A stretch of DNA of 64,000 nt from an uncultured Methanoregulaceae archaeon (GTDB lineage: Archaea > Halobacteriota > Methanomicrobia > Methanomicrobiales > Methanospirillaceae): assembly GCA_963768845.1 (NCBI GenBank), contig CAVYJJ010000014.1:201371-265370 (forward strand), in the 5' to 3' direction. This document shows positions 1-64,000 of this stretch, piece after piece (position 1 is the stretch's first letter; every line of letters starts with the position of its first letter). Position numbers and translations under genes: made by a program. A model generated the notes under the pieces. It was not told where the DNA came from, made no database searches, and was given only the letters and a program-made list of their open reading frames with translations.

Positions 1-79
1 ACTCATTATAGGTTGGGCATGGTTCGCAGATGCACTTTGCCCGGTTCTCCAGAATGAGGGTATTTTTATCTTCTGGCAT
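1..79 (-). CDS. 5' part of a small Cys-rich protein (DUF2769-like), runs off window start
   Basis: My translation of the minus strand from ATG at 79 gives MPEDKNTLILENRAKCICEPCPTYNE; the CxCxxCPTY motif is typical of methanogen DUF2769; GGAGG lies upstream. Confidence 0.6.
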   Translation of the reverse strand, partial: MPEDKNTLILENRAKCICEPCPTYNE

Positions 80-189
80 AGTAACTTACCCGCTCCTCCG
101 GTTGCACACGCAGACAGTGGTATACTGGACGCGTTTTTACAGAACCGGATCAATAAGTAGATTATCGCGGGCTCCTTGATAATTAAATC

Positions 190-924
190 ATGCCTGCACC
201 ACTTGTTGGACGAAAATTTGGTGTCACGGTAATTCCACCGCTGGACCCTGAAAAGCGAAAGGGAATTAGTGTACTTGGGCTGTCAGGTTCGAGCCGTCAG
301 CAACCCGGGATGAGCAAATCTGAACGCCTTCTCCTCATTGCGCTCGATAAATACAAAGAATTTGGGTGCAATACAAGATTTCTCCGGTTAAAAGATCTCA
401 TCATTCACGACTGTGAGGGTAACTATTCTGAAAACCCCGAATACTGTACCTACCCTTGCCAAAGCTCACTCAAATATGAGGATGATCAGATGCAGATTGT
501 TTATGATGCTGTGATCGCATGTGACATCCTTATCCTCGCTACCCCTATCCGCTGGAACAACCATTCCGCGATTGTTCAGAAATTTGTTGAACGAATGAAT
601 GCGATCGAGAATCAGTATTCGTGGTTTGGCAACAGAATGATCAATGACAAAGTTGCCGCCATGATCATCATAGGTCATGTTGATGGTATACAGCATGTGG
701 CGGGTAATCTCATGAATTTTTTTTCATGGCTCGGATTCCATACACCGGAAGTCGCCATCGCGTCCTGGGTGGGTGAAAATGATGAGGATACCACCAAAGA
801 CTGGAGGCAGATTGTGAATAACCGGTATACACAGGAGGACCTCAGCAACCTGATAACAAGCGCGCTGAGGCTTGCATATGCACTCAAGCATCATACCACA
901 GAAGAAACCGCCGGCAGCATTTAA
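190..924 (+). CDS. Flavodoxin family / iron-sulfur-flavoprotein-like NAD(P)H-dependent FMN reductase
   Basis: LGLSGSSR...SKSE FMN loop, Cys cluster CEGN...CTYPC, DILILATPIRW, KFVERM. Confidence 0.75.
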   Translation: MPAPLVGRKFGVTVIPPLDPEKRKGISVLGLSGSSRQQPGMSKSERLLLIALDKYKEFGCNTRFLRLKDLIIHDCEGNYSENPEYCTYPCQSSLKYEDDQMQIVYDAVIACDILILATPIRWNNHSAIVQKFVERMNAIENQYSWFGNRMINDKVAAMIIIGHVDGIQHVAGNLMNFFSWLGFHTPEVAIASWVGENDEDTTKDWRQIVNNRYTQEDLSNLITSALRLAYALKHHTTEETAGSI

Positions 925-990
925 AATAATCATAAATACGATTGATTCAAGAAAATGTAATTAACGACAACAGGAGATGGTACGATAGTT

Positions 991-1973
991 ATGTTTCCCC
1001 AGAGAAGGATGAGGCGATCGCGGTCAAAAAATATCCAGCCGCTCCTGTGCGAAATCACCCTGTCAAAAAATGATCTCATCGCCCCGCTTTTTGTCGATGA
1101 AACGATCACTGCCCCCTTTCCCATTGAGTCAATGCCGGGCCAGTTCCGTTATCCGATCACGGGTATTGCAGCTGTTGCCGCATCCTTGTGGTCACAGGGA
1201 ATACGGACTGTTCTGATATTTGGTGTTCCAAAAAATAAAGATCAGAGCGGGGGTTCTGCATATGATCCGGAGGGTGTTGTCCAAAAAGCGGTCAGGAACA
1301 TCAAAGCAGAAATTAACGGGATGGTGGTTATCACCGATGTCTGTGCATGCGAGTATACTGACCATGGTCATTGCGGGATTATTGGTGAAACAAGATGGGG
1401 TATTGACCTTCTCAATGACCCTTCACTCGAACTGATGAATAAAATTGCACTCAGCCACGCACGAAGCGGGGCGGATATTGTCGCACCATCCTGCATGCTT
1501 GATGGCATGGTTGGTTCGATCCGTTCGGCGCTGGACGAAGCCGGATTTGAGGATGTCCTTATCATGTCCTATTCTACAAAGTTTGCTTCTGCTCTTTACG
1601 GGCCTTTTCGTGAAGCTGCAGATTCGGGGTTCTCTTTTGGCGACAGGACTACGTACCAGATCAATTGTGGAAATTCGCGCGAGGCAATTCTTGAATCAAA
1701 GATGGATGCAGATGAAGGAGCCGATATTCTCATGGTAAAACCGGCGGGTTTCTATCTTGATATTGTGTCAGAGGTTGCAACATTTGGTCTGCCAGTCGCC
1801 GCATATCAGGTAAGCGGGGAATATTCTATGATCAAATGTGCAGGTGAAAAAGGGTGGATACAGGAAAAGGAGACAGTTCTTGAGAGCCTGATCTCCATAA
1901 AACGTGCCGGGCTGAGCTCATTATTACGTACTTTGCCGGCGATGTTGCCAGGTGGCTCGATGAACAGCAGTGA
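991..1973 (+). CDS. hemB: Porphobilinogen synthase (1-nt frameshift near 1910)
   Basis: [38 protein letters not shown]; restoring one G in the G-run gives the canonical end [24 protein letters not shown] (TGA 1971-1973). Confidence 0.93.
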
Positions 1974-3201
1974 TTTGTATACAACGGCAAAAACCCTGAT
2001 ACCCGGTGGTGTCAGTAGTCCGGTGCGGGCGATTAAACCATACCCGTTTTACACTGCACACGCGAGTGGTTCACATCTCACGACAGTAGATGGCAACGAA
2101 TTAATTGACTGCTGCATGGCTTACGGCCCATTAATTCTCGGACACGCACACCCGTTGATCAGGAAATCGATCGAAGCGCAACTAAAGAATGGCTGGCTCT
2201 TTGGTACTCCTTCACCTCTTGAACCCGCTTTTGCAAAGATAATCACCGGGGATTATCCGGGAATGGACATGGTACGGTTTGTTTCCAGTGGTTCTGAAGC
2301 AACTATGGCAGCAATCCGTCTTGCACGAGGGTTCTCTCATAAAAAAGATATCGTAAAAATCGAAGGAGGATTTCATGGTGCCCATGATGGGGTTCTCGTT
2401 AAAGCCGGATCCGGGGCAACAACAATGGGTGTGCCTGATTCTGCTGGTGTTCTTGCTGATCTGGTTGCCCATACCCGGCAGATCCCCTACAATGACGCAG
2501 AAGCTCTGGAATCGCTTCTTAACACCCATGATGATATTGCAGCACTGATCATAGAACCGGTGCTCGGAAATATCGGCCCCGTTCTGCCTCAGGACACGTA
2601 TCTTGAGGACATACGGGAAATTACCCGTGCACACGATGTGCTCCTGATTTTTGATGAAGTAATTACCGGTTACCGTCTGGGTATCGGGGGTGCACAGGGA
2701 CTTTACCGGGTAAGGCCGGATATTACCACACTGGGAAAAATAATTGGCGGGGGACTTCCTATGGGAGCTTTTGGCGGACGGCGCGAAATAATGGAGATGG
2801 TTGCACCACAGGGACCGGTATATCAGGCAGGAACATTCTCAGGTAATCCATTATCACTCACTGCCGGTATCGCGACTCTCCAGTGGTTGCATGATCATCC
2901 TGCCATTTATCGGGATCTCGAAATAATGAATCGCACACTTGAAGAATCTCTTGGCAGCATAAAGGGAGGTTCTTTTGTCCGGCTTGGATCCATGTTCAAG
3001 TGGTTCTTCCGGGATGAACCCCCGAAAAATTACCTGGAAGTCAAAGAGTGTAACACGGAAGATTTCGGCAGGTTCTGGAGGCAGATGCTGAAAAAGGGAG
3101 TTTTTCTTCCCCCCTCCCAGTTTGAAACAAACTTCCTTTCTTCAGCGCATAGCGATCACGATCTTTCTACTATTGCACAGGCGTACAAAAAATGTCTATA
3201 A
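1960..3201 (+). CDS. hemL: Glutamate-1-semialdehyde 2,1-aminomutase
   Basis: [46 protein letters not shown] (PLP Lys), GTFSGNP; own ATG at 1960. Confidence 0.95.
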
Positions 3202-4077
3202 GAGTTGGAACACGCGGCAGTAAGCTGGCGCTCGCGCAAACGCAAACGGTCTGCAATAAATTATCCCTGATGGGTATCGATGCTGAACAGGTAATCATAA
3301 ATACCCATGGTGATACGACTACAGGCGTACCCCTTCATGAAATCGGCGGGCAGGGAGTCTTTGTCAGGGCTCTTGATGATGCTATACTGGCTGGCGATAT
3401 TGATTGTGCCGTTCACAGTATGAAAGACATTCCTGCATTCCGCCCGAGCGGGCTTTTTACTGCAGCTGTTCTCAAGCGCGATTCAGCAGCCGATTATCTG
3501 GCCTGTAATGGATCCCTTAAAGATGTCAGGGTGATCGGGACATCGAGCACACGAAGGCGTGCTCAGCTGCTTCGCGATAATCCTGATATCACCATAAAGG
3601 AGCTTCGGGGAAATGTCGATACACGGATACGAAAGATGACTCTGGGAGAGTATGATGCCATCATGTTAGCAGAAGCCGGACTGACCAGGCTGGGTATTTC
3701 AATTCCGGGCATGCGATTTCCACCCGAAAAATTTGTTCCGGCACCCAATCAGGGAACTATTGCTGTTGTCAGTCGGGCAGATCCCTCACTGATGGAGGAA
3801 CTCTCCACGCTCGACCATCCCGGGACCCGGACTGATGTGGCAATTGAACGAGGTGCTATGGAACAGCTTGGCGGGGGATGTTTCACACCACTTGGCATCT
3901 ACTGCAACAAGGGTTACCTGACCGCTGAAGTAACTTTCACTGGACGGGAAACGCACAGAACGGGTTGAAAAGGATATTAAAAATATTGAGCAGGCACGTG
4001 AACTCGGTAGACAACTCAATAAACAGGCGAGAGACCTGATTGATGATGCTTACCGGAAACTGGGAATGGAAATATGA
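3192..4077 (+). CDS. hemC: Hydroxymethylbilane synthase (frameshift near 3935)
   Basis: [41 protein letters not shown]; continues in another frame to ...AYRKLGMEI* overlapping the cobA ATG. Confidence 0.92.
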
Positions 4078-4835
4078 AAGGAACAGTATATCTTGTCGGA
4101 TCTGGTCCGGGCGGAGAAGGACTTCTCACGCAGCGGGCCAGAGCCGTTATCGATGCTGCAGATGTCGTGTTGTATGATCAGCTTCCCGGAGAGGAGATCC
4201 TTGCATCGTTACCCGTCAGAGCAGAAAAAATTGATTGCGGGAAGTACGGGGGAAAACATACCCTCGAACAGGACGAGATCGAAGCCTTGATCATTGACCG
4301 GGCAAAAAAAGGAAATACCGTGGTCAGGCTCAAAGGTGGCGATCCTTTCCTCTTCGGACGCGGGGGTGAGGAACTGGAATCGGTCCGCAGCGCCGGTATA
4401 CCTGTCGAGATGGTACCCGGGGTGACCAGCGCGCTCGCTGTACCGGCATCGGTAGGAATTCCTCTTACCCACCGGAAATATGCATCACAGGTAACAATTC
4501 TGACAGGAAATGAAGACCCGACTAAGTCAGAACCGGCACTTGACTGGCAGTTACTCGCAAAGAGCCGTGGAACGATAGTAATCCTGATGGGAGTGGCAAA
4601 TATCGGTAAGATTGCAGAGGTCCTTATCAGCAACGGGAAGGCAGGAAATACCATGGTCGCCATCATCGAGCGGGGCTTACGGAAAGACCGCCGGGTCACT
4701 ACTGCAACACTTGCAACCATTGCTGATGCCGCCAGAAAAACGGGCATTAAACCTCCGGCGGTAATCGTTATTGGCGATGTAGTAAAATTATATAACCCGG
4801 GTAATCCGGATCTGGTGCCTGCTGAGGGAGATTGA
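4074..4835 (+). CDS. cobA: Uroporphyrinogen-III C-methyltransferase
   Basis: VYLVGSGPG, RLKGGDPFLFGRGGEE, VPGVTSA, GIPLTHR. Confidence 0.93.
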   Translation: MKGTVYLVGSGPGGEGLLTQRARAVIDAADVVLYDQLPGEEILASLPVRAEKIDCGKYGGKHTLEQDEIEALIIDRAKKGNTVVRLKGGDPFLFGRGGEELESVRSAGIPVEMVPGVTSALAVPASVGIPLTHRKYASQVTILTGNEDPTKSEPALDWQLLAKSRGTIVILMGVANIGKIAEVLISNGKAGNTMVAIIERGLRKDRRVTTATLATIADAARKTGIKPPAVIVIGDVVKLYNPGNPDLVPAEGD

Positions 4836-4837
4836 GT

Positions 4838-5275
4838 ATGATAGAAATCGTCAATAAATTTGAAAAGATTGTCTACGCAGTCCTCATGGCCCTGCTTATG
4901 CTCGTGTTAATCGGATCCCTGCTTGACCTCGTGTGGCTCCTTTATACCGCATTGGTCTTTCAGACTCCCGCATTACTGGAAACACATGAACTCATTGCGA
5001 TACTCGGTGCCTTCCTTCTTGTGCTGATCGGTGTCGAACTATTAGATACCATCAAGGCATACTTCAGCGAGAATACCATCCATGTGGAGATTGTCGTGCT
5101 CCTTGCAATCATCGCGGTTGCCCGAAAGGTAATTCTCCTGGATCCTGCAGAAATGAGTGGTAATGAATTTGGTTTTGAGTTGATGGGTATAGGTATTATT
5201 GTGGTCGGTCTGGCAGGAGGATATTACCTCATCAAAAAAGCAGGCATTACAGATGAACCGGCAAAACCGGAATAA
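4838..5275 (+). CDS. PsiE-family (phosphate-starvation-inducible E-like) membrane protein
   Basis: Four TM segments; LLVLIGVELLDTIKAY, AIIAVARKVILLD. Confidence 0.8.
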   Translation: MIEIVNKFEKIVYAVLMALLMLVLIGSLLDLVWLLYTALVFQTPALLETHELIAILGAFLLVLIGVELLDTIKAYFSENTIHVEIVVLLAIIAVARKVILLDPAEMSGNEFGFELMGIGIIVVGLAGGYYLIKKAGITDEPAKPE

Positions 5276-5402
5276 TTATTATTTTCCCCACAACCGCGAT
5301 GAAAAGACCATGATCCTGTACAAAATATATCCATGGCCTATCTTTGACTGAATTAAAGGTAAATCGCAAATCCACATAAATAATAAAAAACAGAACCGGT
5401 CC

Positions 5403-6639
5403 TCAATCACGTTTCCATTTTTTTACGATGCTCTGCGCTGCCAAAAAACCGGTTGAAAATGCTGCCTGCAGATTGTATCCCCCGGTATCACCGTCAATAT
5501 CCAGCACTTCACCGGCAAAATAAAGATCCGGAATGATCCGTGATTCCATTGTTTTCATATTCAATCCATCCAGTGCAACTCCACCCCTTGTAACCATAGC
5601 AACTGAAAAGTCACCGGGTTCAGAAACAGTCAGGGAAAACTCTGTGCAGTTGACAATAAGCTTCGATCGTTGAACTGCTGAGAAATGTGCGCATTTGAGA
5701 TCAGGTGGGATATCGGACAGTAATAAGAGTTTCCTGTTCAGTCGTTCAGGGATCGGATAAGCAGCGAGGAGTGTGCTGATTTGCCAGTTCCTGTTTTCTG
5801 CCGCACGTCTTTTTAAGTCGACTGCGAACTCTTCGCGTTTCATTGGACCAACAAACGAGAGTCTGATTTCATCTTCTGCCTGAATATTCCGCGAAGCGTC
5901 AAGGATTCCAGGGCCGGACAATCCAGTATGCGTGAACAGTACATCTCCCGTAAGATCCGCAATCTTTTTTCCGGAGCGCCATACCGTAAATCGCATGGAC
6001 TCAAACGAGATGCCGGAAAGTGCTGAAAATGGGTAATTTCTGATTTTCTGGGGAGTGAGTGCCGGGGCTGTTTTAGTAACCGGTTGTCCCAGTGCTTCAG
6101 AAAACCGGTACCCGTCACCGGAAGATCCGGTCTGCGGGTACGATAAGCCACCAGTAGTGATGACCACAACTTTTGTCTGGTATGTTGCAACAGGTGAATT
6201 AATTTCAAATCCCCGGGGGGAACGGGTGACGCTTACGTACGGGTTCATCACATTGCAGAATTACACCGCGCTCCCTGCACTCATGCACAAGCAGGGAAAG
6301 GATATCTGCCGAACGGCGTGTTTGGGGAAATACCTTATCATTGTCTTCCGTTACCAGGGAAAGCCCGCGTTCATAAAAGAACAAGATGAGATCCCGGTTG
6401 GTAAAACCAAACAAAGCCGGTTTTACCTGATTTCCATGATCCCCATAATGCGAAAGGAAATCCCGGATCTCACCACCGTGGGTTATATTGCATTGCCCGG
6501 ATCCGGAAAGAAGAAGTTTTTCACCTGGTTTTTTATTTTTCTCGAGGAGGAGAATACGGTGCCCGGGCAGACCTGCCTGTAGCGCACAGAACAGCCCAGC
6601 CGGGCCAGCACCAATAACCACGACATCATACTGGATCAT
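5403..6639 (-). CDS. HI0933/BaiN-family flavoprotein (frameshift near 6230)
   Basis: IGAGPAG, KLLLSGSGQCNITH, TGGLSYPQTGSSGDG, LFTHTGLSGP, GEVLDIDGDTGGYNLQAAFSTG across two ORFs. Confidence 0.9.
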
Positions 6640-6827
6640 GAATATCTTAAAAGGTTAGAAGGGGGTGTATTTGTTTAGTTGTTTCTTAACAGCACTCCAC
6701 GCAAATGAAAGATTGTTAATAATTTCATCTGAATAAAAAAAGCAGATACTGTGATTCAATATCTTTAATCTATGCCGGTTCTGACCCGGATATATCCACG
6801 CTCATCGAAAATGGAAAAAATCAGGAA

Positions 6828-7112
6828 TTACCGGATATGATGGCCCTTGGCCTTTTTACGCAGTGCTTCAGTATAATAATGACGAAGTTCTGCGGTTTCT
6901 TCGGGTGAAAAATCCGGTTTCTTCGTTGAATGGAGGTGCTTTTCCATCTGTTTTACAATATGTTCTGCCTCTAGGTAATGCTCAACTTCGAGGTACGCTG
7001 GCGCCTTAACAACCTCATGGGCATGCCCGCAGATTGGACAGAGCTTCCATTTCTGGAAACGATCCACGTACGAAAAAGTCCTGCAGGAGGGGCACCGGAT
7101 AATGAGGTACAT
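6828..7112 (-). CDS. Zn-ribbon protein (DUF1922-like)
   Basis: MYLIIRCPSC...KLCPICG, two CxxC pairs. Confidence 0.65.
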   Translation of the reverse strand: MYLIIRCPSCRTFSYVDRFQKWKLCPICGHAHEVVKAPAYLEVEHYLEAEHIVKQMEKHLHSTKKPDFSPEETAELRHYYTEALRKKAKGHHIR

Positions 7113-7250
7113 ATCAAAGAGGTGATGCGTGTTATCCTGATAAATATATATCGGCTGATCGTTAAATTATCAGGATTGTGTTTCAGATATACCGCCACAG
7201 TCCTGAATAAAAACACACAAGGGTATGTGTTTCCTGAAGGGAGAAAGAAA

Positions 7251-7268
7251 CGAAACCCCTTTAATATC
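7251..7268 (+). promoter_or_regulatory. Putative BRE/TATA promoter for (leaderless) cofE
   Basis: CGAAA followed by TTTAATAT about 27-33 nt upstream of ATG 7293. Confidence 0.4.
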
Positions 7269-7292
7269 GGCTCTTCTCATACTGATGTTACT

Positions 7293-8062
7293 ATGGAACA
7301 GATTGAGGTCATGGGTGTAAGCGGTCTTCCCCTCATTCAAAGGGGTGACAATATTTCAGAGATGATATGTAACAAAGTTGTGATACAGGAGGGGGATATC
7401 CTCTGCATCGCCTCAACCATTTACTCAAAAGCTAAAGGTTATACACAACACCTTACATCCATCGTACCTTCAGAAAAGGCCAGACGACTCGCAACCCTGA
7501 ATGGCGAAGACCCCGGTTCGTTCAGGCCGTCCTGGATGCATCCGCAGACATAATCATGGAACACCCGTTTATCCTGTCTGAACTTTCTTTTGGCCATATC
7601 GGGGTAAGAGCTGGAGTTGACCAGAGTAATATCGAAGACGGGATGGTAATCTTCCTGCCTCCGGATCCAATGACCGCTGCACGGGAAATAAAAGAAGAGA
7701 TCAAAACGCTGGCCGGTAAGAATATCGGGGTTATTATCACAGATACCTGTGGCAGATCATTCCGGCGAGGACAAACAGGCAATGCGATAGGCTGGAGCGG
7801 GTTTTATGCAATCCGGGATTTCCGTGGCGATACTGATCTCTTTGGGCACGTGCTCAAAATAACTGAAGAAGCAGTGGTTGATGAAATTCCCGGCTTTGCC
7901 AACTTTGTCATGGGCGAGAGCAACAATGGTGTCCCGGCAGTAATCTTCCGCAACTGCCCGAAATGGACCGGGCATGATAACCTCTATTTCCGCACTGATG
8001 AGGATATCACAAAGCGTATACTGAAGAAAGAACAGTGTGATGAAATGAAGATTAAGAAATAA
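7293..8062 (+). CDS. cofE: Coenzyme F420-0:L-glutamate ligase (frameshift near 7515)
   Basis: GLPLIQRGD, ASTIYSKAKG, AGVDQSN, LPPDP, IITDTCGRSFRRGQTGNAIG, MGESNNGVP. Confidence 0.92.
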
Positions 8063-8079
8063 GTTTTTTATTTGTGAAT

Positions 8080-8250
8080 TTATGCATGCAATCCATAGAC
8101 AATATTCAGGATCAAAATGATGATACCAATCGCTGCTGCGACTGCCATCACGGTAATGGGACTGATATGAACAGCCCGCCGGTCCTCGCTCTCGTAATAG
8201 TTAACGAGACCGGCTGATGAGAGTAATCTGCCGCCTTGTTTCTTTGCCAT
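8080..8250 (-). CDS. Preprotein translocase subunit Sec61beta
   Basis: MAKKQGGRLLSSAGLVNYYESED plus one C-terminal TM helix. Confidence 0.9.
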   Translation of the reverse strand: MAKKQGGRLLSSAGLVNYYESEDRRAVHISPITVMAVAAAIGIIILILNIVYGLHA

Positions 8251-8295
8251 GCAAATATATTTCATTTTTCAACATATAAAAGAGAGTTACGATTT

Positions 8296-9336
8296 ATGAA
8301 AAAAATCTCCAATATCGTGTCAGGACAGGCCTTCATTGGTGAGGATCTTGAACTATTGCCAGTTGACATCATTATTGAGGGAGGCATTATAACAGCCATA
8401 GAAGAATCTACCAGGGTACTACCGGTTTGGATCTGCCCTGCATTTTTTAACGCTCATACCCATCTTGGGGATACGATTGCAATGGAATGTGGCATAACAG
8501 GGGATCTCGCCGCCCTGGTCACTCCACCAGATGGTCTGAAACATCGATTGCTTGCGGCTGCATCACACCAGGATCTTGTCCGGGGGATGCGTTCGAGTAT
8601 AGAAGGTATGATCTCCGGGGGTACGGCAGGCTGTGCAGACTTTCGTGAAGGGGGAGTTGGTGGTGTATCAGCACTCAGAGAAGCCGCATCGGGACGATTA
8701 TTCCAGCCATTTATATTTGGACGTGAAGGGGGAGAAAGAGTTGCCGACGGTCTTGGGATCAGCAGCACCCGGGACAGCAGCAGCGTTGAAACTCTGGTTG
8801 CTGATGCCCGTCGCATGGGAAAGAAAATTGGTTTGCATGCCGGTGAAAAGGATGCCGGAGATGTTGACGATGCGATTGCACTTGAACCAGACCTCCTTAT
8901 CCACTGTACCTATGCAACAAAAAAACAACTTCGTGAATGTTCGGACAGGCAGATACCGATTGCTGTCTGTCCCAGGTCCAACTGGATACTCGGTGTTGCA
9001 TCATCACCACAACACCCACCTCTGAAATTAATGCAGGACATGGGGTGCAGGATACTCCTCGGTACAGATAATGTGATGTTTGTGCCACCGGATATGTTTT
9101 CTGAAATGTCTTTTACCTCAACAGTATACAGGACTGATCCGAAAGTCCTGCTTCGTGCCGCTATCCAGGGCTCTGAATTAACAGGGAGCTCTTTTTTTAT
9201 CAGGAAAGGTACGCGGGCAAATTTGTTTACCATTGATACGACACGATCAGCTCTTAATTTCAGCCGCGATCCGCTGACTTCCCTGATAAATAGGGCTTCT
9301 TCCTGCCAAATAGCCAATAACGTTTTTAATTTGTAA
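8296..9336 (+). CDS. Amidohydrolase family (nucleoside deaminase-like)
   Basis: NAHTHLGD, LHAGE, IHCT, CPRSN, LGTDN metal-binding motifs. Confidence 0.85.
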   Translation: MKKISNIVSGQAFIGEDLELLPVDIIIEGGIITAIEESTRVLPVWICPAFFNAHTHLGDTIAMECGITGDLAALVTPPDGLKHRLLAAASHQDLVRGMRSSIEGMISGGTAGCADFREGGVGGVSALREAASGRLFQPFIFGREGGERVADGLGISSTRDSSSVETLVADARRMGKKIGLHAGEKDAGDVDDAIALEPDLLIHCTYATKKQLRECSDRQIPIAVCPRSNWILGVASSPQHPPLKLMQDMGCRILLGTDNVMFVPPDMFSEMSFTSTVYRTDPKVLLRAAIQGSELTGSSFFIRKGTRANLFTIDTTRSALNFSRDPLTSLINRASSCQIANNVFNL

Positions 9337-9368
9337 CTCCAATAAAAGAGCCATGTTTGTTTTGGGGG

Positions 9369-9803
9369 ATGCCTGTGTTTAATAATATACTTGTTGCACT
9401 TGATGGATCGGAGGTAAGCCAGCGCGCGTTGGTCAGGGCAGCTGATGAAGCAAAATTATGGAATGCAAAGCTCCATGCCATTTACATCGTAGAAACTGGT
9501 CTGTTCTCTTCCCTTCCCTTGGATAATACTGTGGAAATTATGTACAGGGTTCTCGAAAAAGAAGGAGAAGCAGTACTTGAAAAAGCAAAAAAATACTGCT
9601 CAGATAAAGGAATCTCGGTTTTTACGCACATGAAACAGGGACATGCCGGAAGTGAGATTATCGCTCTTGCCGAGAAGGAAAAATCTGACCTGATTGTTGT
9701 CGGTTCTCATGGCAAAAGCAATGCTGACAGACTTCTCATAGGCAGTGTCAGCACATTTGTAGTTACCCATAGCAAAGCAACAACCATGGTGGTGAGATCA
9801 TAA
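9369..9803 (+). CDS. Universal stress protein
   Basis: ILVALDGSE, DLIVVGSHG, LLIGSVS. Confidence 0.92.
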   Translation: MPVFNNILVALDGSEVSQRALVRAADEAKLWNAKLHAIYIVETGLFSSLPLDNTVEIMYRVLEKEGEAVLEKAKKYCSDKGISVFTHMKQGHAGSEIIALAEKEKSDLIVVGSHGKSNADRLLIGSVSTFVVTHSKATTMVVRS

Positions 9804-9808
9804 CAGAC

Positions 9809-10657
9809 ATGATTGTCAAAGACTACATGACATCCGATGTAGTGCACGTGGAAATCCCAGGAAACCGCGATGATGTCCTCAAAATACTCAAGAGGACGGG
9901 TATATCTGGTGTCCCCGTGATCAAGAATAAAAAGATCGTTGGCATTATTACCCGGAAGGATCTGTTAAGAAAACCTGAAGAGATCCAGCTCGGGCTTCTT
10001 ATGACACCAAAACCCCTGACTATCACCCCCGATTCTGATATCAGGGATGCGGCCCGCATTCTGGTTTCCCGACACATTCGCAGGCTCCCGGTTGTCGAGG
10101 ATGGTCAACTCGTAGGACTTCTCTCTGTAGCTGACCTCATACATGCAATTTCCAAATTCAAAATCAAAGATGAGATCAAAGATACCTATACAAGCCTGAC
10201 ATTTGCGCTCTGGGAAGAAACTCCTCTTCCGGTTGTCGGAAGAGTTATGGAAATATCCGGTGTGGACGCCATACCAATACTTGATGCAGAGAACCGGTTG
10301 CAGGGCATTATTTCAGAGCGGGATCTTATACGGAGTTCAAGCATTGAAGATAGTGTCGGTGTCAGCGATTTCTCCAACGGTACCGATGATGATGAATGGA
10401 CCTGGGAAAGCATCCGGGACAACCATACTATCAGTTTCGGTATCTCAAAGGTACAACTCCCGAACCGGCCTGTGAAACTCGCGATGGTAAAAAATGTTGT
10501 CGCTGTTCCGGTAAACGCTGAAGTAAGCGAATGTGCACTCAAAATGCGTCGTGCACGGGTTGACCAGATTCCCGTGGTGAATGGGGATAAACGTCTCGTT
10601 GCAATGCTCTATGATCGTATGCTGATCCGGGTTTTATGCAAGGATCCGGCTGAATAA
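9809..10657 (+). CDS. CBS-domain protein (four CBS)
   Basis: ISGVPV...GIITRKDL, IRRLPVV...GLLSVADL, GIISERDL, DDDEWTWES. Confidence 0.9.
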   Translation: MIVKDYMTSDVVHVEIPGNRDDVLKILKRTGISGVPVIKNKKIVGIITRKDLLRKPEEIQLGLLMTPKPLTITPDSDIRDAARILVSRHIRRLPVVEDGQLVGLLSVADLIHAISKFKIKDEIKDTYTSLTFALWEETPLPVVGRVMEISGVDAIPILDAENRLQGIISERDLIRSSSIEDSVGVSDFSNGTDDDEWTWESIRDNHTISFGISKVQLPNRPVKLAMVKNVVAVPVNAEVSECALKMRRARVDQIPVVNGDKRLVAMLYDRMLIRVLCKDPAE

Positions 10658-10744
10658 AAACCTTTAAATTTCTTTATATCATTTATTACCATAAAGCGCT
10701 TTTAAAAAAGGATTTTAGCGTTTATTTGTTTTTGAGGAGTCAAT

Positions 10745-11388
10745 ATGCCTGAACAGTACCAGGAGTCCATGAAGGGGACTACCACCATTGGTCTCGTTTT
10801 TTCCAGCGGCGTGATTCTCGCAACCGAGAAAAGAGCGACCATGGGCTATATGATCGCAAGCAAGAAAGCAAAAAAAGTGTATCAGGTTGCAGACCGGATC
10901 GGTATGACTACCGCTGGAGGTGTTGGTGATGCCCAGCAGCTCGCACGTATCCTCACCGTGGAATGCAATCTGTACCAGATCCGCAGGTCTCGTCCGATTA
11001 CCGTTGGGGCAACAGCGACCCTGCTTTCAAATTACTTAAACCAGAATCGTCACTTCCCCGTACTATGTCCAGCTCCTAGTGGGGGGGATTGATGAGAACG
11101 GCCCAAGTGTTTACTCGGTCGATGCAATGGGGGGAGCAACAAAGGAAGAAGAGATCGTTGCAACCGGTTCGGGTTCTCCTATGGCGTACGGTGTGCTTGA
11201 GGACCGGTTCGTCCCAAAAATGACCGAAGATGACGCAATCGATCTCGCAGTACGTGGACTGAAATCCGCGATGAAACGCGATGCCGGATCCGGTGAAGGC
11301 ATCCATGTTGTAGTTATCACAAAAGACAAGTATGAGGAGTTAAATGAAGACCAGCTTCAAAAAGTATCTTGCCAAAACTCCTGTATGA
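10745..11388 (+). CDS. psmB: Proteasome subunit beta (frameshifts near 11055 and 11358)
   Basis: Propeptide then KG/TTTIG catalytic Thr, GGVGDAQ, TGSGSPMAYGVLE, RDAGSG. Confidence 0.93.
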
Positions 11389-11412
11389 TCTTTTTTTTAG
11401 GACGACTTTTTT

Positions 11413-13335
11413 ATGCTGATTGAAGAACGGCTCAAAGAGGCTCAAAGACAAGATTAATGAAAAAGTGCCTCATGGCATTACAGTAACGCAGGTTGAATTC
11501 GAAGGCCCGGAGCTTGTCATCTATACTGATGACCCGAAACGGTTTGCCGACGAGGCTGACTTAATCAAGGTGCTCGCCCGTGACCTGCGGAAAAGGATAG
11601 TCGTCAGACCTACCATTCTGGAAGACCCTGAAAAAGCCTACAACGAGATTAAATCGGTTGTTCCGGATACAGCAGGGATCACCGATATCTTTTTTGATGC
11701 TGACACCGGCGAAGTACTTATCGAAGCGGAAAAACCCGGTGTTGTTATCGGAAAAAACGGTACCACCCTTCGCGAGATCACCAAACATATCGGCTGGACA
11801 CCCAAAGTAGTACGGACCCCCCCCATTGAAAGTTCCACCGTAAAACAGGTTCGCCAGTACCTCCGTTCAGTGAACGAAGAACGTAAATCCTTCCTTCGGA
11901 CTATCGGTCGGCGTATTCATCGCGATATTCCCGGAAAAGATGATACAGGCAAGGATACGACAAAAAAGGACCAGTGGGCACGGGTCACTATGCTGGGATG
12001 CTGTCGTGAAGTCGGTCGGGCTGCATTTTTACTTACGACACCCAACAGCCGTGTTTTAATCGACTGTGGGGAAAAACCGGATAACTCTAATGGTACACCT
12101 TACCTGTATGTTCCGGAAATTCATCCCCTTGCCCAGCTCGATGCGGTCGTACTGACTCATGCTCATCTCGATCACTGTGCACTTATTCCCCTTCTCTATA
12201 AATATGGCTACGAAGGTCCGGTCTACTCAACACCACCAACCCGTGACCTTTCGGCAATGCTCCAGCTCGATTACCTGGACGTGATCCACAAGGAAGACCG
12301 GAAAGTCCCCTACTCTTCCCAGGAAGTCAAGACGTATATCCGGCATTCCATAACTCTCAACTACGGGAGCGTGACAGACATCGCACCGGATATCAAGCTG
12401 ACATTCCATAACGCCGGTCATATCCTCGGCTCAGCGATTGCTCATTTTCATATCGGCGATGGGATGTACAATATCGCATTTACGGGCGATTTTAACTACA
12501 GTAAAAGCCGTCTTTTCAACCCGGGCAATCAACCAGTTCCCACGGCTTGAAGCGCTCTTTATGGAGAGCACATATGGAGGATCCAATGATTTCCAGCCTG
12601 CCCGTTCTGATGCGGAGGCTAAGCTGTACGAGACCATTAACACCGTGCTCACCCGGGGCGGCAAGGTAATCATACCGGCGATTCTCAGTCGGTCGTTCAC
12701 AGGAAGTGATGCTGGCCCTTGAAGAAGGGATGCGTCTTGATAAAATCCCGAAGGGGAAGATCTATCTCGATGGAATGATCCGTGAGGCAACAGCCATCCA
12801 TACCACATATCCTGAATACCTGAATACCGAGCTCCGGAACCTTATCTTCCGCGAAGGAATGAACCCGTTCCTGGCAGAATGTTTCCAGCAGGTTGACAGC
12901 CAGGAACTCCGTGAAAAAGTGATGAGCGGGGAACCCTGTGTGATCATTTCAACCAGTGGCATGCTGAACGGGGGACCAGTCATGGAATATCTCCTCAATC
13001 TTGCACAGGATGAAAAAAATGCCCTGGTCTTTGTCGGATACCAGGCTGATGGCACCTATGGGCGACGAATTCAGAAGGGGTGGCGTGAAGTGCCGATGGG
13101 GCGAAAAGGCACCATCACCATCAACCTTGAGATTGTCACAATTGACGGCTTTTCCGGTCACTCGGACCGTCGGCAACTCATGAACTATATCGGCCAGATA
13201 CAGCCGCGTCCTGAAAAAATCTTCTGCATTCATGGTGATGAAAATAATACTATCGATCTCGCAAGTTCCATTTACAAACGCTATCACATCGAGACGCATT
13301 CTCCCATGAACCTGGAAACATATCGTATGGTCTGA
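11413..13335 (+). CDS. fttA: Beta-CASP ribonuclease aCPSF1 / termination factor FttA (about three frameshifts)
   Basis: N-terminal KH domains (EFEGPELVIY, KPGVVIGKNG), THAHLDH, AGHILGS, MESTYG, SGMLNGG, GFSGHSD; follows psmB as usual in Euryarchaeota. Confidence 0.92.
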
Positions 13336-13346
13336 CGGTTCTTTTA

Positions 13347-14427
13347 ATGAAGACACGCGTCTCCCTTTTTTTTGGGATGTTTGCCGTAATGGCACTTTCT
13401 AATGCCATCGTTCCTGTTCTTCCGGTGTACGCCGATTCTTCTGCAGTTCAGGCCGCCATCTACTCCGCGTATTTTCTGGGAGCATTAGTAAGCACCCTGC
13501 CCGCAGGTATCCTTTCAGACAGGTACGGACGGGTTCCGGTGATCCGTATCGGACTTGCAATTACTATTGCCAGCGGATTTTTGTTATCTGTTCTGATTTT
13601 GCCTGTTCCGGTAATTATTGCCCGTATTATTGAAGGGGTGGGTGCGGGGTTCTTTGTAGCCGCCTCGATGTCATATATCAACTCACTTTCAGATCATGAA
13701 CAAATGAGCGGATACCTTATGGCATCACTCAACGCCGGGCTTGTGATCGGGCTGGTATTTGCCGGGTGGCTTGCTGCGCACAATCCAAATCCTAATTCAG
13801 GTATCCTGGTTTTTTCTGCCCTTGTTTTCATTCCTGCAATTGCGAGTTTTTTTATCACAGAAACGGATTCCATTAAACGCCAGGGAAATTTCGCCATGGT
13901 TTCTACCCTTGTGAAGGAATTCCGATGGTTGTGGTAACTCATCCGTGGTACTTATCGGTATCACCGGTGTGGTCACTTCGTTGTATCCAAAATTTTCCGG
14001 CTATTCACCTGACAGTGTCGGAAACTGGATTTCACTGATGAGCATCGCGACCATAGCCGGTGTTCTGGTAGCCTCCCGGCTCTCTCTTCCCCCGGTTCTT
14101 ACTATCCGCTGGTCAGCAATACTTATCGCTATAAGCGTTCTGGTTTCGTATTACTCGCCTCTGGGTTTTATGGTACTGGGGATATGTGCAGGTGTCGTAA
14201 TGATAGCCCAGATATCTTTTCTTTCAGGAGTCAGGGACTACCAGGGTGGAGCCATGGGACTTTACTCCACCACTACCTATCTGGGTATGGCTGCACTTCC
14301 GTTCATTACGGGCTTAATTGCAGATTCCTCTGGTTTTTTTTATGCCTTTTGTGCCACGGCCTTCTTTGCCGTAACAGTCTTTTTTACGATCGGGAAGTGC
14401 AATTGCTACCTTAACCGGACAGATTAA
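13347..14427 (+). CDS. MFS transporter (frameshift near 13935)
   Basis: GILSDRYGR motif A; about 12 TM segments over two ORFs. Confidence 0.85.
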
Positions 14428-14483
14428 CTATCCAAAAAAACAATACATTCATCTGCGATTAAGGGAAATTTCGTCATGAGATT

Positions 14484-15464
14484 ATGAATTCAAAGGCACT
14501 ATTTCTGGTTTTTCTCTTCATTCTCCTGATTACACCGGTGGTACAGGCAGAAGACGCTCTGGATTGGTATACAAAAGGTCAGTATGCGATTGGTTTGGGG
14601 AATTATGCAGATGCCGTGACATATTTCGACAAAGCTCTTGCACTCGACAATAATTATGCGCCTGCCTTGTCTGGAAAAGCTGTCGCATTCAACAATATGG
14701 GGAAATATACCGATGCTATTGCTTCAGCGGATGCGGCAATTGCTATCAGATCCGCAGACCAGACCGCCCTGCAGGCCCGTGCATACGGGTTGCTCAAAGT
14801 GGGACGGTATGCAGATTCAGTAACCGCATATGATACGCTCTTTTTGACGGGATATATCCGTTCAGATGCTTACTGCAACCAGGGCTACGCGTATCTGATG
14901 CTCAATAAATCCGATAGTGCAGTTGCAAGATATGAAAAATGTTTAAAGATTGACCCGGGGAATCTTGATGGATGGAATCAGAAAGGTCTCGCTCTGATGA
15001 ATCTCGGCCGATACCAGGATGCACTCAGTGCTTATGACAAGGCGACAGGAGTTTCGGTCAAGAATGCGGAAGTCTGGAATAATAAAGGATTAGCCTATGC
15101 AGCTCTTGGAAAGTATCAGGATGCACTCCAGAGCTTTAACATGGCACTGGGAATAAAACCTGATTTTGCAGATGCTCAGAAGAACAAGGAAAGCATGATG
15201 GGAAAAGCACAATTAGTCACGATTTCAGGACCGATAACACCAACAGTAACGGTAAGTCGTGTCGGAACTTTATTTACAACTGTGGCACCATCTCCACTGA
15301 TGACTCAGGTTATCACAAACGTGACGCCAGCGGGAGAAATGACGGAGATACCTACCACGCCTACGAAGAAAACAACGTATTCTCCGGTATCCCTGTTCAC
15401 CGTCCTTGCCGCTGTATGTGTGGGGCTTGGGGCAGTACTGTGGAAGAAGAGCAACAAAAAATAA
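14484..15464 (+). CDS. Secreted, membrane-anchored TPR protein
   Basis: Signal peptide (VQA|E), repeated TPRs (WNQKG, WNNKG), T/P-rich linker, C-terminal TM plus KKSNKK. Confidence 0.85.
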   Translation: MNSKALFLVFLFILLITPVVQAEDALDWYTKGQYAIGLGNYADAVTYFDKALALDNNYAPALSGKAVAFNNMGKYTDAIASADAAIAIRSADQTALQARAYGLLKVGRYADSVTAYDTLFLTGYIRSDAYCNQGYAYLMLNKSDSAVARYEKCLKIDPGNLDGWNQKGLALMNLGRYQDALSAYDKATGVSVKNAEVWNNKGLAYAALGKYQDALQSFNMALGIKPDFADAQKNKESMMGKAQLVTISGPITPTVTVSRVGTLFTTVAPSPLMTQVITNVTPAGEMTEIPTTPTKKTTYSPVSLFTVLAAVCVGLGAVLWKKSNKK

Positions 15465-15482
15465 TCCATATCCTTTTTTTAC

Positions 15483-15675
15483 TCTGCAGAATCTTTTTTC
15501 TGGTAAGATAATACCCCCTTCTTGTGCCACCGGTTTCCCATTGAGAGATGGGGGGCACAGTACGATAACCCGAGATTGGTAGAAGGTGATACACCGTAAT
15601 CGCAAAGGGGATGCCCCAGTAGCGGAGGCAAAGCCAAAAAAGAGCATCAGAATTTTCAAAAATAATTTCTACAGA
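15483..15675. repeat. Putative degenerate MITE-like dispersed repeat
   Basis: GC-rich non-coding island in an AT-rich spacer, bounded by imperfect inverted ends TCTGCAGAA (15483-91) / TTCTACAGA (15667-75), with internal hairpins. Confidence 0.45.
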
Positions 15676-15878
15676 ATATTTTTTTTTAAGAAGATGTTGA
15701 AAAAACCTGAATTAAAAGCGGGTTCCTGCCACAGCTGGCTTTCAGTCTGAATGTGATATTTTCTAAAAAAAGGTTCATTATGTTTGTATCAGAGCGAAAA
15801 GAGCGTTCAGGAGAAGATTGGACCATTTCCTTGTTATCAGCAAAACTTCTTCATTTCCATAAAAATAAATCAGATTTT

Positions 15879-17068
15879 TTATCTTAATTTATTGGTTTTT
15901 TTCGCATATGCTCTGATAATGCCTGCATAAACCTCAGAAACCTTCTTCAGATTATCTATGCTGACCCGTTCGTTCACTGCATGCAGGGTGGAGATCTCAC
16001 CGGGCCCGTACTCGATTACGTTGAACCCACAAAGGCGCAGGTGGCGGGCATCGCTCGCTGCCCACTGGACAATAGGAAATACCGGCCCTCCCTGCACCTG
16101 CTGTATTTCGTTACAGGTGACGGTAACCAGCCGACAGGAAGGTTCCGTCATGGAGGGATCATGCGTTGTGCGGGAGACGATTTTCCCGTGAGGGGTATGA
16201 GAAGTGATTCCGGATATCAGATCCGGTATCGAACAACCCCATGGAACCCGAATTTCAAGATCAAGTTTGCAGTGCTGTGCAACCACGTTCGATTTCTCAC
16301 CTCCCCGTATAATTCCCGGGTTGAACATCGACTTTTTTAACACATCACTTACGTTATGGAGATGGAATTCTGATTCAAGGACTCTTGAAGATTGATCAAT
16401 AATCTCATTGAGCCGGTCATCAACTGGATAGTCCCGATCATGCAGTCCTTTCATATATTCGAGTAAGGACATGGCTTCCATGACTGCACTTACACCCACC
16501 GCGGGATACAGGGATCCATGGGCCGGTGTGCCGGAAAATTTTATCTCGAGCCGGGAAAGACCTTTTTGTCCAATACACGGGTTACGAACGGGGGTAGGTT
16601 CCGCGATCAGGCAGTCAGAGGAACGAATCTGTTTTTTTGCGAGCAGGAAACGAATCCCATTTTCGCCACCGGTCTCTTCGTCACAGACAAACGCACAGTC
16701 TGCCGTTATTTCCTCCTCACCCTCGGACAGCATAGTGAGTGCAGCAAGCAAAGAGGCCACCCCTCCTTTCATATCCGTGGAACCCCTTCCCCAGACAAAA
16801 CCATCCTTCACGGTCGCTGAAAGGGGGGATATTTCCAGCCATCGTCAAGGGCAGGCACGACATCGACATGCCCGCAGAAGAGGAGCCGGTTACCGGCTGT
16901 TCCCCGGGTAAGAAGGTTATCATATCCCTTTTTTTTGCTGATAATGTCCGGATGCACACCTAATCCTTCGAGGTACGATCGGATATATTCGATAACATCT
17001 GCGGTCAGCCCGGGGGGATTTTCACTTTTGATTGCAACGAGTTCAGAACAGATCCGACCGACATTCAT
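15879..17068 (-). CDS. M20 (ArgE/DapE-like) metallopeptidase (two frameshifts)
   Basis: SENPPG, CGHVDVVP, GRGSTDMKGG, DEETGG, AEPT, ASDAR, HAVNE. Confidence 0.88.
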
Positions 17069-17088
17069 ACCGGGAAAACCTCGAGATC

Positions 17089-17589
17089 TTATGACTGGGC
17101 AACATATGCCTTGAACAGGAGCGAGAGCGACGCATCTTCGTACAGACTCTTTAAGAATTCCGGTTCAAAAAATTCATCGATGATTACATAAAAGAAATCG
17201 ATTGGAACGGGATTCCTGCTGTCCGGGTCAAGCACAATCCTGAAACTCCTGTACCCAGCGGGATCCTCTTCGTCGTAGATCATCTGCCAAAGCGAAGGTA
17301 AAGCCGCGAATTTTTCAGGACGGGTATCTTTGAGCCAATTGATAAAACCGGGAAATTTTGCCCGGTCTCCTTTCTTCTCCTCGTCGATTCTCCACCGGAG
17401 ATATTCACCACTCATGATATTTTTAGGTGACAGGATATTAAAAGCATAAATTCCTGCCGTGTAATCAATATGGGCAAATGCATCGAGCAGGTAAAAATAG
17501 AGTACTTTGTTGAACTGGCCAGGATCCTGGAGGATCAGGGTTTTTTCATACAGGTGAGAAAGAACAGTCAGAAACTCATTTTCTTCCAT
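17089..17589 (-). CDS. Hypothetical protein
   Basis: Intact 166-aa ORF, co-oriented between moaA and the M20 gene; no recognised motif. Confidence 0.7.
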   Translation of the reverse strand: MEENEFLTVLSHLYEKTLILQDPGQFNKVLYFYLLDAFAHIDYTAGIYAFNILSPKNIMSGEYLRWRIDEEKKGDRAKFPGFINWLKDTRPEKFAALPSLWQMIYDEEDPAGYRSFRIVLDPDSRNPVPIDFFYVIIDEFFEPEFLKSLYEDASLSLLFKAYVAQS

Positions 17590-17665
17590 ATTCTCTTTGT
17601 TCGCGCCGAAGTGGTAAATAATCGCCGCATGTATACAATGGAGTTGCGATCAGGAACGGGAAGAC

Positions 17666-18544
17666 TTAATGGTAAAATGGTTCGCGCAAGGATACAGCCT
17701 TTTTAAACAAGGCTTCAAGTTCAGCACCTTTCTTTCCCCGAATATCAATATGGTTATCCAATCTCAGAAGGCAGGGTTTCAGATAGCCATCAGATGTGAC
17801 CCTGAGACGGTTACAGAAAGCACAGAACTCAGTGTTGTGGAGCGGGCGGACAACTTCAACCTCAGCGCCGTCAAGACAATATTTCTTCCGGTGGTGCATC
17901 CGCCGGGTGATGATCTGTTTTGAACGCGATGCCAGTGAATCTTCGAGAACATTTAAATCACCATGGTAGTTGCAGTCGTTAAAATGCATCAGTTCAATGA
18001 GCTGGAGGACAAGGTTCCGGTTTCCCCGCACATAGGCAAGGAAACTCTCAATCTCCCCATCGTTGATACCTTCAAGCACAACCATATTCAGTTTGATGGG
18101 GGTAAGTCCTGCATCGAGCGCAGTGTCAATACCGTCAAGCACATCACTCAGTGGATCAGTTCCCGTGATCTTTTTATAGGTTTTTGGATCGAGGCTGTCG
18201 AGGCTGACATTTACTCTCCGAAGACCTGCTTCTTTCAGCCCATATGCAAAATCTCCAAGCAGGGTACCATTTGTGGTAAGAGAGGATTCCATACCTGCGG
18301 GCACAGATCGGACAATATCCAATAAATCCTGTCTGAGAAGCGGTTCACCGCCGGTGAATTTAACACTCCTGATCTCAAACATCGCCGCCACACGCAGAAT
18401 TTCTGCAATTTCTTCAGCAGAGATCTGCTCTTTTGGAAATTTTTCACCCTCTTTGTGGCAGTATATGCAGGAAAGATTACACGCAGGGGTAAGGCTTATC
18501 CGAAGGTTACTCACCGGACGGTTATAGGCGTCTCTGAGGATCAC
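17666..18544 (-). CDS. moaA: GTP 3',8-cyclase
   Basis: LRISLTPACNLSCIYCH radical-SAM motif, FTGGEPL, C-terminal FCAFCNRLRVTSDGYLKPCL. Confidence 0.95.
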   Translation of the reverse strand: MILRDAYNRPVSNLRISLTPACNLSCIYCHKEGEKFPKEQISAEEIAEILRVAAMFEIRSVKFTGGEPLLRQDLLDIVRSVPAGMESSLTTNGTLLGDFAYGLKEAGLRRVNVSLDSLDPKTYKKITGTDPLSDVLDGIDTALDAGLTPIKLNMVVLEGINDGEIESFLAYVRGNRNLVLQLIELMHFNDCNYHGDLNVLEDSLASRSKQIITRRMHHRKKYCLDGAEVEVVRPLHNTEFCAFCNRLRVTSDGYLKPCLLRLDNHIDIRGKKGAELEALFKKAVSLREPFYH

Positions 18545-18549
18545 GATGT

Positions 18550-19131
18550 TCAGCCCACGAAATTTTTGGCAATAATATCAGACTCGGTGCTCCCTTTACG
18601 CGTTGATCTGGTTATGCAGGTTTTGACCGAATAGAACCGTTCTTTCGTCATGCCATACAGCTCCGGAAAATCTGTGCCCTGGAAGGATTTCACCACGAAA
18701 TTGCCTCCCTGTTTTAATACATTACCGGCAAAATTCAAAGCCTGTTCGTTCAATTCGATGATGCGGGCCTGGTCGTAACTTTTATGGCCGGAAAGTTTGG
18801 GTGCTGCATCACAAACAACCACATTGACGACACCGAGCATTGCACGGACCTTTTCCTGTATGTCCTTATCGTTGAGATCTCCTTCCAGAGTCTCCACGCC
18901 ATCGAGCGCGGCGATGGGATTGAGATCTATACCAACAACCTTTGCATGAGTCAGTGTGCGCTCTACCTGGAGCCAGCTCCAGGGAGCTGCTCCGAGATCT
19001 ACAATATTGTCGTCAGGGCGGATGACTGCAAACTTCTGCTGGATCTCAAGAGACTTGTAGGCTGCTCTTGAACGGTATCCCTCGTGTTTAGCCCGTATAT
19101 GTGTCCGGTCGTATCCCCATTGTGATCCCAT
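18550..19131 (-). CDS. rlmE: 23S rRNA Um2552 2'-O-methyltransferase
   Basis: GYRSRAAYK, VDLGAAP, CDAAPKLSG, FVVKSFQG. Confidence 0.92.
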   Translation of the reverse strand: MGSQWGYDRTHIRAKHEGYRSRAAYKSLEIQQKFAVIRPDDNIVDLGAAPWSWLQVERTLTHAKVVGIDLNPIAALDGVETLEGDLNDKDIQEKVRAMLGVVNVVVCDAAPKLSGHKSYDQARIIELNEQALNFAGNVLKQGGNFVVKSFQGTDFPELYGMTKERFYSVKTCITRSTRKGSTESDIIAKNFVG

Positions 19132-19455
19132 TATATCGATCTATCCCCTGATTTAGTCCAGGTCAAATCCCAGGACATTCCTGATAATATATGACCGTAT
19201 ATCCTATAAGAGATTGGGTTTGGGACTATAGGGATAGAGTCACATCAATACACCGGATATATTTTCTAAAGTTCCTGTTTCGCGAACGCAGAAAAAAATG
19301 ATCAGAGATGATTAAAAGATGAACGGGCTTTTCTGATATTTTTTATACCCTGAGGAATATTCCGATTTTCCGGACTGCAGGAGTCACTGTTTAATGTGAG
19401 ATTTATAATTCTGCCACGAATTTTTTTATATAGAACCCTAGAGCAGGGCAGGAAA

Positions 19456-19864
19456 TCAGGTAAGTTCACCCTCATACAACATCTCACCTGCATCTCCATT
19501 TACCTCAGCATATATGCCACTTTTCAACCGTTTTAAAGGGATATCGATCCTGTCGATCATAGGTATCTGTGCCAATAATTGCTCCCGTTGCAATGATGGG
19601 TTCAGCTTCGGTATTGATAATCGCGGCCGGTGCATGACCATTTTGGCTTAACGCATAGAGGACATATGAACCAACCGTTGAACCCTTGCCATAGGGAAAT
19701 GCAAAGATCTTCCCGGTAATATTTTCACCCTGAAGCGGGTGGCCTTTTTCCACAATGGTGCCGGTTATGGGATCTACACCGGACAGAAAAGATACTGGTT
19801 CCGGGCTGACGAGCATCAGGCCGGCCCCGTGTCCTTTCGCTATTCCCCTTCCCCTGATGAGCAA
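19456..19864 (-). CDS. DUF126 / aconitase X swivel subunit (phosphomevalonate dehydratase small-subunit-like; frameshift near 19570)
   Basis: SFLSGVDPITG, FPYGKGSTVGSYVLY, AEPIIATGAII. Confidence 0.85.
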
Positions 19865-19899
19865 TATAACACCTAATAAATGTTTGAAGATTGCACTAT

Positions 19900-21072
19900 A
19901 TGATTGATATGGAAGAGACGTCCGTCAATAACACAGCGCCTTCATCTGAGCTCAAATATCAAATCCAGCTGAATGAGCTTGAGGCCAGCCTCCTTGATAT
20001 GAAGGTTAAGGTTGACGAGCTCGTAAAGGATAATGCACAGGCTCAAGCGGGAAAACAACCAGCTGAAGCGCATGCCCCTTTTTGTTGCGGTTGTCATCGA
20101 TATTCTGGATAACGGGGAGATTTATCTCAGGCAGCAGGGAAACAACCAGGAATATCTCACCACAGCGACAGAAGATCTCCGCCCGCTCCTGAAGCCCGGC
20201 GCCAAGGTCGCAGTCAACAATGCACTGTCGATCGTAAAAGTTATCGGAAATATTTACGATTCACGTATTCGTATTATGGAGCTTGAGGTCTCTCCTGAAA
20301 TCAGTCTACGCCCAAATCGGCGGTCTGACCGAAGTGATTAAAGAAGTCCGGGAAGCAGTCGAATACCCGCTCACCAAACCAGAAATTTTTCGATGTATTG
20401 GCGTTGAACCCCCGAAAGGTATCCTCCTCTATGGCCCACCGGGAACCGGCAAAACCCTGATAGCAAAAGCAGTAGCTCATGAAGCACATGCTACATTCAT
20501 CCGGATGTCCGGCAGTGAACTGGTCCACAAATTTATTGGTGAAGGGGCCGGGCTTGTCCGCGAACTTTTCATGCTTGCACGTGAACGTGCTCCTGCAATC
20601 GTCTTCATTGATGAGATTGATGCAGTGGGGAGCACAAGAACCCATGACGGGACATCAGGAAGTGCTGAAGTGCAGCGAACACTCATGCAGCTCCTTGCAG
20701 AAATGGACGGGTTTGACAACCGCGGGGATGTCAGGATCATGGCAGTGTACCAACCGGGCAGACATGCTCGACCCTGCACTCCTGCGACCCGGGCGTTTTG
20801 ACCGTCTGATAGAAATTCCGCTTCCGGATAAAGATGCCCGGTTGCAAATCCTGAAAATTCATTCACGAAAGATGCATCTCGGCAATGTGAATTTAGCAGA
20901 TCTCGTGGGCATGACTGAAAATGCAACGGGCGCTGAACTTGAAGCGATTTGCCGTGAAGCCGGTATGATGGCCGTGAGAAGAGAGGCGTCATTTGTGGAA
21001 ATGGTTGACTTTCTCGATGCGGTCCACAAGGTGAAGAACGAAATTGTAACTGATAACCGCATGTATACCTGA
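19900..21072 (+). CDS. pan: Proteasome-activating nucleotidase (about three frameshifts)
   Basis: Coiled coil plus [47 protein letters not shown]-terminal HbYX (MYT). Confidence 0.93.
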
Positions 21073-21119
21073 TCTGGTACCTGTTACAAACAACTTCCAT
21101 TTTTTTTAAGGAGATCCGG

Positions 21120-21623
21120 ATGAATATTCTTTTGATTCAGAGGGATGGAGTGGATCTCCACCATACACTTTTTGCATCCGAGACAAGCCGGATGGCACTG
21201 CGTTTTTATCACCCGAAAAAAAAACCCTGCGGTCTCTGTATTACGGTATCCACACTTGGAAGTGCTCTTTCACTCGTATCAGAACTACGCTGGTACCTCC
21301 GCAGGTATGTGAAAGAGGTTCTGTTTGAAGTGAAAGCCGGAACGTTCTGCACCCACACCCTGGCACAGGATGTGTATTACGAGAGGACCTCAGTTCTGGA
21401 GCCTGACTGGCCTTTCCGACGCTTATACGGATTCAGGAACGGGAATTTGATCAGCAGAGTCGTGATGTCCCCGAAATCGACTGTCCAGGAATACCATCAG
21501 GAATATATCGGCATTGATGTATCCATCGAATGCTGGTGTACTGAAGACGAAGTGGAAGAAGGTGAATTATTGCATGAAGAAAGCGGAGATACTACGGATA
21601 CCGTGCAACATGAGGAAGAATAA
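21120..21623 (+). CDS. Conserved methanogen hypothetical protein (DUF5804-like)
   Basis: GVDLHHTLFASETSRMALRFY, SLVSELRWYLRRY; acidic tail. Confidence 0.65.
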   Translation: MNILLIQRDGVDLHHTLFASETSRMALRFYHPKKKPCGLCITVSTLGSALSLVSELRWYLRRYVKEVLFEVKAGTFCTHTLAQDVYYERTSVLEPDWPFRRLYGFRNGNLISRVVMSPKSTVQEYHQEYIGIDVSIECWCTEDEVEEGELLHEESGDTTDTVQHEEE

Positions 21624-21707
21624 AGATCTTAATCCCTTAAAAACAAAGATCTTTTTATAATTTTATGCAAAAACCACAACCCGGGCATCATCCAGGAGCG
21701 AGAACAT

Positions 21708-22451
21708 ATGGAGAATAATGAGTGGAAACGAGTATATATATCGAGTCATTGTAGCAGTTTTTTTTGCAGTGACCTGTTTTGCAGCCGTTCACTTTATTGA
21801 CGGAATGGACGGGGGTTATGCGATTCGCTGGTGTCGTTTTTTATCGCCGTTTCCGCAATTGCTGTTGCCGGATTGTTTTTTCACCGGGCTCGTATCATGG
21901 ATGAAATACTGAACAACAACCATATCCTTGCCCACTGGGTCGTATTCTTCCGATATGGCACAGGAAAACGCCTTCCGGGAATACCAGGAGTATCTCGAAC
22001 GAAACCATGCGATGTTCATTCTCATCGGGGGCATGCTGGCTGCGGTGGCAATCTTCTTTATGCTCTTTATTGAAGAGGGGGGGCTCGAAACCGGTATAAT
22101 TCTTGTTTGCCGTCGCAGTGCTGCTGTTCATTGTTTCCCGGATTACACCGGAGATCCAACTGAAACGAGCGCTCGCGGCACCGCATGAAGCATTTATTGC
22201 CCGAAACGGGATTATTTACGAAGGGGCAGTCTACCCGTTCCAGTCATTTATGATGAATATGAACGGAGTTGCCCTGCAACACGGAAAGCGGAAGGAAAAA
22301 CCCGGCACTCATCTTTTCATTCACCCAACTGGTCGGGCTTTACATAATTCAGCCATTCGATATTGCTGTTCCGGTTCCTCCGAATGAAATCGATACCGCG
22401 TATGGGATCATCAAAACCCTGGGGGGAGAATTACCGGATAATGATAGCTGA
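21708..22451 (+). CDS. Hypothetical membrane protein (several frameshifts)
   Basis: Fragments join into MENNEWKR...GMDGGYA...ILAHW.YS...four TM...IAVPVPPNE. Confidence 0.6.
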
Positions 22452-22568
22452 ACAGAATACTCCCTGTATATGCACATGGAAAGTGGAATGGTTTTGATTT
22501 GTGAATATCAGGCATTTTATCTTCAGTAAAACAAGGATTAATACCTTAACACAACAAAAATTGAGAAG

Positions 22569-23110
22569 ATGTCCGGGATAAAACTTGCAGGCGGACCTAC
22601 CCAGGATGAGATTATGGCAGTCTCGCTATTCAAGCTGGGACTCCGGAATACCGACACCGTTCTTGAAATAGGGTGTGGGACGGGAAAAATTTCAATTGCC
22701 GCAGCACAACAGGCAAAAAAAATTTTTTCTGTTGATAAAAGGCCAGAAGCAATTACCGCCGCACAGGAAGCTGCACAAAAAGTCGCGGTCAGCAATATAG
22801 AATTTTTTTGTACTGATGCAATTGAATTTCTCGAATCTGAGAGAATATTCGATTGCGCGTTCGTTGGCGGAACGCAACAACTCGCCCGGGTACTTCCATT
22901 ACTTGCTAAAAAAGTGAGGAGAACAATAGTGATAAACGCAGTGCTCCTCAGGTCCCTCTTGCTCAAGCGGTCAAATCCATGAAACAGCTTGGTATATTTT
23001 GTGAAGTAGTACAGGTTCAGGTCACCCGATCACACGAGATTGCGGGAAGTATCATGTTCAAACCTATCGACCCGGTATATGTGATAGTCGGGAAGGGGAC
23101 CGCATGCTGA
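22569..23110 (+). CDS. cbiT: Cobalt-precorrin-6B C15-methyltransferase (frameshift near 22950)
   Basis: GGPTQDEIMAVSL, EIGCGTG SAM motif, AFVGG, FKPIDPVY; first gene of the cbi operon. Confidence 0.88.
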
Positions 23111-23710
23111 TTGGTCTCGGACTTGGCCCGGGAAATCCTGAACTGCTCACGCTGCGGGCTGTACGCCTCCTTAAAGAAGCTGACCAGGTATTTGTACCAG
23201 GACGAATTGCAAAAGACCTTGTCGCTCCCTACCGTGAGGCGACTGTGCTCGACTTCCCCATGACTGATGATGAATCACGAATCCGGCAGTGTCTTTTAGA
23301 GAATGCTGACAAAATAGCCCCTGCTGCACAGGAGGGTCTTGTGGTTTTTGGTATTCTCGGGAGATCCGAATTTTTTCTCCACATTTTCCCGGTTATGCAG
23401 TATCATGTCAGAAAAATACCCTGCCGTAAAGTTCCGGACAGAACCGGGGATCAGCTCAATTACTGCGTTTGCGGCGGCCGCCGGAATCTCTGTTGATGAC
23501 AGCTTTATCGTATCCGACGGGCAGATGCCCGACTCGAGGATCCTCCTCAAGGTCCGTTGTCCTAAAGAAAAAGCTGATGAACTCCGCAAACAAGGCTATA
23601 ACGAGTTTATTCTGGTCGAACGGATGTACTTTGCAGACATGAAAGTGTACCGCAACGAAGAGCTTCCGGAAAAAAGCGATTACCTGAGCGTCATGTATGC
23701 GAGGCGTTAA
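23104..23710 (+). CDS. cbiL: Cobalt-factor II C20-methyltransferase (frameshift near 23362)
   Basis: GLGLGPGNPELLT, LDFPM, GDPNFFSTF, EPGISS. Confidence 0.88.
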
Positions 23711-23711
23711 A

Positions 23712-24431
23712 ATGGGAGCAAAGGTCTGGTTCGTGGGAGCTGGTCCAGGAAATCCTGAGTTGATTACCGTCAAGGGTCTTTCGCTTCTCAAAGAAGCTGA
23801 TGTTCTTATCTATGCGGGATCTCTTGTCAATCCTGAACTTATAGCCCAGTCCAAGGCTGCGATCAAACTCGATAGCTGGGGCATGACACGGGAGGAAATT
23901 ATCGCAACAATGGAATCACCGGCCAAGTCAGGAAAAACAGTAGTCAGGCTTCATTCCGGCGATCCCTCCCTCTACGGGGCAATAATCGAGCAAATTGAAG
24001 AACTGGAGAGACTGGGTATCACCGTAGAGATTGTTCCCGGAGTTTCATCACTCTTCGCAGCCGCAGCCGCTTTGGGATCCCAGCTTACGCTTCGGGGTGT
24101 TTCTGAAAGCCTGATTGTAACCCGGCCGGCAGGAAAAACGCTTGATCACGATCAGATTAAAGAACTCTCAACACTCGGCGTCACCATGGTTGTCTTTCTT
24201 GGTACTGAGAAACTTGACGAGATCACAAAAAAACTCGCCTGTCCTGAAAATACCCCGGCAGCAGTGGTTTATCATGCATCCTGGCCTGATCAGAAGATCG
24301 TACGTGGTACAGTTTCTGATATTGCCCAAAAAGCGCATAATGAGGGGATCGACCACACGGCACTTCTCATCATCGGTGGTGTGGTGGATCCCTGCAGAAA
24401 AGGATATACGAGGTCCTATCTCTACTCATGA
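23712..24431 (+). CDS. cbiF: Cobalt-precorrin-4 C11-methyltransferase
   Basis: VGAGPGNPELITVKG, YAGSLVN, RLHSGDPSLYGA, HASWPDQ, SYLYS. Confidence 0.93.
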   Translation: MGAKVWFVGAGPGNPELITVKGLSLLKEADVLIYAGSLVNPELIAQSKAAIKLDSWGMTREEIIATMESPAKSGKTVVRLHSGDPSLYGAIIEQIEELERLGITVEIVPGVSSLFAAAAALGSQLTLRGVSESLIVTRPAGKTLDHDQIKELSTLGVTMVVFLGTEKLDEITKKLACPENTPAAVVYHASWPDQKIVRGTVSDIAQKAHNEGIDHTALLIIGGVVDPCRKGYTRSYLYS

Positions 24432-25300
24432 CCGATACCATTGTCATCGCACTTCCCCGTTTCATGGTTGATGCAAAAAAAATTGCAGATTTTCTCGGTG
24501 CTGACATCCGTGAATATACCCCGGATATTTTTTTTGAGGTTTTTCCTCACATGCGACGTATTATCGCTGTCATGTCGATGGGAATTGTAGTACGGAGGAT
24601 CGCACCGCTTATTCACGATAAATGGAATGATCCCGCTGTTGTCGTAGTGAGTCCTGATCTTACCTATGCTATTCCGGTACTTGGAGGTCATCATGGTGCA
24701 AATGAACTGGCGAAAGAATTGTCGGTTCTTGGTATCCAACCGGTTATCACGACCGCTACTGAAGTTGCCGGCAGGGATTCGGTGGAATTGATTGCACAAA
24801 GAAAAGGGTGTGATATCGTCAACAGGGAATCAACAAGGAAGGTGAATGCTGCCATCCTTGAAACAGATGTACCGGTATTTGCCGTGAAAGGTCCCGGTAT
24901 CGTCATTGCAGGACCCGACGTGTCAATTTTGGTGAAGAATGGTGAATTCACGGTCGGGGTCGGCTGTCGTAAAGGAGTGCAATCCAAAGAAGTAGTGGAC
25001 GCCATCAGGAATGCACTTAAAGAATCCGGAATTGCAGAAAGCGATGTGCTGGTCTATGCGACGACGAGGAAAAAAAGCGGGGAAGCCGGACTCTCTGATG
25101 CAATCTCTGCGTTATCTGGAAATTTAATATTCCTTGACGATGAAACAATAAACGCACAGAAGGGGATTACACCATCCCGGGCTACAAAAATCGGGCTTCG
25201 CGGCGTTGCCGAGCCTTGTGCACTTGCCGTTGCAAAGAAAAAGCACCTTATTATGAGAAAAAAAGTATACGGGAGGGTTACGGTTGCCATCGCACATTGA
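24428..25300 (+). CDS. cbiG: Cobalt-precorrin-5A hydrolase
   Basis: GIVVR, DPAVVVV, GGHHGAN, VITTAT, VGVGCRKG, GVAEPCAL. Confidence 0.93.
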   Translation: MTDTIVIALPRFMVDAKKIADFLGADIREYTPDIFFEVFPHMRRIIAVMSMGIVVRRIAPLIHDKWNDPAVVVVSPDLTYAIPVLGGHHGANELAKELSVLGIQPVITTATEVAGRDSVELIAQRKGCDIVNRESTRKVNAAILETDVPVFAVKGPGIVIAGPDVSILVKNGEFTVGVGCRKGVQSKEVVDAIRNALKESGIAESDVLVYATTRKKSGEAGLSDAISALSGNLIFLDDETINAQKGITPSRATKIGLRGVAEPCALAVAKKKHLIMRKKVYGRVTVAIAH

Positions 25301-26067
25301 ACCGCCAGGGAAGGCTCGCTATCGTCGGGCTGGGGCCCGGACTCAGGGAATATATGTCTCCCCGGGCGCTCAACGTGATTGCCGGGTCAGAGTACGTTAT
25401 AGGTAATGCATTGTATCTTGATCCTATTGAACCGTTGCTGGCCGGTAAAAACGTGATACGGAGCTCGATGGGAAAAGAAGTAGAGCGGGCAAAACAGGCA
25501 ATCGACCTTGCAAAATCCCATATAGTTGCTATTGTCTCCGGGGGAGATGCCGGAATATATGGAATGGCGAGCATTGTCTTAGAAGTCCTTGAGCACTCCG
25601 GTGAACATATCGATGTTGAAGTAATACCCGGAATCACAGCGGCAAATGCCGCTGCATCACGGGTAGGATCTCCGCTCTCAGGTGATTTTGCAGTGATAAG
25701 TTTGTCTGATCTCCTGACTCCGCTTGAAATAATTGAACAGAGGCTTGACGCAATCTTTTCTGTAGGTATTCCGGTCGTGCTCTACAACCCGAAGAGCCGG
25801 GGCAGGCCACATAATTTTGCGCTCGCAGTTGAACATGCCCGCAGGTATCTTGATGCAAAAACTCCTGTAGCAATCATTAAAAATGCATTGCGCGAGGGTG
25901 AGGAAGTGATTACCACTACCCTTGAGAACATCGATTCGATGGAACACATCATTGATATGCATACGACCGTAATTGTTGGCGGGAAGGAGAGCAGGATATG
26001 GAGGATGGGTGAAGATGTCAAAGGAATTATTACGCCACGGGGATACCACCGCAAATACGTATATTGA
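25297..26067 (+). CDS. cbiH: Cobalt-precorrin-3B C17-methyltransferase
   Basis: VGLGPG, SGGDAGIYGMA, DFAVISLSDLLTP, LYNPKS, ITPRGY; TTG start overlaps the cbiG stop. Confidence 0.92.
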   Translation: MNRQGRLAIVGLGPGLREYMSPRALNVIAGSEYVIGNALYLDPIEPLLAGKNVIRSSMGKEVERAKQAIDLAKSHIVAIVSGGDAGIYGMASIVLEVLEHSGEHIDVEVIPGITAANAAASRVGSPLSGDFAVISLSDLLTPLEIIEQRLDAIFSVGIPVVLYNPKSRGRPHNFALAVEHARRYLDAKTPVAIIKNALREGEEVITTTLENIDSMEHIIDMHTTVIVGGKESRIWRMGEDVKGIITPRGYHRKYVY

Positions 26068-26693
26068 TCCCGGTGCAGAAACCAGGGAAGCATACGATAT
26101 ATCGAAAAAATCGCGAACGCTCGCTCGCTCTATAGTGGGCAACGAGAACAGGGAGGACCGTATACGGCAGAGATGTTCAGTCGCTGTCGGGGATTTTGGT
26201 ATGGCTGACCTCATGCGGTTCTCCCATAATCCGGTTGCTGCGACACTCAGTGCACTTCTTAAGGGTGCTCCAATTATTACCGATATCCGGATGGTTCAGG
26301 TTGGCATCCTGAAAAAGGGACATACCAGCGAAGTCTCTGTGTGCACTCGATTTCGGTGCAGAGATCGCCCATGCACGAGGAATTACCCGCAGTTCAGCCG
26401 TTTTTTTCGCGCTCAGGGAAAAACTCAACGGATCGATTGTCGTTATTGGCAATGCGCCCTCCGCACTTCTGACACTGTGTGAAATGGTTAAAAAAGGGAT
26501 ACGCCCTGCGGTAATCATCGGGGTTCCGGTGGGGTTTGTCAATGCAGCGGAGTCTAAGGAATTGCTGCGCACGATTGATATACCTTCCATTTCTACTGAA
26601 GGAACTCGCGGTGGCACACCGGTCGCAGTTGCGGCGATAAACGAGTGCATCATAGTATTTATTGAAGGCACTGAAGATGAGAGACCCGGTTAA
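26015..26693 (+). CDS. cbiC: Cobalt-precorrin-8 methylmutase (frameshift near 26340)
   Basis: IITDIRMVQVGI, IGNAPSAL, IGVPVGFVNAAESKE, GTRGGTPVAVA. Confidence 0.9.
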
Positions 26694-27681
26694 CAGCTTT
26701 GATTATCCGGAAGCGTGGGTGAAGAGTTGTTCAACCCCGGATTTGCTGCCTCTGGTGGAGAATGGACTGGCAGTCCTTACTGCTTCAGGTACAGTAATCC
26801 GCCGGGGATTTACCACAGGAACAACTGCGGCAGCGGTGTGCAAAGCTGCAATCCTTTCCCTTGCCGGTGATGTGACCTCAGTTCCTGTTGACCTGCCCTG
26901 TGGACTTACCGTACAGGTAACGGTATCCGGATCAGCCGGAACCGCGACTGCAAAGAAATTTGCCGGAGATTATCCTGAGGATGTTACAGCCGGATGTGAG
27001 TTTGTCGCACAGGCAACTTACCAGCCATCAGGAGTTCGGTTTGTGCCCGGTGCAGGTATCGGAAGGTTTTCACGCGATACACCCCGTTTTCGTAAGGACG
27101 AACCTGCTATCAGCCCTGCACCCCTTGATTGTATCCTCCGTTCGATCCATGATGCAATGGATAAGACCGGGTGCCCGGGCATCCAGGTTACCCTCCGGAT
27201 TCCCCATGGGGCCGAAATTGCGAAAAAAACCCTCAATTCCCGGGTAGGTATTGAGGGAGGAATCTCTGTTCTGGGTACAACAGGTCTAGTAGAACCATGG
27301 GATGATCATCTTGAAGAATCAATCCGTCAGCGCGTATCTTCCTCCTGCAATGCACTGCTCACGACGGGACGTATCGGGCTCAGGTACGCGCGACTCCTGT
27401 ATCCGCAGTATGAAACCGTTCTTGTTGGCGGTAAAATAGGTGAAGCACTTGATGCAGCGAGGGGTGATGTGATCCTTTTTGGTCTGCCTGCACTGATATT
27501 AAAGTACATCAACCCGGACATCCTCGAAGGGACTGGATTTGCCACTATTGAGGAATTTTCAATTTCACCGGAATTTCATACTACTGTTCGGGAAAACCTC
27601 ATCAGATTCAAAAAAAAATACCCTCACATCAGGGTAGTACTGATAAACCGGAATGGTGTTATAATAGGAGAGAGCCCATGA
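26677..27681 (+). CDS. cbiD: Cobalt-precorrin-5B C1-methyltransferase
   Basis: RRGFTTGTTAAA, KFAGDYPEDVT, TLNSRVGIEGGISVLGTTGLVEP. Confidence 0.93.
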   Translation: MRDPVNSFDYPEAWVKSCSTPDLLPLVENGLAVLTASGTVIRRGFTTGTTAAAVCKAAILSLAGDVTSVPVDLPCGLTVQVTVSGSAGTATAKKFAGDYPEDVTAGCEFVAQATYQPSGVRFVPGAGIGRFSRDTPRFRKDEPAISPAPLDCILRSIHDAMDKTGCPGIQVTLRIPHGAEIAKKTLNSRVGIEGGISVLGTTGLVEPWDDHLEESIRQRVSSSCNALLTTGRIGLRYARLLYPQYETVLVGGKIGEALDAARGDVILFGLPALILKYINPDILEGTGFATIEEFSISPEFHTTVRENLIRFKKKYPHIRVVLINRNGVIIGESP

Positions 27682-28259
27682 AAATTGTAGGTGTCGGGTG
27701 CGGACCGGGGTTGCTCACCGAACAGGCGATCCGGGAGATATCCCGGGCAAAAATCATCTATGGATCAGATCGAGCGATCGAACTTGCACGGTCGTATATT
27801 TCTTTTCATTGCACGGTAAAAACAATCGATGATTTCAAAAAACTGGACACACTTGCCAAAGACGCAGTTATTTTATCAACCGGAGATCCCATGCTCGCGG
27901 GACTCGGGTATCTTTCCGGTGAGGTAATACCAGGAATATCTTCCCTCCAGGTAGCTGCAGCCCGCCTTCGCATCCCTTTATCACGGATATCAGTAGTTGT
28001 GGCACATGGCAAGGGACATGAAAAAGGAATGAAGGATACAGTTGATGAGATAGTACGGGGGAAGATCGTTTTTCTCCTGGCCGATCCAAAATTTGATGTC
28101 CTGTCATTGTTCAATCAGCTTTCATCGCTTTGTCTGCCCATGAAGATTGCACTCTGCGAAAATCTTGGATATCCTGAAGAGCAGATTCTTATCAGGGATA
28201 TTCAATCACCACCCCAACCTGCTGAAGCGCTCTATTCCCTTGTTATCGGGAATTTCTGA
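27678..28259 (+). CDS. cbiE: Cobalt-precorrin-7 C5-methyltransferase
   Basis: IVGVGCGPG, LSTGDPMLAG, PGISSLQ, CENLGYPEE. Confidence 0.9.
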   Translation: MKIVGVGCGPGLLTEQAIREISRAKIIYGSDRAIELARSYISFHCTVKTIDDFKKLDTLAKDAVILSTGDPMLAGLGYLSGEVIPGISSLQVAAARLRIPLSRISVVVAHGKGHEKGMKDTVDEIVRGKIVFLLADPKFDVLSLFNQLSSLCLPMKIALCENLGYPEEQILIRDIQSPPQPAEALYSLVIGNF

Positions 28260-28267
28260 CTTATCAG

Positions 28268-28306
28268 TGTTTCGGGAATGACAAACCCGAAACAGCAACC
28301 TTTTTT
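28268..28306 (+). terminator. Hairpin plus U-tract after the cbi operon
   Basis: Perfect 9-bp inverted repeat TGTTTCGGG / CCCGAAACA (28268-28294) followed by a T run. Confidence 0.55.
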
Positions 28307-28341
28307 CCTGCCAGATTGGATATTTCATGAAAGGTGTTTCC

Positions 28342-28518
28342 ATGGATAAAGCAACAAAAAAGCAGATTAGTATCGTGTCGTTAATTATCGGAGTAATTAT
28401 GCTCTTTATTCCCTATTTGAAGTCGTTTGATTCAATATTTCCAGGAATATCCCAGTATTTCAGCATTATGTTTTATGGGGGACTGTTGCTGGTGATTATC
28501 GGGTACTACCTCAAATAA
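28342..28518 (+). CDS. Small two-TM membrane protein
   Basis: MDKATKKQISIVSLIIGVIMLFIPY...FYGGLLLVIIGYYLK; AAGGTG upstream. Confidence 0.55.
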   Translation: MDKATKKQISIVSLIIGVIMLFIPYLKSFDSIFPGISQYFSIMFYGGLLLVIIGYYLK

Positions 28519-28548
28519 TCGGGTATCTTCAGATTGTGGAGATATCCA

Positions 28549-29076
28549 TTATTTTTTCTTAAAATCATCTTTATCAGGTTGTTTACCTTCTTCAATTTTA
28601 ATTTCACACTGACGATCTCCAGTACACATTGTCCTGACAAAACGGGCGGAATAGTTTTTATTCAACCGGGGTATGGTAGTCAGAGTTAATGCCATACATT
28701 TATGAAAAGTATTAGGGTCACCAACCCCGATATCGACAGTACTGGCCGGCAGAGGACATCGTTTTACAAGCACTACCGCACCACTTTCGGATATTTCTAG
28801 GGTTTCAGATTTGTATTCCGGACCAAAGAGAATAGCCATCACAACCCGCAGGCTGTCGGCAAGATCCTTCGCATTATCAGTGGGAAGTGAAAGGTCGCGA
28901 ACAATTCCAAAAGCCATATGGGAGAGTTCTATCCAGATATTCTGCTCGATTTCATCGTATCTCTCCCCGACAATACCCCGGTATGCATTATCATAAAGTG
29001 CGGGAAGAAGTGCTGCAAGGTTAGCAGCAAGTCGCCATTTCACTTCATCGGGAACAGATTTCAGTTCTGGCACCAA
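28549..29076 (-). CDS. V4R / ATC-hydrolase-like Cys-motif ligand-binding protein
   Basis: KRCP...HKC...TMCTGDRQCEI pattern. Confidence 0.6.
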   Translation of the reverse strand: MVPELKSVPDEVKWRLAANLAALLPALYDNAYRGIVGERYDEIEQNIWIELSHMAFGIVRDLSLPTDNAKDLADSLRVVMAILFGPEYKSETLEISESGAVVLVKRCPLPASTVDIGVGDPNTFHKCMALTLTTIPRLNKNYSARFVRTMCTGDRQCEIKIEEGKQPDKDDFKKK

Positions 29077-29259
29077 GAATCCCTCCTTACCCGGTTTTAT
29101 GGTTGAAACGGCTTATCAATTCATTGGTTGAGGACTCATCAGGTTTTACATAAAAGAATAAAATTCCCACAGTACTCTTTTTTTAAGGATGATTTGTTAT
29201 ATTATTAAAGTATTTTAAATAATAATTAATAATTGCCGATTCTATTATTTCAACTGTAT

Positions 29260-32200
29260 ATGATACTCGATCAAGAAAAGATCGGAAGGATTAAAAAACT
29301 CCTGAAATTTAAACCACGGGGCATGAGCATATCGGAGATAGCCCTGCAGCTCCATTTGAACAGGAACTCGGTTGCAAAATATCTCGAAATTCTGTTAATG
29401 AATGGAGAAGTTGAAGCAAAGAAACTGGGGACCTCAAAAGTATATACTGTTACACAGCGTGTCCCGGTTTCCGGATGGATCAGTTTCTCCTCGGACATGA
29501 TTATAATAATCAATCCAGAAGGACAGGTATTACAGGCAAATGACTCGTTCCTTCAGTTCTGCGATAAAACATTTGAGGGGATTATCGGGAAACATATCAA
29601 GGATTTAAATAACCCGCTTTTTAAAGACGTCCCGATCGATAATTTCCTTATAGAATCCCATGAAAAAAAGACGGAATATTTTGAAATCTCTGTTGACCTT
29701 AATGAGACCAGGAAATATTTCAAGGGAAAACTGGTGCCTATTATTTTTGATGATGGAGATAAGGGAATTTTAATTATTTTTGAAGATATTTCCGATAGCA
29801 AACAGGTAGAAATAATTCTTGCCGAACGTGAAAAACAATACCGTGCAGTTATAGAGAATATTCAGGATGTTTTTTATCGTTCTGATAAAAGCGGAAACCT
29901 GATTATGGCAAGTCCCAGCTGGGCATCAATGTTAGGGTATAATACCTTGGAGGAGTGTCTTGGGAAGAATATTGCGGAGATATTTTACTGGGAACCGGAA
30001 AAACGAAAACAATTTCTCGATGTCGTATACTCGAAAGGACATGTGGATGATTATGAAGTTGTCCTTAAAACGAAAGATGGCCGGCCGTTTTATGTTTCAA
30101 CCAACAGTCATCTTTATTTCGATAATTCAGGTAATATACTGGGTGTTGAAGGCATCTTCCGGGATATCAACGAGCGACATGCGTCCGCAGAAAAAATCCG
30201 GAGTTATATTTCCAGTATGGAATTTTTTTCCAAAGCATTACAGGAATTTATCGAATTACCTCCCGATGCCGATATTTTTGAAAAGATCGCCAACGATTTG
30301 CATTCACTGATACCCGGCGCGATGATAGATGTCAATTCATATAATTCTCAAACTGGAATTGTAACAGTGAAATCGGTAATTCCTCTAAAGGACAGGAAAA
30401 TCTGTGAAAAGATTCTTGGTATAAATATACTGGGTCTTGATCTTCCTATACATCCTGTCGCACTCAGAGCATTAAGCGACGGTCATCTGTATAAGATGAA
30501 TGTCTCATTATTTGAGGGTACATTCCGGGTACTTCCGATTAAGACGTGCGAACAGATCGAACGTGCGCTTAATCTGGGGGATAATTATTGCATGGGGTTT
30601 GCTCACAGAAAAAATCTTTTTGGAGCTGTTGCCATTTATCTCTATAAAGAGGAAAAAATTGCAGATACAAAATTTATTGAAACCTATGCCCGGACAGACT
30701 TCTATTGCTCTCCAGCGACGACTTATACAGAATTCACTTGTGGAGAGCGAGGAGATTTTCCAGAGTGTTGCACGGGAGTCACCATTTCCCCTGGCAATCG
30801 TAGATAATGGAGGAAACTTTCGTTATATCAACCGAAGTTTTACCAGAGTTTTTGGTTACGATTTAGATGATTTCAAAACGGGCAGGCAGTGGTTCTTACT
30901 TATCTTTCCCGAACCCGAATACCGGAAAAATGCGGTTAAATTATGGAAATCTGATATTGCGTCCTTTCCTGAGCAGGGAACTGTACCTCGGGAATTTGTT
31001 GTGCAGTGCAAGGACGGAACAAGTAAAAATGTCATCTTCAGGGCAATGTTACTTTCAAACAAGGAAAAATGCATAATCTGCGAGGATATTACCGACTTCC
31101 GTGATTCAGAACAGATGAAAAAACTGTTGTCCTGCATAGTCAGTTCATCCTATGATGCAATAATCGGAAAAAAAATTGATGGCACTATTATCAGCTGGAA
31201 TAAGGCTGCAGAAGACATGTTCAGGTATTCATATGAGGAGATACTTGGGAAAAATATCTCGCTGATTGTTCCCTATGAGCGCAGAAAGGAGCTCGAAAAT
31301 ATCCTGAAACAGATTTCATGTGGGCAGGGAATCTCCAACCTTGAGACACAGCGGGTAAGAAAAGACGGTTCCCTGCTTGATGTCTCGGTAACCATCTCAC
31401 CTATTATTGATGATTCCGGTAACGTAATCGGCGCTTCGACAATTTCCCGGGACATCAGCTCAAAAAAATTAGAAGACCTCCTCAGGGATAAGGATACATA
31501 TCTGACTCTTGTTGATACAATCGATGTGGGACTGTTCCAGAGCACCGGTGATCTGAAAGGACGATTTGTCTGGGGGAACGCGTCGCTTCTGAGAATTCTG
31601 GGATTTCCTACTCTTGAAAAACTCCAACAAGTTGATGTTGCTGATATATTTACAGAACCAGAGGGAAGAAGAGAACTGCTCGATGAACTTAAAATGGCTG
31701 GCTTTGTGAAAAATAAGGAGATTTCACTTCGAAAAACTGATAGGAGCAGCCTTTTTGTATCGATCACCGCTCAGGCAAAAATCGATCAGGCAGGACAAAT
31801 TGAGCACATCAACGGAATTATCGAAGACACCACCGATCAGAAACATACCTCATCACAACTTCGGGTTCTCCAGCACGAACTGGTGGATATTATCGAATTT
31901 TTACCGGATCCGGCATTTGTAATAGACCAGGAACATCGGGTAATAGCATGGAATTCCGCAATCGAACAGATGACCAGAGTCGATAAAAATAAAATTCTGG
32001 GGCATAATGATTTCTCTCACTCTTTCCCGTTTTATGGCACATCACGACTCACTCTCATAGATCTCGTGGAAAAGTCTGATGATGAGATTAAAAACTATTA
32101 TCCTCAAATGAAACATGACGGCAGATCACTGGTCGCAGAGATTTTTGTACCTTCATTGCATTCAGGTAATGGTGCATACCTCCTGGCCAGGGCTTCACCC

Positions 32201-32815
32201 CTCTATGATGATGAAGGGAGAAGAATTGGGGCAATTGAAGTTATCCGCGATATTTCACAAGTCAAAGAACTTCAGGAACTGCTTAAAAATACGAAAAATG
32301 GTTTTGTTTCAGAAACGCTCGGGAAAATTTCAACACCACATATCATAGACGGGGTTCATAAAGGCCAGGACGAAATTAAAACGCCGGGTGCCTTAAGCCT
32401 GCTCTACCTTTCCAATGCCCTGAAAATGGCTCACGATGCAATCACCATACTCGATTTGTCCGGACGGTGCATCTGGGTAAATGATACGTTTACAAATACC
32501 ATTTCAATAAAAAAGAACGATATACTGTTAGGGAAAAGTTTTGCCCAGTTTGTTGCACCCGAAGACAGAAAAATTGCGCTTGACAGCCTGATCGATGTGC
32601 GGAAGCGTGGGAATAAACGGATAGCACTTTCATTATTAACCACATCCGGCCGTATTCCAGCTGAAGCCTCTATGTCTTCAATTATTGATAATGAAGACGG
32701 ATTATTGGGATACATGACAATTATCCATAATATTGATCAAGATAAAAAAAAATACCCTTCCAAGAAGGATTCTTCAGAAAAACGACAAGGTGAAAAAAGA
32801 ATTACGAAAGTGTAG
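29260..32815 (+). CDS. wHTH plus multi-PAS/GAF sensor protein without kinase domain (frameshift near 30695)
   Basis: N-terminal HTH GMSISEIALQLHLNRNSVAKYL; repeated PAS S-boxes (SDMIIII, QDVFYRSD, SPFPLAIVD, YDAIIG...SWNKAAE, LPDPAFVID); no H-box or HATPase. Confidence 0.85.
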
Positions 32816-32826
32816 ATTTTTCAAAG

Positions 32827-33261
32827 TCAGGTTGTCATTACCTTTGCCGTTGATTCTTTGCCAACGGGAGCATTACTTTTTTGTGCTTCAGAAACTCTCA
32901 AAAGAGCCTCTTCAGCTGCGACTTTCACAAAACAATTGTCCCTGGTGCAGGTCCGGGTTAAGGCTTCTGTGGCACCAGGATGCCCGATATTACCGAGTGC
33001 ATATGCAGTAGCGAACCTCACATCCTGGTCTTGATCATCCAGCAGGGGTATAAGGCGTTCTATTGATCGAACATCCCCGATATTTCCCAGTGCATCAGCT
33101 GCCATATACCTTACCCACTTGTCTTCGTCATCCAGCGCCTTATGCAGGTAATCGATGGCGGGTTTCCCAAATTTTTCAAGGGCTATGACACGTGTCCATC
33201 GTTCCGGCTGATTTTTATCTTCGAGTTCGTGAAAAATTTTGTCCATGTATTTTTCCCCCAT
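32827..33261 (-). CDS. HEAT-repeat (PBS-lyase-like) protein
   Basis: LDDEDKWVRYMAADALGNIGD, LDDQDQDVRFATAYALGNIG. Confidence 0.9.
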   Translation of the reverse strand: MGEKYMDKIFHELEDKNQPERWTRVIALEKFGKPAIDYLHKALDDEDKWVRYMAADALGNIGDVRSIERLIPLLDDQDQDVRFATAYALGNIGHPGATEALTRTCTRDNCFVKVAAEEALLRVSEAQKSNAPVGKESTAKVMTT

Positions 33262-33585
33262 TCCCCGGTTTCCCGGGATGCATCTGAATCTCTGGGAGTG
33301 CATATTAAAAATTTGCCAGACGGGTATGCACGGCAGAATGAGTTGGATTTATATTTTTATAATAACTGCAGGATATTAGCATAATAAAATACGAATGTTC
33401 CAAAGGAATCCATAAATTGAGGAAAAAACTCATGCAAAAAAAGGGATCATAATAAAAGATATTAACTTTATACTCAAAGAAAAAAATCAAAAATAGCTGA
33501 TTATTTTAAAATTATAATAATAATGGTTAATATTTTAAATAAAAAAGTCAACGATTTATGGGAATAGTTTTTACTTTCATGAGGG

Positions 33586-34461
33586 TCAGTCAGATAAGAA
33601 AAACACGTTTTTATGACGGATGATAAATCCTTCAGAATGTAATGAATCCAGAATCCTTTTCATGCGTATTGGATCCTCATTGCATACACCAATAATTTTT
33701 TTTTCACTTGTACCAGGATTTTTTAATAGCGTCCTTATGACAATCCCACGAATTTTACGGTCTGACCCTTCGAATGGTGCCTGTTTTTTATAGTGTTTGC
33801 TTCGCCGGTTCGGGTTGGTAACTGTCTTTTTCAGGAGTGAACCAAAGTCCATCAATGCCCAATACCATACCCGGGGATTATCATAATATAATGCTTTTTC
33901 AACAACAGGCAAAATATCCTCATCGCTGACATTCTCAGTATCTCCAAAAAAAAAGTGAATAAAGACCCTTCGGATGTTAGTTTCTATAAAAACAACCGGA
34001 AGATTGAACGCGAATGCTGCGATGGATGATGCAGTTGCCTTGCCAATGCCGGGAAATGTAGCAAGGGTACTGACATCTTGAGGAAGCATACCGTTATATT
34101 CGTCCATAACCCGGATGGCACATTTCTGTAAAGCAATCGCCCGACGGTTGTAACCCAAACCCTGCCAGGCACCAAGAACAGATGATAATGAGGCTCCTGC
34201 AAGAATTGAAAAGTCCGGGAATATGCGGATAAATTCCGGAAATTTTGTAATGACCCTTCCAACCTGTGTCTGCTGGAGCATAATTTCTGATACGAGGATC
34301 TGGTAAGGATCAGTAGTGTTTCTCCATGGCATATCCCGACCGAACCGGTCGTAATGCGCCAGCACCATCTGCTGGAAATCCATTATGCCAGGACTGTAAC
34401 TGCCATCGTGTGAATATTGGAGAAAGGCAGGATCCGGCTTTTCCTGAACGGGTTTTTTCAT
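33586..34461 (-). CDS. mutY: HhH-GPD adenine DNA glycosylase, MutY-like, lacking the Fe-S motif
   Basis: RDMPWR, ILVSEIMLQQTQV, WQGLGYNRRA, FPGIGKATA. Confidence 0.8.
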   Translation of the reverse strand: MKKPVQEKPDPAFLQYSHDGSYSPGIMDFQQMVLAHYDRFGRDMPWRNTTDPYQILVSEIMLQQTQVGRVITKFPEFIRIFPDFSILAGASLSSVLGAWQGLGYNRRAIALQKCAIRVMDEYNGMLPQDVSTLATFPGIGKATASSIAAFAFNLPVVFIETNIRRVFIHFFFGDTENVSDEDILPVVEKALYYDNPRVWYWALMDFGSLLKKTVTNPNRRSKHYKKQAPFEGSDRKIRGIVIRTLLKNPGTSEKKIIGVCNEDPIRMKRILDSLHSEGFIIRHKNVFFLSD

Positions 34462-34587
34462 AATTGCATGTCAGAAAAAAATTTCTGGCTTGATCCAATC
34501 ATTTAGTCATAACAACGGATAATCATTCAGGTGGAAGCAATAATTGATGTCAGAGAAATCAGGAGGGAAATAAAATCACACCGTCAT

Positions 34588-36381
34588 TCATATTCGCTTG
34601 AACATGGTATCAAGATCATTCCTGCTGAACCTGATCATCGTCGGTCTGACCGTGAGGACACGTGAAGGGATTTTTTGCATACCGGATCTGCTGCACCAGG
34701 CGCTGGCACTGCTCACGGGAACAGACCGTTCCTGCTTTGATGGCACCGCGACATGCAATAATACGGGCAATTTTTTCCCGGTTATTTACGGTTTTCACCG
34801 CCTCATCATTGACCAGATCACTGACCATGGCATCGATCATTGCTGTGTCCTCAAGTTTCCCAAGGACTACGGGAATTGCCCGAACCAGGAATGTATCCCT
34901 GCCGAATTCCTCAAGAACGAAGCCTTCCTGAGCAAGTGCCGGGAGAATATCCCGGAGGATGGATGCCTCTTTTAGAGTGCGTTTCAGCAGTACCGGGACG
35001 ATTAGTTCCTGTGACCGATGAATACCTTCAGTTCGCGTAGTGACCTGCTCGTACAGGATACGTTCGTGAATAGCGTGCTGGTCAATCAGGATCAATTCAC
35101 CGGCATCCGTTGTAGCCAGAATATAAATCCCCCCGAACTGCCCTATAACCTCCATGACCGGGATTTTTACATCGGGCGGTGTAATGCCGGTCCTGAGTTC
35201 AGTCTGTCGCAGTTGTCGGTCAGTCAAAAAAGACCCGTATGCATCGTTTCCCTTATTCCTTCGGGAAGTGATCCGGAAAAATTATAATGCACATCTGATC
35301 CAACCTCCGTGTTCTTACGGGGTTCGCTAATCTGCAACTCTGAAGGTTGACCAACACCAGGAATTAAATCATGGCTCAATAAAGCCGTGTTCACTGCTTC
35401 ACGTACTGCCTGGGTGATCTCTCCTTCCCTTGAAAGCCGCACCTGTTTTTTTGTGGGGTGCACATTTACATCGACAAGACTTGTATCAATCGTCAGGGAA
35501 AGGAACGCAACAGGGAACAGGTCTTTTGGGAGTAATGAACCATACCCATCCTTTATGGCCGCGGTGATGATTGCTGAAGATACATAACGTTGATTGATAG
35601 CTATCATCATCCGTGAGGTATCCTTTCGGGCAAGCGAAGGGCGCGATAGTGTACCCGGAAATTTTCATGAATGGAAGAGACAGATGTACCGGGACGAGGT
35701 CTTTTGCTACCTCACTGCCATAGAGGCGGGCAATGGTATCGAGCAGGAGAACCGTGCGATCCGTCACCAGTTGTTCACGACGATTGAAAAACAGACGAAA
35801 TGAAATCTCCGGATGGGCGAGGCATATACCTTCCAGAAGAGCGTGAATGTGTGCAATCTCGGTATTTTTACTCTTCTGGAATTTTTTTCGAGCCGGAGTG
35901 TTATAGAAAAGATCTTCGACGAGTACACTGGTCCCTTCTGGTGTCCCGATCTCTGATTTTTTGAGTATTTTCCCCCCTTCAACAACGACTTTTATCCCGG
36001 ATACACTCGTGCCGCGAAGTCGTGTAATCAGCGTGATCCGGGCGACCGCGGCAATACTGGCAAGGGCTTCGCCACGGAAGCCGAGTGTGTTTATGTGATT
36101 AAGATCTTCGATTCCGGCTATCTTGCTGGTTGCATGAGGCGTGAAAGCAAGTACCTGCATCATCCGGAGACATCCCAATGCCATCGTCCGTTATCCGGAT
36201 ACTTTCAATCCCGTCTGTTGAGGATGAAATGTCCATACGTATGGAATGAGCCCCGGCATCAATCGCATTTTCCACAAGTTCTTTCACTACAGAAGCAGGG
36301 CGTTCAACTATCTTCACCGGCGGCTATCTTGTTGACCGTTGCCTGGTCAAGGAGGTGGATAGTAGAGTTTCTGGCCGTCAT
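34588..36381 (-). CDS. mutL: DNA mismatch repair endonuclease MutL (several frameshifts)
   Basis: [57 protein letters not shown]. Confidence 0.93.
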
Positions 36382-39056
36382 AATTTGGTTCCTTTCTGGA
36401 CCAGCATATTCCGTAGTTCGGCAATAATGGCAAGTGCCTGCAGGGGAGTTATAGCGTCAGGATTGATACCGGCGAGTTTTTCAAGTGCCGGGTGCGTTAT
36501 GACGGGTTCTGGAGGGTTTTCATTGTCGAATAAAAGGATCTGGGTATAACGCTGGGGACGGGTGCCGGAAGGAACATCACGGTTCATGGTCTCGGTTAGA
36601 ATACTATCAGCACGCTCTGTCACTTTTTTTGGGATACCAGCAAGTCGTGCGACATGAATACCATAACTTTTATCAGTCGCACCAGGTATGAGTTTCCGCA
36701 GGAAAATCACTTCATTCTTTGTCTCTTTTACGGCAAAATGATAATTTTTCACCCTTTTTAGTACCATCTTCGATTTCAACAAGGTCATGGAAGTGCGTGG
36801 CAAAGAGTGTTTCGGCCGGCACCTGACTTTCCGTGAAGGTATTCCAGAACCGCCTTTGCAATCGAGCAGCCATCTGCTGTGCTCGTACCTCTGCCAATCT
36901 CATCGAGTATTACGAGACTTCTGGGAGTCACATTGTTAAGAATATTTGCAAGTTCGAGCATCTCGACAAAAAACGTACTCTTCCGCTTGCAAGATCATCA
37001 AAAGCACCAACGCGGGTAAATATGCGATCAAGAATCCCGATACTGGCGTGCCGCGCCGGTATAAAACTGCCTGCCTGAGCCATTATGCAGATGAGTGCCA
37101 CCGCCCGCATGTACGTGGACTTTCCTGCCATATTTGCCCCGGTAATGATCATTACCTGTGTGCCCGTGCTGGACAGATCGGTATCATTTGGAACAAATGC
37201 TCCAAAAACACCCTGCTCGACAACCGGATGTCGTCCGTCCCTTATGATTATTGCATCACCGGAATTCAACTGCGGGCGTATGTAATCACGGGTTTTGGCA
37301 ATTTCTGCAAGGGATGATGATGTATCCAGAATAGCAGTTCCACGGGCGATAGCCTGGATTTCAGGAATAATAGCGCGTAATGTTTCAACCAGTCCTGAGT
37401 AGAGTTCACGCTCAAGTGCAAGGACACGCTCATCAGCATTGGTTATAAGTGTCTCTTTTTCTTTGAGTTCGGGGAGAATATATCGCTCACCGGTTGCGGT
37501 GGTCTGGCGACGTTCATAATGTGAGGGGACCAGATGAAGATTTGGTTTGGTTATATCGATATAATAACCAAAAATTCTGTTATACCCGATTTTGAGAGAT
37601 TTAATCGCCGTCTTTTCACGCTCTTTCTGCTCGAGTTCTAAAATCCAGCCCTTTCCTGAGTGCAGAACACCTTTGAGAGTATCGAGATCGTTTGAATAAC
37701 CCTGCCTGACAACACCGCCATTGCGAGCTAAAGAAGGGGGATCATCAAGAATTGCTCTTCGGATCAGGTGAGTGCTATCGGGCAAATCATGGAGATCTTT
37801 TAGGGAGTTAAGGATATGATCCGGAATATCAGCATTACTGAAATCCTGAAATGAATTCCTCAATTCCGGGAGTGATTCGAGGGTTTCGGCAAGCGCGACA
37901 AGGTCACGGGGCCCGGCGTTCCCATACGCGATTCTGGCTGCAATTCGCTCAATATCAGCAAACCGGAAAAGAAGTGATCTGACTGCAAGCCGGACAGGTG
38001 TATTGTTTATAAAAAATTCAATCGCGTCCAGCCTTTTATTGATCTCTTCAATATCGGTAATGGGACGTGACAGGCGCTGGGCAAGCATCCGGCTTCCCAT
38101 CGATGTTTTAGTAAGGTTCAGACAGGAGAGAAGAGTTGCTCCTTTTGCATCATACCGGATGTTTTCCTTGATTTCCAGATTACGGAGTGTGATTGCATCC
38201 AGCATCAGGTCCTGTTCGGATGAACGTAAAAAGAGACTGCTGATATGGCTCAGTGACGAGCGCTGTGTCTCTTTGGCATACGAAAGTGCTGCACCTGCTG
38301 CACTGATTGCTGCAGGAAAATCATCACATCCATACCCGGCAAGTGAACCGACATGAAAGTGTTTGAGAAGAATATCCCGTGCCCGCTGTTCGGAGAATTC
38401 CCGATCGTTCAGGCAGGAGACAACAACCCCTCTGTCACGGATTTTCTGCTTGAGTTTATCATCAATTGTTGACGGAAGGATACATTCTCCGGGCGGTTAC
38501 GGGCAATTTCTGATAGAATATTCAAAAAACCATTGTCGTGATCTACCATTGTTACAAAAAATTCCCCGGTGGATATGTCAAGAAGTGCAATTCCCCAGTG
38601 ACTGCTTTTCATATCAGGACAGAGTGCAAGCAGACTTGATGAGCCCGAGGAGGAAAGCATGGTCGAGTCGATTACCGTACCTGGAGTAATCACCCGCATC
38701 AGCTCTCGTTTGACGATCCCTTTTGAGTTTTTTGTATCCCCGACCTGTTCAACAATGGCTACTTTATAGCCCTTTCCCACAAGTTTGGCGATATATCCAT
38801 CTGCAGAATGATATGGCACTCCCGCTAAAGGGATCTTCTTATCCCCGCTTTTTGAGCGTGAGGTAAGAACGATTTCCAGTTCACGGGAAATCAGCTCAGC
38901 ATCGCTTTCAAAGGTTTCATAAAAATCACCAATCCGGAAAAATAGTATCGTATCCGGGTACTTATCCTTGATCTCATGATACTGCCGCATAACCGGTGTG
39001 AGACGAATACCATTTTCAGGACTTGCCGAACGGTCAGGGAAAGACTCGTTAATCAT
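36378..39056 (-). CDS. mutS: DNA mismatch repair protein MutS1 (several frameshifts)
   Basis: [58 protein letters not shown]. Confidence 0.93.
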
Positions 39057-39119
39057 ACCTGCAGAAAAATAGCCTTTTGGATCAATTAATACCGATCTAA
39101 TTACAATGTGCGCGTGTTT

Positions 39120-39851
39120 TTAACATTTTCCATGAACATACAGGATTATCAGGGGAATGGAGATCACCAGTGCAATAATCCCAAACACCAGACCCAGAGA
39201 AAAGCCAATACTGAGGAAGTACACAAATCCCTCAAGGATGCTGCCCGCCAGGGGGTTGGAACTCCAGACGATCAGCATCCCAACCATCGTTACGATACCG
39301 ATCCCAATCGCTGCATTTTTTATATCCTGGTTGCTCGGTGCAACCGAAAGCACAAGCGTGAGAGTCAGGTACAGGTAGACAAGGAACCAGGGGTTGAAAC
39401 GGATAATGATATTCGAAGTAAATATGCCAAGAATACCAGTAAAAATTCCAAAAAGAGCATCCATTGAATTAACATTTCCTGGCATCGGTGGAAATACACA
39501 CCCAAGGTACTCTGAAAAGATCCAGGTACACCCGGCCAGTATCAGAGGGATGCAGAAAAGCGGCGCAAGGTTAATCACCAGGTCACCAATATAGGGAATT
39601 TTCGGGGATGCATATGTCACCGAGCCCCCACTCTTTGAAAAATACACTACTTTTTTTACTTTTGCCCCGGTAATCATGCATCCCAAAACATGACTTAATT
39701 CATGAATAATCACCCCGGGGGCGCGGAGGAGGGAATAAAAAAACCTCATAGTGAGAAACTGAGCCCACAGAATATCAAGTGTTCGGGAGATGAGTATTAC
39801 GATAATCCCCATAAGAATAACTAAAAGAAATGCTCCGGTAATCAAGACCAT
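39120..39851 (-). CDS. Membrane zinc metalloprotease-like protein (M50/DUF3267-like)
   Basis: PGVIIHELSH (HExxH), LAP, APSNQD, multiple TM. Confidence 0.7.
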   Translation of the reverse strand: MVLITGAFLLVILMGIIVILISRTLDILWAQFLTMRFFYSLLRAPGVIIHELSHVLGCMITGAKVKKVVYFSKSGGSVTYASPKIPYIGDLVINLAPLFCIPLILAGCTWIFSEYLGCVFPPMPGNVNSMDALFGIFTGILGIFTSNIIIRFNPWFLVYLYLTLTLVLSVAPSNQDIKNAAIGIGIVTMVGMLIVWSSNPLAGSILEGFVYFLSIGFSLGLVFGIIALVISIPLIILYVHGKC

Positions 39852-39950
39852 TATTCCTTATACCCACTTTGTTTGGTACCAGCGAACACATAACTTCACC
39901 GCTGTAACAGACTGCTTTTTTTAAAAAACCTCATTATCTCAAACTGCATA

Positions 39951-42097
39951 ATGGCAGATATGACGCTGGAGAACCGTTCACCAGGGCCATCACACTCTAT
40001 TGATGAAGTAAAGCATAACCGCCTAATTCATGAAAAGAGTCCTTACCTTCTCCAGCATGCAACGAACCCGGTCGACTGGTATCCATGGGGTGCCGAAGCA
40101 TTCTTTCGGGCGGCAGAGGAGGATAAACCAGTTTTTCTTTCCATCGGGTATGCTACGTGTCACTGGTGTCATGTAATGGCACATGAATCTTTTGAAGACA
40201 GAGATATTGCAGATTTATTGAACAGGGATTTTATCTGTATCAAGGTGGACCGCGAGGAACGCCCGGATATTGACAGTATCTATATGACCGTATGTCAGAT
40301 GTTAACCGGACAAGGGGGGTGGCCGCTCACGGTCATTATGACGTCGGAGAAGAAACCATTCTTTTCCGGTACGTATTTCCCCAGGGAGAGCCGGTTGGCA
40401 TCACCGGACTCAAAGACCTCCTTCCCCGGATCACCAGATTATGGCATGAGAAGCGAGAAGATCTCATCAGATCTGCAGATCGGATTACCATTGCTCTCCA
40501 TCAGGAACAGGAAACCTCCCCTACGGGTATTCCAGATATTTCACTTCTTAATCATGGATATGAGGAACTCGTGCTTCGGTTTGACCCGGAATATGGGGGG
40601 TTTGGCCGTGCTCCAAAATTTCCAACTCCGCATACAGTGCTCTTCCTGTTACGGTTCTGGAGGCGTACAGGAAACAAGCGCGCTCTTTTAATGGTCGAAA
40701 AGACGCTCCGTGAGATGCGTTCGGGTGGCATTTTTGACCAGATAGGAGGTGGGTTTCACCGGTATTCAACAGATGCACAATGGCGTGTACCGCATTTTGA
40801 AAAAATGCTCTATGACCAGGCACTCTTACTCATGGTCTATACTGAAGCGTATCAGGTGTTTCAGAAGCCTGATTTCCGCAGAACTGCTGAAGAAATTATA
40901 ACCTACGCCATTCGCGACCTGGCATCTCCGGAGGGTGCCTTTTATTCGGCGGAGGATGCCGATAGTGCAGGAGGCGAAGGAACTTTTTATCTCTGGACCT
41001 CGCAGGAGATGGAGACTATTCTTGGAAAGGATGACGCAATGTATGCAATGCGGTTATTCAATGTGACGCCATCCGGAAATTATCACAAAGGGGAAAGCGG
41101 AAATGCCCAGAATATTCTTTTCCTTTCACCACCGATGACTGAATCGGAATCTTCACCGGGTTTACCAGAAGGTAATCCCGTATTGAGACTCGACTCCATC
41201 AGGGCCAGACTCCTTGCTGCACGATCACAGCGGCCCCGGCCATCACGGGATGATAAAATCCTGACAGACTGGAATGGTCTTTTTATCGCAGCGCTTGCCC
41301 GGGCTGCCCGGACATTCAACAACGATGGTTACCTGACAGCAGCAAGAAGTGCAATGGAGTTTATCCTGATCCATATGCGTGATTCTGATGGCAGACTCCT
41401 GCACCGGTATCGTAATGGGGAGAGTGCAATTCCGGCTTTTGCCGATGATTATGCATTCACTGTCAAAGCATTGATTGATCTCTACGAATCTGCATTTGAA
41501 CCGTCCTACCTGCAATCGGCACTCGAACTGAACACCTTGTTCCTTGAACATTTCTGGGACGACGTGAAAGGAGGTTTTTTCACACTATCAGACGATGCTG
41601 AGGTTCTCCTGGTTCGTAAAAAGGAATTTTATGACGGAGCAATCCCGTCATGTAACTCCGTCGCATTGGAAAACCTGATACGGCTTGCACATCTTACGGG
41701 CGACGCAGAGATGGATGAGCGGGCTTTTGAACTTTCGCGTTGTTTTGTTCCATTCGTTCACCAATCTCCCTCATCACATACCTGGTACCTGTGCGCTCTC
41801 GATAACGCCATTGGACCTCTTCAGGACGTCGTTATTGTTGGTGAACGGGATGCAAAGGATACGAAAATACTGATACATGCACTGTATAATCATTATCTTC
41901 CTCACGTCCTGGTAATCTATCGGCCACCGGGAACCTCCCCATACCTGCTCAATACCATTGCTCCCTTTACGCATAATCTGAATGCGATCGGAGGTAAGGC
42001 AACTGCATACATTTGTACTGGTCATACCTGCACCATTCCAACTACAGAATCACATAAGATGCTGGAATTGTTATCAGGATTGGATTTTGGGAAATAG
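39951..42097 (+). CDS. YyaL/SSP411 thioredoxin plus alpha/alpha-barrel protein (frameshift near 40390)
   Basis: [65 protein letters not shown]. Confidence 0.92.
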
Positions 42098-42161
42098 CAA
42101 AAAAGCCTGATACAGTACATGGTAAAAAATAATTAAGATTTACCTTATCAGGAGAGAGAAA

Positions 42162-42639
42162 TCAGAGATTTTTCAGGGCAACGAGATCCTTGACACCGAC
42201 CAGTTTCCAGACAAGCGATCGCTCCTCTTCAGCAATTGCAGCCGGGGGATCCAGCGGGGAATGGCCAAGAGCTGCAAGGATGTTGCACGAGAGATTGCGC
42301 TCAACAATCAGGTCCACGAATTTTTCCCGGATGATCTGTCTTCTCAATTGAATCGTGGACTTCTTCAAGATATCCCTGCAGGGTCACAAACGTGTAGGAG
42401 GACAGATCTTTTGTGTATTTTTCGATCTCTACGGAAACATAGGGGCTTTTACGGAAATATTCGATTTTTTTCCCGTATTTTGTTGAGAGGAAATACAGGA
42501 ATGAGCCGTCGAAGACATAGAGGAACGGTGCGATATACGGGTATTTTTCACCCTGGAATGCGATCCGGCAGACGTAGCCTTTCTCAATCAGCCGGTCGTA
42601 TTCCTGTTTTTCCATCCGCGGGATCTTAATAATTTCCAT
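42162..42639 (-). CDS. Pyridoxamine 5'-phosphate oxidase-like flavin-binding protein (frameshift near 42340)
   Basis: VCRIAF, YPYIAPFLY, YGKKIEY, VSVEIE split-barrel pattern. Confidence 0.8.
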
Positions 42640-42717
42640 AGATTCACAACAATCTGCATTCCCAACATTAGAAGATAAACCTTGTTAATTTTTGTCGGAA
42701 TAATAAAAGAATTAAAA

Positions 42718-44086
42718 TTATTTTTCAATCGGGAAACCTGCCCGTTTCCATGCCGTCATTCCCCCGAGAACATTGGTTACCTCATGATAGTTGTGTATGG
42801 CCAGGAAACTCGCTGCAAGACTTCCCTTGTACCCGGCATCGCAATAAACGACGATGGGTTTATTCGTCGGAATTTCATCCAGATGCTGTGGCAGTTCTCC
42901 GATATAAATGTGGTGCGAACCAGGATATGACCCGACAGCGCGCCGGTTTTTGATATCCCGCACATCAAGAATGAACGGTGTTTCTTTTTCAAGGCGCTCC
43001 TTTAATTGCTGGACCGAACACGTTGGTACAGTGCCGATATCCTGGGCTGCTTTTGTCCATGCCGGAAATCCTCCGGAAAGCACTCCTGCAATATTATCAT
43101 ACCCCAGCCGGATAAAATGGACAAGGACCTGATCAAGGTCCAGATTGAAATCATCAACAATGATGATCGGTTTCTGGTAATCGAGGAACCACCCCATGAA
43201 CGCGGGAAGACCTTCGCGCCAGATAGAGATACTGCCCGGGATATGTCCTGCACCAAAACTGGTGGGTGACCGTATATCGATTACCTGGCAGCCGCGCATT
43301 TCTGAGATTGTTGATCTCAGGAATGGAGAGGGAGATCAGGTCTGGTATATGGTGCAGGAGTGATGCACCGTCCCGGTTCAATTTTTCCATCTGACGAAAA
43401 TAGGGCGGTACATACGGAGATTCAGTCACCCGTTGGGAAATAAAATGGTCCCTGCCTGCATGGAGGAAACGATTTGTCTGTTTTTCATAACCGATGGTGC
43501 TGAACGGGTGATCGGCAATTTCACCACCGCAGACAGACCCGGCCCCATGAGCAGGACAGAGTATCACCCCATCCCCCAGAGGAAGGATTTTGGTAACTAT
43601 GCTGTCATAGATTTTTGCAGCCATTTCCGCTTTACGTTCCTGTCCGAAAAAATCAGTCCGTGCAATATCACCGGCAAAAAGGGTATCGCCGGAAAATACC
43701 ATGTAGGGCTGATCGCTCACATCAGTGTCACGCAGCACGAGGGATATGCTCTCTTCAGTATGTCCCGGAGTCTCCAGGACCTGACACTACAAGCGATCCC
43801 AGGGTGAACGTATCTCCTTCTTTTACCGGATTTCCATAGGAAAACATCATCTTGTTCCATGAAAAATCCTGCCTCCGCATCGTTTCTGGAGTTCCAGCGA
43901 TCCTATAACATAATCCTCGTTCCGGTGGGTTTCGAAGATATGGGTAATGACCAGTCCATTCTGTTGTGCAATTTCAAGGTATATATCGCAGTCCCGGCGC
44001 GGATCGATCACCGCTGCCCTGCCACCGGATCCGATAAGATAGGAATTATGGGCAATTCCCTCAGAAACAATCCGTTCAAACAACAT
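42718..44086 (-). CDS. MBL-fold hydrolase fused to two rhodanese domains (two frameshifts)
   Basis: AHNSYL, VIDPRRD, THRNEDY, TPGHT, FSGDTLF, PAHGAGSVCG, DIRS...GHIPG, LDVR...VYCDAGYK. Confidence 0.85.
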
Positions 44087-44167
44087 ACTATCTTCCTGTC
44101 CGCCCGTGGAATTACACACTTGGTGGGTATAAAAGTTATGATGCAACGGGGGTTTCAGGCATAGCCC

Positions 44168-45470
44168 TTATTCTGCGATATATGGATAGTTCAGAAGGAC
44201 AGGTGTTTTATTTCCATCTGACAGGTGTTTGGATATGAGAGTGCAGATATGGGTCAGATTAACCGGAAGGTACCCTACCACTTCAGCACTAACGTTAATC
44301 TGACGATGCTCAAAGTTAATGAACGGGTAATTACGGAGATCATTGTTATGGTGATGACCATGGATAATCCAGCCATCGAATTCTGATTTTATGTCCGCAG
44401 GATCATGAATTAAGAGAAAACGAAAGCCCTGATGTTCCAGGGTAACAAAAGGAACCGAATCCGGTTCGGCTTCATCATGGTTTCCACTGATAAAGGTGAT
44501 TTGACCTTTGAGTTTTTTCCTGTACTCAAGTGCTGGCAGCGCATCCCGGCCGTACCGTAAGTCTCCCAGATGATACGCACGGTTCGCCGGTGAAATGGTA
44601 TAGTTCCAGTTTTTTATCAAGACGTGGTCCATTTCCCGGACATCAGAACTGAGAAATGGGCGCGAACAGTAGTTGATGATATTAGCATGACCGAGGTGGA
44701 GATCCCCGATAAGAAATATATCTTCAGGATTTGATGGCATTGGATCTGATCGTTCAAACCCGGATTTCTGCCTGAAGAGGGAGAGGGAATTTTGCCATGA
44801 TTTGCTCATATGGCTATAATCACCGCTGATCCACCGATTCTCCAGAAAATCAAACTCGGCGAATATCAGGTCCCCTCTCATGACGGTGAGTCTGAGTCCA
44901 TGTTCGTCGAGGGTTACCGGAGATACTGCATGCCCTCTTGTCCAGATAACCATGCATTGCACAAGATGCTTCAAACGTTGAAGGACACCCTGATCCGGCA
45001 CTGCCTTTTTCTGACCGGTGAGTACCGAAAAAACAGCCAATGCTCTATTCATGTTCAAACGATTTGCTACGGTTACATGAAACCATTTATTCTCAGGGCT
45101 GGTATCCCAGACATTGAGACTGTGGACCATCGTGGAGAGATTCTCCGCTAACGAAGATGTGAGATTTTTTAAGGGCTCTGAGGGTCTGACCGGGAAGGCA
45201 ATTACACTGCCGTGTATTCCCTCCCGCAGTTCCCATCCGTCAATGGTGAAGGGGATTGGACCGTATCCGTCAGGTACTCTTACCAATTGCATCGATAAGC
45301 TGCTTCGGACTGGTATCCTCATTCAGGGTCAGAGGCCCAAACAGGGTCACATGCGGATGCTGCTCAAGGTAACTTTCCAGCGAAAATAATCCACCGATAC
45401 GAGAAATTGTTTTCCTGATCCGCCATTTTGTCCTGCCGAGACGGATCTCAATAAGGTAAATATCGTCCAT
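44168..45470 (-). CDS. 2H phosphoesterase (2'-5' RNA ligase-like) fused to a calcineurin-like metallophosphoesterase (frameshift near 45280)
   Basis: Two HxT motifs (HPHVTLFGP, WFHVTVA), then GDLHLGH, HLGDL, GNHD, HGHHH. Confidence 0.8.
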
Positions 45471-45608
45471 GAAAGGCACTCTGCACGTATGTTCTATATG
45501 CGGTCTTTGTGGTTAAATCTTTGATTTGAGTTCTTCATCACAGTAATCAAACCTGGGGGAGTATGCCTTCACCATTACACTCTTGAGATTGCGAGCGAAT
45601 AGTATATC

Positions 45609-46310
45609 GTGGACAAAAAGAGGAATACCATAACAGATAACCCAGGTCCGGTACCTGCTCTTCTCTTTGACATGGACAATACCCTCTTTGATCTTGTCAA
45701 AGCCCAGATCGATGCATGTCAGGCTGTTGTGCACTATCTGGGTCTGGAAAAAGGCGAAGAACTTTTCTCGTATTTTTTATCTCCGGATCATGGGTTTGAA
45801 TCACATGAAAATATTCGCCAGTACATGAACGAACGAAGTCTTCCCCTTGACAATACGTTCAAAAAAGCCTGTCAGGTATATGAGACTGTCAAACTTCAGC
45901 AAATAACACCATACGAAGGCGTTTTGGAAACATTACAATTGCTCCAGGAACGGGGATATGACATGGGAATTGTGACAGATGCACATTCACGGGACGCAAC
46001 ATTACGTCTGGAAAAAAGCGGGTTACTCTCGTTTTTCTGCTGCATGGTCTCTTATGATATGGTGAAGGTGAAAAAACCGGCCCATGACCCATTCCTGTTC
46101 GCTCTCGAGATGATGAAAACCAGTCCCTCTGATGCGGTGCTGATTGGCGACAGTCCCAGAAGGGATATCGAACCCTGCAGGTATCTTGGGATACGGACGG
46201 TGTATGCCCGGTATGGGGACCGTTTCTCACATGACCGCACAAATGTCCCTGCCGATTTTGTGATTGATACCCTGGCTGAATTACCGGAGATACTCCTGAA
46301 ATTTTTATGA
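45609..46310 (+). CDS. HAD-superfamily hydrolase
   Basis: FDMDNTL, IVTD, KKP, IGDSPRRDI. Confidence 0.9.
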   Translation: MDKKRNTITDNPGPVPALLFDMDNTLFDLVKAQIDACQAVVHYLGLEKGEELFSYFLSPDHGFESHENIRQYMNERSLPLDNTFKKACQVYETVKLQQITPYEGVLETLQLLQERGYDMGIVTDAHSRDATLRLEKSGLLSFFCCMVSYDMVKVKKPAHDPFLFALEMMKTSPSDAVLIGDSPRRDIEPCRYLGIRTVYARYGDRFSHDRTNVPADFVIDTLAELPEILLKFL

Positions 46311-46460
46311 GCAGAGAAATTTCTTTTCATCCGGGTGGCATTAGTAAAGGAGCATTATAATTGGCGCGAATCGATTATATCCAGCATTAATCCCGTGTAA
46401 TGGCTTTTTTAAATCAATTTTGACCAAAACTTAAAGAAAGAAAAAGATACAATAAAAACT

Positions 46461-47003
46461 ATGTACGTTCCCACCAGGATCTTTTTCACAAAAGGAGTAG
46501 GTGTGCACAAAGACCGTCTTGCATCTTTTGAACTTGCGTTGAGAAAGGCTGGTGTTGAAAAGTGTAATCTGGTATACGTTTCAAGCATATTCCCCCCGAA
46601 ATGTAAACAAATATCAAAATCGGAAGGATTGAAATGCCTTCAGCCGGGGGGCATCACCTTTTGTGTCATGGCAAGAAATGAGACAAACGAGCCTAACCGC
46701 CTCGTTTCAGCCGCAATTGGTCTTGCCCTTCCCAGCGATTCTGATGAGTATGGTTATCTGTCTGAACATCATGCTTTTGGAGAAACACAGGAAAAAACCG
46801 GTGAATATGCTGAGGATCTTGCAGCAACGATGCTCGCAACAACACTTGGTATCGAATTCGATGTAAATGCTGCCTGGTCAGAGCGCGAACAGACCTATAA
46901 AGCGAGTGGAAAAATTATTAAAACCCAGAATGTCTGCCAGTCAGCAGAAGGGGACAAAAATGGTCTCTGGACCACCACAATTGCTGTGGCAGTATTTTTA
47001 TAA
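46461..47003 (+). CDS. pdaD: Pyruvoyl-dependent arginine decarboxylase
   Basis: [21 protein letters not shown] self-cleavage site, [22 protein letters not shown]. Confidence 0.92.
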
Positions 47004-47078
47004 CTGACCGCCACGAGTATACTTTTTCCCCTAACGGTTCTTTATTTTAATAACAAGAGTCCGGATACCTTGTTACGG

Positions 47079-47837
47079 TTATTTTTCATGCGCAGATTTG
47101 ATTATTATCCTGACAAGATCAAGGACTGCGCCCAGAGCCGGGCTGTTGACAGGAATTTGTGATACCGGTGTTGCAGCAAGGTCCGCAGCCTCGACCAGTG
47201 GATCATCCGGAATTATCGCTATGGGTGTATCATTCCCAAAATCAACCGGGGCTGTTCCTGATTTGTACCGGTTAAAAACAATAAAAATTTTTTCCTTTTC
47301 AAGCCCGAGCTGAGTTGCGATTTCACGTATACGCGCAATCGTACGCAATCCACGTGCCCCGGGATCGCTTACGATCAACAGCATATCCGGCTTTCCGATT
47401 GTTCCCCTGCTGATATGCTCCATACCAGCCTCAGTATCGATTACGATGAACCGGTAATCACGCTCAAGCCGGGTTATACATTCTGATAATAAATCGTTGG
47501 CGAAACAATAACATCCACTACCCTCCGGACGACCCATTGCGATAAGATCAAACCCCTTTGCTTCCACCAGAGCCTGGCGGAAACGGAACCTCACATAATC
47601 GTGCCGGTTCATCCCCGGGGGTATATGCCGGGTGAATGCTTCTTCCCGCATGCACCCCAGCGTTTCATGAACAGTTACTCCAAGCGCTTCGTGGAGGTTT
47701 GCATTCGGGTCTGCATCGACCGCGAGAACGGGAGTTTCCCCCTGCTCGATAAGCGAACGGATGATAAGGGAACTTACCGTCGTCTTACCGGTCCCGCCCT
47801 TACCTGACAGTGCAATGATGAATGGATGGTGTGCCAT
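47079..47837 (-). CDS. cooC: CooC/AcsF nickel-insertion ATPase
   Basis: SGKGGTGKTT, AVDADPNANL, MGRPEGSGCYC, DTEAGMEHISRG. Confidence 0.9.
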   Translation of the reverse strand: MAHHPFIIALSGKGGTGKTTVSSLIIRSLIEQGETPVLAVDADPNANLHEALGVTVHETLGCMREEAFTRHIPPGMNRHDYVRFRFRQALVEAKGFDLIAMGRPEGSGCYCFANDLLSECITRLERDYRFIVIDTEAGMEHISRGTIGKPDMLLIVSDPGARGLRTIARIREIATQLGLEKEKIFIVFNRYKSGTAPVDFGNDTPIAIIPDDPLVEAADLAATPVSQIPVNSPALGAVLDLVRIIIKSAHEK

Positions 47838-47867
47838 AAAAAGTCCTTCGTTTATCCTGACCCGAAG

Positions 47868-48908
47868 TTATTCTCCGTATTCTTGGTGCCGGATACGCTG
47901 CGAGATCTGTTCGGCTGTCTGCATGATAGCAATGGCCCCGTTCCGGTCAGCAAACCGTATACCACAGCTTGGTGTGATAAGGGACTGTGCATCAAAAAGA
48001 TGCTCATCCATACATGAGCAAAGCTGGGTTCTGACAGCAAGATACTTCTGATACAAGGTTTCAGGAGTCTCGGATTCAAAGATTTTGTATTCTGCAGGAA
48101 CGATACCCCAGGCTACCACTCCTCCTTGTTCCATATAAGTAACCAGCGAATCCGAAAACAGCAGGAACTCCTTTGCTGTTGTGTATGCATCGAGGGAAAT
48201 AACTGATGGCCTGAGATCCAGCACGAATTCCCAGTCTGTATTTGAGCAGCAATGGATTCCAAGCCCGCCTTCGACTAATGCAGAGACATCCTCCCAGCCG
48301 GATCTCACCGTATCCTGATCAATTGTCACAACAGATGATCCCAGTGAAGCGAAGTAAGGCTCGTTCAAAACAACAAGTGTTTCTTTTACACCGGTCCGGT
48401 TTCTCATCTCCATCTCGCACCATCGGGCCTTGAGAGCGATCATTTTTGAGAGCACATCTGCAAGTTGCGAATCATAGTAGATTGGACGCTTGTTTGAATC
48501 AACCACCTGCATACCAAATGTGACCGGCCCTGTCACCTGGCATTTCAGTACCATTGCATGAGAAAGTTCATGGTTCATCATTTCGATAAAACCTGACGCG
48601 AACTCCTCGTGGAGACCGTAGGGAGTATAGTTGCATTCAACATAATCCATGTAGACTTTTTCAATATCGGCAGTGTGGTCAGTGGTGCTGTCATAGAGGA
48701 GCCGGTTTTCCCGGATAATACGTCCTGGCAATTGTTCGGAATCACAAAAGACAATACTTTCAAGTTCCCCATGGTCCGGGAGGGAGGGTATATAGATGAA
48801 TTTCTGAAATATGTCCAGAACATCATTACATGCAACAACTGGATCCGTATGGGGAAGTGCACCGACTCCGGTTGCAAGGGAATTTGGCGAAGGGATCATC
48901 TTTGCCAT
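47868..48908 (-). CDS. Folate-independent core-MetE methionine synthase (MesB-like, methylcobamide:homocysteine methyltransferase)
   Basis: 346 aa single barrel; TGVGALPHTDP, KCQVTGPVTFG, LNEPY, Zn ligands GIHCCSNTDW and LITPSCG; no N-terminal folate-binding half. Confidence 0.78.
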   Translation of the reverse strand: MAKMIPSPNSLATGVGALPHTDPVVACNDVLDIFQKFIYIPSLPDHGELESIVFCDSEQLPGRIIRENRLLYDSTTDHTADIEKVYMDYVECNYTPYGLHEEFASGFIEMMNHELSHAMVLKCQVTGPVTFGMQVVDSNKRPIYYDSQLADVLSKMIALKARWCEMEMRNRTGVKETLVVLNEPYFASLGSSVVTIDQDTVRSGWEDVSALVEGGLGIHCCSNTDWEFVLDLRPSVISLDAYTTAKEFLLFSDSLVTYMEQGGVVAWGIVPAEYKIFESETPETLYQKYLAVRTQLCSCMDEHLFDAQSLITPSCGIRFADRNGAIAIMQTAEQISQRIRHQEYGE

Positions 48909-48912
48909 GTAA

Positions 48913-50814
48913 TCAGCCGCTCCTGAGTCTGCAGGCCTCAAGAAGCTTCTGGACCATAGGGAACAAGGTAAGATCAGTATGGGGTAAGAACGTACTTGAG
49001 GTATACTCATCCATAAATGATGGTTCTGCATTCAGTTCGATATACGCAATCCGGGATGCAATCTGGTCGAGCGTTTTTCGCGCCCTTCGGTTATTAAGCG
49101 CGAGATTTGCCCCGGTCACAGCCCCGTTTCCGATATTTTTAATCCTGTCGAGTCCGATCTCCGGGAACAATCCGATGATCGTGGCATTTTTCTTATCCAG
49201 ATAATTACCAAAAGCGCCGGCTAAATAAATGGTGACGATATCATGCCTGTTCACTCCAGCCTCTTTCATCAGCGTCACACATGCGGCATGGATCGACGCC
49301 TTGCTCATGATGAGGTTCTTGATATCATTTTCCGTGATGACAATATCTTTCCCGAGGTCAGTTTCCGCAGCCCAGGCAACAACAAATTCCGGGAAATGGG
49401 CACTGGTACGGATTCTTTTATTGTCTCTCCCGGTGTTAATACGGCCGGTCCGGTCAATAACACATGCCGAGATGAGTTCTGCCAGCAGGTCGATTAAACC
49501 GGAGCCGGTGATGCCACGGGGTTTGATGTTATTGATGGTAGTATATACTGTATCAAGAGTGACGGGATCTACCGTAATTTTCTCAATCGCCCCGGGATTT
49601 GCCCGCATTCCAAAAAGCACTTCACCACCTTCAAGCGCAGGTCCGGCAGCCCCGGCGCAGGAAAACATCCATTCTTTGTTTCCAAGCACAATTTCAAAGT
49701 TGGTCCCGATATCAATCAGGAGCGAGATCTCTTCACGGTCGCTCATACCGCATGCAAGTATATCAGCAACAATATCGCCGCCAATGAAATCACTTACCGC
49801 CGGGAAGACGAACAGCCCGCTATTCTCATTTATTGAAATTCCAATTCTGCCTGCTGCAACTGAGAGCGCCCGCTGGACAACCGGAACATACGGCTCTGCG
49901 ATGATGTATGCCGGATCGATGCCAAGAAGCATATGCGACATAACCGTATTACCGGCAATGACAACCTCATAAATATCCTCGCGGTCAATCCCGCCGGTAT
50001 TTGAGGCTGAGGTTATTGCTGCATTTATGCTCTCAGCAGCGAGGGCCTGGAGTTTCACCAGCCCGTTTTTCCGTGCAAAATTCACGCGGGCAAGAATATC
50101 TTCACCGCAGCTAATCTGTTTATTATAATTTGAAGCAATGGCAGCAATCCTGCCATTGACCAGGTCCCAGAGATGAACGACGACTGTGGTTGTTCCAAGA
50201 TCAACTGCAGCACCAAACAACCGATCCGAAGTATCATTTTCCTGAATATCAATAAGACGGTAACCCCCGGGAACAAGGGCAATTGTTGCGGTGACTTTCC
50301 AGTCACTGTGACGAAGGAGTGTGGGTATTTCACGCATAACTTCAAGCGGAACATAGACCTTTTCCGCAACCGGTCCACCGATCTTCTGGATGCCCCACAA
50401 AAGGCGGGTCAGATCCGGTGATGGGTCTGTGAGCGTTGGTGGCTGGAGTTCGACATAATACTTTTTGACAGATGGGTGGAAATCGATCTCTGTTTCGATG
50501 CCTGCCATAAGGATTTTTTGTTCCTGGATAAGGGTACGATCAGGAATAAATACCTGAAGATCACCCTGCACAAGGGTCTCGCAGGCAAGACAGGCGCCTT
50601 TTTTTAGTTCAGCCTCATCAAAAAAACGCGAATATTTCTGACAATCGAATTGTGTTTTTCCGCTTTGGACATACACCACGCACTTACCACATTTGCCCTG
50701 TCCACCGCAGACAACATTGATGTTCAGACCAGCTTTCTGGGCAGCATCAAGGATGGTGCTCCCACGTGCGACGTCAATTTTGCGATAACTGGGAAGAAAT
50801 GTTACCGTGCGCAT
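48913..50814 (-). CDS. ATP-dependent reductive activator of corrinoid proteins (RACo/RamA-like; 2Fe-2S plus ASKHA)
   Basis: CGGQGKCGKC...LAC 2Fe-2S motif, DLGTTT, DIGTNFEI, AAGPALEG, GSGLID, LAGAFG. Confidence 0.9.
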   Translation of the reverse strand: MRTVTFLPSYRKIDVARGSTILDAAQKAGLNINVVCGGQGKCGKCVVYVQSGKTQFDCQKYSRFFDEAELKKGACLACETLVQGDLQVFIPDRTLIQEQKILMAGIETEIDFHPSVKKYYVELQPPTLTDPSPDLTRLLWGIQKIGGPVAEKVYVPLEVMREIPTLLRHSDWKVTATIALVPGGYRLIDIQENDTSDRLFGAAVDLGTTTVVVHLWDLVNGRIAAIASNYNKQISCGEDILARVNFARKNGLVKLQALAAESINAAITSASNTGGIDREDIYEVVIAGNTVMSHMLLGIDPAYIIAEPYVPVVQRALSVAAGRIGISINENSGLFVFPAVSDFIGGDIVADILACGMSDREEISLLIDIGTNFEIVLGNKEWMFSCAGAAGPALEGGEVLFGMRANPGAIEKITVDPVTLDTVYTTINNIKPRGITGSGLIDLLAELISACVIDRTGRINTGRDNKRIRTSAHFPEFVVAWAAETDLGKDIVITENDIKNLIMSKASIHAACVTLMKEAGVNRHDIVTIYLAGAFGNYLDKKNATIIGLFPEIGLDRIKNIGNGAVTGANLALNNRRARKTLDQIASRIAYIELNAEPSFMDEYTSSTFLPHTDLTLFPMVQKLLEACRLRSG

Positions 50815-50927
50815 GTTGATCGATCCTTTTCAATAGCATTGGGAAGAGAGATAAGAAATATGCTCTGATGGATGTGCGGATCATTTGTTTGAGCTGACGA
50901 TCAGAAAAAAATTATGAATCCTTTTTT

Positions 50928-52272
50928 TTAGGATTCGTGTTTCTTCCAGACCTCATGCAGGAATTCCCCGATCTCTGCTGCATCGCGGGGACCAACCATC
51001 ACGTTCCAACCGGTTGCTTCTTCAATCCTCCCTGATAGTGGCGCAGAATATCCCGGAATAATCAGAATTTTGTGAGATACCTCGCGCTCTATTTCAAATT
51101 TTTTTATGGAGTCGCGCACAAGAGTTTCATTGAGTTTTCCTGCGGCAACAGCCGTCAGTACTGATAGTCCTTCCGTATCGACTATCAGCATAAAACAGGG
51201 AACACGGGTTGCCTCCAGATAACCTTCAAGGGTAAAGAAAGTAAGGGAGAAATTTACCGTTAAGAGGACAGGGGCATCTCTTCCCGGGTTTCCGATCCGG
51301 TATAGTCCCGGGTTCATCTGGATCGGTTTCTGGGGATCTGTGTAAATATTCTGCCTGAGGGTAAGAACTGCTTTTGCGGAGGCCGGGTTAAGAGGGTGCG
51401 TGATGATTATCGATGCATATTTGACAATCCCTAATGCAATTGCAGCATCCTGCAACGTGTGCTGGGCAGCATCAAGAAATATCGGGTAGCCCAGATCCGG
51501 AGACTCCACGCGAAATTGCCAGCTGACGTATAGCAGTTGAGGTAGTGATAAAATCGCCAAGGGATTGGGTGTATGGATCCAGAACCAGTTTTTTTATGCC
51601 TTCAGCCTGGCAGGCTTTGACAAGACTGACAAGATCATCAAGTCCATGAGCTTTAATTACCAGAGGGCACTCGTATTTTTTGGCAAGTGAACACATTTCT
51701 CTCAGATTTTGTTCTGTTGCCGCATGGATGAGCGGTTTGTAGCTTCCGACCTGCACCAATGCCAAAGTGAGTGATTCTATGTTCCCGGATATCAAAACGA
51801 GAGGAAGATCTGCATTTTCTTCCACTATGGAGACTGCCCGGGCGAATATTTCTGCTGAACCACTGGAATTCTCAATCGCGATGCCATTGAACTGCAGATC
51901 AGCGCCGACCCGGGTAAATGACTCATCCCTGATACGGATAGTTACAGCCGCTATTTCTTCAGGAGGCTGGGTATCATATACCTTGAAAAGAATACCCGGG
52001 GGGTGATAGAACGTTTTATCATGACGGTACAGGACAAATTCCTCACCAACCGCAAATGATCGTTCTCCCACGCCGATTTTTACACGCTGGATAGGGGGTC
52101 GGGTGGTTGCACCCAGCACGGTCTTTGCCTGTTCATCCAGGTACGGGCAGTTCTCAGGATCTGCTTTTCCTCCGGCAAGTTTCATCGCAAACGTGAGACA
52201 GGTCGGATCACCACATTCCTTGCAGTTCTTTTTTGGGAGAAGTTTGTAGATATCCAGTGCCTTCAGAGCCAT
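50928..52272 (-). CDS. acsC: Corrinoid Fe-S protein large subunit (AcsC/CdhE; frameshift near 51500)
   Basis: IYKLLPKKNCKECGDPTCLTFAMKL...CPY, LRQNIYTDPQKP, NFSLTFF, GLSVLTAVAAGK, VGPRDA. Confidence 0.93.
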
Positions 52273-52275
52273 GTA

Positions 52276-53232
52276 TCATTTCACCTCCACAAATCCGGCT
52301 CTGTTCCTGATACCTGCAAACGCTTTTTTCAGCATTCCGACCGTTTTGGGATGACGGACACAAATAATCTCAGCACCGGCAACAGCTGCCGCGATACCTG
52401 TATAAAACTCCCATTGCATGGCAACCTCATCCTGCATGGCAGGTTCTGCTTCCCTCACTTCCTTTATTGTCAAAGAATCCACAGGGGAACAAATCATAGG
52501 CATAGCGAGGTCTGAATCGCCTTTTAATGCAGAAAAACGGATTCGCTCCATAGCCGAATAGGAATATTCGAAACCATAACCCAGTGCTCCGGTATAGGGA
52601 TCGATCATAATATGATCCCGCTGCACGCCAATCTCCCGTAACAGGATATTGAGTTGTTTGGCAAGGTTTACATCGATCGGTGACTGTGCGATAAGCGAGT
52701 GGTTGTATGCAAGGGCTGCCGCAGCAATACTCCGGTATCTTCCCGCTTCAGCAGTTCCCAGGAGTACCCGTTCACCTTGGGCGGTCTCACCACACTTTAA
52801 GAAGACCTCGCTGTCGATCCTCGGTTCGTTGCTTCCTTCAATAATCAATGGCAGACCTGTTGCGGACAACACACCCTCAACAGTTTTTCCTACGGACGCG
52901 ATATCGGAAAAGTCTCTCTGTCGCGTGCTGGTCAGGTACAGCCGGACCAGATCGGCACCATAGACTTTTTCTGCAGTCCTGGCCCATTCATTCGCGTCCT
53001 CAACCAGATCCCCGCAGTATTTTTTGATAATTGGCGACCAGAATTCCGGGTTGTCACAGATCTCCAAAGCAACGAGTGGAGCAGGAGAGGGGAGATTTCC
53101 ATCCAGAAAAGGAAGAGTATTCCCCCCACCAATGCAGTATGCGGTATTTCTTGTTCCGCCGTCTTTTTGGGTTGCTCCCAGGATAACCTGACCAATAGCA
53201 CCAGTCCATCCAAAGTTAAGATCATATCCCAT
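52276..53232 (-). CDS. acsD: Corrinoid Fe-S protein small subunit (AcsD/CdhD)
   Basis: GATQKDGGTR, SPIDVNLAKQLN, IDPYTGALGYGFEYSYSAMERIR, VRHP. Confidence 0.92.
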   Translation of the reverse strand: MGYDLNFGWTGAIGQVILGATQKDGGTRNTAYCIGGGNTLPFLDGNLPSPAPLVALEICDNPEFWSPIIKKYCGDLVEDANEWARTAEKVYGADLVRLYLTSTRQRDFSDIASVGKTVEGVLSATGLPLIIEGSNEPRIDSEVFLKCGETAQGERVLLGTAEAGRYRSIAAAALAYNHSLIAQSPIDVNLAKQLNILLREIGVQRDHIMIDPYTGALGYGFEYSYSAMERIRFSALKGDSDLAMPMICSPVDSLTIKEVREAEPAMQDEVAMQWEFYTGIAAAVAGAEIICVRHPKTVGMLKKAFAGIRNRAGFVEVK

Positions 53233-53241
53233 GCTATTACC

Positions 53242-55272
53242 TCACATCAATGGCTTCATGGTGAGCGCCGGGTGGCTGACGCGTTCAAGGAAAGCGATAA
53301 GATCTTCAATAGTGGTCGCAGTATTCTCATCGGCGATCTTTGCAAAGAGATCTGTTTTATTCCGGTCAGTAAGTTTTTTTATTAGCTGAATTTTCAGCTC
53401 TTCTTTAAGCAAAGAAGGCATCCAGACAAGGCGCTCAATGCCTCCTTCTCCCTGTAAGAACCGGTCAGACAGAATATAATTCTTTGAGATCCCTGCAAAT
53501 CCCGGTGTCTGTGCTCCTCCCCCGATGGTTCCCGCAAGCGTTGAAAAGGTCATCCCTGAGGGTGTGATGCCTTTGAATTCGCGGTTCACAACCATGATTC
53601 CATTAACCTCAGGCAACATGAGCGCGATGCATTCAAAGCATCCACAACATGTCATTGGATATTCCATCACACTATACAGAGAACACCGGTCAATTTCCCC
53701 GTGGCTTGCCTTTTTGACAAATTTATTGACCCCATCGTATTCCCCGTTCAGGGTGTTGATAACCGCCCCTTTTTCGATTGGCTGATTTGCACCGGAAGGA
53801 GCGATCTCATACGCAATTTTTCCATCCAGCCAGCTGATAGCTCCACAGAGGGCTGGATGTTCCGGGGTTATAACACAGACATGATTGGGGGCAAATGTCT
53901 GGCAGAGAGTACAGGAATAATAGGTATTTACATCAGTATCCCGCATACCTTTTATACGCGCATCCCTTTCTTCATACACCTTCTCAGCATTTTTTTTTGC
54001 CGCAAGTACCTTTGATTCATCAGTAATAAGCGTGACAGAAACCGCATCCAGCAGTTGGGGAAAATCCATCCGGAATTTACTTGCCAGCAACTTTCCTATA
54101 TGTACAATTTTTACTCCTTTTGCCACGACTTCTTTTGATATCCGAACCCATATGATATCCCGCTGGGCAACGTGCCAGGATCCTTCACCATAATTGACGA
54201 AGTTATGAATCCGTCGCTCGAGAACAGGCTCATAATCTTTTTTCATCGTCTTCCCGGCTACTTCGATGAGGATGGCAAGAGGGTATGCACCACCCTCTTT
54301 CATGGTATCAATCTCGGGTCCGATAACGGTCACTTGCCCATCAGTGACATCAGCTGCAGCACGCATGGATAACAGTTCGAATGCAGGGGATCTTCCTCCC
54401 CCAAACTCAACATACATCTCCTCTTTGCGGATACTTTTTCCTTCAAAAGCAGGAGAGCATCCCATCGGAATGGGTATGGCAGTAATATGAACTTTTATTC
54501 CTTTTTGTTCCAGACCCCGGTGAACAACCTCATCCGGCCGGGTCTTTATCCACTCCCCACCCTCATAATCCCCAAGGGAAAGAATGGGGAAACCGAGAAC
54601 TCTCATTCCATCTACCAATGCAATATCCTGGTCCGAAAGCCCGGGAAATACGATCACGATAGCCTTTGCACGTTCCGAAGCATACGCTAAAAGCCGGTGG
54701 ATATCGCCGGGAGTGACACCCCCGAACATCATCGCGACCCGGGCGATGACATCGACAAAATGGATCCCGTAAAGGGGTGTTGAACCCAGAGGGATGAGGC
54801 GGTACTCAAGTCCCAGCTTTACACCCGAACCGGCAAGAGATGGTACGATGTCTCCTGCAAGGAAGGTAAGCATGTACTTTTCCTGCAATTCACGGCAGAT
54901 GGCTGCTGCACTATCTGAACCAGTGGGTGAACCAACAACCAAAGCAAGCCCAAGGATACTTCCATCGACGAGGGAATAACCCAGTTTTCGTATGATGGTA
55001 TCATCGATAAACCCGGTGTAAGGAGCGGGCTCCTTACCGGCAGCGGCTGTTTTTTCAGCTAGGATGCATTCTGAAGCAACAAGAGGATTGTTGCTGGTAG
55101 AACTAAAAACGTCAAGGGCAGATTTGCGATCATGGACTGCTGTTCCGGTAAGAGCAAACGAAATCGGCAGGTGATATGCGGTTTCACCATAGGAAATTGT
55201 TTGCCGGATGGTGGAGATCATCATCTTTAAAGATTCTTCACCTTTTTTTTTCGCAGTTTCGACGTCGATCAT
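53242..55272 (-). CDS. acsB: Acetyl-CoA synthase, bacterial-type long form (AcsB)
   Basis: A-cluster ligands YSCTLCQTFAPNHVC...LCGA and PMTCCGCFE; EPVLERRIH; N-terminal domain TAYHLP / LVDG; about 676 aa from ATG 55272. Confidence 0.93.
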   Translation of the reverse strand: MIDVETAKKKGEESLKMMISTIRQTISYGETAYHLPISFALTGTAVHDRKSALDVFSSTSNNPLVASECILAEKTAAAGKEPAPYTGFIDDTIIRKLGYSLVDGSILGLALVVGSPTGSDSAAAICRELQEKYMLTFLAGDIVPSLAGSGVKLGLEYRLIPLGSTPLYGIHFVDVIARVAMMFGGVTPGDIHRLLAYASERAKAIVIVFPGLSDQDIALVDGMRVLGFPILSLGDYEGGEWIKTRPDEVVHRGLEQKGIKVHITAIPIPMGCSPAFEGKSIRKEEMYVEFGGGRSPAFELLSMRAAADVTDGQVTVIGPEIDTMKEGGAYPLAILIEVAGKTMKKDYEPVLERRIHNFVNYGEGSWHVAQRDIIWVRISKEVVAKGVKIVHIGKLLASKFRMDFPQLLDAVSVTLITDESKVLAAKKNAEKVYEERDARIKGMRDTDVNTYYSCTLCQTFAPNHVCVITPEHPALCGAISWLDGKIAYEIAPSGANQPIEKGAVINTLNGEYDGVNKFVKKASHGEIDRCSLYSVMEYPMTCCGCFECIALMLPEVNGIMVVNREFKGITPSGMTFSTLAGTIGGGAQTPGFAGISKNYILSDRFLQGEGGIERLVWMPSLLKEELKIQLIKKLTDRNKTDLFAKIADENTATTIEDLIAFLERVSHPALTMKPLM

Positions 55273-55425
55273 CGGAAAATCACTCTGATCATGGGTTGCC
55301 GGGAAAACAGATATAGTTTCGTCAATTTGGGTAAATGCTGACAAAAATTCTCCTGTTCGTTACCAATCCGGTAACAAAAATATTTAACTTCAATAATGAT
55401 ATTCTGTTTAGCAGGAGACTTAAAA

Positions 55426-56336
55426 ATGAATAATTTGCGTTTAAATGACCATTTTTTTTCTATTATTTTGCTCATTACCGTGATTTGTATCATACCGCCT
55501 GTGGTAGCACAAAGCGGGACTGTGACAATTTCTTATCGTGGAGCCGGAGGCTATTATATTGGAGATACCATTATTTTCGATGGAAAGGATACTGTCGGAA
55601 ATTCCACATTATTGAAAATTACCGGGCCGGGTCTGCCGCCAACCGGGGTTCCGATCTATGATCTTGAAGGGATTCCCGGTTCAGGAAACACAGTCCCCAT
55701 GGATACAGATGGATCATGGCGATTTGTATGGTCAACTGCAAATATTAAAGGAATCGATAAACTGGTAACTGCCCGTTACACAGTCACCGCATTTGATCTG
55801 ATAAAGCAGGATACAAACTGCATCGGTCTCATTTTTTTTAAAAAAGCCTGAATTTTATATCAATCCGCAATCCGGTGAGGTTAAACCAGGAGATTATATC
55901 CAGCTGCCAGGGGGTGGCTGAAAAAGGAGTGACAAATGTGAAAATCGATATAACCGATTCAACCGGAAAAATTCTGCACACCCATACCGCACCTGTGAGC
56001 GCCGATGGTTTTTTCAATTATGAGTTTCGAGGGGATATGCAGCCCGGCCAATATTTTGTAAGTGCAAGTAATCCATCTATGAAAGATATACTCAGGAGTG
56101 TCATCAGTGTAGCAGCTCCCGCCGGGACATCCCCAACAATTACTCCTGCACCGGTTTCAACCCCCCCGGAAAATGTTACGGTAACTATTGCAACTTCAGC
56201 AACTCCTTCACAGATGGCCACTCCCGGTCCTTCAGCAGTACCCCTCTCCCCATTCACCGTGATTGCAGGACTCATTTTTTCCGTTATGGTAATTCTTTTG
56301 GGGTCAACCGTACCTGAAAAAAAGATAATCTTCTGA
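55426..56336 (+). CDS. Secreted/cell-surface protein with T/P linker and C-terminal TM (frameshift(s) near 55830-55880)
   Basis: Signal peptide, beta-rich Ig-like repeats (GSWRFVW, GFFNYEF), TPAPVSTP linker, PLSPFTVIAG-TM. Confidence 0.7.
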
Positions 56337-56447
56337 TTTTTTTTAACCGTGAATAGTATCAGAACGAATTTCAGAATTTTTATGAAATCTACCATAATGT
56401 ATATCGGAATTTACCACCAACAATTATAGCACGACTGGTGAATATCT

Positions 56448-57968
56448 TTGAAAAAATTCTCTTTTATTGCACATATGCCCAATACCCCTGGATCACTCCA
56501 CAGGGCAGCAGAGATCATTCAAAAATACGACGGAAATATCAACCGCATACAATATGATCGACGGATCGATCCCTCAACGGTATTCTATGAAGTAACAGCT
56601 TCTGAGGACGCATTCAGACAGATCACAGAGGATCTTACCCGGATCGGGTATCTTCAGACATCATTAAAACCACTTGATTTTTTAAAGATCTGCGTATATC
56701 TTCCCCACAAGCCTGGTGCTCTCTATGAGTTCCTGAATTTTACCACATCCGCAGGCGCCAATATCGCTTTTATCGATTTTGATGACAAAGGAAGACATCC
56801 TGATCGCCTTACGGTCAGCCTGAACCTTGAACAGAACTCTGTGGTCGACCGATTGTTAGACCAGCTGAAATCACGCTATCGTCTCGATATCATTGAATAT
56901 GATACCACGGGGAAACATCTCGATGATACCGTATTTTATGTAAGGTATGCACAGGCAGTTCGTGAACTTATCGGGGAATCTGAAGAGAATTTTTTGCTCT
57001 CTTTCCTCGCTGATACGAATCATATCGTGCAGGAACTGATGGATCGCGGAAATGATCCGCGCAAGGTCTTTGAAAGCGTTCTCCTGACGGGAAAGACAAT
57101 GTGGGCAACAACAAATGACGGGTTCTATGCAGACATCCAGAAATTTAAAATTACCGAGCAAACAACTCTTTTCTGCTTCCAGATGCCATGCGGAGGGAAT
57201 GTTTTTTTAATTACCTCTGCTGACGAGAAAGTCCTGATCGATACCGGGTACGGCATTTATCATGATGACGTGATAAAAATGCTTTCAGGATGCGGGTTGG
57301 GGGATAAACACCAGGTTTCACGAATCATTGTTACTCATGCAGACGCAGATCATTGCGGAGCTGCCGGATATTTCACCGCACCGGTTTATATGCATGAAGG
57401 TACTCTTGCAATCATCAGGAAGAACAACCGGGCGTACGGATCCCGAAGTGAACACTCTGTCCTTGAAGAGTTCTATACCAAAATGATCAATCTTTTCTCG
57501 AAATTTAATTACCAGGGCCAAATAAAATGCTTTTCAAAAAAAGAGGGCAGTATGCGGGGAATTTTTCCGGTGATTGATACATTCAGCGTCGGAGATCTCG
57601 ACCTGGAAGTCCTTGAAGGACTCGGCGGCCATACATGGGGTCAGATCTACCTGTATTCTGAAAAAGAAGGATTACTATTCGCGGCAGATAGTGTGATCAA
57701 CTTTTCAAGCCTGACAAAAGATCGTGCTGACTACAGCTCACTTGCAGCCTTTCTTGTTACCTCGGTTAATGTGGACAGCGATCTCGCAAAAAAAGAACGC
57801 AGGGCTCTTCTGGAGATCGCTTTTCAGACTGATAATGAACTTGCGGCCAAAGGTAAGCGATGCCTCATCTGCGGAGGTCATGGTGCCGTATCGGTTCTTG
57901 AAAAGGACAAACTCATGGTATTTGGTACCGTCGAGCGATATCAACACCGCCAGCCATGTCCTCGGTAG
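56448..57968 (+). CDS. Tandem-ACT-domain MBL-fold metallohydrolase
   Basis: MPNTPGSLHRAAEII...GNI and LPHKPGALYEFL...GANI (ACT-like); LIDTGYG, THADADHCG, GGHT, AADS, GGHG. Confidence 0.8.
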   Translation: MKKFSFIAHMPNTPGSLHRAAEIIQKYDGNINRIQYDRRIDPSTVFYEVTASEDAFRQITEDLTRIGYLQTSLKPLDFLKICVYLPHKPGALYEFLNFTTSAGANIAFIDFDDKGRHPDRLTVSLNLEQNSVVDRLLDQLKSRYRLDIIEYDTTGKHLDDTVFYVRYAQAVRELIGESEENFLLSFLADTNHIVQELMDRGNDPRKVFESVLLTGKTMWATTNDGFYADIQKFKITEQTTLFCFQMPCGGNVFLITSADEKVLIDTGYGIYHDDVIKMLSGCGLGDKHQVSRIIVTHADADHCGAAGYFTAPVYMHEGTLAIIRKNNRAYGSRSEHSVLEEFYTKMINLFSKFNYQGQIKCFSKKEGSMRGIFPVIDTFSVGDLDLEVLEGLGGHTWGQIYLYSEKEGLLFAADSVINFSSLTKDRADYSSLAAFLVTSVNVDSDLAKKERRALLEIAFQTDNELAAKGKRCLICGGHGAVSVLEKDKLMVFGTVERYQHRQPCPR

Positions 57969-58145
57969 TTGCGGGGAGGAAATCGGATTACTGGCAACTT
58001 TCAGGAATGGGCCCGGGTAGTAAGATTAACTTTTAGTCATAGACAGGCAGGTCCCTTTTCTTTAAAGGTAAAAAAAACTTTTTTAAGTGCAGAAACAACT
58101 ACGAAATTCTCATCTACTATGTGATTGCATCTTTGTGCAGGAAAT

Positions 58146-58745
58146 ATGGAAAAACACAGAGTTCAGGATATGATGCGGCTGATGGCACAAAAGATCCGTG
58201 CAATCGCCAATATAATATCCGATGAAGATGTCGAAAAATTTATACAGGAACTACTCAGGGCAAAGCGCATTTATGTTATGGGGGCGGGGCGATCCGGCCT
58301 GGTTGCAAAGGCTTTTGCGATGCGCCTCATGCATCTTGGGTTTTCGGCATTTGTCGTGGGAGAGACAATTACGCCATCATTGAGCAAGGGAGATATAATG
58401 GTCATTTTCTCAGGATCCGGGAGAACCAAGACCGTTGCTGACATTGCAGAAACAGCAAAAGATATCGGGGCAAAAATCTGCCTGATAACCTCAGATGCAG
58501 AATCAAGGATCGGTAAAATTTCAGATTGCACAGTGATTATCGAGCACCACCGTGATGAGGTGAGTGATGACGCCGTTGAATTTGAGATCAGGCAGATGAT
58601 GGGTGATCATAAATCGTTTGCCCCCCTGGGGACACTCTTTGAGACAGCGTCCATGATCTTTGCCGATGCAGTAATTTCACGGCTGATGGAAATCACACAA
58701 ACAGATGAAGTCGCACTGAAGAATCGTCATACGAATGTCGAATAA
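58146..58745 (+). CDS. hxlB: 6-phospho-3-hexuloisomerase
   Basis: GAGRSGLVAKAFAMRLMHLG, SGSGRT, APLGTLFE, HTNVE. Confidence 0.93.
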   Translation: MEKHRVQDMMRLMAQKIRAIANIISDEDVEKFIQELLRAKRIYVMGAGRSGLVAKAFAMRLMHLGFSAFVVGETITPSLSKGDIMVIFSGSGRTKTVADIAETAKDIGAKICLITSDAESRIGKISDCTVIIEHHRDEVSDDAVEFEIRQMMGDHKSFAPLGTLFETASMIFADAVISRLMEITQTDEVALKNRHTNVE

Positions 58746-58756
58746 AAGGAGGCGGG

Positions 58757-59859
58757 ATGATGAAATTTGCTCGTCGGGTAGAAGGCATCGAAATATCCGG
58801 AATCAGAAAAATATTTGAAGCCGCGGGTCCGGATTCAATAAACCTGGGACTGGGTCAGCCGGATTTTGATACACCACAACATATCAAGGATGCAGCGATT
58901 AAAGCGATTCAGGATGGAAAAACCGGTTATACGAACAATACGGGAATTCCCGAACTCCGATCGGCAATCGGTAAAAAATTACATCATGAAAATGGATTAA
59001 CCTGCCAGCCGGATCATATCATTGTTACTGCCGGTGCAAGTGAAGCACTCCACATCGTTATGCAGGCACTGGTTGATCAGGGGGACCGGGTTCTCTGCCC
59101 GGACCCGGGTTTTGTATCGTACGCCTCTCTTGCCACCCTGGCTGGAGGGCGCCCGGTCAGTATGCCACTTACCCGTACCCTTCATGTTGATGTGGAGAAG
59201 GCCAAATCACTGATGGATAATGCGAAAATCATGGTTTTAAATTCCCCGGCCAATCCGACTGGTGCGGTTGAAAATAAAGAATCCATTCAGGCACTTGTTG
59301 AATATGCCAATGATGCGGGTGTGACGGTCGTTTCCGATGAGGTATACGAACATTTCATCTATGGGAAACAGCACTGGAGCGCAGCCCGTTTTGGCGAGAA
59401 TGTAATAACCATTAATGCAACAAGCAAGACGTATGCGATGACGGGCTGGCGACTGGGATATCTCGCCGCCCCGGTGGAGATCGTCGCACAATGCGTGAAG
59501 GTGCACCAGTATTGCCAGGCATGTGCAACATCAATTTCACAGTATGCGGCCCTCGCTGCCTATACCGGGGATCAGATCCGGTAAAAATGATGCGCGATGA
59601 ATACCGGGTCAGAAGGGATCTTTTCTGCAAAGGGCTTGAGAACTTGGGTTTTAAATTCCCGGTTCCCGAAGGTGCATTCTATACTTTTGTACCTATGAAA
59701 CCAGCGCTTTCCCAGAAAATTATCGAAAACGGCATAATTATTGTGCCAGGGGCAGCGTTTGGAGTAAATGCACCGGAGTATGCCCGGTTCAGCTATGCCA
59801 CCTCCCGGGAAAACCTGTACCGGGCCCTTGAACGGATTCAAAAAATAATGAGTGATTGA
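58757..59859 (+). CDS. Class I/II PLP aminotransferase (aspartate aminotransferase-like; frameshift near 59575)
   Basis: LGLGQPDF, NSPANPTG, SDEVYE, SKTYAMTGWRLG, PEGAFY, VPGAAFG. Confidence 0.9.
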
Positions 59860-59860
59860 T

Positions 59861-60899
59861 ATGGTCAGAGAATTATTGAAAAAATTATCCAACGCACATG
59901 GTGTATCAGGTAGCGAAAGCAGTGTATTTGCAGTGATAAAAAAAGAACTCAAAGATCATGTAGATGAGATACATGAAGACCCGCTTGGCAACCTGATTGC
60001 CATCAAACGGGGTAATAAATTCAAGGTGATGCTCGCTGCGCACATGGATGAAATCGGTCTGATGGTCAAATATATTGATGAGAAAGGCTTTATCCGGTTT
60101 ATCGCCCTGGGTGGCTGGTATGGTCCGACTCTTTACAACCAGCGGGTGATCCTCCATGGCTCAAAGGGAAAGTACCTTGGTGTCATCGGGGGAAAGCCCC
60201 CTCATATGATGGATGATGAAGAGCGTAAGAAAGGGGTAAAAATCGATGATATGTTCATTGATATCGGGGCAAAGAACCGGGAAGAAGTCGAATATCTCGG
60301 TATCGAGGTTGGAACACCGGTGACTGTTGACCGCGAGTTTGCCGAGCTCTGCCTATAGCAGGGTTTCCGGCAAGGCCTTTGATAATCGTGCGGGTGTAGC
60401 CATGCTCATAAAAGCCTTAAAAGAGATGGACTCTCCATTGACTATTTTTGGTGTTTTTACCGTACAGGAAGAAGTCGGGCTTAAAGGTGCACGGACAAGT
60501 GCCTATACTCTTGATCCTGACTGTGCAATAGCCACTGATGTCACTATACCCGGCGACCACCCGGGGATAGAGATGAAAGATGCGCCGGTGGAGATGGGAA
60601 AGGGACCGGTTATTACTCTCGTGGATAGCAGCGGTCGCGGGCTTATTGCAAGCCGGAAAGTGGTGAAATGGCTCAAAGATTCGGCTGACTCCCATGGAAT
60701 TCCGGTACAGCTGGAGGTCGGAAGCGGGGGGACAACGGATGCTACTGCAATTCATCTGACCAAAGGGGGAATCCCCAGTACTACGGTCAGTATCCCTTCG
60801 CGGTATATTCATTCTCCCGTAGAAGTCCTGGATATTGAAGATATTGAAGCCGGCGTAAGACTTCTTGTCGCGGCATTGAAACACAAACCAGCGTTATAA
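59861..60899 (+). CDS. M42 (TET-like) aminopeptidase (frameshift near 60350)
   Basis: AAHMDEIG, KAFDNRAG, VQEEVGLKGA, GGTTDA, RYIHSPVE. Confidence 0.92.
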
Positions 60900-61293
60900 C
60901 AATATTTTCTCTTTTTTACTACCCCCAAACAGCCCTTCTTTTCCTTTGGCCCATGCCGTGACCCCATCAAACCGTTTTTCCGCCATCCAAAGGCGTCCAT
61001 TCGCATACATTTTCCTTCAATAATTGCCTTCTGTTTGCCTGAAATCAGGCAATAATAACGTATTTCAGAATTGTGTGCCGGAATTCACCATTTTGTGCAA
61101 CCGGGTGTGATCCGAAAAGCCATTTTCTGCCAAAAGAAGCCTGAAATGAACCCGGAAATGGGAGTGACGGATATCCCCTCACGGAGCGCCTGAAAAGTGA
61201 GGTTATACACCTTAAGACGGACTACCTCCGACATAAATGATCGAAAAAAACAGAAAATCCAACTGAAAATGGATTGAGACGTGAAACGAGATA

Positions 61294-61365
61294 CGCCCCG
61301 GCCGGGACTTGAACCCGGGTCAAAAGATCCGCAATCTTCTAGGATGTCCACTACCCCACCGGGAC
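61294..61365 (-). tRNA. tRNA-Arg(GCG)
   Basis: Reverse complement GTCCCGGTGGGGTAGTGGACATCCTAGAAGATTGCGGATCTTTTGACCCGGGTTCAAGTCCCGGCCGGGGCG folds as a cloverleaf; anticodon loop TTGCGGA. Confidence 0.93.
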
Positions 61366-61521
61366 ACAGAATTTATGTCTGTCTGCTTTACTAAAATCGC
61401 TTTCATCGCATAAATACCTCACCGTTTATTGACTGCGGCTGGAGAGCGAGCGAAGAACCAACAATGAAAAAATCGATGGTAAATAATCAGGACTAAAAAA
61501 TAGTTTCGTGATACTATCCAA

Positions 61522-62280
61522 TTAAGCGGTCCATGTTGGTCGGGGTGTTGATGTTGTTCCCACCTGGATGAAATCTCTCGGATTCGGATCAAAATACGCA
61601 CAATCTGTGGATATGTTGAATTTCGAAGTGTCATCAATATTGGATTCCGGTTTGACCCAAACCATCGCAGTTGCAGTAATATTATTGCCGGCGAATTCAA
61701 TCTGCATATCATCGCGTTTCAATATTTTGAGAGTGCGGTTCAGATATTCGGAATACCCCTTCCCGGTTCCAAACCCGTCCTGAAGATAAATTTCACCGCC
61801 GGTCCTGTTCCTGACAGTAACTTCAAACCATGACACAGGACTGTAGGTATCAATTGTAATGACCTGTTCACCACCACCGGTCAATTTGGAAGTAACGACC
61901 TTTGTGTAGGTTACATTCGACGGTTTGACAGTATAGGTAATGTACATGGGGGGATTTCGCAGGTTGAATGCGATGGCAGTCTTGTTATATGCATACGTAT
62001 TGGTCGTTTGATATATGCGGCAATATCTATCCAGGGGTGACTGTGTTGTGGGCACTACCGTGTGGAACCCGCTCGCCGTTGTTTCAGTAGCAAAAGGTGT
62101 TACTTCCGAAACATAACCTGGTGTTTGTGTAACTTCTGTGGCAGGGGTCTGGTCAGGATTGAAAAAATTTCCTCCCTGTGAAGATGTCGCATTGCCTTTC
62201 GGCGGCGCAACACATCCGGATGCAGCAACAACAAGAAGTATCGTGATACAGCAGATAATCCGGGCTATTATCTCTTTCAT
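61522..62280 (-). CDS. Hypothetical lipoprotein-like secreted protein
   Basis: Hydrophobic signal ending in AASGC (lipobox-like), T/P-rich region, beta-rich domain. Confidence 0.7.
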   Translation of the reverse strand: MKEIIARIICCITILLVVAASGCVAPPKGNATSSQGGNFFNPDQTPATEVTQTPGYVSEVTPFATETTASGFHTVVPTTQSPLDRYCRIYQTTNTYAYNKTAIAFNLRNPPMYITYTVKPSNVTYTKVVTSKLTGGGEQVITIDTYSPVSWFEVTVRNRTGGEIYLQDGFGTGKGYSEYLNRTLKILKRDDMQIEFAGNNITATAMVWVKPESNIDDTSKFNISTDCAYFDPNPRDFIQVGTTSTPRPTWTA

Positions 62281-62570
62281 AATTAACATTTCAGCTATTC
62301 ATAGTAATAAAGTGTCTTTGGCGGTAAGTTCCTGAGTGAAGGAAAAATTTGGCACGAGATGATAGTGCAGGATTGGAAAAGTCATTTATCTGTGCTTATC
62401 GCGCGCCATTGTGAAACGATTTCCCTGTTTTTTCCAACAGATTGCAGTTAAAAAATAGTTCGGGATCTTGCTGCATTTGTTTTTTTTGTTTTCAGGTCAG
62501 TGAAAAAATCCCGGATAGTATTAACCGTCTCAGCAAAAGTGCATTCAAAAAACAATAAAAAATGTGCCAA

Positions 62571-62655
62571 TGCGAGGGATGGGATTCGAACCCAAGAACT
62601 CCTGCGAGATCAGGCCCTGAACCTGACGCCGTTGACCTGGCTTGGCTACCCTCGC
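62571..62655 (-). tRNA. tRNA-Leu(CAG)
   Basis: GCGAGGGTAGCCAAGCCAGGTCAACGGCGTCAGGTTCAGGGCCTGATCTCGCAGGAGTTCTTGGGTTCGAATCCCATCCCTCGCA; long variable arm; anticodon CAG. Confidence 0.94.
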
Positions 62656-62696
62656 GCTTGTATACATTATGTATGAAATTAAATAAAGATAGGGGA

Positions 62697-64000
62697 TCAC
62701 TCCCGCTTTTCTGAGTTGTTCCCATTCAGGGAACGCTTCAATTCACGTTCACGAAGTTCGTTCCGTTTTATCTTTCCCGAGATTGTCTTGGGGAGAGAGT
62801 CAACAAATTCAATAACTCGTGGATATTTGTAAGGTGCGGTAACCTTTTTCACGTGGTTCTGGATCTCCCGGACAAGAGATTCCGAAGGCCTTATTCCAGG
62901 TTTGAGAATCACAAATGCTTTAACAATAAGCCCACGGATATCATCCGGCGACCCGACCACTGCTGCCTCCTGAACTGCAGGATGTTCAATCAATGCACTC
63001 TCGACCTCGAATGGGCCAATGCGGTAGCCCGAGGCCTTAATCACATCATCGTCCCTTCCGATGAACCAGAAATATCCATCCTCATCAAGATACGCCTTGT
63101 CACCGGTGTAATAAAAACCGTCAACAAATGATTTCCGGTTCTCTTCTTCATTGTTCATATATTCCCGGAAAAGACCAACCGGACGTGGGTTAAGCCTTAT
63201 GGCAATCCTGCCTTCCTCATGCAGACCAACCTGTTTCCCCGAGTCATCATGCAGCTCGATATGCCAGCCTGGTGACGGTTTTCCCATTGACCCGAATTTC
63301 GGGGTCATGCCAGGGAATGTACCAATGCACAATACAGTCTCGGTCTGCCCATACCCTTCATAAATCGTGAGCCCGGTCGCATCTTTCCACGCCTTTATTA
63401 CCTCCGGATTGAGTGGTTCCCCTGCACTTACACAGTGCCTTAGTTCAGTAAAGTCGAATTTATCAAGATCGGCGAGGATGAGCATGCGATAGATGGTTGG
63501 TGGACAACAGAATGTGGTGATGCCATATTTCTCGAGCAGAGGCAAAATTTCAGTCGGATTGAATTTACTCCTGATATCGTAGACAAATATCGCCGCACCT
63601 TCGATCCATTGCCCATAGAGTTTTCCCCATGCACTTTTTGCCCATCCTGTATCAGAGAGCGTGAAATGGATGTCGTTTGTACGCACATCCTGCCAGAATC
63701 TCGCTGTTACAATGTGCCCGAGTGGATAACTCTGGTCGTGAATCACCATCTTAGGTTCGCCAGTGGTTCCAGACGTGAAAAAAATCACTAATGGATCGGT
63801 ACTCCTTGTCTTTTTCATACCGGGGAGGTTGACAAGTTTTGCCGAAACAGGGGCAGGATAATCCAGCTCGACCTGGTAACTAATCCATCCTGCCCGTTTA
63901 CCATCAATCATCATTCTGCAGGAAAGTGTCGGACAGTCCTTCACGATTTCATCGATCTTATCCGCATGCTCCTCACTCGTTATGACCATCTTGATATCAG
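62697..64000 (-). CDS. AMP-forming acyl-CoA synthetase (3' part; start beyond window)
   Basis: FTSGTTGEPK, SDTGWAK, SAGEPLN, EGYGQTET, GRDDDVIKASGYRIGPFEVE, LPKTISGKI. Confidence 0.9.
   Translation of the reverse strand, partial: DIKMVITSEEHADKIDEIVKDCPTLSCRMMIDGKRAGWISYQVELDYPAPVSAKLVNLPGMKKTRSTDPLVIFFTSGTTGEPKMVIHDQSYPLGHIVTARFWQDVRTNDIHFTLSDTGWAKSAWGKLYGQWIEGAAIFVYDIRSKFNPTEILPLLEKYGITTFCCPPTIYRMLILADLDKFDFTELRHCVSAGEPLNPEVIKAWKDATGLTIYEGYGQTETVLCIGTFPGMTPKFGSMGKPSPGWHIELHDDSGKQVGLHEEGRIAIRLNPRPVGLFREYMNNEEENRKSFVDGFYYTGDKAYLDEDGYFWFIGRDDDVIKASGYRIGPFEVESALIEHPAVQEAAVVGSPDDIRGLIVKAFVILKPGIRPSESLVREIQNHVKKVTAPYKYPRVIEFVDSLPKTISGKIKRNELRERELKRSLNGNNSEKRE

Follow-up and report, generated by a model that had tools for sequence, protein, structure and literature searches.

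Can a methanogen obtain the methyl group of methionine from acetyl-CoA, by way of an acetyl-CoA synthase (ACS) that has no carbon monoxide dehydrogenase (CODH) beside it? The question is raised by six genes in the window, the 64,000 nt stretch of an uncultured Methanoregulaceae archaeon genome analysed here, which encode an ACS, a corrinoid iron-sulphur protein (CoFeSP), its reductive activator, a MesB-like core methionine synthase and a nickel-insertion ATPase (Table 1). On balance, we favour the view that this operon represents, in the Methanomicrobiales, the MesB/CoFeSP methyl-supply module known from the literature, and that it serves as an accessory path by which methyl groups pass from acetyl-CoA through CH3-CoFeSP to methionine. 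The first-pass annotation had proposed the same route as a self-contained module; this remains the reading with the best support and agrees with the MesB proposals of Deobald 2020 and Price 2021, but only as an accessory and in an arrangement already published. Price, Deutschbauer & Arkin 2021 (PMC7857596) reported mesB in an operon with acsC and acsD in methanogens, and also Methanomicrobiales with both MesA and MesB, and the genome finding itself is a repeat of that observation.

Table 1 Features of the operon and its flanks, in window positions
Feature	Position	Strand	Basis
pdaD, convergent flank	46461-47003		PF01862
cooC/acsF-like nickel-insertion ATPase, 252 aa	47079-47837	-	Pfam CbiA and AAA_31
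MesB-like core methionine synthase (P0001), 346 aa	47868-48908	-	Fold, Zn ligands, relatives
RACo/AcsV reductive activator of corrinoid protein, 633 aa	48913-50814	-	Four Pfam RACo domains
acsC, CoFeSP large subunit, split in assembly	50928-52272	-	PF04060 and CdhD matches
acsD, CoFeSP small subunit, 318 aa	52276-53232	-	PF03599; NF003376, 349 bits (cut-off 280)
acsB, bacterial-architecture acetyl-CoA synthase, 676 aa	53242-55272	-	NF040764, 906 bits (cut-off 800)
Divergent intergenic region, putative operon promoter	55273-55395	.	AT-rich stretch TTAAATAT
Divergent flank, 151-aa protein	55396-55851		Weak S-layer match

The six genes occupy 47079–55272 on the minus strand and are tightly packed, with intergenic gaps of 30, 4, 113, 3 and 9 nt from the cooC-like gene to acsB. 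Coordinates and family matches confirmed this layout as first described, together with the convergent pdaD and a divergent gene whose product weakly matches S-layer proteins. The parts list drawn up earlier (nickel insertase, ACS, methyl carrier, reactivase and thiol methyltransferase) was likewise upheld by the family assignments. The mesB-like gene starts at an ATG 5 nt past the RACo stop; an alternative 387-aa ORF would overlap RACo. The operon promoter likely lies in the divergent intergenic region, where the AT-rich stretch precedes the acsB ATG by about 100 nt, and an Rfam search of the operon and its surroundings, this region included, detected no RNA element.

The AcsB protein is of the three-domain bacterial type, scoring far higher on its bacterial model (Table 1) than on the archaeal cdhC model (477 bits), and its closest solved structures are bacterial ACS chains. 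Residues 26–676 align with the 708-aa chain 6ytt, and the A-cluster motifs C-x2-C-x9-C-x9-C and C-G-C are intact and line up with those of the bacterial ACS chain 8cjb_B. Against the 730-aa chains, the first ~82 residues are unaligned, the N-terminus being ~46 aa shorter. This architecture and these model scores suggest a bacterial source for the operon. RACo combines a 2Fe-2S ferredoxin domain with an ASKHA ATPase domain, the Pfam matches being Fer2, RACo_linker, Raco_middle and RACo_C_ter, and scores 563 bits on NF040756 (AcsV), which is under the strict model cut-off of 800. The N-terminal part of AcsC matches the PF04060 FeS domain and CdhD positions 2–201, and its C-terminal part CdhD 206–386. 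The cooC-like translation shows a P-loop (GKGGTGKT) together with a C-x-C motif (GCYCF).

The operon shares its A-cluster chemistry and its corrinoid carrier families (PF03598, PF03599) with the textbook archaeal CdhABCDE complex. The two nevertheless differ, as the first-pass annotation held. The differences are the bacterial N-terminal domain of AcsB, the presence of RACo, MesB and CooC inside the operon and the absence of neighbouring cdhA and cdhB; a separate cdhA even coexists with it in some genomes.

The synteny comparison that had been suggested across relatives gave a uniform result. Sixteen relatives spanning five families have an identical six-gene order, as do 34 named loci of Methanoregula, Methanolinea, Methanoculleus, Methanospirillum and Methanofollis, so that 50 of the 50 Methanomicrobiales loci examined share it, with protein identities down to ~50%, and the cooC-like gene is the final operon gene in every relative examined. 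Some Methanoregula MAGs have inserts of 1.4–3.4 kb between acsC and RACo; these differ in content (a thioredoxin-like ORF, an ORF assigned to no family) and were ruled out as core parts. The MesB-like gene was present in 44 of 119 high-quality Methanomicrobiales genomes (37%). Beyond these, a distant uncultured archaeon (L126) has the six genes followed directly by HcyBio, which functions in homocysteine synthesis, aspartate-semialdehyde dehydrogenase and an aspartate-type amino-acid kinase. Its genome, possibly incomplete, yielded no mcrA and has a single Prismane gene with a 569-aa frame, either Hcp or CooS.

Sequence searches with the MesB-like protein returned nothing useful from Pfam (E up to 10), NCBIfam or the PDB, and a profile search of the PDB gave only 3rpd (E 0.46). 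Its AlphaFold model (pLDDT 96.6), however, has the MetE catalytic barrel chains 1t7l and 1xpg as top fold matches (E 3e-7), with further matches to the single-domain core enzymes 1ypx and 3rpd, and the protein is predicted to be a single MetE-type barrel lacking the folate-binding N-terminal domain. None of the zinc ligands H219, C221, D240 and C315 varies across 66 family members and 136 orthologs. Outside the archaea, the closest relatives are MesB-type proteins of Chloroflexota with 31–36% identity, mainly from Dehalococcoidia and Anaerolineae (tblastn E 1e-58 to 8e-71) and labelled at source as “methionine synthase II (cobalamin-independent)”. The AcsC and AcsD expected in a genome with MesB are both encoded in the same operon. 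Placement among the Mes families, which had been called for, is thus MesB-type on relatives, MetE fold and zinc ligands, but two homocysteine-binding contacts are changed: A17 corresponds to MetE Ser433 and N182 to MetE Asp599. Position 17 is Ala in 132/136 orthologs against Ser in 61/66 of the wider family, and position 182 is Asn in 131/136 against Asp in 61/66. These Ser and Asp residues are only “mostly conserved” in MesB (Price 2021, PMC7857596), and methylcorrinoid:homocysteine methyltransferase activity has been demonstrated solely for the Dehalococcoides mccartyi enzyme (PMC7005905).

The MesB-like protein does not stand alone as a methionine synthase in this cell. A MesA-type enzyme is encoded on another contig (C13:84369-85112, 348 bits to NF002119) and in all 119 genomes of the order, hence the MesB-like module is accessory. 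The two proteins share the barrel and zinc site, with hhalign giving 98.6% probability and aligning the zinc ligands column for column, except that the third ligand is Asp here and Glu in MesA. MesA, the methylcobalamin:homocysteine methyltransferase of methanogens, also has a strong PF01717 match, is ~300 aa long and is universal in the order, whereas the MesB-like protein has no Pfam match and a patchy distribution.

In the scheme we favour, AcsB, with its Ni-Ni-[4Fe4S] cluster matured by the CooC/AcsF-like ATPase, would reversibly cleave acetyl-CoA derived from assimilated acetate. Its methyl group would pass to Co(I) of the AcsC/AcsD protein, with release of CoA and CO, and the MesB-like zinc methyltransferase would move it from CoFeSP to homocysteine, forming methionine. 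RACo would re-reduce Co(II) when this is formed, and CO would be dealt with by an unlinked CooS, where present. We infer that flux runs from acetyl-CoA towards methionine, that homocysteine is the acceptor and that the physiological role is methyl supply alongside the universal MesA, independent of CH3-H4MPT and Mtr. Counting against this reading are the cdhA and cooS genes of many cluster-bearing genomes, the changes at A17 and N182, and the universality of MesA, which leaves a second methionine route without obvious need. Judging by older labelling work, serine-derived C1 units could likewise bring C2 of acetate to the methyl of methionine, which would make acetate labelling of that position less telling. 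If the scheme is true, the Dehalococcoides “incomplete Wood-Ljungdahl” logic extends to archaea with their own complete methyl branch, and an explanation is at hand for the Cdh-like genes long noted in species that require acetate, such as M. hungatei. The operon would also be a compact natural six-gene system for CODH-free ACS chemistry and direct methyl transfer from a corrinoid protein to a thiol.

Two published systems are close. Like the operons of Price 2021, this one has a MesB-family gene beside CoFeSP genes in an order with both MesA and MesB, and CoFeSP has been predicted as the MesB methyl donor, with D. mccartyi as precedent (PMC7005905, PMC7857596). Unlike the text of Price 2021, which names only acsC and acsD as neighbours, we find a six-gene unit that includes acsB, RACo and cooC; its occurrence in genomes without CODH and the altered homocysteine-binding positions in most members also go beyond that study. 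For the incomplete Wood-Ljungdahl pathway of D. mccartyi, the proposal in PMC7005905 (of Zhuang 2014) and Deobald 2020 is that methionine receives the methyl group of acetyl-CoA, with CO released. The parts are alike (AcsB, AcsCD and a core MetE, or MesB, without AcsE), but in Chloroflexota mesB is not adjacent to acs genes (46 loci). D. mccartyi also has no CODH and no other methionine synthase, whereas the genome here has cooS and MesA, and the present hosts are methanogens that possess a complete H4MPT/Mtr methyl branch.

The description of the locus as “CODH-less” holds locally but not for the genome. Whole-genome family searches found no Prismane/CODH, second CdhC or Pterin_bind/AcsE gene on the contig of the window (C14), but a cooS with its own cooC downstream lies elsewhere (C10:13397-15232, 674 bits to TIGR01702). 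The genome-wide CODH search proposed earlier cuts both ways, since the operon never adjoins a CODH gene (0 of 50 loci) and some relatives lack the enzyme altogether. At least five cluster-bearing genomes, 96–99% complete, have neither CooS nor CdhA (G004, which is closed, G069, G035, G075 and G096), as in Dehalococcoides, and so the module needs no CODH. The claim that AcsE is missing from cluster and window was borne out and extended, as none was found in the operon or the genome assembly and the sole Pterin_bind gene is DHPS. CooS showed no sign in co-occurrence of being a dedicated AcsB partner, being present in 29/44 genomes with the cluster and 42/75 without it.

These CODH genes bear on an anabolic alternative, which we regard as unlikely though well short of negligible. 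Here, CO from CooS or the environment and a CoFeSP methyl group from CH3-H4MPT would be joined on AcsB, with MesB tapping the same carrier, and the methyl group would enter through an intrinsic or unlinked methyltransferase. Consistent with this, cooS and/or archaeal cdhA occur in 38/44 cluster-bearing genomes, and since full archaeal cdhA is found in only 16/44, the operon is the only ACS of the remaining 28. The top-scoring models for AcsC and AcsD, moreover, carry archaeal gamma and delta subunit names. Methanosarcina gamma/delta subunits perform pterin:corrinoid methyl transfer themselves. The AcsD here is a short form, however, and the want of any AcsE or pterin methyltransferase gene argues against the alternative, as do the good operon-bearing genomes without Ni-CODH, the missing CODH neighbour and a cooS about equally common without the cluster. 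M. hungatei, moreover, carries such a cluster and yet still requires acetate (PMC4704411), which does not fit an anabolic ACS. In strain JF-1 of that species, the cluster is Mhun_0686-0690.

A further reading, which we hold to be improbable, is a stand-alone, CODH-independent, acetyl-CoA-cleaving methyl shuttle whose zinc enzyme, lacking both classical homocysteine contacts, serves another thiol or has a conditional role beyond MesA; such a role may be, for example, methyl supply while methanogenesis drains the CH3-H4MPT pool.

A change of acceptor by itself, with the MesB-like enzyme of most Methanomicrobiales shifted to another thiol (coenzyme M or a mercapto-acid) and a product other than methionine, seems quite improbable. 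The near-uniform Ala17 and Asn182 would fit it, the latter aligning with an invariant MesA residue (Asp156), as would the presence in every genome of MesA, which already provides for methionine synthesis. Early-branching Methanospirillaceae orthologs and a shallow Methanoregula subclade, however, retain Ser and/or Asp in an operon of the same make-up, and the two positions thus toggle with context unchanged; Arg318 of the clade matches invariant MesA Arg275 by alignment; the L126 operon is linked to homocysteine synthesis; and M. hungatei JF-1 gave negligible CH4 label from 13CH3-acetate (PMC11494345). On these four grounds, an alternative thiol acceptor was mostly rejected. In the MesB tree, a quick IQ-TREE run, L126 has a long branch and an uncertain position.

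In the window, acsC is broken into ORFs at 51472-52272 and 50928-51560, which overlap in different frames, a split that had gone unmentioned in the first-pass annotation. The break is one extra base at ~51503 relative to the closest relative, and relatives have acsC as a single 447-aa ORF. A short-read contig from a freshwater-sediment metagenome, ≥99% identical over 51300–51812, omits one base at 51503; this is the sole indel across the 8.4 kb compared with that independent contig, whose sequence restores the acsC frame, and all AcsC domains (the N-terminal 4Fe-4S motif, the barrel and the corrinoid domain) are detectable in the window. The same assembly has frame breaks in mtrH, the second cooC, hcp and DHPS, and the independent contig together with such frameshifts in essential genes such as mtrH marks the split as very probably an assembly error. 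That the overlapping frames are instead genuine and the operon dead in this genome is therefore very improbable, and the remaining operon genes are all intact.

The window spans G000:C14:201371-265370, and the names attached to close relatives of its proteins assign it to Methanoregula. The six co-directional minus-strand genes described by the first-pass annotation were borne out by an ORF listing and family scans (see table), with intergenic gaps of 30, 4, 113, 3 and 9 nt. On one flank lies a convergent pdaD gene and on the other a small divergent S-layer-like gene. The first ~82 residues of AcsB did not align with 730-aa bacterial ACS chains, hence its N-terminal (CODH-contacting) domain is ~46 residues shorter; alignment with the 708-aa chain 6ytt starts at residue 26. 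Elsewhere, a tRNA gene (61294-61365, minus strand) was the sole Rfam match within the window.

Features of the operon, of the L126 locus and of frame-broken genes elsewhere in the source assembly (G000; C-numbers are its contigs)
Feature	Location	Strand	Evidence or remark
CooC-like P-loop ATPase	47079-47837	-	ORF listing, family scan
P0001, MesB-like protein, 346 aa	47868-48908	-	Pfam, NCBIfam: no match
RACo/AcsV	48913-50814	-	all four RACo domains
acsC, CoFeSP large subunit	50928-52272	-	ORF listing, family scan
acsD, CoFeSP small subunit	52276-53232	-	ORF listing, family scan
AcsB, 676 aa	53242-55272	-	906 bits on NF040764 (bacterial "alpha/beta" model) vs 477 bits on archaeal cdhC
HcyBio (HcyBio-ferredoxin), unassigned 240-aa ORF, aspartate-semialdehyde dehydrogenase, amino-acid kinase	L126:10414-14026 (contig CAZEQQ010000023.1)		directly after six-gene operon
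mtrH, frame-broken	C11:8228-9215		
cooC, frame-broken	C10		directly downstream of cooS
hcp, frame-broken	C15:179492-181092		
DHPS, frame-broken	C15:223060-223756		

Synteny was kept: 16 relatives drawn from five families, and a further 34 loci from MAGs with names (Methanoregula, Methanolinea, Methanoculleus, Methanospirillum and Methanofollis), all showed the order acsB-acsD-acsC-RACo-mesB-cooC, with protein identities falling to about 50%. In some Methanoregula MAGs an unrelated stretch of 1.4–3.4 kb separates acsC from RACo (e.g. L048:3727-7094, L049:5698-7088), where the window has only 113 nt; the ORFs of these inserts are one thioredoxin-like and one without a family. Whereas mesB lies inside the acs operon in Methanomicrobiales, in Chloroflexota it lies away from acs genes: the bacterial mesB loci (n = 46, mainly Chloroflexota) had no acs genes within ~9 kb, except that acsC left a trace at the end of one contig.

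For the MetE-like protein P0001, an exhaustive representative search returned 1224 relatives, those at ~30–33% identity (Thermodesulfobacteriota and others) bearing the JGI name "methionine synthase II (cobalamin-independent)". In a scan of species genomes the nearest non-archaeal relatives were Dehalococcoidia and Anaerolineae (31–36% identity), the lineage from which the characterized MesB/core-MetE comes (PMC7005905, PMC7857596). In structural comparison the confident AlphaFold model (pLDDT 96.6) lay closest to MetE catalytic barrels, with UroD and the CoM methyltransferase MtaA next. Among 66 aligned members, H219, C221 and D240 were invariant and C315 nearly so, matching the HCDC ligands described for MesB by Price et al. 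(PMC7857596). Profile–profile comparison with the order's MesA enzymes gave 98.6% probability, aligning H219/C221 with H188/C190, D240 with E211 and C315 with C272.

The description of the operon as lacking CODH holds locally but not genome-wide, as cooS (TIGR01702, 674 bits), followed by cooC, is present on contig C10; the remaining Prismane locus (C15) encodes a hybrid-cluster protein. Neither cdhA nor a second CdhC was found in the source assembly, which at 67% completeness cannot support a claim of absence. Across 119 high-quality Methanomicrobiales genomes, cdhA occurred in 22 and cooS in 71, and the MesB-like gene in 44, including 10/10 of the same genus. Among these 44, 16 had cdhA, 29 cooS and six neither (E 1e-30). 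The whole Prismane family was searched in five of the six: three (G069, G035, G075) had no member at all, and in the other two (G004, a single contig that is 99% complete, and G096) hydroxylamine reductase was the only one. The frequency of cooS was about equal with (29/44) and without (42/75) the cluster, hence, together with the CODH-free carriers, the operon neither needs nor tracks CODH. It adjoined a CODH gene in none of 50 loci examined.

A scheme already put forward for D. mccartyi is the most likely: acetyl-CoA would be cleaved by AcsB, the methyl group transferred to Co(I)-CoFeSP and homocysteine methylated by MesB, with RACo repairing the cofactor, CooC loading nickel, and CO either set free or passed to an unlinked CooS for oxidation. 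In the main rival reading, acetyl-CoA is made anabolically from CO and a CH3-H4MPT-derived methyl group. This would need a methyltransferase, of which no candidate was found; a search of the 67% complete assembly gave no AcsE, its only Pterin_bind gene being the DHPS beside FolD. Genomes with the cluster and no CODH also conflict with the anabolic route, and M. hungatei has such a cluster yet requires acetate (PMC4704411). The genes for FolD (521 bits to NF010775), this pterin-binding protein of DHPS type and a CofE-like glutamate ligase are neighbours (G000:C15:222377-224658; L041:685-2966), which suggests that this methanogen has a folate-type C1 branch.

Two changed substrate contacts in P0001 orthologs could hint at an acceptor thiol other than homocysteine. 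Position 17 (the G-S-x-P serine, MetE Ser433) is Ala in 132/136 Methanomicrobiales orthologs and Ser in 61/66 members family-wide, and position 182 (the D-E-P aspartate, MetE Asp599), which aligns with the invariant MesA Asp156, is Asn in 131/136 and Asp in 61/66, respectively. Against another acceptor, a few orthologs within the same operon retain or have regained Ser and Asp, with one or both kept by early-branching Methanospirillaceae and one shallow Methanoregula subclade. Furthermore, position 318, Gly in the wider family, is Arg in most Methanomicrobiales MesB-like proteins, the counterpart of the invariant MesA Arg275, and 13CH3-acetate left negligible label in the methane of M. hungatei JF-1 (PMC11494345). 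Gene context also points to homocysteine. At L126, a locus from an uncultured archaeon in whose genome no mcrA was found, the same six genes (only 31–47% identity) are adjoined by a complete aspartate-to-homocysteine feed, including HcyBio (PF01837) for the sulfur-incorporation step of homocysteine synthesis, and the whole looks like a methionine-synthesis super-operon.

One copy of a MesA-type PF01717 gene occurred in each of the 119 genomes, and another such gene in the source assembly (C13:84369-85112, 348 bits to NF002119), hence the module is an accessory methionine route at most.

In the window acsC is split into two overlapping ORFs in different frames, a break overlooked by the first-pass annotation, where the closest relative has a single 447-aa ORF. 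Pairwise comparison placed an extra base in GTCTCCGGAT, the relative having GTTCCGGAT. A public metagenome contig from a short-read library (Nextera adapter ends), at least 99% identical over 51300-51812, lacks one letter at 51503, the sole indel reported over the 8.4 kb of operon compared with such contigs. Frame breaks also affect mtrH, a second cooC, hcp and DHPS. The break in acsC is therefore taken to be an error of the assembly and not the mark of a pseudogene. So many single breaks, including one in the essential mtrH, point to uncorrected indel errors in this assembly (2.12 Mb, 21 contigs), and gene calls from the MAG need to be read in their light.

In methanogens, mesB had already been described in operons with acsC and acsD by Price et al. 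(PMC7857596), and in the paper on the M. hungatei genome the cluster is listed, its role given as "undefined". New here are the evidence that the break in acsC is artefactual, the number of carriers free of CODH, universal MesA, the linkage to homocysteine genes in L126 and the toggling of two substrate-contact residues, all of which leave the operon within an already known class. Separately, the source assembly encodes a full-length HgcA mercury-methylation corrinoid protein at G000:C4:24904-25944 (L011:844-1884, minus strand; 451 bits to NF040863) and a second copy (G000:C5:887-1810; L010:787-1710) covering only HgcA profile positions 73–225 at 215 bits, below the 275 cut-off. Judging from these genes, this Methanoregula may methylate mercury.
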